Assembly: GCF_000020025.1 (NCBI RefSeq)
Contig: NC_010628.1
Location: 7,740,001 to 7,772,000, forward strand
DNA length: 32,000 bases
Reading direction: 5' to 3'
DNA from: Nostoc punctiforme PCC 73102
Lineage (GTDB): Bacteria > Cyanobacteriota > Cyanobacteriia > Cyanobacteriales > Nostocaceae
Of the stretch, positions 1 to 32,000 are shown piece after piece. The notes under the pieces are model-generated. The model was not told the DNA's origin and made no database searches. It saw only the letters and a list, made by a program, of their open reading frames with translations. The translations under genes were made by a program, and so were the position numbers. Positions within the stretch are counted from its first letter, which is position 1, and every line of letters starts with the position of its first letter.

Positions 1-110
1 TTTGGCAGTACCAGCAAGTAATTTAATGCTTGACAAGCACCCTGAACTCTTGGGCTTAATTATACATTACTAACTAGCAAAGTTGTATTATTGGTAGATA
101 ATTATGTTTC

Positions 111-869
111 CTAATCCAACATTTCTAGGTCAATTCCTAAAGCATTGAGTTGTTCAGCAGAGAGAGTACGCAATTTCTCTACAATTCTCTCCCGCTTTTG
201 TCGCTCAACTTCAGCCCGTTCCTCACCCGTTAGCAGTAAATTTCCTTGTGCATCCCACCAGCGCAACCAAGGTAATTCTGCATTCTGATAAAATCCTTGC
301 CAGATTCCTAACTCTACACCCATAGGAGCAATTGGGTAGTGTCCCCGTTCATTGGGTTGCATTAGTTCATAAGTATTATCGATTAGGTGGTAAACTTCCA
401 CTTGAGCTTTTGCTACTTCATAAATTCCATAATAAGGCACTCGAATTGCCTGCTCATAAACCCAAAACTTACCAACATTTCCACCTTCACCTTGAGATGG
501 CGGTGTGTTATTTCGTTCTTCTGAACCATCTCCAGAGACAAATTCAATCACAATTAGGGGTGCAACATACTCCTTCCACAGCACATAAGAACGGCGCATT
601 TTACCGTTAAGTGTCGGTGGTACATTGGGTACATAAAACCAGTCTGGTGCTTCAGCCCCTTTTTCAGGAGGATCTGTCAATCGCCAGTAGATACCAGAAT
701 CTTGTCCGATACAATATTGACCGTCAGGATGAAGTTGCTCTAGAACAGGTCTAATTGAATCTGTAATTAAAATGCTTTGCGGATGCTCCTGAAGATTTTC
801 CACAAATGTACCATCTGAGTCTGGTAACTGTGTGTGGTCAGGTAAAGTTAATGCCGATAGGGAAGTCAT
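111..869 (-). CDS. Uma2-family (DUF820) restriction-endonuclease-like protein, apparently intact copy
   Basis: ORF 111..881. The ATG at 869 (MTSLSALTLPD...) is preferred over the upstream TTG. It has the typical cyanobacterial Uma2 layout: LPDSDG near the N-terminus, the PDWFYVPNV and IVIEFVS segments, and a charged C-terminal coil ending in LGIDLE. Confidence 0.8.
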   Translation of the reverse strand: MTSLSALTLPDHTQLPDSDGTFVENLQEHPQSILITDSIRPVLEQLHPDGQYCIGQDSGIYWRLTDPPEKGAEAPDWFYVPNVPPTLNGKMRRSYVLWKEYVAPLIVIEFVSGDGSEERNNTPPSQGEGGNVGKFWVYEQAIRVPYYGIYEVAKAQVEVYHLIDNTYELMQPNERGHYPIAPMGVELGIWQGFYQNAELPWLRWWDAQGNLLLTGEERAEVERQKRERIVEKLRTLSAEQLNALGIDLEMLD

Positions 870-1019
870 GGGCACAACCAAGATTATATTTGTATTTTAT
901 TTATTATCCTAATAAATCTAACAAACTCTGTTGTGGTAGACGACTTTATGCTTGTAAATTTTGCACTTATTCGGTGTAAGTATATAGCGACAGTTTGGAT
1001 TTATTGCACCAATTTAAAA

Positions 1020-1715
1020 TTAATAGATGACAAGAGAAGATTTAATCATATTGAGTAATGGCTGTATAAATATATCCACTATTGGCTTTGCGAAAGCAAG
1101 TAAAACTCCAATAGTAATCGTCAATACTAAAGTCTGTTTAATAGAATAATTCTCTACTTTTTTCTCCAGATCATCCAAACGTTTTACCAAAGAAGGAAGA
1201 GAAGCAACTGAATCAGGACTATTCATTAAATCAGTGGGAATTAAATCATAACCTAGCTTCTTTCGTGGCTTATCATCATCTTTATCTAAATCTGCATACC
1301 ATATAGAAAAAACTTTCTCACCTCTTCCTATATGAAGGTGAAGAGGCCCAGCATTATAAACAGCAAAAATTAGTTTACCGTTATAGCCTGGATCGACATG
1401 AAGACCTGAAACATTAATTAGCCCCTTTGACTTAAATTTAAATTTAATCGAAATGAATGCAAGTGCATTATCAGGAACTTTGACTGTTTCAGAAGTTATC
1501 AAAAATGCAAACTGTCCTGGAGGGATAGGAACAGTTTCTTTATCACTAAGAATAATTTTTTTCCGTTCTTTGAGAGGTGTATCAGGAAGGGCTGAAATAT
1601 AAACTTCTTCTCCTAAGCACAATTCGTATGATGCAGACTGAATTTGATCCTCATTAAATGGTTCAATTAAACTGGGAAGACGAGAACTTAAAGTTTGTGA
1701 TGACCAAAAACTCAT
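1020..1715 (-). CDS. dCTP deaminase / dUTPase-fold (Dcd-like) protein with a C-terminal transmembrane helix
   Basis: 231 aa with an ATG start. The N-terminus (SSQTL...IEPF...QIQSASYELCLGEEVY) and the core (GLHVDPGYNGKLIFAVYNAGPLHLHIGRGEKVFSIWY) align by eye with the Dcd motifs (IDPGWSG..LEFYNSG..L..G..I). The C-terminus contains a hydrophobic stretch, LVLTITIGVLLAFAKPIVDIFIQPLL. It is the last gene of a tightly spaced co-directional four-gene cluster. Confidence 0.6.
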   Translation of the reverse strand: MSFWSSQTLSSRLPSLIEPFNEDQIQSASYELCLGEEVYISALPDTPLKERKKIILSDKETVPIPPGQFAFLITSETVKVPDNALAFISIKFKFKSKGLINVSGLHVDPGYNGKLIFAVYNAGPLHLHIGRGEKVFSIWYADLDKDDDKPRKKLGYDLIPTDLMNSPDSVASLPSLVKRLDDLEKKVENYSIKQTLVLTITIGVLLAFAKPIVDIFIQPLLNMIKSSLVIY

Positions 1716-1741
1716 TTGTTTTCCTGCAAGATATCGTTAAG

Positions 1742-2677
1742 TTAATGTTTTATCTCTACGGAGGCTGAACACAGGCTAGACTTTTTCAAATAGGTTATCA
1801 AGCGTGCATCAAGGTCAAGAACTACCCTTCCTCCCCGATTTTTCTCTACCTGTCGCCAGACATCATAGCCCATCAGAATCGCTTTCTCCCAATCGCCCAA
1901 CGAACATTGAGAAACTTCTAAATGGCATGTCATATTTTTGATAGTCTTCAATATTTGGTAATCTAATGTTGAAACTCTTTCTAAGAAACCGTGATTTTTG
2001 GCATAGCTAAATATAAGTGCTGATATACCTTCTTCAATGGCTATTGCACGTCCACCGTCTTCAACCTCGTCAATACTAGAATTACTTTTGCGCTTACGTT
2101 TAAGCATACTACGAGTGACCGCAGACCAACCTAAAACTGCGGCGTAGGAAAAATGGAAAACATCATGAAAGCGGTAGCCATCACTTGTATAGGAATTATC
2201 CGTGAGATCATTTCCAACTTGTTTTTTGTTGATAAATGCCTTCATTTTGATTGAGTTATCTTTGCTTATCTCCGTAATTTCTACTTCAAATTGTCGTGGT
2301 AAACTTTCATTTTCAGGAAAGTCATTGTCGAATATGTAGGTTGTACCTTTATCCTCTATCTGTGCTGAATCTCTCCATCCCCAACGGTCACGGCACTTTC
2401 TCAGATTATCTTCCGCAATTTCTTCCAAATTAAGGTTAAACTTGCTTGCCAAGTTGGAAATATACCAAAGCATATCTCCCAATTCTTCCGCGATGCCTTC
2501 TTTAAATAGTTTGTGTGCATCACCGTCGCGTAAATGTTTTTTATACTCAGTCATCAATGAGCCAACTTCACCCACTAAACCTAGTAGCGGTATCATTAAT
2601 TCAGTACCTTCGACAGCAGGAATTTGGTCTGTCTTCAGTGCTTGTGTTTGATACTCAGAAAAATTCATAATAGACAT
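1742..2677 (-). CDS. MazG-like nucleoside triphosphate pyrophosphohydrolase with an additional ~190-aa C-terminal domain of unknown function
   Basis: ORF 1742..2683, with ATG codons at 2677 and 2668. The N-terminal ~100 aa carry MazG-type motifs (GLVGEVGSLMTEYKK, EELGDMLWYISNLA, NL.K...RW). The remainder (GYRFHDVFHFSYAAVLGWS..., IEEGISALIFSYAK...) matches no family I can name with certainty. Confidence 0.7.
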   Translation of the reverse strand: MSIMNFSEYQTQALKTDQIPAVEGTELMIPLLGLVGEVGSLMTEYKKHLRDGDAHKLFKEGIAEELGDMLWYISNLASKFNLNLEEIAEDNLRKCRDRWGWRDSAQIEDKGTTYIFDNDFPENESLPRQFEVEITEISKDNSIKMKAFINKKQVGNDLTDNSYTSDGYRFHDVFHFSYAAVLGWSAVTRSMLKRKRKSNSSIDEVEDGGRAIAIEEGISALIFSYAKNHGFLERVSTLDYQILKTIKNMTCHLEVSQCSLGDWEKAILMGYDVWRQVEKNRGGRVVLDLDARLITYLKKSSLCSASVEIKH

Positions 2678-2776
2678 ATCCAATTTTAAAATTGTTGATT
2701 ATAGTGATTCTCTGAAGGATAAAATATAAACTTGACGATGAATAAAAAGTATCGCCATTAGAAAATTAAACTATAT

Positions 2777-3274
2777 TTATAGAGAATTACTAGGAAAAAT
2801 AATTGGTTGTGTACTAACTGAAAGACGTAACGGATGGTGTGGGTATCCATACTTTGTTAGAACTAGGCAGTAAAGAGGTTGTTTATCAGAAATTAGACTT
2901 AACACTTCTTTTTCACGGTTCTGAATTCTGGGATATTTCCCCGCACCCCATGCCAAAATAATTAAGGCAGCGCGTTTTGTTGCTACTTGAATATAGCAGT
3001 TGTTTTTTGGCCCCACAGGGTCATCTACTTGGCAAAGTTCACGGGGGTTTGTAGCACAATAAGCAAATAGATTAACTACTTCAAGAGAACCATATTTCCA
3101 AGACTTAGCAAAGTTAATACATCTAGTGAGAGTGTGATCATTTTTCTTATCATCGGCGATACTTGGGTTAAGCATCACAAAAGTAACTTGAGGTAAACTT
3201 ATATCCCATTTACGGCGCAGTAAGTAGCGATACTTTCTAGTGATGTCGAACTTAGCATATCCTTTTATGTCCAT
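2777..3274 (-). CDS. DUF1643 domain protein
   Basis: 165 aa with an ATG start. The pattern FVMLNPSIADDKKNDHTLTRCINFAKSWKYGSLEVVNLFAY..T.P.EL...DPVGPKN...ILAWG matches my recollection of the DUF1643 consensus (MLNPS.AD...DPT.RRC..FA...GYG...V.NLFA.R.T.P..L...DP.GP.N...AWG). Confidence 0.7.
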   Translation of the reverse strand: MDIKGYAKFDITRKYRYLLRRKWDISLPQVTFVMLNPSIADDKKNDHTLTRCINFAKSWKYGSLEVVNLFAYCATNPRELCQVDDPVGPKNNCYIQVATKRAALIILAWGAGKYPRIQNREKEVLSLISDKQPLYCLVLTKYGYPHHPLRLSVSTQPIIFPSNSL

Positions 3275-3319
3275 GTATTTTACTCTGAATTACTATGGAT
3301 TTATAAAGAGCGGCTTATC

Positions 3320-4609
3320 TTAAAACAGACACAACTGTTTATGCTTTTCAATTTCTATATTTTGTAAAACTTTTGATTTTTTTCTCTGAGTCTCTTGTTC
3401 AGATTTTTTATATTGTTTTGATACATTATTCGGAATTTCAGATGTTGTTTTTACCTGAGAATCTAGTTCCAAAGATAATTGCTGACAATTACTATTATTT
3501 AATATTTGCAAATTAGTAATCTCTAATGTTGGCAATCTCTGTGCTAAACTTTCTTGAACTTTATCATTAATGCACCATTTGGGTGGATAAAAATAATCAA
3601 TTGCGTGAGGCGTTGAAGTAAATTTTGATTTGATTTTTTTGCGATTACTTTTCAATTCGGGAAATGCTGCTCGGCAGTATTTATCCGTTTCACAAAAAAG
3701 ATTTTGACAGTCTATAGCCTGTAGTGGACGACCCCAGAGTGATTGAAAATTTAACCCCAAACGCTGAAACTCTTTTTCTTGGTTTTCAGTCATCCAATGA
3801 ATTATATCAGTATATGTTTTACCATCTGTATCGACAAAACACTTGCTGATACCACGTTCGGCTCCTGGTCCTGCTATAGTAAAACTGTTTTCCTCAAAGT
3901 TGATAATTTCACTATAGTTAATATCTGTCGCTAATTGGTAAGCCATAAACTTACCTAGCAATGGATATTCTTGAATAATCTTAAAAACGTCTTCAAAATT
4001 TTTGGCTTTGACTATGTGATTGACCACTCTATCTTGGGCAACCATTTTATCAAGTAATGCCAAATGGTTCTGGTGTTTTTTATCATAACCAAACTCTTTG
4101 CTGGCACAAGACATATATGCACTGGTATAAATGACATATCCAAGATTCATAGCCTCTTGTAATATATCTGAATATACATTTGAGTCGAAATTAGACAGTG
4201 TTATATAGTCTCCTATTTTGTTTTCTAAGTATTCCCATGTTTCTATTTTATTAAAAATTTTAAATAGTAGAATCCGTAAAATTACCTCTTCTTCATTCTG
4301 GCTCCTATTCTGATCGTAAATCACCTTTTTGATCAGATATTGTGAAACGCGATCGCTTGCTCGATATGCATTACAAAATTTATAAGTATTAATGATCGGG
4401 TCACTCGTCCACGGTGGTGGTACGTTGTTAATTTTGTTGAAAAATACTTCCTGCCGCATAGCAGCAAATCGCCAATAGGTATCAAAAATTTCTTGTCTTA
4501 CTTGCATACACTGTTCTCCTGGTTTATCGTTATCAGTTTCAAACCTGTTTTTTATCCATGAGGCAAGATTATGCGACAACTGCCGCATAATCATCGTACC
4601 CGATCGCAT
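3320..4609 (-). CDS. aGPT-pyrophosphorylase-like / putative DNA-base hypermodification family protein (alpha-glutamyl/putrescinyl-thymine pyrophosphorylase-like)
   Basis: ORF 3320..4618. The first codon is TTG, with ATG codons at 4609, 4594 and 4588. The N-terminal signature IFDTYWRFAAMRQEVFFNKINNVPPPWTSDPIINTYKFCNAYRASDRVSQYL resembles the W..R..I...R.....PWT.D.IL..Y.F.N.YR..DR.T signature I associate with this family. It is the first gene of the four-gene cluster. The family assignment is from memory and needs an HMM check. Confidence 0.5.
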   Translation of the reverse strand: MRSGTMIMRQLSHNLASWIKNRFETDNDKPGEQCMQVRQEIFDTYWRFAAMRQEVFFNKINNVPPPWTSDPIINTYKFCNAYRASDRVSQYLIKKVIYDQNRSQNEEEVILRILLFKIFNKIETWEYLENKIGDYITLSNFDSNVYSDILQEAMNLGYVIYTSAYMSCASKEFGYDKKHQNHLALLDKMVAQDRVVNHIVKAKNFEDVFKIIQEYPLLGKFMAYQLATDINYSEIINFEENSFTIAGPGAERGISKCFVDTDGKTYTDIIHWMTENQEKEFQRLGLNFQSLWGRPLQAIDCQNLFCETDKYCRAAFPELKSNRKKIKSKFTSTPHAIDYFYPPKWCINDKVQESLAQRLPTLEITNLQILNNSNCQQLSLELDSQVKTTSEIPNNVSKQYKKSEQETQRKKSKVLQNIEIEKHKQLCLF

Positions 4610-4680
4610 TTCTAGCAAAACATCCTTAAAGCCGAGCGCAGCAACTATTCTTAACTTTTATCTACTGAATAATATGATTT

Positions 4681-5361
4681 TCAGGAAACACTAGGATCGT
4701 CAGCAGTTTTGATCTCTTTCAATATTCGTTCGACTTGGTTAACTTTTTCACCTCTATTCTGTGCTTTGAAAATATTTAAGGCTTTTTCTAGAGAAGACAG
4801 CGCCTCATCTTTTTTATTTGTTTGCCACAATACCAATGCAAAATTAGTCAGGGCCTCGCCATAGTTAGGATTGATTTCTAGAGCTTTTTTATATTCAGTC
4901 ATGGCTTCATCCCAGCGACTTTGGCTAGCATAAACCATACCGATCGCATTATAAGCTAAAGCGTATTTTGACTGGAGACGAATGGCTTCTTGATAAGCGC
5001 TAATTGCTTCTTCTGGTTTCTTTTGCCGAAAAAGCACATTTCCCAGTTGAAAGTGTCCAAAGGCATCGTCTGGAAATTTTTTAATTAACTTGCGTAAATT
5101 TTCCTCTGCACCTGTTAAGTCTCCCTGATTAAATAAAGCATTGGCTTGTTGCAGCATCTGCGATCGCTCTGATGGCCCTGTATCTGAAAACTGTGCTAGT
5201 TTTTGTGGTTGTCTCTGTGCATCCTGTTCTGGCGGATGCAAAGAAACTTTTCCAGAAACCGCTAACGCTAATGGTGATAAACTAATTACAGTTAGAATAG
5301 TCAGCATCATGCAGCTAAAAGGTTGAACAAATGCTGATTTGGGTTTGCTCTTCAGCTTCAT
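4681..5361 (-). CDS. Secreted or membrane-anchored tetratricopeptide (TPR) repeat protein
   Basis: ORF 4681..5445. The likely start is MKLKSKPK... at 5361, followed by a signal or TM segment (CMMLTILTVISLSPLALA). Several TPR units follow (AISAYQEAIRLQSKYALAYNAIGMVY, AMTEYKKALEINPNYGEAL). Confidence 0.75.
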   Translation of the reverse strand: MKLKSKPKSAFVQPFSCMMLTILTVISLSPLALAVSGKVSLHPPEQDAQRQPQKLAQFSDTGPSERSQMLQQANALFNQGDLTGAEENLRKLIKKFPDDAFGHFQLGNVLFRQKKPEEAISAYQEAIRLQSKYALAYNAIGMVYASQSRWDEAMTEYKKALEINPNYGEALTNFALVLWQTNKKDEALSSLEKALNIFKAQNRGEKVNQVERILKEIKTADDPSVS

Positions 5362-5478
5362 CGCCCTCAATGCCTCAATAATGTTCTTATGTCCATAATA
5401 AAATGTGGGTGCGTTACGTGAAATACACCACAAGTAGGAACGCACATCTGTGCATCCCTACAAGGTCAATTGAATTAT

Positions 5479-7452
5479 TTACGTACCTTCCCGCAATTTA
5501 TCCAACACGCTTCTATCTTCTAACGTCGAAGTATCACCAGATACCTCTTGCCCAGCAGCTAGATTCCGCAATAAGCGCCGCATAATCTTACCCGATCGCG
5601 TTTTGGGCAAAGCATCAGTAAAGCGAATTTCTCCTGGACGTGCGATCGCACCAATTTCTTTGACGACGTGCTGCTTGAGTTCTTTACTCAGTTCCTCACT
5701 TCCCTGATAAGTGCCTTCTAAAGTCACAAAAGCAACTACTTCTTCACCTTTGAGTTCATCCGGCTTACCTACTACCGCCGCTTCTGCAACGGCTGGATGC
5801 GAAACTAAAGCTGATTCTACTTCCATTGTACCAAGGCGATGTCCTGATACATTCAGTACGTCATCCACACGACCCATTACCCAAAAGTAGCCGTCTTCAT
5901 CTTGTCTAGCGCCATCACCAGCAAAGTAAGTATATTTACCATCTTGGGGCGGAATGTGTTCCCAATAAGTGCGGCGGAAGCGTTCTGGATCGCCGTAAAC
6001 TGTCCGCATCATTCCTGGCCACGGATGGCGCACCGCCAGATAACCGCCTTCGTTATTGGGTACGGTGTTTCCTTCTAAATCCACGACATCTGCAATAATT
6101 CCTGGGAAGGGAAGAGTTGCAGAACCTGGTTTAGTAGGGATTGCTCCTGGTAGCGGTGTAATCATGATACCGCCAGTTTCCGTTTGCCACCAAGTATCAA
6201 CAATTGGACAGCGATCGCCACCAATTACTTTCTGATACCACATCCAAGCTTCTGGGTTAATGGGTTCGCCGACGGTTCCCAGCAAACGCAACGAAGACAA
6301 GTTTCGCGCATTAGGATGTTGTTCACCCATCTTAATAAATGCCCGAATTGCCGTAGGTGCAGTATAAAAAATATTAACGCCGTATTTTTCAATTACATCC
6401 CAGAAACAGCCAGGATTAGAAGCACGGGGCGCACCTTCATACATCACAGTCGTTGCACCGTTGGAAAGGGGACCGTAGACAATGTAACTGTGTCCCGTAA
6501 TCCAGCCTACATCTGCGGTACACCAATATACATCTGTGTCTTGCAGGTCGAATATCCACTTAGTGGTGATGTGGGTATACAGATTATAACCAGCAGTTGT
6601 ATGCACTACGCCCTTCGGTTTGCCGGTGCTACCAGAAGTGTAGAGGACAAATAGCATATCTTCACTATCCATCGGTTCGGCGGGACAATCTGCTGATGCA
6701 CTTTTTTGTAAATCATGCCACCAATGATCGCGTCCCCCCAATTGCATATAAGTTTCTTGTCCGGTGCGCTTAACAACTAGGACATTTTCGACGCTGGGAA
6801 CAGCACCATCAGCTAAGGCTTTATCTACTTGTTCTTTGAGAGGAACGATCGCATCTTTGCGCCAACCACCATCAGCCGTGATTACTAATTTAGCTGTGGC
6901 ATCAATTAAGCGATCGCGCAAAGCTTCGGCACTAAAACCACCAAATACTACGCCGTGTGGTGCGCCGATTCTGGCACAGGCTAACATTGCGATCGCAGCT
7001 TCAGGAATCATCGGCATATAGATTCCAACGCGATCGCCTTTTTGTACACCCAGTTGCTTCAATACATTGGCGAATTGGCAGACTTCCCGGTGTAGTTGGG
7101 CGTAAGTTAGGGTACGCGAATCACCTGGCTCTCCTTCCCAAATCAAGGCTGCTTTATTTTTGCGCCAAGTAGTGAGGTGTCTGTCAAGGCAGTTGTAAGA
7201 AATATTCATCTTACCGCCAACGAACCACTTCGCAAAAGGCGGTTGCCAATCTAGCACCGTGTCCCATTTTTGGAACCATTCTAATTCTGTTCCAGCCAAA
7301 TCTGCCCAAAATTGCTCTGGATCGGCTTTGGCTTTTTCATAGAGACGCTTGTAGTCGTCCAAGCTTTTAATGTGGGCGTTCTGCGAGAATTCACTAGGAG
7401 GATGGAAAAGGCGGTTCTCTTGGAGGATTGATTCGATATTTGGTTCTGACAT
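5479..7452 (-). CDS. acs: Acetyl-CoA synthetase (acetate--CoA ligase)
   Basis: 657 aa, full length. It has canonical Acs motifs ([53 protein letters not shown]). Confidence 0.97.
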
Positions 7453-7685
7453 GGTTAGTTATGAGTGCGATCGCTATTATTACTAAAAACTATTCTTAGC
7501 CCAGTTGTGCTAGATGGTGTTTAGATTTTCGTTAAGCTAGGTAGAAATTGCCGAGTTATTTAGTTTACATTCATTTTCATCTACCAAAACCAAGCGATCT
7601 GAGAAATGTAAAGACGTTACATTGCAGCCTATCTAGCGCGAATGTTGCAAAATATAAGTAGTCTTGACAAACAACGCCTGAAATT

Positions 7686-8330
7686 ATGACGCTCACGGTC
7701 GAAGCTAGCAGCTTATCTCTCAATGATGTTCATCGTCTTCTCAAGCTAGAAGAACTTTCAGTTGGTTCATTTGCAGATTTTTTAAATTTAGAACCATTGA
7801 CAGAGTTTGAACAGGAGGATTTATTGCGAATTAGAAACGACTTCCGTCGTTATCTCAGGCTTGGTAAAATTTCTGAGGGATTAGTTAAATTTTTAACGAT
7901 TGCACCACTAATGCGGTTAGCAGGGTTTTACGATGTGCCGATTCGGTTGACAATGGAAGATAGCATTGCGATCGCTGTCGAAGATGAAGACAGAAGAATT
8001 ACCGGACGGATGGATATTTTAGCAATCAACAGTTTTCAAAGTAATATTGCACCGCCATTTTGGGTTGTAGTAATTGAAACGAAAAACAGTGCGATTGAAG
8101 TGGGGGAAGGTTTACCTCAATTACTGACTTATGCTTTTAAGAGTTTAGAGCAACAACCATCTGTTTGGGGACTGGTAACTAATGGACTGCGTTATCAATT
8201 TGTTCATCTAAGACATGACGAGCAGTCAAATTATCAGTTAATGCCATTATTAAGCTTAAACGAATCTCCAGATGCAATAGAGTTATTGCAAGTTTTCAAA
8301 GGCATCTGCAAGTTAGCTAATTTTCAGTAA
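7686..8330 (+). CDS. PD-(D/E)xK restriction-endonuclease-like protein (HSDR_N-like fold)
   Basis: 214 aa. A putative nuclease core is GRMDILAIN...FWVVVIETKNS...QLLTYA (D...E.K...Q pattern). It belongs to a family commonly expanded in cyanobacteria, and a Uma2 gene lies immediately downstream. Confidence 0.5.
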   Translation: MTLTVEASSLSLNDVHRLLKLEELSVGSFADFLNLEPLTEFEQEDLLRIRNDFRRYLRLGKISEGLVKFLTIAPLMRLAGFYDVPIRLTMEDSIAIAVEDEDRRITGRMDILAINSFQSNIAPPFWVVVIETKNSAIEVGEGLPQLLTYAFKSLEQQPSVWGLVTNGLRYQFVHLRHDEQSNYQLMPLLSLNESPDAIELLQVFKGICKLANFQ

Positions 8331-8352
8331 ATAAATTGCGGAGCGATGGCAA

Positions 8353-9104
8353 ATGTCTGAACCTGCTACTTTAGAATTCATCTCTAATGGTATTTCAGAA
8401 GACGAAGTTATTTTTCCTCCTGGTGATATACTTAGTGACGAGCTACCCTTGAAAAGCGATTTACACCGTGACCAAATCGATTTGCTAATTCGCATACTAG
8501 AATTATGGTGGCGGGAGCGGCAATATTTCTATGCTTCTGGCAATTTGACGATTTACTACAGTCCTAACCAGAAAACATCAGAATATTTTCGTGGCCACAG
8601 ACTTTTTTGTAGTTTTGGGAACTCAGAAAAAAGACCGTAAGAGTTGGGTAGTTTGGCAAGAAAACGGCAAATATCCAAACGTGATTGTGGAAATTTTGTC
8701 AAGTTCAAAGACAGCAGTTGATAAAGGGTTAAAAAAACAAGTTTATCAAGATACCTTCCGTACACGAGATTATTTCTGGTTCGACCATGTAACAATGGAA
8801 CTTCAGGGATTCCATTTAGTTGATGGCAAGTATCAAGAAATCCAAGTAACTACTGATGGACGTTTGTGGAGTCAGCAGTTAGAACTTTATTTGGGAGTTT
8901 ATGAAGGTAAATTAAGATTCTTCACTACTGAAAATCAATTAATATTATCATCAGAAGAGTTAGCTGAACAAGAACGTTTACGTGCCCAACAAGCAGAAAA
9001 ACGTGCCCAAGAGTTCAGAAGAACGCGCCCAACAAGCAGAGCAAGAACTTGCTCGATTGCGGGAGGTATTACGCACACAGGGCATTGAGTTAGAGAATAT
9101 TTGA
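8353..9104 (+). pseudogene. Uma2-family endonuclease gene with two frameshifts
   Basis: The Uma2-like sequence is spread over three frames. Frame 1 covers 8353..~8595 (...NLTIYYSPNQKTSEYFRG). Frame 2 runs to ~9013 (DFFVVLGTQKKDRKSWVVWQENGKYPNVIVEILS...). A third frame encodes the expected tail, SEERAQQAEQELARLREVLRTQGIELENI, with its stop at 9102..9104. Confidence 0.8.
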
Positions 9105-9195
9105 TGACATCAGGAAATTAATTAGGTACACTTTCAAGTTAAGATTTAATTATTGGTGTGTAAAAAAGCGTTATCTTCTGAAAGTAGGGCCTCGT

Positions 9196-9888
9196 TTGCA
9201 AGCAACAGAGATTAAGGATAAGCTAAAGTCACTTATCGAGCAAGCCTCCTCGGTAGATCATAATTTGGCGAGAAGATTAGAGGAAATCAATCGTTGGGTA
9301 AAAAATATCAAGCCAGGTTCCCTGACTGCAAAACCATTTGTCATTGCATTTCTCTTAGAGGTAATTACGGATTCTACTATTTGGCTGATAATCAAATCCT
9401 TACCTTCGGAAGAAGAACAGAAAGCAAAGTTCGAGTTGATGACACCGATTGAAAGATATTGGTATGGTTATCTATTTCCTAGATGGATTAATGCAAGTGA
9501 CTCCAAGTTTTATATTTGGAAACAAAAATTGATGGCAGGCGAATTTAATCAGGTCGATGATGATATCATTAGATCAATAGCTCAAGATGTTGTAAGTCGA
9601 GAAGGTAGTTTTTGGCAGCGTTATATCGCCGACCTCTCTATGGCAACAGACCTAATTGTTAGTAGTCGTAACAATCAACCGCTTTGCATTCAAGTTACTA
9701 GTGTCTCTGAAGAACTTAATTACCAAAAGTACCAAGCTTGGCAAAATACACTGCGATCGTGGGAAATAGAGAGAGGATTGTTCTTAAGTTATAATCCCAA
9801 GGATGCTAATTTTGTCAACCAGTTAGTCAACGTGGCCCTGTATAACAGTGATTACCTTTCTGGTGGCAAATATTTAAAATTTTCGTGA
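9196..9888 (+). CDS. Hypothetical protein (230 aa), no family recognised
   Basis: Long ORF with a TTG start and no internal ATG until ~aa 82. It is co-directional with the downstream unknown ORF and the NLR-like locus. A possible degenerate nuclease-like segment is ATDLIVSSRNNQPLCIQVTS. Confidence 0.45.
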   Translation: MQATEIKDKLKSLIEQASSVDHNLARRLEEINRWVKNIKPGSLTAKPFVIAFLLEVITDSTIWLIIKSLPSEEEQKAKFELMTPIERYWYGYLFPRWINASDSKFYIWKQKLMAGEFNQVDDDIIRSIAQDVVSREGSFWQRYIADLSMATDLIVSSRNNQPLCIQVTSVSEELNYQKYQAWQNTLRSWEIERGLFLSYNPKDANFVNQLVNVALYNSDYLSGGKYLKFS

Positions 9889-9955
9889 ACTTTAAGGAAT
9901 TTGATATTTCCGGTTTGTGTTCAGCCTACATACTTACTTGCTAATTACAGCTTTT

Positions 9956-10396
9956 ATGGCTAACAAAAGAGAAACTCACTGCAACAATCAAGTGGATACA
10001 TTTGCTGAAGCTTTAGCAACAGCGCGACAAATGCAGCAGAACTGGCTAACTTATGGGGTTGATTTTGTCAATTTTTACGTTGAAGATGTAGATGGAGACT
10101 GGCTAGAAACCTGGGGACATGACGAAATTTTAGGTAATTCTCAATTAGATGCTATTAAAGAATTTTTGGTAAGTCATGATAGTGTAGCTGTGAAGGTAAG
10201 ACAGCATTTAGGAGAGCGATCGCTGTTTGATTTTGCCGTAAACTTAGATGAATCTTGGAGAATTTCCCAAACCAATGACAGGTTATCTGCGGTAAAAAAT
10301 CTGTTAGCTGGTGAAGAACATAGTATTGATACAGATGATATTAGGTTATTGGATTTAGCAGATAATCTGGTAGTAAAATTGGCAGAGATTTTGTGA
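9956..10396 (+). CDS. Hypothetical acidic protein (146 aa from the ATG)
   Basis: ORF 9917..10396 opens with GTG, but the ATG at 9956 (MANKRETH...) is the more plausible start. The protein is acidic (DVDGDWLETWGHDE, IDTDDIRLLDLAD). No family recognised. Confidence 0.45.
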   Translation: MANKRETHCNNQVDTFAEALATARQMQQNWLTYGVDFVNFYVEDVDGDWLETWGHDEILGNSQLDAIKEFLVSHDSVAVKVRQHLGERSLFDFAVNLDESWRISQTNDRLSAVKNLLAGEEHSIDTDDIRLLDLADNLVVKLAEIL

Positions 10397-10508
10397 AATT
10401 TGAAATTATTTTGTAGTAAATTGCTTCCAGAGGCTTCTAACTCTCTGGAATCTAAACATCTGTTATTGTATCTATCAGTGAAGATGTCGCTGCATAAGGT
10501 AGGATACT

Positions 10509-10925
10509 TTGGAACCAATAACAGCTAGTGCGATCGCAACTCTCGCTTTTACTAAAGCATTTGAGAAAACCATCGAGAAATTCACTGAAGCAGCCCTTGG
10601 TAAAATGGATGAGCTGCGAAAAAAGATTTGGGGTAAATTACGAGGAAATTTGAAAGCAGAAACAGCCCTTGTTGCTGCGGAAAAAGGCTCGAAACCCGAT
10701 GTGGACAGGGTTGCTGCTTACTTGCAGATAATTTTACATGAAGAACCGGAGTTTGCTGAAGAAGTAGAAACACTGGCTCGTGAAATTGAGGCTGGTAAGA
10801 TAGTAGACAAAAGCACTATGACCCAAATCAATCAAGACAATGCCAAAGGATGGCAAACTAAGGTTGAGGGTGGAACAGTTTATCAAGGTGATATTAATAT
10901 TCATCATGCACCCCCCAATTCTTGA
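10509..10925 (+). CDS. Small helical effector-like protein (Bell/HeLo-like candidate) ending in a motif shared with the downstream NLR
   Basis: 138 aa with a TTG start. It has a hydrophobic N-terminal helix (EPITASAIATLAFTKAF) followed by charged helical sequence. The C-terminal NQDNAKGWQTKVEGGTVYQGDINIHHAP is repeated at the N-terminus of the next ORF. Its stop lies 11 nt before the next ATG. Confidence 0.6.
   Translation: MEPITASAIATLAFTKAFEKTIEKFTEAALGKMDELRKKIWGKLRGNLKAETALVAAEKGSKPDVDRVAAYLQIILHEEPEFAEEVETLAREIEAGKIVDKSTMTQINQDNAKGWQTKVEGGTVYQGDINIHHAPPNS
10830..10913 (+). repeat. Copy 1 of a duplicated 28-codon motif (C-terminus of the small ORF)
   Basis: NQDNAKGWQTKVEGGTVYQGDINIHHAP. 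The 35-nt core ggttgagggtggaacagtttatcaaggtgatatta is identical to copy 2. Confidence 0.9.
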
Positions 10926-10948
10926 AGTGAGCCATCATGAACCAAAAT

Positions 10949-11032
10949 AATCAAGGCAACGCCAAGGGATGGCAAAATCAGGTTGAGGGTGGAACAGTTT
11001 ATCAAGGTGATATTAGTATCTACAATTCCCCT
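10949..11032 (+). repeat. Copy 2 of the duplicated 28-codon motif (N-terminus of the NB-ARC/TPR protein)
   Basis: NQGNAKGWQNQVEGGTVYQGDISIYNSP. By hand alignment, 21 of 28 residues are identical to copy 1. Confidence 0.9.
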
Positions 11033-11342
11033 ACTCAGCAGTTACACTCATCTACTCCAAATAATATTCCCTCTCGCGGTGTCGCCAACTTTGTCGGGCG
11101 GGATGAGAAACTTGCAGAGGTGCATAAAAAGTTGCTGCAAAATGACAGCGCGGCAATTTTGGCTTTGGCTGCTATGGGCGGAATGGGTAAAACTGAACTG
11201 GCGACACAATACGCACAGCGCTACAAAGACAATTATCCTGGTGGGCTTTGCTGGTTAGATGCCAGAAAACCAGATTTAGCAGCAGAGATTGTAGAGTTTG
11301 CTAAGTTTTACATGAAACTAGTAGTCTGCCAAGCTAACTTTG

Positions 11343-12508
11343 CTATGTTAAATTTGGATATAAACGCTCCATTTTTCGGCGAGCATCTTTGGTTTGAAAA
11401 CCCCAATAAACACTAGCTTTTTGCTGATTACGTTTTTTCTCCCAAGCGGCAATCTCAGAAGTTAATGTTTCTGCATTAGGAATACGCCGTTCTAAACATT
11501 GGCGAGATAAAACAGATAATTCGATTTCTACCTGATTCAGCCCTTCGGGTTCGCCAGTTGCTTCAAGTCGGGGAACCCGCCCAACGCACTGGCTCACCAA
11601 GAAGCGTGTTTAGGAGTATAGTGAAACTCTAACTTTTGAATAATTCGACGTGCTTCTTCTGGTGGAAAAACTTCATATAATGCATTGGGTGTATGAATAT
11701 TCAAGTTATCAACTACTAAACGAATAACATCGGCATCTCGGTAGGAAACATCTACTAAATTTTTCATTTGTTTAGCAAAATCGGCTTTAGTTCGACGTTC
11801 TGTAACTTCGATATGCCGCCATCCAGCCAAGGGTTGAAAACATGCGAATAAATTTACTGTCCCGTACGTTATACTCAAAATCATAACGTTCAGGTTGCTC
11901 TGGCTGTGGTGGCAAAGGAAGTCTTACTTCTTCTACTAATTGGTATGGACGTTCATCAAAGCAGACTACAGGGCGTTTAGGATCATAAGGCTCATTGTAT
12001 AAATCCAGCACATCTTCCATTCGGAAAACATATTCTGCGTTAACTTCAGGAATACACCATTGTTCTTTCAACCAAGGCTTAATTTCATTTTTTTTAAAGT
12101 TTGACGTACTGTTTCATCTGAGATTGAATCTATGATACCAACGTTCACTAAATGATCTGCTAATAATTGCATTGTCCAACGCACTCTTCCTTCTGGCGGA
12201 TTAGAACAAGCTGTTGCAATCAAAAATGCTTCTTGCTTTTCATCTAATTTTTTATGTTTTGGTGGATGAACTTCATCCTTTAAAGCAAAATCTAACCCTC
12301 CAATGACAAATTTTTCTCGTATTCGTTGCACTGTTGCAACATGCGCTCTAACTATGCTAGCGATCGCTTGATCCGTTTCTCCTTCGGAAGCCATCAAAAG
12401 AATGTTTGCACGGCTTATGGTTCTTGCCTTATGCTTACCTTTCTTAATTATCGATTGCAGTTGGGAAACTTCATCTTCATTCAAGTCAACAATGTACTTT
12501 TTTGCCAT
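11343..12508 (-). pseudogene. IS630-family transposase, fragmented into four reading-frame segments
   Basis: The segments are 12068..12508 (HTH N-terminus), 11787..12071 ([12 protein letters not shown]...), 11594..11884 ([17 protein letters not shown]...DNLNIHT...FHYTPKHASW) and 11343..11600 (LNQVEIELSVLSRQCL...). Junction 1 lies at an A8 run. Junction 2 is a simple indel. Junction 3 is a 56-bp insertion. Confidence 0.85.
11541..11596. repeat. 56-bp hairpin-containing mini-insertion inside the IS630 transposase gene
   Basis: It separates the conserved ...HASW and LNQVEIE... residues, which are normally contiguous in IS630 transposases. It contains the inverted pair CGGGTTC/GAACCCG. Its length is not a multiple of 3. 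Confidence 0.6.
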
Positions 12509-13569
12509 GTTACACCCCGTTTTTGGCTATTTTACCAATTAGAGGTTTTACTTAGCAAAGTTACCTTGGTACACTACTAGAAGTACCGCAAACTTTATTG
12601 ACTTCCCAGGAACAAGCAAAATGGTGCTGGCATAATTGGCAACCACAAGCAGGACTAGTTTTAGTAGTATTGGACAATGTTGACGATCTTACTAACTGGA
12701 AAAATTGTCGGCAAATACTACCAACAAATAACCGCTTCTGTGTATTAATTACAAGTCGGTTGCGAAATCTCGGTTTAAATGTCACAGAGATAAGCTTGGA
12801 TGAACTGTCACCAGAAAAAGCTTTGAATTTGTTGACAGCTTTGTTGGGCGAAAAAGATAGGCGAGTGCAACGAGAACCAGAAACGGCAGTAAATTTATGT
12901 AAATGGCTGGGATATCTGCCTTTAGGTTTGCAATTAGTGGGCGCGTATTTGGCAGAAGATCCAAATTTATCTTTGGCAAAGATTTTACAGCAATTACCAA
13001 CTCAGCAAAAGTCTCAATTAGAAGCTGTATTTGAATTAAGCTGGCAACAACTCGATTTTATGACACAGTGTGTCGGTGAATTGTTGAGTTTATTTGCCCC
13101 AGATATCATTCCTTGGCAATTGGTTGAATCTGTCAGTCAGCAGCTAAATTGGGCGAAGGCAGATGTTGATGAGGCGAGAAAGCAACTTTATAAGCGCCAT
13201 TTAATTCAAAGCGTAGCAGAAGGAGAAAGTTGCTATAAAATTCATCCTTTAATTAGGGAGTTTTTGCAGGGTAAATTGGCAGGGTTAAACACAGGCGATG
13301 ACCTCAAAAAAGCCTTTGCCGCAGCATTAGTAAAAATTGCTCAGAAAATACCTGAATCTCTCACTCTTGAGGATATTAAGTCAGTGCAACTGGCAATTCC
13401 CCATTTAACTGAAGTGGCACAAAATCTGATTGATGCTGTGGAGGATGAAAATTTAACTTGGGTTTTCACTGGCTTGGGCAAATTCTATCAAGGTCAAGGT
13501 TTGTATACCCTAGCAGCACCTTGGTATGAGCAAGGATTATCAACGGTACAAACCCGTTTGGGAGAAGAA

Positions 13570-14073
13570 CATAGCCATGTTGCCACCAACCTTAGCTGGC
13601 TGGCAAGTCTCTACGATTTTCAAGGACGCTACGACCAAGCCGAACCCCTGTTTCTGCAAGCTTTAGAACTTTCTAAACGCCTGCTGGGAGATGCACATCC
13701 CGATGTTGCCAACAGCCTGAATTGTTTGGCAAATATCTACTATTATCAAGGACGCTACGACCAAGCCGAACCCCTGTATCTGCAAGCTTTAGAACTGAGA
13801 AAACGCCTGCTCGGAGATGCACATCCCTTAGTTGCCAACAGCCTGAATTGTTTGGCAAATCTCTACTATTCTCAAAGACGCTACGACCAAGCCGAACCCC
13901 TGTCTCTGCAAGCTTTAGAACTTTCTAAACGCCTGCTCGGAGATGCACATCCCGATGTTGCCAACAGCCTGAATTGTTTGGCAAATCTCTACTATTCTCA
14001 AGGACGCTACGAACGAGCCGAACCCCTGTATCTGCAAGCTTTAAAGATTTATAAACAGGTGTTTGGGGTAAAT
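13570..14073 (+). repeat. Four tandem 126-bp (42-codon) TPR units with very high nucleotide identity inside the NLR-like gene
   Basis: Unit boundaries lie at about 13570, 13696, 13822 and 13948. Long stretches (caaggacgctacgaccaagccgaacccctg...gcaagctttagaact...aaacgcctgct.ggagatgcacatccc...gttgccaacagcctgaattgtttggcaaat) repeat almost verbatim. Confidence 0.9.
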
Positions 14074-14239
14074 CATCCCAATACGGTTACTGTTCGGCAA
14101 AATCTAGAAAATGCTCGGGCTAATAAATAGTGTTAGCCGGACAGTTAAAAATAATGCTAATAATTCCTTGTGGAAGAAGCTTTTGGGGTTATTTGATTGA
14201 AGCGAAAGTTGTAATTATAGCAAGGAACTGGGGACACTT

Positions 14240-14420
14240 CTCTACGAGAGGCTACTTCGGCTTCGCTCAGTACTGCGCGAACGACAAGCGGTAGTTGAAT
14301 CTCGACTTCGCTCGATTTCCGCGCAGCGATGCACTGAGCTTGTCCTGAGCGTAGCCGTTGGCGCAGCCTCTAGTATAGAAGGGCGCAGTCGTTGTGTCAA
14401 AACTCAGTGCATCGCTGGGG
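14240..14420. repeat. Cluster of short dispersed-repeat (SDR-like) sequences with nested hairpins
   Basis: CTTCGGCTTCGCTCAGTAC (14255..14273) recurs at 24637..24655. The inverted pair GCGATGCACTGAG and CTCAGTGCATCGC sits at ~14326 and ~14403. No convincing ORF. Confidence 0.6.
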
Positions 14421-14483
14421 ACTGGGTGAAAAGTCTTTTTGTGTTTCGGTTTTATCCTCCTCAAATTAAAATTGAACAAAAAT

Positions 14484-14668
14484 AATAAACGACACCCCGA
14501 ATTCGATAAACGACACCCCGAATTCAATAAACAACTCCCCGAATTCAATGAACGACTCTCCGAATTCAATGAACGACTCCCCGAATTCAATGAACGACTC
14601 CCCGAATTCAATAAACGATACCCCGAATTCGATGAACGACACCCCGAATTCGATGAACAACACCCCCC
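14484..14668. repeat. Tandem array of a 21-bp unit (about 8.8 copies), each unit containing GAATTC
   Basis: Units start at 14484, 14505, 14526, 14547, 14568, 14589, 14610, 14631 and 14652 (partial). The consensus is RATRAACGACWCCCCGAATTC. An A/T-rich stretch lies just upstream. Confidence 0.95.
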
Positions 14669-14925
14669 TTATAAAGGCTACGGTGTACACACAAATCGGA
14701 GTTACTTTGATCCGGGTTTTACCCCCCTTAATCCCCTCTTGGTAAGGGGGGAAACCAGAAAATCTAGTTCCCTCCCCTTTACAAGGGGAGGGTTAGGGTG
14801 GGGTAATTCGAGGGCTGGTAGTGATTCGATAACTTGTGTGTACACCGTAGCTTTATAAGGGGAGGATTAAGGAGGGGTAAAACTTTGGTTAATCAGCTAT
14901 TTTAGACTTGTGTGTACACCGTAGC
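14667..14925. repeat. MITE-like element: ~27-bp inverted repeats enclosing G/C-rich palindromes, plus an extra copy of the terminal repeat
   Basis: CCTTATAAAGGCTACGGTGTACACACAA (14667..14694) is the reverse complement, apart from one indel, of TTGTGTGTACACCGTAGCTTTATAAGG (14834..14860). TTGTGTGTACACCGTAGC occurs again at 14908..14925. Internal palindromes include CCCCTTTACAAGGGG. Confidence 0.7.
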
Positions 14926-15288
14926 TAAAGCATCAAGGAGGGTTGGGGAGGGGTGTACCTCATGTAGTTGCAGAACACTGTATTAGCGATCAAGCTCGAT
15001 CGTTAAAGAAATATTTATAAATTCTTACCATATTTTGTTCTCATCTTCTAATTTTAGATGCGAACTGACAGCAGTCCATTGCGATTGCATTCACTAAATG
15101 TTAAAACTTTGGATGTATTGACTTATACGCAAATTACCCCACTCCCACTGCGATCGCATACATTTAACCCTCTTCAAAATGCACCACAAGCACGTTAAGC
15201 TGAATTAGAGTGACAATTTATTGCGCTTTTTAATATATAAATCTCTGTTCTTGTCAAATTTTAATTTTTTCTGCTTGAGAAACCCGGA

Positions 15289-16011
15289 ATGCTAGACCAA
15301 ATTTTTGATTACCTCGACTTTCATTTTAGCCTTGAAGCCCTTATAGTTCTGGCGATCCTGGTGCTTTTAGAGGCGCTGTTATCTGCCGACAATGCGATCG
15401 CTCTTGCTGCGATCGCAAAAGGGTTGGAAGACAAGGAACTTGAGCGTAAAGCCCTCAACTTTGGTTTAGTCGTTGCTTATGTGCTACGAATCAGCCTGAT
15501 TCTCACTGCCACTTGGGTGCAACAATTCTGGCAATTTGAATTATTGGGCGCTGCTTATCTGCTGTGGTTGGTATTTCAACACTTTACCTCAGAAGAAACT
15601 AAGGACGAACACCATCACGGGCCGCGTTTTAATTCATTGTTGCAAGCGATACCTGTGATTGCATTTACAGATTTGGCATTTTCTTTGGATAGCGTGACAA
15701 CTGCGATCGCAGTTTCTCAAGAAAAATGGCTAGTGCTGACGGGTGCAACAATTGGGATTATTACGCTGCGATTCATGGCGGGATTGTTTATCCGTTGGCT
15801 AGACGAATATGAAAACCTAGAAGACGCAGGCTATGTAACTGTAGCGTTCGTGGGCTTGCGCCTGTTGTTGAAAGTGGTGAACGATAATTTAGTTCCACCA
15901 GAATGGATCATGATTACTGCCATCTTCCTGATTTTAGGCTGGGGATTTTCCAAGCGTGTTAGCACTGAAGTGCCCCAATTAGAACCAGAAAAAAGCGAAG
16001 TCTCTAAGTAA
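15289..16011 (+). CDS. TerC-family integral membrane protein
   Basis: 240 aa and multi-pass hydrophobic. It has the TerC signatures LEALLSADNAIALAAIA and AFTDLAFSLDSV. Confidence 0.85.
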   Translation: MLDQIFDYLDFHFSLEALIVLAILVLLEALLSADNAIALAAIAKGLEDKELERKALNFGLVVAYVLRISLILTATWVQQFWQFELLGAAYLLWLVFQHFTSEETKDEHHHGPRFNSLLQAIPVIAFTDLAFSLDSVTTAIAVSQEKWLVLTGATIGIITLRFMAGLFIRWLDEYENLEDAGYVTVAFVGLRLLLKVVNDNLVPPEWIMITAIFLILGWGFSKRVSTEVPQLEPEKSEVSK

Positions 16012-16086
16012 GAATGGGGAATGGAGAATGGGGGAGAAATAACCAATACCCAATGCCCAATTCCCAATTCCCCACTCCCTAGTTTT
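16012..16086. repeat. Imperfect inverted repeat of GGGAAT(T)GG-type units between convergent genes; possible bidirectional terminator
   Basis: gaatggggaatggagaatggggg ... cccaatgcccaattcccaattcccc fills the whole gap between the terC-like and ndk stop codons. Confidence 0.5.
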
Positions 16087-16536
16087 TTACTCGTGCAACC
16101 AAGGGGTTATGTGTGGTTGCCAGTTGACTAATTCTTCATCTTTAAACCATAGGGCTATTTCCTGTTGTGCGGTTTCTGGAGCATCAGAACCGTGAATTAA
16201 GTTTCGACCAATATTGATGCCAAAATCACCGCGAATTGTTCCTGGCTCGGATGTTAAGGGGTTCGTAGCACCAATAATCTTTCTGGCAGATGCAACGACA
16301 CCATCACCTTCCCATACCATCGCTACCACTGGGCTAGAAGTGATAAATTCGACTAGACTACCAAAAAAGGGACGTTCCCGGTGAACACCATAGTGTTGTT
16401 CAGCCAGTTCTTTACTGACTTTCAAGAACTTTAAACCAACTAGGGTAAAACCTTTAGTTTCAAAGCGACGGATAATTTCCCCCACTAATCCCCGTTGTAC
16501 TCCGTCAGGCTTAATTGCTAAAAATGTACGTTCCAT
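16087..16536 (-). CDS. ndk: Nucleoside diphosphate kinase
   Basis: 149 aa. [28 protein letters not shown]......NLIHGSD (active-site His region), full length. Confidence 0.97.
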
Positions 16537-16613
16537 TGCGATCTCCCAAAGCTTAATAAAGTTTTTATTTTGTCAATTGTCATTTGTCCTTTGTCTTAAG
16601 TCTAAGAATTTTG

Positions 16614-16658
16614 CACTAATGACCAATGACTAATGACCAATGACTCTTGACCAATCAG
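16614..16658. repeat. STRR-like heptamer repeats (TGACCAA/TGACTAA units) in the ndk-speA divergent intergenic region
   Basis: actaatgaccaatgactaatgaccaatgactcttgaccaatcag. TGACCAA is the complement of the TTGGTCA STRR unit known from heterocystous cyanobacteria. Confidence 0.7.
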
Positions 16659-16753
16659 AGTTTATCTCAGAAATTATCCTTGGGTGCATATACGTTCCCA
16701 AATGAATGCGTTAAATTGTTAAGTCGTGGGCGAAAAACAGAGGTTAGGAAGAA

Positions 16754-18772
16754 ATGGGTGTTGAGTCAACTGCTACATCTGACGAGGTGGTACCAGTACC
16801 GTCCAATGGACAAAAATCTGAAGTGAAAAATCATAAGCAAAAGAAACTTTTACCACCTAGTACTACCACAGGAAGTTTACCTCGCTCCTGGAAAATTGAG
16901 GATAGCGAAGAACTATACCGTATTGAAGGTTGGGGACAACCCTATTTTTCCATTAGCGCTGCTGGTCACGTTACCGTTTCACCCAAAGGCGATCGCGGTG
17001 GTTCCCTAGACTTGTTTGAATTGGTTAACTCCATGAAACAGCGCAACTTGGGACTTCCGATGTTGATTCGCTTTTCCGATATTTTGGAAGACCGGATTGA
17101 ACGGTTGAATGCTTGTTTTGCCAAAGCGATCGCCCGCTACAACTACCCTGGCGTATACCGGGGGGTGTTTCCTGTCAAATGCAACCAAGAGCGGCATTTG
17201 ATTGAAGATTTAGTCAAGTTTGGCAAGCCTCATCAATTTGGCTTAGAAGCTGGTTCCAAACCAGAATTAATGATTGCCCTGGCTGTCTTAGATACACCAG
17301 GAGCGTTGTTAGTTTGCAACGGCTACAAAGACCGAGAATACATCGAAACGGCAATGTTAGCCCAGAGATTAGGGCAAACACCAATTATCGTCTTAGAACA
17401 GATTGAAGAGGTTGATTTGGTGATTGATGCCAATCGCCAGTTAGGTATTAAACCGATTTTGGGTGTTCGTGCTAAACTCAGTACCCAAGGTATGGGACGT
17501 TGGGGAGCCTCTAGTGGCGATCGCGCTAAATTTGGTTTGACAATGCCTGAAGTCATTGAGGCTGTCGACAAGTTACGGGAAGCTAACCTGCTCGATTCTT
17601 TGCAATTGATGCACTTCCACATCGGCTCACAAATCTCTGCCATAAATGTAATTAAAGATGCCATCCAAGAAGCCAGCCGCATTTATGTGGAATTGGCGAT
17701 GCTGGGGGCAGATATGAAATACCTTGATGTCGGTGGCGGCTTGGGCGTAGATTATGATGGCTCCCAAACCAACTTCTATGCGTCGAAAAATTACAACATG
17801 CAGAACTATGCCAACGACATCGTGGCAGAGTTAAAAGATACCTGTGCAGAGCGCCAAATTACCGTACCAACACTGATTAGCGAAAGTGGACGTGCGATCG
17901 CTTCTCATCAGTCGGTGCTGATTTTTGATGTTCTCAGTACTAGCGATGTCCCTCTCGATTCCCCAGAACCTCCACAAGAGGGAGAATCCCCAATCATTAA
18001 TTATCTTTGGGAAAGCTACCAATCTATCAACCAAGAGAATTACCAAGAGTTGTATCACGACGCGGCACAATTCAAAGAAGAAGCCATCAGTCGCTTCAAC
18101 TTAGGAATTTTACGCCTCAGAGAACGAGCCAAAGCCGAACGGCTATACTGGGCTTGTTGTCAGAAAATTCTCAACATCACTAGACAGCAAGAATACGTAC
18201 CCGATGAACTAGAAGACCTTGAGAAAATCATGGCTTCCATCTACTACGTTAATATGTCAGTGTTTCAATCAGCACCAGATTGCTGGGCGATCGACCAGCT
18301 ATTCCCCATCATGCCAATCCACCGTTTGGATGAAGAACCAATCCGGCGAGGAATTTTAGCAGACCTAACCTGCGATAGTGATGGTAAAATAGACCGCTTT
18401 ATTGACCTGCGCGATGTCAAATCGGTTTTAGAACTACATACCTACAAGCCCGGAGAACCCTATTATTTAGGGATGTTCTTGAATGGAGCTTACCAAGAAA
18501 TCATGGGCAATTTGCACAACCTATTTGGCGATACTAATGCTGTTCACATCCAATTAACGCCCAAAGGCTACCAGATTGAACACGTTGTCAAAGGTGACAC
18601 CATGAGCGAAGTAGTAAGCTACGTTCAGTATGACTCCGAAGATATGGTGGAAAACATTCGCCAGCGTTGTGAGAAAGCATTAGAAGAAAAGCGTATCACC
18701 CTAGCAGAATCTCAGCGATTACTGCAAACCTACGAGCAGAGTCTTAGAAGATACACGTATCTGAATAGTTAG
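16754..18772 (+). CDS. speA: Biosynthetic arginine decarboxylase
   Basis: 672 aa. It resembles SpeA along the full length (YRIEGWGQPYF, FPVKCNQ, HFHIGSQ, LDVGGGLGVDYDGS, LADLTCDSDGKI). Confidence 0.95.
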   Translation: MGVESTATSDEVVPVPSNGQKSEVKNHKQKKLLPPSTTTGSLPRSWKIEDSEELYRIEGWGQPYFSISAAGHVTVSPKGDRGGSLDLFELVNSMKQRNLGLPMLIRFSDILEDRIERLNACFAKAIARYNYPGVYRGVFPVKCNQERHLIEDLVKFGKPHQFGLEAGSKPELMIALAVLDTPGALLVCNGYKDREYIETAMLAQRLGQTPIIVLEQIEEVDLVIDANRQLGIKPILGVRAKLSTQGMGRWGASSGDRAKFGLTMPEVIEAVDKLREANLLDSLQLMHFHIGSQISAINVIKDAIQEASRIYVELAMLGADMKYLDVGGGLGVDYDGSQTNFYASKNYNMQNYANDIVAELKDTCAERQITVPTLISESGRAIASHQSVLIFDVLSTSDVPLDSPEPPQEGESPIINYLWESYQSINQENYQELYHDAAQFKEEAISRFNLGILRLRERAKAERLYWACCQKILNITRQQEYVPDELEDLEKIMASIYYVNMSVFQSAPDCWAIDQLFPIMPIHRLDEEPIRRGILADLTCDSDGKIDRFIDLRDVKSVLELHTYKPGEPYYLGMFLNGAYQEIMGNLHNLFGDTNAVHIQLTPKGYQIEHVVKGDTMSEVVSYVQYDSEDMVENIRQRCEKALEEKRITLAESQRLLQTYEQSLRRYTYLNS

Positions 18773-18775
18773 TTA

Positions 18776-18958
18776 GGAATGGGAATTGGGGATTGGGTAT
18801 TGGGGATTGGGTATTGGGAATTGGGTATGGCTCAAGAATCAATAAATAGTTCTTCTTCCCCTGCTTCCCCTGCTTCCCCTGCTTCCCCTGCCCCCGTTCG
18901 GCTACGCTCACGGCAAGCCTGCCCCCTGCCCCCTTGCTTCTTCCCCATTCCCCATTCC
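18776..18958. repeat. Composite short-tandem-repeat / hairpin region between convergent genes
   Basis: GGGAATTGGG/GGGTATTGGG units span 18776..18830. TTCCCCTGC occurs four times at 18856..18891. The complementary CCCCATTCCCCATTCCC sits at 18944..18959. Confidence 0.8.
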
Positions 18959-20128
18959 CTAACTCGCGTTTGTCCCCAACAATTCCTCTATTGCTTGTCG
19001 CTCAACAGGGGTATGAGATGGTGGTATCTGGCGAGCATCGGTAATTAGCCAATCTAAAGCAGCTGCTTGGACATCTATAGCGGCCCCAGTTTTATCTACA
19101 CAATAACGTCCAAACACTAGCTTATCGACTAACCTGACTCCTGGCCCCAGGCGCGACCATTCAAAAATCACGCTATTTTCTACTGTTGCGCCACTACATA
19201 TCCAACAATTGGGGCCAATCATCGCTGGGCCGACAATTTTGGCTCCGTCTTCTATTCTCGTCATCCCGCCGATGTAAACTGGGCCTGTGATATCCACTTT
19301 GTCCCAATTTACGGCGACATTTAAGCCAGTATAAATACCAGGGGCGACTTCATGACCGGGGATTTGCACATTTTTGATTTCACCCAGCAGTACCCCGCGA
19401 ATCGCTCGCCAATAGTCTGGAACTTTACCAATATCTACCCATTCAAAGTCCATAGGGATGGCGTAAAAGGGAGCTTTGATTTCCACTAATTTGGGGAACA
19501 ATTGGCTACCAATGTCATATTCCACATCAGAGGGAATATAGTTAAAAACCTCTGGTTCAAAGATGTAAATACCTGTGTTGATGTTGGTGCTGAGGGCTTC
19601 TTCAGTCGAAGGTTTTTCTTGGAAAGCTTTAACACGCCCTTCTTCATCAGTGACCACCACACCATAGCTCGAAACTTCTTCTTGGGGAACAGATTTTGTA
19701 ATAATAGTAGCGATCGACCCTTTAGCTCTATGCCATTTAACCGCCGCAGTTAAATCTAGGTCAATCAAAGCATCACCGCACAACACCACAAAGGTATCAT
19801 CAAAAAATGGTGAGAAGTCTTGAATGCGGCGCATTCCTCCAGCAGAACCGATTGCTTCCCCTACCAGTTTACCGTCATCATCAATTTTGCCTTCAAAGGA
19901 ATAGGCAATTTGCACCCCAAACCGTTGACCATCACGGAAATAATTTTCTATTTCCTCAGCCAAATGACTGACGTTGACCATAATCTGGTCAAATCCATGT
20001 TGGCGTAACAGTTCTAGCAAGAACTCCATCACTGGCTTTTGCAGGATGGGAATCATTGGCTTGGGAATTGTATAGGTAATCGGACGCACGCGAGTACCCT
20101 TGCCAGCCGCGAGAATCATGGCTTTCAT
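18959..20128 (-). CDS. Sugar-phosphate nucleotidyltransferase (mannose-1-phosphate guanylyltransferase-like NDP-sugar synthase with C-terminal left-handed beta-helix)
   Basis: 389 aa. The N-terminus is MKAMILAAGKGTRVRPIT...PKPM, and the C-terminal part has hexapeptide-repeat character. Confidence 0.85.
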   Translation of the reverse strand: MKAMILAAGKGTRVRPITYTIPKPMIPILQKPVMEFLLELLRQHGFDQIMVNVSHLAEEIENYFRDGQRFGVQIAYSFEGKIDDDGKLVGEAIGSAGGMRRIQDFSPFFDDTFVVLCGDALIDLDLTAAVKWHRAKGSIATIITKSVPQEEVSSYGVVVTDEEGRVKAFQEKPSTEEALSTNINTGIYIFEPEVFNYIPSDVEYDIGSQLFPKLVEIKAPFYAIPMDFEWVDIGKVPDYWRAIRGVLLGEIKNVQIPGHEVAPGIYTGLNVAVNWDKVDITGPVYIGGMTRIEDGAKIVGPAMIGPNCWICSGATVENSVIFEWSRLGPGVRLVDKLVFGRYCVDKTGAAIDVQAAALDWLITDARQIPPSHTPVERQAIEELLGTNAS

Positions 20129-20359
20129 AAAAATTTATTCCTCAACCACAAGCCAGTTTACTTTCATCGAGTGATACTTAATCATCAGTTTTTATTTCTG
20201 CTCTAAGTCATCCCTGAAACAGGGATAACAGGAATTTAGTGGTTATTGCAACCATCTATATACTTAGATGACAAGCGATCGCTTATCTTTTCAATTTACT
20301 CGGATTTTGAGACTGAATCAAAAATCTGTAAATTATCTGTAGGGCTACTTTTCGCTTTT

Positions 20360-21193
20360 TTAGTTCATCGATTGCTCAAAAGGTTTACTGGTCTTAGGTG
20401 AATCTGTAAGTAGCCGAACTTTAATCTCATGGTAAAACTCCTCTTGAAATAGCTCTACTTTCGATTGAGCCGAAAGTAGTAGTAGCGCCCAGAAAACGCT
20501 AACTAAATGACTGTGTTTAGTCTCATGTCCAGACCCATTTTGGTTGAAAAGCTTTGTCTGAGTCCACAATTCTACAAGTTGTTCTAAATTCAACCAATTT
20601 TGTTCTGAATTTAGCTCTCTGGCCGATAAATTCAAGACTTGTTCGAGTTCTCCAGCTACTTCTGTCAGATTTTCTTGGTGAGCTAACTCCAGCGCCTCCC
20701 GCATACTTTGGACGCTAGGCAAACGTCTGGGACGAATAGGTTTGCTAACTTTTTCTACTATTTTTAGCTGGTTTGCCATAATCTGCAATTGCTTGATTAA
20801 CTCTTGCAGAGTCACCCGGCGCTTTGGTGGTGGCATTGCCGATGGACGACGACGCAATTGCCGTTCTAATGGTAGACGATGACCATGATGTGATATTCCG
20901 TCTTCATCTTCCAGTATCGCATCATCTAATACACCATCCTGGATATCACCTACTGTTGACAATTGCATCAATGTATTAGCTTTGAATAATACCAGCATTG
21001 ATGCTGATAAAAATGCCTGTCCAGATTGAGACAAATCCGCTTCATAGCCTCTTCCTATTGACTCCGGTGCCATCAGTTCTAAGTAACGGTCAATCACCTC
21101 AATTACTTGGACATCCCAAGGGTCAATTTCTCCCTGTTCAGCTTGGTAAATCAGGAGTGTGATTGTTTCTAATAGCTCGGAAGCTTCCATCAA
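20360..21193 (-). CDS. scpA: Segregation and condensation protein A
   Basis: 277 aa. It begins with the ScpA-type N-terminus (...LIYQAEQGEIDPWDVQVIEVIDRYLE), and its length and charge pattern are typical of cyanobacterial ScpA. Confidence 0.8.
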   Translation of the reverse strand: MMEASELLETITLLIYQAEQGEIDPWDVQVIEVIDRYLELMAPESIGRGYEADLSQSGQAFLSASMLVLFKANTLMQLSTVGDIQDGVLDDAILEDEDGISHHGHRLPLERQLRRRPSAMPPPKRRVTLQELIKQLQIMANQLKIVEKVSKPIRPRRLPSVQSMREALELAHQENLTEVAGELEQVLNLSARELNSEQNWLNLEQLVELWTQTKLFNQNGSGHETKHSHLVSVFWALLLLSAQSKVELFQEEFYHEIKVRLLTDSPKTSKPFEQSMN

Positions 21194-21379
21194 CGGGTTC
21201 TAAATTAATTAATTAAGAATCGAAAGACTGTAAATTCAACAGTAAACTCATTGACTCTTGGCAAAGCGTGTACCTAATACATTCGCTTGTGCTTCTTTTA
21301 ATCAGGAATTGCCTGCTGCCAGTATCCTCTGAAATTTGTAATCAATCACCATTGTGAATTGTGAGATCGGAATGTGCAA

Positions 21380-21517
21380 CTTTTGATATTGGGAATTGAG
21401 AAGAGGACTTGGGGACAAGGAGAATTGGGGACAAAGGGAAAGACTTGTTTCAAGTTCTCACGTCTTGTCCCCTTGTCCCCCTTACCCTCTGCCCCCTGCC
21501 CTCCTGCCCCTCCCCTC
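21380..21517. repeat. G-rich/C-rich imperfect inverted repeat region
   Basis: ggggacaaggagaattggggacaaaggg ... cttgtccccttgtccccc lies downstream of the permease gene. The ORFs overlapping it are low-complexity artefacts. Confidence 0.6.
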
Positions 21518-22612
21518 TCAATCTGGGGGTGGGTCACGAGCAATGGTGACAGTTGAGACGAAATTACTCGGTTTGCCGCTCTTGATCGCATCGAAAGTGC
21601 CTTTAATAGTACCAGCAATGGGAACAGCAACAAGCGTTCCTAACAGCCCAGCAATCTCAAATCCCATCAAAATAGCTACAAAAATCCAAATGGGATTCAG
21701 TCCGATAAAGTTGCCGAGTAATCTGGGAGCTAACAAGTTATCTTTAAGCTGTTGCATAAGAATTGCCGCTATAGCAACTTGAACTGCTAACCACCAATTT
21801 TGCAGTAGTACTAAAATCGTCACTAGACCAATGCCAAGAGATGCCCCGATAAAGGGAATGAGTTCTGAAATCCCAATTAATATGGCAAACAACAGGGCAA
21901 AGGGTACCTTCATGACTAAGAAAATTGGTGTCAGGGTTAGCATCATGAATAGCCCTAGCAACAACTGACTAAGGAAGAAGTTCTGGAAATTTAGGCGTAA
22001 GGATGCGGTAAGAGGCTCTCCAATATTAGAAGGCAAAAGATTGATCAGACCATACCAGACGCGATCGCCATATAAAAGCATATAAAATGCCAGCACAATG
22101 ACTAACACTACGTCAAATAAGCCTGATAACAGTGTCCCAGCAAATCCCACTGCTCCAGAAGCTAGCTGTTGCACCAGATTCTGAATGTTGGCATTGATTT
22201 GACTGCTTACAACCCTGAGATCAATCGGCAAACGTCTTTGTTTTGCTAGCATCTCAAATTGCTCTAAGTTTGCTTGACTAGCGCCTAACCAATCAGGGAT
22301 CTTATTTAACAGTTGAATTGTTTGGTCAATGATCAACGGCACTAGGGTGACACCTAGAATCCCAAACAGGGTTAATGTTGCAAGTAAAACTATGATTACT
22401 GCCTGAGTGCGCGTGATTCGGGCACGTTCAAAAAATTTAACCGGGTAATTTAGTAGAAAAGCTAAAATCGCCCCAATGCTCAAGACGGTAATGGGATGCT
22501 GGAAGTATCGAAAAAGCACGGACAGTAGCCAGACATTAAGAGCGATAATTGGACCGCTCAGACCATAAATTAACAGGCGTTGAAGGGAGGCCGAACGGCG
22601 CATTTTATGCAA
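21518..22612 (-). CDS. AI-2E family transporter (PerM/UPF0118 permease)
   Basis: 364 aa and multi-pass. The conserved C-terminal part is ...ELIPFIGASLG...LLGTLVAVPIAG. Confidence 0.85.
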   Translation of the reverse strand: MHKMRRSASLQRLLIYGLSGPIIALNVWLLSVLFRYFQHPITVLSIGAILAFLLNYPVKFFERARITRTQAVIIVLLATLTLFGILGVTLVPLIIDQTIQLLNKIPDWLGASQANLEQFEMLAKQRRLPIDLRVVSSQINANIQNLVQQLASGAVGFAGTLLSGLFDVVLVIVLAFYMLLYGDRVWYGLINLLPSNIGEPLTASLRLNFQNFFLSQLLLGLFMMLTLTPIFLVMKVPFALLFAILIGISELIPFIGASLGIGLVTILVLLQNWWLAVQVAIAAILMQQLKDNLLAPRLLGNFIGLNPIWIFVAILMGFEIAGLLGTLVAVPIAGTIKGTFDAIKSGKPSNFVSTVTIARDPPPD

Positions 22613-22729
22613 CCTATCTTAGATATTCCTGAAAGAATTTGTAAAATTCTTGATGGCACTGATTATCATCATAGATATTTTTAACAAAGATATGTATAAG
22701 CGTATCTGATAGCAAGGAAGTAAATCAAA

Positions 22730-23374
22730 ATGGACAAAACCGTAGCTGACCTCCGCAAAGACTACACCTTGGAAGGTTTAAGCGAACTTGAGGTAGACCT
22801 CAATCCTTTTATCCAATTTAAAAAATGGTTCGATCAGGCTTTAGCTGGTCAACTCCCCGAACCCAATGCGATGACTCTTGCTACCGTCACACCCGACGGT
22901 AAGCCCTCAGCCAGAATGGTGCTACTGAAGGATTTCGATGAACGGGGCTTTGCTTTTTTCACCAACTACAACAGCCGCAAAGGACAAGAACTGGCAGAAA
23001 ATCCTCTGGCGGCTTTAGTCTTTTGGTGGGCAGAACTGGAACGTCAAGTTCGGATTTGTGGGTATGTAGAGAAAGTTTCTGAAACTGAATCCGACCAGTA
23101 TTTTGATACTCGCCCTCCTAACAGTCGCCTGGGTGCGTGGGTATCTAATCAAAGCGAGGTGATAGAAAGTCGAGAAGTTTTAGAGCGACGTATGCAGGAG
23201 TTTTATAGCAAATATGAAAATCAAGAGATCCCCCGACCGCCTCATTGGGGAGGCTTACGAGTGATCCCTACAGAAATTGAGTTTTGGCAAGGACGCTCTA
23301 GTCGCTTACACGATCGCTTACTCTATAGCCGTTTAGATAATGGCACTTGGAAAATTGATCGGTTGTCACCTTGA
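22730..23374 (+). CDS. pdxH: Pyridoxamine 5'-phosphate oxidase
   Basis: 214 aa. DLRKDY...L.E......PF.QF..W..A......EPNAM.LATV...[24 protein letters not shown]....[18 protein letters not shown]. Confidence 0.95.
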
Positions 23375-23468
23375 AGAAGAGGCAGGGGAGCAGGGGAGCA
23401 GGGGAGCAGGGGAAGAACAATTTTTAACCAATGCCTAATTTCCAATTTCCAATTCCCAATTCCATACA
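23375..23468. repeat. Short tandem repeats between convergent pdxH and azoR
   Basis: CAGGGGAG occurs about four times at 23383..23414, followed by CCAATTTCC/CCAATTCCC units. Confidence 0.8.
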
Positions 23469-24089
23469 TTACCACTGAGCGATCGCGTCTTGAATTGCTG
23501 CCCGTGCCTCTGCTAGAGATTGGGTACGGGCATCACCCTCGTTCAGGCTGTTAGCGTTAATAAATTGAATATCTGTAATCCCAATAAAGCCGAAAATAGT
23601 CCGCAGGTATGGTTCTTGGAAGTCATAAGCAACGGCAGGGGAGGTGGCGCTAAAGTCACCACCACGAGCTGTAATGATAACTGCCTTTTTACCCTCTACT
23701 AACCCTCTAAAACCTTGAGCATCTAAAGAAACAGTCCGGTTAATGCGAACGATTTGGTCGATGTAAGCCTTAAAAGTGGAAGGTATATTGAAGTTATACA
23801 TTGGCACTCCAAAAACGTAGCGATCGGCTGCCAAAAACTCATCAACCAGTTCGTCAGACACTCTGATTGCCTCAGCTAATTCTGGGGTATGGGTTTCTGG
23901 TGGTGAAAATGCTGCTGCAATCCAAGCTTCATTAACGTGAGGAACTGGGTGATGCCCTAAATCTCGATAGGCGATCGCATCTTCAGGATGTGCTGCCCTC
24001 CAAGCACTGACGAATTCTTTAGATAGTTCTCGTGAGTGCGATCGTTCAGCACGGGGGCTGGAATCAATATGTAGAATGTTTACCACCAA
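23469..24089 (-). CDS. azoR: FMN-dependent NADH-azoreductase
   Basis: 206 aa. ILHIDSSPR...S.SR.L...FV..W....P.......DL...P.P..., and later PMYNF.IPS..K.YID...R...T. The start is non-ATG (TTG at 24089, or GTG just downstream). Confidence 0.85.
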   Translation of the reverse strand: MVVNILHIDSSPRAERSHSRELSKEFVSAWRAAHPEDAIAYRDLGHHPVPHVNEAWIAAAFSPPETHTPELAEAIRVSDELVDEFLAADRYVFGVPMYNFNIPSTFKAYIDQIVRINRTVSLDAQGFRGLVEGKKAVIITARGGDFSATSPAVAYDFQEPYLRTIFGFIGITDIQFINANSLNEGDARTQSLAEARAAIQDAIAQW

Positions 24090-24220
24090 ATATCTCCCAA
24101 TTAGCTATAATTTACTGCTTTGACTTTTTTTGAGTCTAAATTTCAAAGCATTACATCAGATACTAAAAGTAACCAGTTACTAAAGTAAAGTAGTTACCAT
24201 AAAGTAACTATTGGAAAATT

Positions 24221-24589
24221 TTGGCGAACTTATCGATGTCTGTCTCTAAAAATTCTGATGCTTGCCCAATCAGCATTCTGATGTCTTTACTATCAGGCCC
24301 TTGGACAATGTATATACTGTGGGTGTTGTGTAATAGTGGGCCTACTCGCTTTGTTGCATTGAAGCACTTAGTCGAGGGCATCTCTACCAAAGTTTTAACA
24401 GAAAGACTGAGGATGCTTGAGGCAGCAGAGATTATTTATCGCCAATATGAACCAACTGTTCCACCCCAAGTAACTTACGGTCTGACAGAACGGGGTCAGG
24501 AACTCATTGAAATCCTTCATCAACTCAATGTACTTGCTGAACGCTGGTATGGCAGTGAACAACGGGAACAGGGAATGGGGAATGGGTAA
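24221..24589 (+). CDS. HxlR-family winged-helix transcriptional regulator
   Basis: 122 aa. CPI...L.LL.G.W...IL..L..G..RF..L......IS.K.L..RL..LE...I..R......PP.V.Y.LTE.G..L. It is divergent from azoR, which is the classic regulator/oxidoreductase pairing. The last ~8 codons (EQGMGNG) are encoded by the intergenic-type GGGAATGGG repeat. Confidence 0.85.
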   Translation: MANLSMSVSKNSDACPISILMSLLSGPWTMYILWVLCNSGPTRFVALKHLVEGISTKVLTERLRMLEAAEIIYRQYEPTVPPQVTYGLTERGQELIEILHQLNVLAERWYGSEQREQGMGNG

Positions 24590-24636
24590 TAGAGAGACAA
24601 GGGGAATAACCAATGCCCAATTCCCAATTCCCAATA

Positions 24637-24688
24637 CTTCGGCTTCGCTCAGTACAAGTTCCCACTTGCCCTGAGTGAAGCCGAAGGG
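24637..24688. repeat. Hairpin-forming short dispersed repeat (16-bp stem, ~18-nt loop)
   Basis: CTTCGGCTTCGCTCAG (24637..24652) pairs with CTGAGTGAAGCCGAAG (24671..24686), with one mismatch. The left arm is duplicated at 14255..14273. Confidence 0.75.
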
Positions 24689-24720
24689 ATTCCCAGTTCT
24701 CTTAACAGATAAATAGTCTA

Positions 24721-25515
24721 CTATTCCTGGGTAGCTGCTGCTTTGGGAAGCAATTGAGTTCTGGGATCTGGCATGAAATTGTATCTTAAGTACAATCCTC
24801 CCCAGACAAATAGGATAATTAACAATGCACCAATACCAAGGGGACTAGGAAGCCAGAAAACCGCTTCTATGTGGTTGAGTTGACCAGGCTGGAGTTTCCA
24901 CACCAGTTGATTGCCATTTTTTTCTGGCTCAATGGCTGTTTCAGTTAGTTGAATGTTTTTGGCTCCCCAAGGAGTTTTCAAGCTAAATTCCAAGTCGAGA
25001 ATTGAACCAGCATTAGTGAGAACATTACCTTTGCTGGCAATTAGAGCAAGCGATCGCAAATCTAAATCATAAATCAACCGATTTCGGACTAAAAGTAAAA
25101 AATTATTCTGCTCCAAGAGGACGTTTGATTCAATCTTTGGTAGTTCTGAGTCAGATTTGCTCTGCACAGCCTCAGAGGATTGATTTGTACGGGAATTAAA
25201 AAATTCGTTGAACTTCTCTTGCAATTCAGTACCACTACTAAAAGGAATTGTCACGATGATTTCTTCTTGGGAAACTCGCTGTGTTTTACCTTCTAGTTGA
25301 CGGGAGCGGCGTTCTATGCTGTTCAACCATTCGTATACAGAATCGCCGCTAAAGCTGGTTAGCCGTTCTCCTAACTTAATATGTTGTACGAATTCACCAC
25401 TATTTGAATTATCAAAGTTAAGCCCCACATCGTACTTAACACAGCCAGTCAATAACAGGGATGTTAACAACACTAGCCACAAAATAGGATTTCGCATAGG
25501 AAAGACGCGGTTCAT
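24721..25515 (-). CDS. DUF3153-like lipoprotein with a C-terminal TM segment
   Basis: ORF 24721..25617. The likely start is MNRVFPMRNPILWLVLLTSLLLTGC (a lipobox) at 25515, or at 25497. It has a C-terminal hydrophobic helix. The family call is from memory of conserved cyanobacterial proteins. Confidence 0.6.
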   Translation of the reverse strand: MNRVFPMRNPILWLVLLTSLLLTGCVKYDVGLNFDNSNSGEFVQHIKLGERLTSFSGDSVYEWLNSIERRSRQLEGKTQRVSQEEIIVTIPFSSGTELQEKFNEFFNSRTNQSSEAVQSKSDSELPKIESNVLLEQNNFLLLVRNRLIYDLDLRSLALIASKGNVLTNAGSILDLEFSLKTPWGAKNIQLTETAIEPEKNGNQLVWKLQPGQLNHIEAVFWLPSPLGIGALLIILFVWGGLYLRYNFMPDPRTQLLPKAAATQE

Positions 25516-25631
25516 TCGATTTCGACCATTCAGTGTCAATACAAAACTAAATGGTCTGATTAACCACAACAAAATCTTTCCGAAAATTGAAGAAGTTGAA
25601 ACCATAAATCTCCCCAAAAGTCAACATAGTA

Positions 25632-26174
25632 TCAGCCAGGGGTTCCTGAAAAATTCAACCAAACCAAGTACGAGATGGTTAAACCAATGGCAATTAGCGC
25701 CACCCAGATAAAGCGATTATCTCTGGTATTGACCTGACTGAGGTCAACAAATTCTGGCTCTGTAGGTTTTGGCTTCTGCGGCACAGAAGATTTAGTGGGT
25801 TTAGCAGCTATAGAAATTTTGAGTTCATTCTCTTGTACTGTGTCCAAATCCGGGATTTCGGTCATCCATTCACTAGGTCTTTTCAGCTTTGGTGCTTTTA
25901 AGATGTAAACCATCTGTCGCGCTTGTTTGCTGATTTCAATATAGGGATGGCGTTTGAGTCTTTCGCAAAGAGCGATCGCATCATCCGTGCGTCCAGCCGC
26001 TTCATAAGCTGTCACCAGACAAATTTCTACTTCGCCCCCAAAGCGAGAATTACGAGCTAACAGGGCGCTGGCCTTTTCTAAATTTTCTACAGCTTCGCGG
26101 TATCGCCCATTTTCAAAGGCAATTTTCCCAGTCTGGTAGAAGGTTTTAGCAATTTCTAAACTTTCTGCACTCAC
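25632..26174 (-). CDS. TPR-like protein with a C-terminal membrane anchor
   Basis: 180 aa. The N-terminus has TPR-like helices (GRYREAVENLEKA..., TDDAIALCERL). The C-terminus is FIWVALIAIGLTISYLVWL. Confidence 0.6.
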   Translation of the reverse strand: MSAESLEIAKTFYQTGKIAFENGRYREAVENLEKASALLARNSRFGGEVEICLVTAYEAAGRTDDAIALCERLKRHPYIEISKQARQMVYILKAPKLKRPSEWMTEIPDLDTVQENELKISIAAKPTKSSVPQKPKPTEPEFVDLSQVNTRDNRFIWVALIAIGLTISYLVWLNFSGTPG

Positions 26175-26343
26175 GTCTTATACAAAAATTAGCACTATTT
26201 TAATTTTGCCAATACCAGCAATCTTTTTGGAATCTTTTCAAAGGCTGGCAATCTGAAAGTGGATAAACTTCTAAAATTTTAACTAAGTAGCAGCGACTAT
26301 TTTCTGATTAAAAACTCTGGTATCAAATGCAGGTGAGCAAAAT

Positions 26344-26784
26344 ATGTTGAAAATCAAGCATTCGCAACTGAATTGGCTCCTAGCAGGTATGACTTTAGCA
26401 GTGATGAGTGTAAGCATTGCTCCAGCTTCGGCCCAGCGTGCGGTCTTTATTGATGGCGCTTATGGAGTTATGGGATCGCCTGCTGTCGGTTCCTTTATTT
26501 ATGGTAGTCCGATTCCTACACCTATGCCTGTAGACCCAGCAACGGGGCTAATGCCACAACGCACTAATTACCCCGATTATTATTCCTATCCCCAGGTAAG
26601 GCAGAATGTCAGAAATTCCACACTGATTAATCCAACTTTGATTAATCCGGCAATTCGAGATTCAACCCTAGTTAATCCGGTGATTATAAATAATTCATGG
26701 CATCGTACACCATTTAGCGGTGGGCGATGTCTGACAACAAGTTGCTCCGCACCTACGCGGGTTATTATTACCTATCCGCGGTAG
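26344..26784 (+). CDS. Hypothetical secreted protein
   Basis: 146 aa. It has a signal peptide (LLAGMTLAVMSVSIAPASA-QR) and short internal (S)TL(I/V)NP repeats. Confidence 0.5.
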   Translation: MLKIKHSQLNWLLAGMTLAVMSVSIAPASAQRAVFIDGAYGVMGSPAVGSFIYGSPIPTPMPVDPATGLMPQRTNYPDYYSYPQVRQNVRNSTLINPTLINPAIRDSTLVNPVIINNSWHRTPFSGGRCLTTSCSAPTRVIITYPR

Positions 26785-26904
26785 AGAGGCAGGGGAAGTA
26801 GGGAGACAAGGGGGACAAGGGGTAATTATTGAATAAATCTCTCTTGTCTCCCCCTTCTTCCTTGTCTCCCTTGTCTCTTCTTTATGCCCTATGCCCCATA
26901 AGCA
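26785..26904. repeat. Long imperfect inverted repeat between convergent genes
   Basis: gggagacaagggggacaagggg ... cttgtctcccccttcttccttgtctccc. Confidence 0.7.
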
Positions 26905-27801
26905 TCAAGAGGTAAATTGCGAACCCAAAATCATCGTCCCAATCCCAACATCAGTAAAGATTTCTAGTAACAGGGCGTGGGGAATGCGACCATCGATGAT
27001 GTGTGCGGCACGGACTCCTTGAGCAAGCGATCGCACACAACAATTAACTTTGGGAATCATCCCACCGGTAACTATCCCATTGACAATTAACTCGCGGGCT
27101 TCGCGGATATCTACTTTTGGAATCAAAGTAGATTGGTCTTTGTAATCTTTTAAAATTCCACTTGTGTCGGTCAGTAAAATTAACTTTTCTGCTCCTAGTG
27201 CCGCAGCAATTTCTCCAGCTACAGTATCGGCGTTAATGTTATAAGCTTGCCCTGTCTCGTCTGCGGCAACGCTAGACACTACCGGAATATAGCCATTGCT
27301 AGCGAGGGTGTCCAAAATCTTGATGTTAACATTACTGACTTCCCCCACAAAACCGATGCCTTCTTGACCTTGGGGACGGGCTGTAAATAGATTACCGTCT
27401 TTACCACAAAGTCCTACAGCCAATCCACCAGCTTGGTTAATTAGCGCGACAATTTCTTTGTTAACTCGACCAACTAAAACCATTTCCACCACATCCATTG
27501 TGGCGGCATCAGTGACTCGCAGACCATTCTTAAATTGTGGTTCGATTCCCAGCTTATCTAACCAACTGTTAATTTCTGGGCCACCACCGTGTACTACTAT
27601 TGGACGCAAGCCAACGCAGGATAAGAATACAATATCGCGGATAACTTTGTCTTTGAGTGTGCTATCTTTCATCGCTGCACCACCATATTTGACAACAACA
27701 GTGCGACCGGCGAATTGTTGAATATAAGGTAGTGCTTCACTGAGTACACGCACACGAGTGGCTTCAGTTTGTCTGATGTATTCAGAATCGTTGTCCGTCA
27801 T
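26905..27801 (-). CDS. argB: Acetylglutamate kinase
   Basis: 298 aa. [39 protein letters not shown]. Confidence 0.96.
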
Positions 27802-27902
27802 GAGGAGCCTAACAGAGAGAGTTAAAACCTATTTCAGTCAGTGTAGAAGACTTTGTAACTCGTCACAATCTCTGATGCCAAAGTCGAGTATGTTTGTACT
27901 GA

Positions 27903-28283
27903 TCAGCCATAGGTGTTTGGTTCAGTTAGAAGTTCACCATCTGGCATAACCGTATTGTAGAAATAAGCCCCATACTTTTCCGCACCGTGCCAGTTAACTT
28001 CCAATAAGTTAGCATTTTCAAGATTAACGCCTTCCATACGAGTAACTCTCAAATCAGCACCACGTAAATCAGCACCGCTCAGATTAGCGTCTCTCAAATC
28101 AGCACCCCCTAACTTAGTTTTACAGAGGATCGCCCCACTCAAATCAGCACCACTGAGATTAATGCCAGACAAGTCAACTTCGCTTAAGACTGCACCACTG
28201 AGATCGACTCCTGAAAAATCATTTTCCCCAGCATCTAAACGACTGAAAAACTCTTCAATATCCATCGAATTCGTTGGTGACAC
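27903..28283 (-). CDS. Pentapeptide-repeat protein
   Basis: 126 aa with consecutive A(D/N)LSG-type pentapeptides (GVDLSGAVLSEVDLSGINLSGADLSGAIL...ANLSGADLRGADL). Confidence 0.9.
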   Translation of the reverse strand: MSPTNSMDIEEFFSRLDAGENDFSGVDLSGAVLSEVDLSGINLSGADLSGAILCKTKLGGADLRDANLSGADLRGADLRVTRMEGVNLENANLLEVNWHGAEKYGAYFYNTVMPDGELLTEPNTYG

Positions 28284-28470
28284 AGCAGTGAAACTTCAAG
28301 CTCTAGAATCAATCCCATAAATATGATGGATGAGGCAGACTAGATCGAGATGGTGCGTTAACGAAGTAATGTACCCTACAAATTAACTATTCCCTCATTA
28401 CTCGACACAATAAACAAGCGATCGCTCGTTCAAACTTCTAGAATTGAAATCATTCGGCTGAAGCTAGGGA

Positions 28471-29101
28471 ATGAAAATGACCACGCTGCTAATTCAAACT
28501 GAAAGCACACCCATAACGGTAAATTTCCCCTCCCTTGTGCAGATGACAAATGAGCAGTTCTATGAATTCTGCCAAGCCAATGGAGATTTGCGAATCGAGC
28601 GCACTGCCAATGGGGAAGTCATCATTATGCCACCAGCTTTTTCAGATACGGGCAACCGTAACTTTAACATTGCTGCACAGCTTGGGTATTGGACTGAACA
28701 AGATGGCACTGGCATAGGCTTTGACTCCAGTGCTGGTTTTACACTACCTAATGGTAGCGATGCGTTCCCCTGATGCTTCTTGGATTAAATTGGAGCGCTG
28801 GAATGCTTTAACAGAAGCACAAAAAGCTTCTTTTGCACCAATTTGTCCTGATTTTGTAATTGAACTACGTTCCTCTAGCGTAGGCGTAGCCCGTCGTAGA
28901 CATCGCCCGATCAAATTACAAGAGAAAATGCAGGAGTACATCGATAACGGTACATCACTAGGCTGGTTAATAGATCGGCAGAATTGAAAAGTCTACATTT
29001 ACCGTCCTAATCGAGAAGTTGAGATTTTGGAAAATCCCGAAGCAGTTAGCGGTAATCCAGAATTACGCGAGTTTATCCTACGGATGACCAAAATTTGGTA
29101 A
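28471..29101 (+). pseudogene. Uma2-family endonuclease gene with one frameshift, one in-frame stop and a short in-frame insertion
   Basis: Frame 1 covers 28471..~28760 (...FDSSAGFTLPNGSDA). Frame 2 continues with RSPDASWIKLERW...FVIELRSSS. An in-frame TGA lies at 28985..28987 and is followed by the expected KVYIYRPNREVEIL...RMTKIW, with the stop at 29099..29101. The extra segment VGVARRRHRPI (~28880..28910) replaces the usual short linker. Confidence 0.8.
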
Positions 29102-29112
29102 TTAGAATCTTG

Positions 29113-29658
29113 TTAATGAGAAGCTTGTGGCTTGAGAACGTTAGGAATTACCTCAATTATTCTGTTGGCAATGTCTTCGGGTGTTTCTCCCTCTTGGACG
29201 GTGATGTGCAAATCGGCTTGAGAGTAAAGTGGTGTTCGTTGTTCGAGGAGCGATCGCAATTTACCTTTGAGATCAGCATCTTGCAACAGTGGTCTGGTGG
29301 TATCTTCAGCTAAACGCCTGTAAATTAGTTCAACTGGCACATCTAGCCACACTATCAAACCGTGGTGCAAGTAACCCCAGTTTTCTCGCCGTAATACAAT
29401 GCCCCCACCGGTTGCTATAGTCAATTTTGTAAAAGCACAAACTTGTGAAAGTACATCACTTTCTATTTGGCGAAACCCTGCTTCACCTTCTTCGGCAAAT
29501 AACTGATTGATAGATTTATCTGTAGCTTTGGCAATGACACCATCAAGATCCAAAAACCCATAACCCAGATGCTTTGCTAGTAAGGGCCCTACTGTCGTCT
29601 TACCAACGCCCATCATGCCAATTAAGTACAAGTTAACTCCTTGTAATAAACTGCTCAC
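29113..29658 (-). CDS. aroK: Shikimate kinase
   Basis: 181 aa. It has the P-loop GMMGVGKTTVG, DLD, and GGG(I/V)V motifs. Confidence 0.93.
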   Translation of the reverse strand: MSSLLQGVNLYLIGMMGVGKTTVGPLLAKHLGYGFLDLDGVIAKATDKSINQLFAEEGEAGFRQIESDVLSQVCAFTKLTIATGGGIVLRRENWGYLHHGLIVWLDVPVELIYRRLAEDTTRPLLQDADLKGKLRSLLEQRTPLYSQADLHITVQEGETPEDIANRIIEVIPNVLKPQASH

Positions 29659-29880
29659 CAGTTGCTTCGCTCCAATTATGAATTGTCACCGTTCGCCTTT
29701 AGCATTTCCCCTTGGAAGGAGATTTGAGCCAGGGATGCCTTAGAGCAAACTTCTCGCCGAGTCACAGTTTCCAATTATAAACCCATTGACTCATACATTT
29801 TTGCTTCTCTCCCCAGTATTACCAGCAATTTTTGGGTTTCAATATAGAATGTAAGGTATTGCAAAAAGTAGAAACAGCTA

Positions 29881-31303
29881 GTTTTAATCCCTAATAGGGA
29901 TTTTGATGAATTGCAATCACCCACTACAACAGAAAAGAGATTATGCCCTAGCAGTCGTTTCAATCCCTAATAGGGATTTTGATGAATTGCAATTTTTGGG
30001 ATGCTAAACAAAAAGAATGGATTCGCGATGATAGTTTCAATCCCTAATAGGGATTTTGATGAATTGCAATTCTCTATCTACAAAATCAATAGCTCCAGTG
30101 ACAAGTTTCAATCCCTAATAGGGATTTTGATGAATTGCAATTTTTGGGATGCTAAACAAAAAGAATGGATTCGCGATGATAGTTTCAATCCCTAATAGGG
30201 ATTTTGATGAATTGCAATTCTCTATCTACAAAATCAATAGCTCCAGTGACAAGTTTCAATCCCTAATAGGGATTTTGATGAATTGCAATATGGGTAACTA
30301 ATCATTCAAAAGCCTACCCACTCGTTTCAATCCCTAATAGGGATTTTGATGAATTGCAATTAGATGATACGGAATCACCAACCGATTGGCTTGAGTTTCA
30401 ATCCCTAATAGGGATTTTGATGAATTGCAATGTTTGAGCGACTCCAAACTGATGTTCGGATGAAGTTTCAATCCCTAATAGGGATTTTGATGAATTGCAA
30501 TGTGGCGAATTGGAGAGCGATCGCTGGGATTGCCGTTTCAATCCCTAATAGGGATTTTGATGAATTGCAATTGGCTTTTTCAATTGCAGAGGCAACATCT
30601 TCTTCTGTTTCAATCCCTAATAGGGATTTTGATGAATTGCAATTTATATTTCGCTTCCTGCGCTTGCGGAAAGTGTCTGTGTTTCAATCCCTAATAGGGA
30701 TTTTGATGAATTGCAATAGTTTTCTCTCTCGTCTTGAGCGCGATTCTAAGCGTTTCAATCCCTAATAGGGATTTTGATGAATTGCAATGAGGATAATGTT
30801 TTCTAGTGCTGCCCTTCCCAATGTTTCAATCCCTAATAGGGATTTTGATGAATTGCAATTTTTTCAGGAAGGCGAACAGTCTTTACAGGAAGAGTTTCAA
30901 TCCCTAATAGGGATTTTGATGAATTGCAATGTGATTTTTGCTATTGTTAGTGCATCTATTATTTTTGTTTCAATCCCTAATAGGGATTTTGATGAATTGC
31001 AATTTTACTTTTGACCCTCCCTCCTTCTGTCCAGCGAGTTTCAATCCCTAATAGGGATTTTGATGAATTGCAATACCGGTACTTTTTTGCGTTTCACTCC
31101 TGCGGTTTTGTTTCAATCCCTAATAGGGATTTTGATGAATTGCAATGTATGCCAAATTTCGGCAAGTTGCGCCGCGAAAGCACATGCGGTTTTGTTTCAA
31201 TCCCTAATAGGGATTTTGATGAATTGCAATATGGGATTAGCTATGGGGCAACTAGCCAAAGCGCTCGTTTCAATCCCTAATAGGGATTTTGATGAATTGC
31301 AAT
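29881..31303 (-). CRISPR. CRISPR array with 20 repeats of 37 nt and 19 spacers (33-47 nt)
   Basis: The plus-strand repeat is GTTTCAATCCCTAATAGGGATTTTGATGAATTGCAAT. Repeats start at 29881, 29957, 30034, 30105, 30182, 30253, 30324, 30395, 30465, 30535, 30607, 30681, 30752, 30823, 30894, 30967, 31038, 31110, 31194 and 31267. The minus-strand form ends in ...CCCTATTAGGGATTGAAAC (ATTGAAAC 8-nt handle). The only variant repeat (GTTTTAAT...) is at 29881, which implies minus-strand transcription with the leader beyond 31303. Confidence 0.97.
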
Positions 31304-31732
31304 TGCAGGAGCCTGGAACCCAAGCTATATTTAGTTTTCAAGGTGCGGTTGCGCGGTTCAAGAGTAATCATAGCATTAGAGAATTTGTTTGGAAAGAGTG
31401 CCGAGACAGATTGAAAGCTGAAATCCATCTTTAGCAAACATTTCAGAGATTGCGCGGATGAAAATAGGGTGATTGGTGAGGTGAAATGCTTGCTGGTGTT
31501 GAGATAGAAGTACTTTTTGGGGACTGTGAAATTTGTACACCTACCCTTCCGCGCATTTTACATACAGGAATCTAACTAAAAGGTGACTCAGCAAAGAAGA
31601 AATAGCTTAAAACCCTATAATACTGTTCGCCGCAATTCTGGAAAAACCTTAGACACCTTATTCAACACATAATCACCATAAGTTCCGCGAAAATCATGAA
31701 TGTTAGCGTTATCCCAGCGATCGCCTATATTA

Positions 31733-32000
31733 TCATTCGCTACTATAATTATCTAATTCAATCGGCTTCACTTCTACATCGAAATTGGGATCGAAAAAGA
31801 AGGGGAATGAAAGGCGGTGATTTTGGGACTGGTTTTGTACGCGATGAGGTGTAGAACGATAGAAACCTCCCGTCATTTTGTCTAGCATATCGCCGATGTT
31901 ACAGACAAAGGAACCTGGAACAGGAGGCGCAGCAACCCAACCTGATTTGGATTTAACTTGTAATCCGCCTGAGTCGTCCTGTTTGAGAATAGTTAAAACC
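31733..32000 (-). CDS. 2OG-Fe(II) oxygenase family protein, C-terminal fragment (gene continues past the window end)
   Basis: Hand translation of the minus strand from 31999 gives VLTILKQDDSGGLQVKSKSGWVAAPPVPGSFVCNIGDMLDKMTGGFYRSTPHRVQNQSQNHRLSFPFFFDPNFDVEVKPIELDNYSSE, with its stop at 31733..31735. NIGD....TN/G..+ST.HRV....R.S..FF is the isopenicillin-N-synthase-like dioxygenase C-terminus. It is absent from the ORF track because the start lies outside the window. Confidence 0.8.
   Translation of the reverse strand, partial: VLTILKQDDSGGLQVKSKSGWVAAPPVPGSFVCNIGDMLDKMTGGFYRSTPHRVQNQSQNHRLSFPFFFDPNFDVEVKPIELDNYSSE

Follow-up and report, generated by a model that had tools for sequence, protein, structure and literature searches.

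Within the 32,000 nucleotides of Nostoc punctiforme PCC 73102 analysed here (the window), four adjacent minus-strand genes raise the question of whether enzymes of deoxynucleotide and DNA-base chemistry have been assembled into a conflict system, and if so, on which substrates such a system would act.

Layout and composition of the operon

Genes A, B, C and D run along the minus strand through positions 1020-4609 and are co-transcribed as a single operon. The first-pass annotation had described an operon of four co-directional genes, separated by 45, 93 and 26 bp and lying between a Uma2 gene and housekeeping genes. The ORF coordinates agree with this exactly, and Uma2 and the acetyl-CoA synthetase gene (acs) were found as flanks. 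The features are as follows.

111-881: Uma2 gene, flank
1020-1715, minus strand: gene D, Dcd/dUTPase-fold protein, 231 aa
1065-1133, minus strand: predicted membrane helix of D (approximately aa 195-217, TLVLTITIGVLLAFAKPIVDIFI), a hydrophobic stretch read from sequence
1716-1741: intergenic gap C-D, 26 bp
1742-2683, minus strand: gene C, MazG + MazG_C fusion, 313 aa from TTG at 2683
1784-2341, minus strand: MazG_C domain of C, Pfam PF18722
2369-2668, minus strand: MazG domain of C (all-alpha NTP pyrophosphohydrolase)
2684-2776: intergenic gap B-C, 93 bp (108 bp given a start of C at 2668)
2777-3274, minus strand: gene B, DUF1643 protein, 165 aa
3275-3319: intergenic gap A-B, 45 bp
3320-4609, minus strand: gene A, HMUDK_hel protein, 429 aa from ATG at 4609
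3689-3694, minus strand: codons of the Cys-Glu pair of A, C272/E273 in the 395-aa numbering, motif FCExDK
4349-4356: sole HIP1 site (GCGATCGC) of the operon
4681-5445: TPR protein gene, flank
5479-7452: acs, flank

The operon had been called richer in AT than its neighbours, and this was borne out. Its GC content is 0.353, against 0.425 for 5446-32000, and no other 3.6-kb stretch of the window is as poor in GC; genes A-D have a GC3 of 0.21-0.35, compared with 0.36-0.46 in four other sampled genes of the window. HIP1 sites number 31 in the window against 0.24 expected from shuffles. The reported counts, one site in the operon and five in acs (5642, 6211, 6910, 6989 and 7030), were correct, but the argument built on them was not significant. 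At the density found elsewhere 3.9 sites would be expected per 3.6 kb (Poisson P(<=1) ~0.10), and no more than one site is likewise present in 32 of the 285 sliding windows of 3.6 kb. The deficit is therefore real, yet not decisive by itself. Horizontal acquisition had been argued from the HIP1 and AT content; a recent acquisition is unsupported, as the operon occupies the same site in about ten Nostoc genomes and occurs in at least eight other contexts.

The four proteins

All four family assignments of the first-pass annotation were upheld by Pfam profile search. Gene A encodes an HMUDK_hel protein (PF18723, 2.1e-108, 362 bits), which also matches PHROG 2396. HMUDK_hel is the newer name for aGPT-Pplase clade 1 (Pplase1). 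The ORF of A begins at TTG 4618, and the gene callers of public assemblies use 4507, giving 395 aa. A is 30% identical over 283 aa to the HMUDK_hel protein of DS-4 (E 4e-34, FCExDK motif included) and 24% identical to gp55 of phage M6. Its Cys-Glu pair is invariant in 14 homologues from bacteria, phages and DS-4, and an HhH-like GxGDF motif and basic tails are also kept. Pplase2, the sister clade, uses an invariant Cys as its catalytic nucleophile and flips 5-hmdU from the helix (PMC8989533, PMC13458397). The relation between A and Pplase2 was not detectable by profile methods (hhalign E 0.4), so the analogy between them at the Cys-Glu pair is one that we only infer. Phage homologues of A adjoin a 5-hmdU DNA kinase and a thymidylate synthase (M6; Bacillus phage Nachito), and Nodularia phages encode a homologue as well. 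Hypermodification in vitro did not need the clade-1 Pplase.

Gene C joins a MazG domain (PF03819, 1.4e-4) to a MazG_C domain (PF18722, 3.9e-85), and its true start is likely at 2668, giving 308 aa. The MazG acidic residues E34, E61, E62 and D65 are invariant across 56 sequences, and the MazG profile finds weak PDB matches to YpjD and dCTP pyrophosphatase 1. For MazG_C, the profile search returned no relative in the PDB, and no match was found among 50,697 phage records; the AF2 model of this domain is unreliable (pLDDT 56). Gene B encodes a DUF1643 protein (PF07799, 2.8e-48). Its AF2 model (pLDDT 86) has no significant structural neighbour in the PDB, and comparison of DUF1643 with UDG and with solved folds gave nothing significant.

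Gene D encodes a protein of the Dcd/dUTPase fold (PF22769, 2.4e-17) with a C-terminal coiled coil and hydrophobic helix, the latter conserved in position in homologues from other phyla. Identity to the D genes of proteobacterial cassettes is 40-48%. The Dcd-fold and membrane-helix parts of the earlier description of D were thus confirmed, while an identity as dCTP deaminase was rejected: in the alignment to E. coli Dcd the catalytic Glu is replaced by Ala, and the TIGR02274 score of 75 bits falls below the cut-off of 92.8. Some annotations give D the label "dCTP deaminase".

A widespread A+C cassette

The Nostoc operon is almost certainly a member of a cassette family defined by A and C. In 79 of 80 loci, drawn from Cyanobacteria, Proteobacteria, Acidobacteria and other phyla, the two genes are neighbours, and they are fused into a single protein in P0369, P0431 and P0438; P0488 is a fusion of MazG, MazG_C and a thymidylate kinase. 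Homologues of C in the 80 genomes are 52-91% identical, and between phyla 52-73%, with more than 80 invariant positions. The C family comprises 554 representatives at 50% identity (E<=1e-30) and is found on 34 plasmids, 18 of which are conjugative. A homologue of D is present in 25 of the 80 loci as well as in the window, and D recurs across three cassette architectures, the third of which is a UDG-containing variant (42% identity). Gene D is deleted in sister Nostoc genomes, and its frequent loss means that it cannot be the essential effector. DUF1643 recurs in two architectures and lies beside three type-1 cassettes among the loci surveyed. These associations bear out the functional linkage of the four families that had been suggested.

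In most loci the pair is joined by genes for a thymidylate-synthase-like enzyme, for an XRE/ImmA switch, and for a carrier protein together with the phosphopantetheinyl transferase that serves it; the carrier of the type-1 cassette has an invariant Ser. The Nostocales form is without these genes and has DUF1643 instead. The first-pass report that a pyrimidine hydroxymethylase is absent therefore holds for the Nostocales variant, but a thymidylate-synthase-like gene is present in the majority of its relatives. Gene order is the same in 21 Nostocales genomes. The A-B-C(-D) block occurs there in at least eight different contexts, and in approximately ten Nostoc genomes it lies between acs and Uma2; this synteny agrees with the earlier statement that the locus is not a prophage, and no phage structural or integrase genes were found near the operon. 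Elsewhere, the cassette is cargo of ICEs behind T4SS genes and also travels on plasmids, often with defence genes nearby, and its flanks include matches to AbiEi, AriA/GajA/Old, HEC-01A and mad3, plus integrases. The Nostoc locus itself lies outside any tight defence island. The cassette reuses enzymes with which phages rebuild thymine in their DNA, and the Nostoc operon is best explained as a reduced, Nostocales-type form of this widespread, horizontally mobile cassette.

Function and relation to known systems

Our best guess, held with belief and doubt about equally balanced, is that the operon is an anti-phage system acting on thymidine-type deoxynucleotides and 5-substituted pyrimidines in DNA. 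Taken separately, a role in conflict or defence is rather probable; the first-pass annotation had raised this possibility, and it is made plausible by the presence of the cassette on ICEs and plasmids and of defence genes in its flanks. That the substrates are T/U-type nucleotides or bases is about as probable, whereas phage-made modified pyrimidines as the specific target are a doubtful proposition. The invariant core consists of a presumed DNA-acting HMUDK_hel/Pplase1 enzyme (A) and the MazG-MazG_C enzyme (C). The MazG domain of C may hydrolyse a pyrimidine dNTP, namely dTTP, dUTP or a phage-made 5-hydroxymethyl or otherwise modified dNTP. A would then bind DNA and flip out a pyrimidine, with its Cys-Glu pair performing C5/C6 chemistry, and it may be coupled to MazG_C, which would stand where phages have the 5-hmdU DNA kinase beside Pplase1. 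DUF1643 would deal with the product or lesion. D is a putative membrane-anchored, non-deaminase, dUTPase-like trimer that may bind or hydrolyse dUTP-like nucleotides as a dispensable accessory. Because the Nostoc variant has neither a thymidylate-synthase-like enzyme nor an XRE/ImmA switch, it may act solely on substrates supplied by phages with hydroxymethylated or hypermodified pyrimidines and would leave the host unharmed.

The same enzymes could instead install a modified pyrimidine in host, ICE or plasmid DNA, as an epigenetic mark or anti-restriction device in the manner of Dpd. Homology to a phage DNA-modification pathway, the biosynthetic flavour of the type-1 thymidylate-synthase-like enzyme, carrier and phosphopantetheinyl transferase, the T4SS and replication genes adjoining the cassette on ICEs and plasmids, and the stable synteny of the Nostoc locus all fit such self-modification. 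It is nevertheless unlikely. DS-4, which contains a homologue of A, behaves as a defence system (PMC13092281). No cognate nuclease is conserved alongside the cassette, and the type-1 XRE/ImmA switch suggests induced rather than constitutive action. Moreover, the window has no thymidylate-synthase-like enzyme, P-loop kinase or clade-2 transferase, and the modified base could therefore not be built by the known route. Somewhat less likely again is abortive infection by nucleotide depletion alone, in which MazG, with D where present, destroys dNTPs and A is only a DNA sensor or anchor. The MazG metal-binding residues are invariant, D has a nucleotide-binding dUTPase fold, and dNTP depletion is known in defence, but a Cys-Glu pair invariant in bacteria and phages is unexpected of a mere binding module. 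The thymidylate-synthase-like, thymidylate-kinase and carrier partners of the relatives would be left unexplained, and the window variant is without an obvious switch to silence a general dNTPase.

Two further readings dispense with conflict. MazG and dUTPase enzymes are well known in house-cleaning, the solved structures closest to the MazG domain are YpjD and dCTP pyrophosphatase 1, and the locus is syntenic in Nostoc between housekeeping genes; pool sanitation, with MazG and a dUTPase-like enzyme clearing non-canonical dNTPs and with A and DUF1643 removing damaged or uracil bases from host DNA by excision repair, would suit these facts. A patchy, mobile distribution over ICEs, plasmids and many contexts makes it improbable, as do the differing accessory genes and occasional loss of D, the defence genes in the flanks, the genome-atypical composition, the membrane anchor on D and the repressor/protease switch of relatives. 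That the operon is an inert leftover of hypermodification genes from a phage or prophage is very improbable: PHROG matches for all four proteins and an AT-rich, HIP1-poor region speak for it, but none of the four ORFs is broken, C is strongly conserved between phyla (52-73% identity, more than 80 invariant positions), the 21 Nostocales genomes share one gene order, phage structural and integrase genes are not found nearby, and MazG_C is absent from the phage records.

The clade-1 aGPT-Pplase of phage thymidine hypermodification (M6, ViI, SP10, PhiW-14) is homologous to A (PMC5889632, PMC8989533). In these pathways, in which a dTTPase/dUTPase participates, the clade-1 gene adjoins the 5-hmdU DNA kinase and is close to thymidylate synthase. 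The window differs in having no P-loop 5-hmdU DNA kinase, clade-2 transferase, hydroxymethylase or PLP/radical-SAM tailoring enzymes, and MazG_C is a feature of the Nostoc operon found in none of the 50,697 phage records searched. The anti-phage dCTP deaminase and dGTPase systems are well known to defend by depleting dNTPs; their target, deoxynucleotide pools, would be shared by the Nostoc operon. However, the defence dCTP deaminase is annotated with P-loop kinase and CDA-clan (APOBEC-type) domains, whereas D is a Dcd/dUTPase beta-barrel without the catalytic Glu, and no PADLOC model matches it. Through the Dpd cluster, 7-deazaguanines enter the DNA of bacteria. This cluster likewise is a bacterial island combining nucleotide-biosynthesis-like enzymes with a DNA-acting transferase (mentioned in PMC5889632), but it concerns guanine, with other enzymes and partners, and no homology to it was found.

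The closest comparisons come from DefensePredictor 2026 (PMC13092281, Fig. 6F/S12C). There, MazG-C/dUTPase/aGPT-Pplase is a predicted, unvalidated defence system, described as nucleotide-modifying and sometimes within defence islands, with none of its domains validated. Compared by domains rather than gene order, its signature domains are common to A, C and D, and DUF1643 is extra in the Nostoc operon. The first-pass annotation had called the operon undescribed and unlike any known defence system. No PADLOC v2 model matches any of A-D, which agrees with the latter, but this system had already been predicted. DS-4 (NTTI), which comprises thymidylate synthase, dNMP kinase, HMUDK_hel, TIR and Nmad2, protects E. 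coli according to the same source. As described there, DS-4 differs in having a TIR effector and Nmad2 and in being without MazG-MazG_C, DUF1643 and a Dcd-like protein. With a predicted three-domain relative and the validated DS-4 both published (PMC13092281), "undescribed" is too strong and only partly right; DS-4 shares with the Nostoc operon a homologue of A and, through its thymidylate synthase and dNMP kinase, a nucleotide-directed logic.

Layout and composition of the operon

The operon consists of four co-directional genes on the minus strand. The gaps between A and B, B and C, and C and D measure 45, 93 and 26 bp, respectively, and the ORFs agree in this with the first-pass annotation. 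The genes and their flanks are as follows.

4618/4609..3320, minus strand, ORF of gene A (HMUDK_hel)
3274..2777, minus strand, ORF of gene B (DUF1643)
2683..1742, minus strand, ORF of gene C (MazG and MazG_C)
1715..1020, minus strand, ORF of gene D (Dcd/dUTPase fold with a membrane helix)
111-881, flanking Uma2 gene
4681-5445, flanking gene for a TPR protein
5479-7452, flanking acetyl-CoA synthetase gene (acs)

In public assemblies with an identical locus, gene callers place the start of A at 4507 (395 aa) and that of C at 2668 (308 aa).

The compositional contrast noticed at first reading is real. The GC content of 1020-4609 is 35.3%, compared with 42.5% in 5446-32000, which makes the operon the minimum-GC 3.6-kb stretch of the window; third-position GC in its four genes is 0.21-0.35. 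HIP1 sites are far more frequent in the window than in shuffles (31 against 0.24). One of them lies in the operon (4349) and five in acs, as had been counted, but the argument for horizontal acquisition built on this is weak when taken alone. At the density found elsewhere the operon should hold 3.9 sites (Poisson P(<=1) ~0.10), and 32 of 285 sliding windows were as HIP1-poor. HIP1 paucity was therefore rejected as proof of recent transfer.

A promoter and terminator scan of the operon gave matches at chance level only, and no Rfam match was found inside it. All four proteins match PHROG families. None matches a PADLOC-DB v2 model at E<=0.01, in keeping with the earlier statement that the locus is not a known defence system. 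A prophage or a complete thymidine hypermodification pathway, already doubted then, was rejected as well: by Pfam, neither the operon nor its flanks encode a 5-hmdU DNA kinase, a clade-2 transferase, a hydroxymethylase or phage structural genes, and Nostoc genomes have the locus at the syntenic place between acs and Uma2. The TPR gene was also rejected as a member of the system, since it is missing from two loci of other genomes in which acs abuts A (L011 and L031) and from all non-syntenic loci.

Family assignments and predicted activities of the four proteins

The family calls made by eye were all borne out by profile HMMs, that of MazG narrowly. The product of A matches PF18723 over profile positions 2-280 of 281 (362 bits, cut-off 25; 2e-108). 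HMUDK_hel is the current name of this family; the older one, aGPT-Pplase clade 1 (Pplase1), is retained in the JGI label of one A homologue. The motifs NxxRxxDR, GxGDF (HhH-like), PGPG and FCExDK are invariant in an alignment with M6 gp55, homologues from Nodularia and Bacillus phages, and the DS-4 protein, which belongs to a validated defence system of E. coli. Basic tails that resemble AT hooks are present in some A homologues. The phage clade-1 gene adjoins that of a 5-hmdU DNA kinase, with a thymidylate synthase gene near. The SP10 kinase is listed as 'gp186N' (PMC5889632, Table 3), a name that we take to mean the N-terminal portion of a larger protein. The enzymes of sister clade 2 attack flipped 5-phosphomethyl-dU with an invariant Cys (PMC8989533, PMC13458397), and clade 1 is dispensable for the in vitro reaction. 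Comparison of A with the clade-2 protein M6 gp51 by hhalign was not significant (E 0.4), with the Cys residues aligned, and a profile search of A against PDB sequences matched no Pplase2 chain.

Nodularia phage vB_NspS-kac65v151 encodes a clade-1 homologue 28% identical to A (L085, 6998-7957). Its gene stands alone between the tape-measure and ribonucleotide reductase genes, and no kinase or thymidylate synthase is annotated near it. As Nodularia phages encode a Pplase1 homologue, phages with such chemistry probably infect Nostocales.

The product of C matches MazG_C strongly (PF18722, 284.6 bits, cut-off 29.7; 4e-85) and MazG at the borderline (PF03819, 22.5 bits, cut-off 22). The acidic MazG residues E34, E61, E62 and D65 do not vary among 56 homologues, and the closest solved relatives of this domain, found as weak matches in a profile search of PDB sequences, are YpjD and dCTP pyrophosphatase 1. 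MazG_C is rich in invariant His, Asp and Arg residues (DGYRFHDVFH, EVEDGGRA). A profile search of PDB sequences found no solved relative of it, and no counterpart was found among 50,697 phage records. No fold is claimed for MazG_C: the AF2 model of C, built on a 56-sequence alignment, reached pLDDT 56, and Foldseek returned noise only. In the DefensePredictor paper the domain is labelled a nucleotide kinase (PMC13092281); no Walker A motif (GxxxxGK[ST]) was seen in eight aligned C sequences.

The product of B belongs to DUF1643 (PF07799, 163.8 bits, cut-off 22.5; 3e-48). Its predicted model is confident and alpha/beta, and a structural search with this model found no significant neighbour, nor did a profile search against PDB sequences give an informative match. 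The motifs MLNPSxAD, VVNLFAY and HPRHPLY may, in our reading, resemble UDG motifs, a likeness not supported statistically (hhalign against two UDGs, not significant). The idea is kept alive by a cassette variant, described below, in which a UDG directly follows MazG-MazG_C in a place comparable to that of B. Among syntenic Nostoc loci (L001, L002, L004-L007, L009, L016 and L024), B is 58-96% identical to the window protein; the ranges for A and C are 82-90% and 87-93%. The greater divergence of B suggests allele replacement or diversifying selection.

The product of D has the Dcd/dUTPase beta-barrel fold (PF22769, 63.9 bits, cut-off 27; 2e-17). Against the dCTP deaminase equivalog TIGR02274 it scored 75.4 bits, below the NCBIfam cut-off of 92.8. 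In D and in all its homologues Ala replaces the catalytic Glu of E. coli Dcd, E138 (IFAVYN against VLEFYN), and D scores better against an E. coli Dcd chain with Ala at that position than against the wild-type chain. D also differs at the positions of Ser111 and Arg115; the roles of all three residues we take to be those established for E. coli Dcd. On the sub-cut-off score and the missing Glu, the reading of D as a dCTP deaminase was rejected. Its best solved relatives, 155-aa archaeal proteins, also lack the Glu, and D is therefore predicted to be a dUTPase-like binder or hydrolase. It is absent from most syntenic Nostoc loci. In L002 (~6960-7060, compared with window 850-1800) the first ~42 nt of D are kept directly after C and are fused to the 3' flank of D, so that D was lost there by a clean internal deletion. 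D is dispensable.

The cassette family, its mobility and its neighbours

A scan with C, limited to one genome per species, found at least 582 relatives, of which the best 80 loci were mapped. A and C were found to be adjacent and co-directional in 79 of these 80, as they are in the window. The co-occurrence of the four families, for which a test had been suggested at first, holds for A and C; DUF1643 and D recur, but D is often absent and DUF1643 is found only in part of the loci.

The first type of cassette (~57 loci) occurs in Proteobacteria, Acidobacteria, Eremiobacterota and many non-heterocystous cyanobacteria. Its order is a small protein, an XRE-type HTH protein, an M78 ImmA/IrrE peptidase, a protein termed X, A, C, and an AcpS-family phosphopantetheinyl transferase (in L044, 6891-7316). 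In 18 loci this set is followed by a D homologue with 40-48% identity and the same coiled coil and hydrophobic helix. X is a predicted distant member of the thymidylate-synthase superfamily: it matches TIGR03283 at 1.5e-8, it matches MilA CMP hydroxymethylase marginally with the Cys of FPCLQ in register, and on a conjugative Nostoc plasmid its PGAP name is thymidylate synthase. The small protein (~100 aa; e.g. L044, 2413-2718) is carrier-protein-like: in its (F/L)DS motif the Ser is invariant.

The second type comprises the window and 21 further loci, 19 named as Nostocales and two named to family or phylum only. Its order is A-DUF1643-C, with D in six and no other conserved neighbours. In ~10 Nostoc genomes this block is flanked by acs/TPR and Uma2, and at least eight further contexts are seen elsewhere. 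DUF1643 was also found beside three type-1 cassettes. By tblastn, none of the type-1 extras (X, carrier protein, phosphopantetheinyl transferase, XRE HTH, M78 peptidase) occurs in the 32-kb window. A third variant is found on the Acuticoccus plasmid p1_MNP-M23 (L091, 5689-11365), where the partner of MazG-MazG_C (385 aa) is a family-4-like UDG. Opposite are a thymidylate-synthase-like gene, a C1 peptidase, ImmA, an HTH protein, a small carrier-like protein and a D homologue (42% identical to D, 8e-60).

The C family counts 554 members at E<=1e-30 in a library of 50%-identity representatives. Some of them (P0369, P0431 and P0438; 657-763 aa) join HMUDK_hel, MazG and MazG_C in one polypeptide, and another (P0488, 498 aa) has a thymidylate-kinase domain in addition to MazG and MazG_C. 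Such fusions speak for joint action of A and C, with thymidine-type nucleotides as the likely currency.

The family is mobile. In Burkholderia gladioli a type-1 cassette follows TrbL, VirB8, CagX and TrbI of an ICE, and the C family was found on 34 PLSDB plasmids, 18 of them conjugative. In a scan of 111 flanking ORFs from loci outside the syntenic Nostoc set, qualitative and with no genome-wide baseline, PADLOC matches included AbiEi (7), mad3 (6), AriA/GajA/Old-type ATPases (4-5) and HEC-01A (4), and Pfam found integrases and resolvases.

The neighbourhood in the window is only loosely defence-like: it contains Uma2 genes, a PD-(D/E)xK protein, a split NB-ARC/TPR gene and, 25 kb off, a CRISPR array. 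The array (29881-31303, minus strand; 20 repeats of 37 nt, Rfam RF01318, CRISPR-DR5) explains the low-GC stretch near 30 kb. The NB-ARC/TPR gene is of STAND type and lies on the plus strand in two pieces, 10937-11416 with the N-terminal part of NB-ARC and, ~1.2 kb downstream, 12598-14130 with the remainder and the TPR repeats; it may be disrupted. An apparently split Uma2-family gene on the plus strand consists of two overlapping ORFs (8353-8640 and 8591-9088), of which only the second matches Pfam Uma2 (profile positions 73-165), which suggests a frameshift. The ORF at 7686-8330 (plus strand, 214 aa) matches PADLOC PD_DExK ('CAS associated') at 1.7e-8 and HSDR_N_2 weakly.

Possible roles and relation to known systems

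The analysis shows an A+C core that is conserved, mobile and sometimes fused, with variable partners that all point at T/U-type deoxynucleotides (thymidylate-synthase-like proteins, thymidylate/dNMP kinases, dUTPase-like proteins, and UDG or DUF1643). Phages with hmU or hypermodified DNA, SPO1-type phages among them, combine a hydroxymethylase, a kinase, a dTTPase or dUTPase and DNA-level enzymes, and we infer that the cassette set mirrors this enzyme kit. An anti-phage role would fit the context, namely carriage on ICEs and plasmids, flanking defence genes and DS-4 as a validated relative. The same genes might instead modify self-DNA or the DNA of mobile elements, serve plain dNTP depletion, or take part in house-cleaning and repair, and the operon could also be an inert remnant.

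In the mechanism proposed here, MazG would eliminate a (modified) pyrimidine dNTP, and 5-substituted pyrimidines in DNA would be the substrate of A together with MazG_C. Their product would be handed on to B for processing, and D would bind nucleotides at the membrane as an optional part. Forms with their own thymidylate-synthase-like enzyme also have a repressor/protease switch, and the Nostocales form has neither, which favours substrates supplied by the invader in the latter. A bolder reading, that bacteria have turned phage thymidine-hypermodification chemistry against phages, we consider unlikely. Under it, a Cys-dependent, base-flipping Pplase1 would be coupled, and sometimes fused, to MazG-MazG_C, and both enzymes would alter or tag 5-substituted pyrimidines of replicating invader DNA; larger cassettes might even attach a phosphopantetheinylated carrier protein. 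The four-gene Nostocales form would be constitutive and substrate-gated, firing only on phages with hydroxymethylated or hypermodified pyrimidines.

If the cassette is a defence system, immunity would act by DNA-base chemistry, with neither nucleases nor simple dNTP depletion, and bacteria would be shown to possess a counterpart of the enzyme set by which phages escape restriction. With 554 representatives at 50% identity the family is large, and it spans many phyla, ICEs and plasmids. The Nostocales form is its smallest natural version, regulator-free and of three or four genes, and is thus the easiest entry point for biochemistry. It could open a direct test of what clade-1 aGPT-Pplase does in phages, and new DNA-modifying or DNA-labelling enzymes might be found.

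The domains concerned were reportedly first defined by Iyer et al. in 2013 and Burroughs et al. in 2015 (NAR). In the DefensePredictor study (Science 2026), DS-4 was validated; it consists of thymidylate synthase, a dNMP kinase, HMUDK_hel, TIR and Nmad2 (PMC13092281). The same study presents predicted systems with MazG, MazG-C, dUTPase, aGPT-Pplase, NMAD and UDG domains, none of them validated according to the paper, and credits an earlier bioinformatic study for the predicted defensive role of several such domains (PMC13092281). The system in its Fig. S12C, as described in the paper, has the same domain set as the A+C cassette (PMC13092281). With these predictions and DS-4, the locus is not undescribed as a kind, and that claim of the first-pass annotation falls; its observation is confirmed, its interpretation is partly supported, and the locus is a predicted kind of system. 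What is new is limited to the Nostocales A-DUF1643-C(-D) architecture, the family-wide anatomy and the question of mechanism.

What the first reader, a model, noticed from the sequence alone, without database searches (positions are those of the whole stretch)
10509..11032. Effector-like small ORF and adjacent NLR share a 28-residue motif: amyloid-signalling (Bell/BASS-like) gene pair
The 138-aa ORF ends with NQDNAKGWQTKVEGGTVYQGDINIHHAP. The NB-ARC/TPR gene starts 11 nt later and begins with NQGNAKGWQNQVEGGTVYQGDISIYNSP. By hand alignment, 21 of 28 residues are identical, and a 35-nt core is identical at the DNA level. A short helical membrane-targeting-like protein whose C-terminal G/Q/N/V-rich motif is mirrored at the N-terminus of a neighbouring NLR is the architecture described for fungal HET-S/NWD2 signalling. 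It was also predicted bioinformatically for multicellular bacteria as Bell-domain proteins with bacterial amyloid signalling sequences. In that model the activated NLR templates the effector motif into an amyloid fold and triggers a membrane-damaging N-terminal domain. The hydrophobic N-terminal helix of the small ORF (ITASAIATLAF) fits such an effector.
Basis: partly seen in the sequence, partly recalled or inferred. Interest (0 to 1): 0.8.

Follow-up and report, generated by a model that had tools for sequence, protein, structure and literature searches.

The report
Known amyloid-signalling gene pair, receptor broken
A small cell-death effector gene and the neighbouring immune-receptor (NLR) gene share a short amyloid-type motif, and they belong to a published cyanobacterial family (BASS9), but in this genome a mobile element has split the receptor gene.

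Summary
The 138-aa ORF (10509-10925, TTG start) ends with a motif that recurs at the start of the NB-ARC/TPR gene 11 nt downstream. The two copies are 23/32 identical (BLASTP E=4e-14) and share a 36-nt identical DNA core.

The motif matches BASS9 of Dyrka et al. 2020. The small protein is 70% identical over its full length to a listed BASS9 Bell protein, Calothrix PCC 6303 AFZ02241.1. It starts MEPIT..., the conserved Bell/Bab N-terminus. AlphaFold2 models five helices followed by a disordered motif.

Twenty-one syntenic Nostoc loci keep two separate genes with the same 11-nt gap. Partner motifs co-vary across cyanobacterial clades.

Exact excision restores a 644-aa ORF, and every relative examined carries an uninterrupted NLR reading frame, complete or running off its contig. 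The system is therefore probably disabled in this strain, apparently Nostoc punctiforme PCC 73102. Amyloid formation by BASS9 has not been tested in the papers I could search.

Noticed in passing: 66 related loci replace the second motif copy with an in-frame stop (64 TGA). A covarying pseudoknot follows 8 nt later and the frame runs into the NLR, which suggests programmed readthrough.

The parts
10509..10925 (+). Effector gene: 138-aa Bell-domain protein with a C-terminal BASS9 motif. Identical to ACC84554.1 / WP_012412494.1 of Nostoc punctiforme PCC 73102.
   Evidence: ORF. Exact-sequence look-up. 266 homologues, nearly all about 135-150 aa. TTG start conserved in 20 related loci.
10509..10808 (+). 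Bell domain, residues 1-100. N-terminal hydrophobic helix MEPITASAIATLAF with Glu at position 2, then four further helices.
   Evidence: AlphaFold2 helices 6-13, 27-44, 48-58, 62-78 and 80-95, with block-mean pLDDT 69-84 over residues 1-100. N-terminus nearly invariant in alignment A1. It matches the 'MEPIS' motif region and the 'four helices cupping helix 1' description in 10.1101/2024.11.07.622273.
10818..10913 (+). Effector-side BASS9 motif, residues 104-135: MTQINQDNAKGWQTKVEGGTVYQGDINIHHAP.
   Evidence: 20/23 identical to the published BASS9 segment of AFZ02241.1. Modelled as disordered, pLDDT below 50. Direct repeat D2.
10926..10936 (+). 11-nt intergenic spacer. The two genes are in different reading frames.
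   Evidence: The same 11-nt gap occurs in 21 of 22 syntenic Nostoc loci.
10937..11032 (+). Receptor-side BASS9 motif, NLR residues 1-32: MNQNNQGNAKGWQNQVEGGTVYQGDISIYNSP.
10937..11320 (+). NLR gene, 5' part (codons 1-128): motif, linker, start of NB-ARC with P-loop GGMGKT at 11177-11194.
   Evidence: Pfam NB-ARC profile positions 2-56. Sequence.
11321..12577 (-). IS630-family insertion sequence, 1257 bp. It has imperfect terminal inverted repeats and is flanked by a duplicated TA (11319-11320 and 12578-12579). Its transposase is broken into four collinear pieces.
   Evidence: Inverted repeat I1. Ends read. NCBIfam transpos_IS630 matches at profile positions 2-112, 116-180, 180-261 and 262-299 on four ORFs. 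Pfam HTH_32 and DDE_3. Copies 92-93% identical on Nostoc plasmids.
12580..14130 (+). NLR gene, 3' part (codons 129-644 and stop): rest of NB-ARC, helical linker, TPR sensor.
   Evidence: Joining 10937-11320 to 12580-14130 gives one uninterrupted 644-aa ORF. Pfam NB-ARC positions 102-227 and TPR_12/TPR_10.
13601..14043 (+). Internally conserved TPR repeat array: 126-nt (42-aa) period, 3.5 copies, 91% matches.
   Evidence: Orthologues vary from 549 to 1088 aa, with 1-14 TPR core motifs.

Best explanation
This is a two-gene NLR/effector cell-death module of the published Bell-domain/BASS9 type, caught in an inactivated state. Shown here: the effector is a 138-aa protein with a Bell helical domain, whose first helix (MEPITASAIATLAF) is hydrophobic, and a disordered C-terminal BASS9 motif. 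The adjacent gene encoded a 644-aa NB-ARC/TPR receptor that starts with the same motif. Inferred by analogy with HET-S/NWD2, with tested BASS1/BASS3 pairs and with Bab/Agp: ligand binding by the TPR array drives NB-ARC oligomerisation. That brings the N-terminal motifs together into a cross-beta nucleus. The nucleus templates the effector's motif, which frees helix 1 for membrane attack and kills the cell, an abortive or altruistic death within the filament. Shown here: in this genome a 1257-bp IS630-family element sits in codon 128/129 of the receptor, just after the P-loop. The sensor and most of the NOD are therefore cut off from the motif. The most likely present state is a disabled system with an intact orphan effector gene.
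For: Motif repeat. Identity with published BASS9: searches (Table S2 of 10.1101/2020.01.06.895854; P0006 = AFZ02241.1), with 70% full-length identity. Bell features: Glu2 and a hydrophobic first helix, five predicted helices, disordered tail; these match the descriptions read. Receptor domains. Conservation of the pair: 22 syntenic Nostoc loci plus Calothrix, Scytonematopsis, Aetokthonos, Nodularia and Crocosphaera pairs with their own gap lengths. Partner-specific similarity: mean score 79 for true partners vs 58 for non-partners, permutation p about 2e-5. For example, Nodularia has STGYQIGTATGTNYFGG vs STGYQVGKATGNNHFGN. IS insertion and exact restoration of the ORF. Uninterrupted NLR reading frames in all relatives. 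Experimental precedent for the mechanism in bacteria: Bab/Agp, and BASS1/BASS3 fibrils and prion behaviour.
Against: No BASS9 peptide has been shown to form amyloid in the papers I could search. No Pfam, NCBIfam or PADLOC model recognises the effector. Foldseek against the PDB found nothing significant; the best E-value was 0.8, and only weak plant CC-domain hits appeared. Bell membership therefore rests on homology to a listed member and on predicted features. Within the shallow Nostoc clade, partner-specific similarity is weak (nt identity 0.786 vs 0.777, p=0.017; protein p=0.07). The across-clade signal is confounded by shared descent. What the receptor senses and what the biological role is remain unknown. 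With the receptor broken, nothing need work in this strain.
Confidence: 0.72

Rival explanations
1. The shared motif is an ordinary hetero-association tag, for example beta-strand addition or a short coiled contact. It docks the small protein on the receptor without any amyloid or prion-like templating.
For: BASS9 has never been tested experimentally. AlphaFold2 gives no structure for the motif. Partner co-variation is expected for any direct interaction.
Against: The composition and layout (G/N/Q/V-rich, about 25 residues, GG turn between two short hydrophobic/polar alternating stretches, C-terminus of effector mirrored at the N-terminus of the NLR) are those of motifs that did form fibrils and prions when tested: BASS1, BASS3 and BASS11.
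Confidence: 0.15
2. The second copy is a functionless by-product of a recent local tandem duplication around the stop codon.
For: A 36-nt identical DNA core, and 17 of 21 identical-residue degenerate codons use the same codon in both copies. Some distant relatives do have effector and NLR in one frame.
Against: The two-copy, two-gene layout is kept in 22 Nostoc loci. Orthologous copies are much more alike (0.93 and 0.87) than the paralogous copies (0.78), so both copies are old and separately maintained. More distant genera keep two copies with different spacers. The published BASS9 set shows the same pairing.
Confidence: 0.03
3. The locus is simply a decaying pseudogene cluster with no present activity of either gene in this strain.
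For: The receptor is split by an IS whose own transposase is broken in three places. A neighbouring Uma2 gene also looks split.
Against: The effector ORF is intact, with its conserved TTG start and 96% identity to orthologues. Both receptor halves are still free of stops and frameshifts, so the insertion is evolutionarily recent. This rival concerns the present state and is compatible with the best explanation of what the module is.
Confidence: 0.1

Closest known systems
BASS9 Bell-domain/NLR gene pairs of cyanobacteria (Dyrka et al. 2020, bioRxiv 10.1101/2020.01.06.895854), e.g. Calothrix sp. PCC 6303 AFZ02241.1/AFZ02242.1
   Same: Same effector family (70% identity over 138 aa). Same motif (20/23 identical to the listed segment) at the same residues (104-126). 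A collinear NB-ARC/TPR partner starts with the motif. The intergenic distance is short (11 nt here, 17 nt listed there).
   Different: This pair is not in the paper's Table S2. The receptor here is interrupted by an IS630-family element. The two copies here are more alike than in the Calothrix pair (23/32 identities here against 12 listed there).
HET-S / NWD2 of Podospora anserina (fungal amyloid prion signalling)
   Same: Same logic: a pore-forming helical effector with a C-terminal amyloid motif, an adjacent NLR with the motif at its N-terminus, and templating as the signal.
   Different: No sequence relationship was detected. There were no HeLo or other Pfam hits. The motif is BASS9, not the HRAM type, and occurs as a single copy rather than a two-fold pseudorepeat. 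The NOD is NB-ARC/TPR, not NACHT/WD.
Bab/Agp antiphage abortive-infection system of E. coli (BASS11; bioRxiv 10.1101/2024.11.07.622273)
   Same: A small helical effector with a conserved MEPIS-like N-terminal helix and a C-terminal amyloid motif shared with the adjacent sensor. Amyloid-dependent cell death has been shown experimentally.
   Different: The Bab domain is shorter (about 80 aa, 'Babybell'). The sensor Agp is TPR-GreA/B-C-PIN, not an NLR. The motif family differs (BASS11). It is not a homologue detectable here.
Retroviral gag-pol stop-codon readthrough (murine leukaemia virus UAG, 8-nt spacer, pseudoknot) and phage Q-beta A1 UGA readthrough. Relevant only to the side observation in related loci; recalled from my own knowledge.
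   Same: A leaky stop is followed about 8 nt later by an H-type pseudoknot and an in-frame extension that yields a minor long product.
   Different: The loci are cyanobacterial chromosomal immune genes. The stop is UGA-CUN. The idea is untested, and the arrangement is not present in the window.

Membership tests
Bell-domain/BASS-NLR amyloid signalling pair (BASS9) | Effector is a short (about 120-140 aa) protein with an N-terminal Bell domain: hydrophobic first helix, acidic residue at position 2 or 3, helical bundle. | tested here: met
   138 aa, MEPITASAIATLAF with Glu2. AlphaFold2 gives five helices in residues 6-95. 70% identical over full length to AFZ02241.1, a Bell protein in the paper's set. 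No Pfam model exists for a direct test.
Bell-domain/BASS-NLR amyloid signalling pair (BASS9) | C-terminal motif of about 25 residues matching the BASS9 (nlr_20) pattern. | tested here: met
   MTQINQDNAKGWQTKVEGGTVYQ vs the listed MTQINQDNAKGWQTKVDGGTAYI, 20/23 identical at the same residue numbers.
Bell-domain/BASS-NLR amyloid signalling pair (BASS9) | Adjacent collinear gene encodes NB-ARC or NACHT plus TPR/WD repeats and carries the same motif at its N-terminus. | tested here: met
   NB-ARC and TPR by Pfam. The motif occupies residues 1-32. 11-nt gap, same strand. The gene is split by an IS, but exact excision restores it.
Bell-domain/BASS-NLR amyloid signalling pair (BASS9) | Occurs in multicellular or filamentous prokaryotes. 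| tested here: met
   The exact protein is found only in Nostoc punctiforme PCC 73102. The named homologues are cyanobacteria, mostly filamentous genera, with some in colonial or unicellular ones (Microcystis, Crocosphaera).
Bell-domain/BASS-NLR amyloid signalling pair (BASS9) | Motifs form amyloid fibrils, and the receptor-side motif templates the effector-side motif. | not testable with these tools
   Needs ThT/EM, cross-seeding or in vivo foci assays. No BASS9 experiment was found in the searchable literature.
Bell-domain/BASS-NLR amyloid signalling pair (BASS9) | Bell domain executes cell death at the membrane. | not testable with these tools
   Inferred from Bab and the HET-S analogy only.
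HeLo/HET-S family (fungal) | HeLo or HeLo-like domain detectable by profile, with an HRAM-type motif. | tested here: not met
   No HeLo, HeLo-like or SesA hit in Pfam, even at E up to 1 across 36 family members. The motif is unrelated in sequence. The pair works like this family but is not a member.
Known antiphage defence systems (PADLOC-DB 2.0) | Profile match of the effector or receptor to a catalogued system. | tested here: not met
   Effector: no hit. Receptor: only a generic TPR model.

The most novel reading that the evidence does not exclude
The effector family of this ORF may give the receptor the same amyloid motif in two interchangeable ways. One is a second gene with a duplicated motif, as in the window. 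The other is a single reading frame in which a leaky UGA, followed 8 nt later by a covarying H-type pseudoknot, lets a fraction of ribosomes read through. That would give abundant free Bell-BASS effector and a rare Bell-BASS-NLR receptor from one gene. If true, this would be programmed stop-codon readthrough in bacterial chromosomal immune genes, and the window's split pair would be the alternative solution to the same problem.
Probability: 0.55. Interest if true: 0.8.

Novelty: new member of a known kind. Interest (0 to 1): 0.35.

Why it matters
The pair itself adds little. It is one more BASS9 Bell/NLR module. It sits in a cyanobacterium that I recall is a genetically tractable model (from my own knowledge, not checked here), and the strain offers a natural receptor knock-out. 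That could serve as a clean background for testing BASS9, which appears never to have been assayed.

The follow-up matters more. Dozens of related cyanobacterial loci join the effector and the NLR through a conserved UGA-plus-pseudoknot cassette. If this is readthrough, it would explain many Bell proteins whose neighbouring NLR lacks a motif. It would also fix the effector-to-receptor ratio in the genetic code of one gene, and it would add a rare bacterial case of programmed readthrough.

Tried and rejected
1. Pfam (also at E up to 1 over 36 members), NCBIfam and PADLOC on the small ORF gave no family.

3. I tested whether the DNA-level identity of the two motif copies reflects ongoing gene conversion. 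Within-genome identity barely exceeds between-genome identity (0.786 vs 0.777), and orthologues are much closer than paralogues. Ongoing conversion is rejected as the main force.

4. The fused-ORF scenario is rejected for close relatives.

5. A search of the window for the readthrough cassette found 0 matches.

6. Rfam searched on four cassette loci gave no family at the junction.

7. Selenocysteine decoding of the in-frame UGA is rejected as unlikely. The downstream element is a pseudoknot, not a SECIS-type hairpin. Two loci carry TAG or TAA at the site and one carries GAG.

8. Independent initiation of the downstream NLR is rejected for many loci. The first in-frame ATG/GTG/TTG lies inside or after the P-loop.

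9. Literature searches for a prior description of readthrough in these genes found none in the held library. This is not proof of absence.

Full report
**1. The observation**

An ORF runs from a TTG at 10509 to a TGA at 10923-10925 (138 aa). An ATG follows at 10937, 11 nt later and in another frame. The C-terminus of the first protein aligns with the N-terminus of the second over 32 residues, starting at a Met in both. There are 23 identities and 28 positives, BLASTP E=4e-14. At DNA level the repeat is 83 nt at 89% identity, with a 36-nt identical run. The TTG start is real: 20 related loci have TTG at the homologous codon behind an AAGGTAGGA box, and 41 more distant homologues have ATG there.

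**2.

The gene starting at 10937 hits NB-ARC. However, its ORF ends after 159 codons. The rest of NB-ARC and a strong TPR array lie in a second ORF at 12598-14130.

Between them sits a 1257-bp element (11321-12577). It has imperfect terminal inverted repeats and a duplicated TA on each side (11319-11320 and 12578-12579). On the minus strand it carries four collinear pieces of an IS630-family transposase, matching NCBIfam profile positions 2-112, 116-180, 180-261 and 262-299. Copies 92-93% identical occur on plasmids of other Nostoc strains.

Removing the element and one TA joins 10937-11320 to 12580-14130 into a single 644-aa ORF. Its layout is motif, NB-ARC (P-loop GGMGKT at 11177-11194), helical linker and TPRs. 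The insertion lies in codon 128/129, so the motif and P-loop are cut off from most of the NOD and all of the sensor. Both halves are still free of stops, so the insertion is evolutionarily recent.

**3. Origin and relatives**

The exact 138-aa sequence is ACC84554.1 / WP_012412494.1 (UniProt B2IX19) of Nostoc punctiforme PCC 73102, found on one 8.23-Mb contig. The window is therefore very probably from that chromosome.

The small protein has 266 homologues at E<=1e-3, nearly all 135-150 aa, and the named ones come from cyanobacteria. A profile search of 1.84 billion representatives found 489.

Twenty-two loci from other Nostoc genomes (L001-L023, L028) encode the pair. Those read gene by gene (L001-L003) sit in the same place, a variable stretch between acetyl-CoA synthetase and terC/ndk. 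In 21 of the 22 the small ORF is followed after the same 11 nt by an ATG-initiated NLR with the motif. None has the IS.

The complete NLRs range from 549 to 1088 aa and carry 1 to 14 TPR core motifs. The window's own array is 3.5 copies of a 126-nt unit at 91% identity. This is the repeat instability described for NLR sensors (paper text read).

**4. What it is**

The motif is a published one. Supplementary Table S2 of Dyrka et al. 2020 lists, under bass_09/nlr_20, pairs such as Calothrix sp. PCC 6303 AFZ02241.1 residues 104-126 (MTQINQDNAKGWQTKVDGGTAYI) with AFZ02242.1 residues 1-23. It also lists Microcystis, Pseudanabaena and Leptolyngbya pairs. My hit P0006 is AFZ02241.1. It is 70% identical to the window protein over its whole length, and the window motif is 20/23 identical to the listed segment at the same residue numbers. 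The window pair itself is not in that table, plausibly because its NLR is split.

The N-terminal 100 residues fit the Bell description. The first helix is hydrophobic, Glu is at position 2, and AlphaFold2 gives five helices (6-13, 27-44, 48-58, 62-78, 80-95; pLDDT about 70-84). Residues 100-138 are modelled as disordered. The opening MEPIT matches the 'MEPIS' motif region that the Bab/Agp study reports as shared by Bell, Hell, Bab and several antiphage NLRs. The four helices after helix 1 match its 'four helices cupping helix 1'.

No Pfam, NCBIfam or PADLOC model recognises the domain, and Foldseek against the PDB gave nothing significant. Membership therefore rests on homology to a listed member plus predicted features.

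**5. Do the two copies co-evolve?**

I compared twelve pairs from different clades: my loci plus three published pairs. True partners score higher than non-partners (mean 79 vs 58, permutation p about 2e-5). Clear cases include:
- Nodularia: STGYQIGTATGTNYFGG vs STGYQVGKATGNNHFGN.
- Aetokthonos: ATGYQNHITGGEVFQG vs ATGFQNDISGGTSYLG.
- Crocosphaera.

Shared descent inflates this test. Inside the shallow Nostoc clade the effect is slight (nt identity 0.786 vs 0.777, p=0.017). Orthologous copies (0.93 and 0.87) are far closer than the two copies within one genome (0.78). Both copies are therefore old and separately maintained. This is not a fresh duplication, and ongoing gene conversion is not the main force.

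**6. How it most likely works**

Shown here:
- The architecture and its conservation.
- The motif's identity with BASS9.
- The disrupted receptor.

Inferred from HET-S/NWD2, from BASS1 and BASS3 (fibrils and prion behaviour) and from Bab/Agp (amyloid-dependent abortive infection in E. coli):
- TPR-mediated recognition triggers NB-ARC oligomerisation.
- The clustered N-terminal motifs nucleate a cross-beta fold.
- That fold converts the effector's C-terminal motif.
- Helix 1 is released and damages the membrane, and the cell dies.

In this strain the chain is broken at the first step. Whether the leftover 159-aa product (motif plus P-loop plus 31 IS-encoded residues) is made, or matters, is unknown. 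BASS9 itself appears only in bioinformatic work in the papers I could search.

**7. Novelty and score**

Two points give it modest value: the host, which I recall is a tractable model (from my own knowledge, not checked here), and the natural receptor knock-out. Interest 0.35.

**8. Side observation in related loci (not in the window)**

While checking for fused relatives I found that 41 of the 83 homologous loci have a different layout.

- *Layout.* The Bell-BASS ORF ends in a stop (39 TGA, 1 TAG, 1 TAA), usually followed by CTN. The same frame then stays open for at least 100 codons. In most loci it runs into an NB-ARC P-loop about 50 codons on. These NLRs have no motif copy of their own. 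In many loci the first in-frame ATG/GTG/TTG lies inside or beyond the P-loop.
- *The translated stretch.* The region just after the stop is homologous to residues 40-55 of the window's NLR (NPPxxIPxRGVANFVGR). Differences there fall 0.33/0.20/0.47 on codon positions 1/2/3, a coding pattern.
- *RNA structure.* Eight nucleotides after the stop lies a conserved element that fits an H-type pseudoknot. Stem 1 pairs alignment A2 columns 18-22 with 32-36. Stem 2 pairs columns 27-30 with 46-49. Of all cells, 91% are paired, against 15-50% when the partners are slid. Twenty-five cells have changes on both sides, against 6.5 +/- 4.1 in shuffles (0 of 500 reach it). Examples are CG to UA at 19-35 (16 vs 13 sequences) and GC/CG/AU at 27-49. 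RNAalifold independently predicts stem 1. The compensatory changes alter the encoded peptide (ERERA vs AGEPT), so the constraint acts on the RNA.
- *Independent sample.* A metagenome scan with the pseudoknot pattern alone, with no stop in the pattern, returned 25 loci. All 25 have TGA at the same distance upstream. Wherever the upstream frame is complete it is a Bell-like MEP... ORF with varied BASS-like C-termini. The frame downstream is open into NB-ARC in most.
- *Variants.* One database protein (P0210) spans the junction only because its gene was called with TGA read as Trp. One locus pair (L110, L111) has GAG at the stop position and encodes a true fusion to a GUN4-domain protein. True Bell-BASS9-NB-ARC-TPR fusions without the cassette also exist (P0165, P0185). 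BASS9-type effectors occur with the cassette as well (L037, L039).
- *Prior description.* The element has no Rfam match in the four cassette loci searched, is absent from the window, and I found no description of it in the held literature.
- *Reading.* The best reading is programmed UGA readthrough that makes a short effector and a long effector-receptor fusion from one gene. From my own knowledge, UGA-C is a weak terminator context in E. coli, and an 8-nt spacer before a pseudoknot is the murine leukaemia virus arrangement. The idea is untested, and I put it at about 0.55.

One-frame relatives do exist, but they are an alternative way to put one motif on both proteins. They are not evidence that the window's second copy is an accident.

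Noticed in passing
Related loci, e.g. L045:5424-5487, L041:5409-5472, L072:5412-5475, L037:1407-1470; also L084-L108; not in the window: In 66 loci a Bell-BASS ORF ends in a stop (64 TGA, 1 TAG, 1 TAA), usually followed by CTN. Eight nt later comes a covarying H-type pseudoknot, and the same frame continues into an NB-ARC that lacks its own start codon and motif. This looks like programmed stop-codon readthrough. It is not in Rfam, and I did not find it in the searchable literature.
   Followed up: partly
window 11321-12577 (flanking TA at 11319-11320 and 12578-12579): An IS630-family element splits the NLR at codon 128/129. Its transposase is itself broken into four collinear ORFs (three frame changes), so the copy may be defective or mobilised in trans. 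Copies 92-93% identical lie on plasmids of other Nostoc strains.
   Followed up: yes
window 14484-14666: A tandem array of a 21-nt unit (AATGAACGACACCCCGAATTC, 8.7 copies, 90% matches) lies in the intergenic stretch between the NLR and terC. It produces spurious repetitive ORFs on both strands.
   Followed up: no
window 8353-9088: A Uma2-family (putative restriction endonuclease-like) gene appears split into two overlapping ORFs (8353-8640 and 8591-9088). The syntenic gene in Nostoc locus L003 is a single 242-aa ORF. This is probably a frameshifted pseudogene.
   Followed up: no
window 13601-14043 and orthologous NLRs in L001-L028: The receptor's TPR units are 91% identical to each other. Orthologous receptors at the same locus range from 549 to 1088 aa with 1-14 TPR core motifs, while the effector stays at 138 aa. 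This indicates rapid repeat expansion and contraction in the sensor.
   Followed up: partly
Proteins P0142, P0176, P0154 (L110:1501-2682), P0165, P0185: The same Bell-BASS9 module also occurs fused directly to other partners. P0142 (617 aa) and P0176 (337 aa) are long products whose C-terminal parts were not checked. P0154 is fused to a GUN4 domain through a cassette with GAG in place of the stop. P0165 and P0185 are fused to NB-ARC/TPR with no stop at all.
   Followed up: partly
L003:4742-5259 and L003:10707-11269 (syntenic island in Nostoc sp. S5): The stretch between acs and terC/ndk that holds the pair is variable. One relative carries a ParE toxin next to a DUF6887 gene on one side of the pair and a ParE/ParD module on the other. 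The window has a PD-(D/E)xK-like gene (7686-8330) and two conserved unknown genes (9196-9888, 9917-10396) upstream.
   Followed up: no
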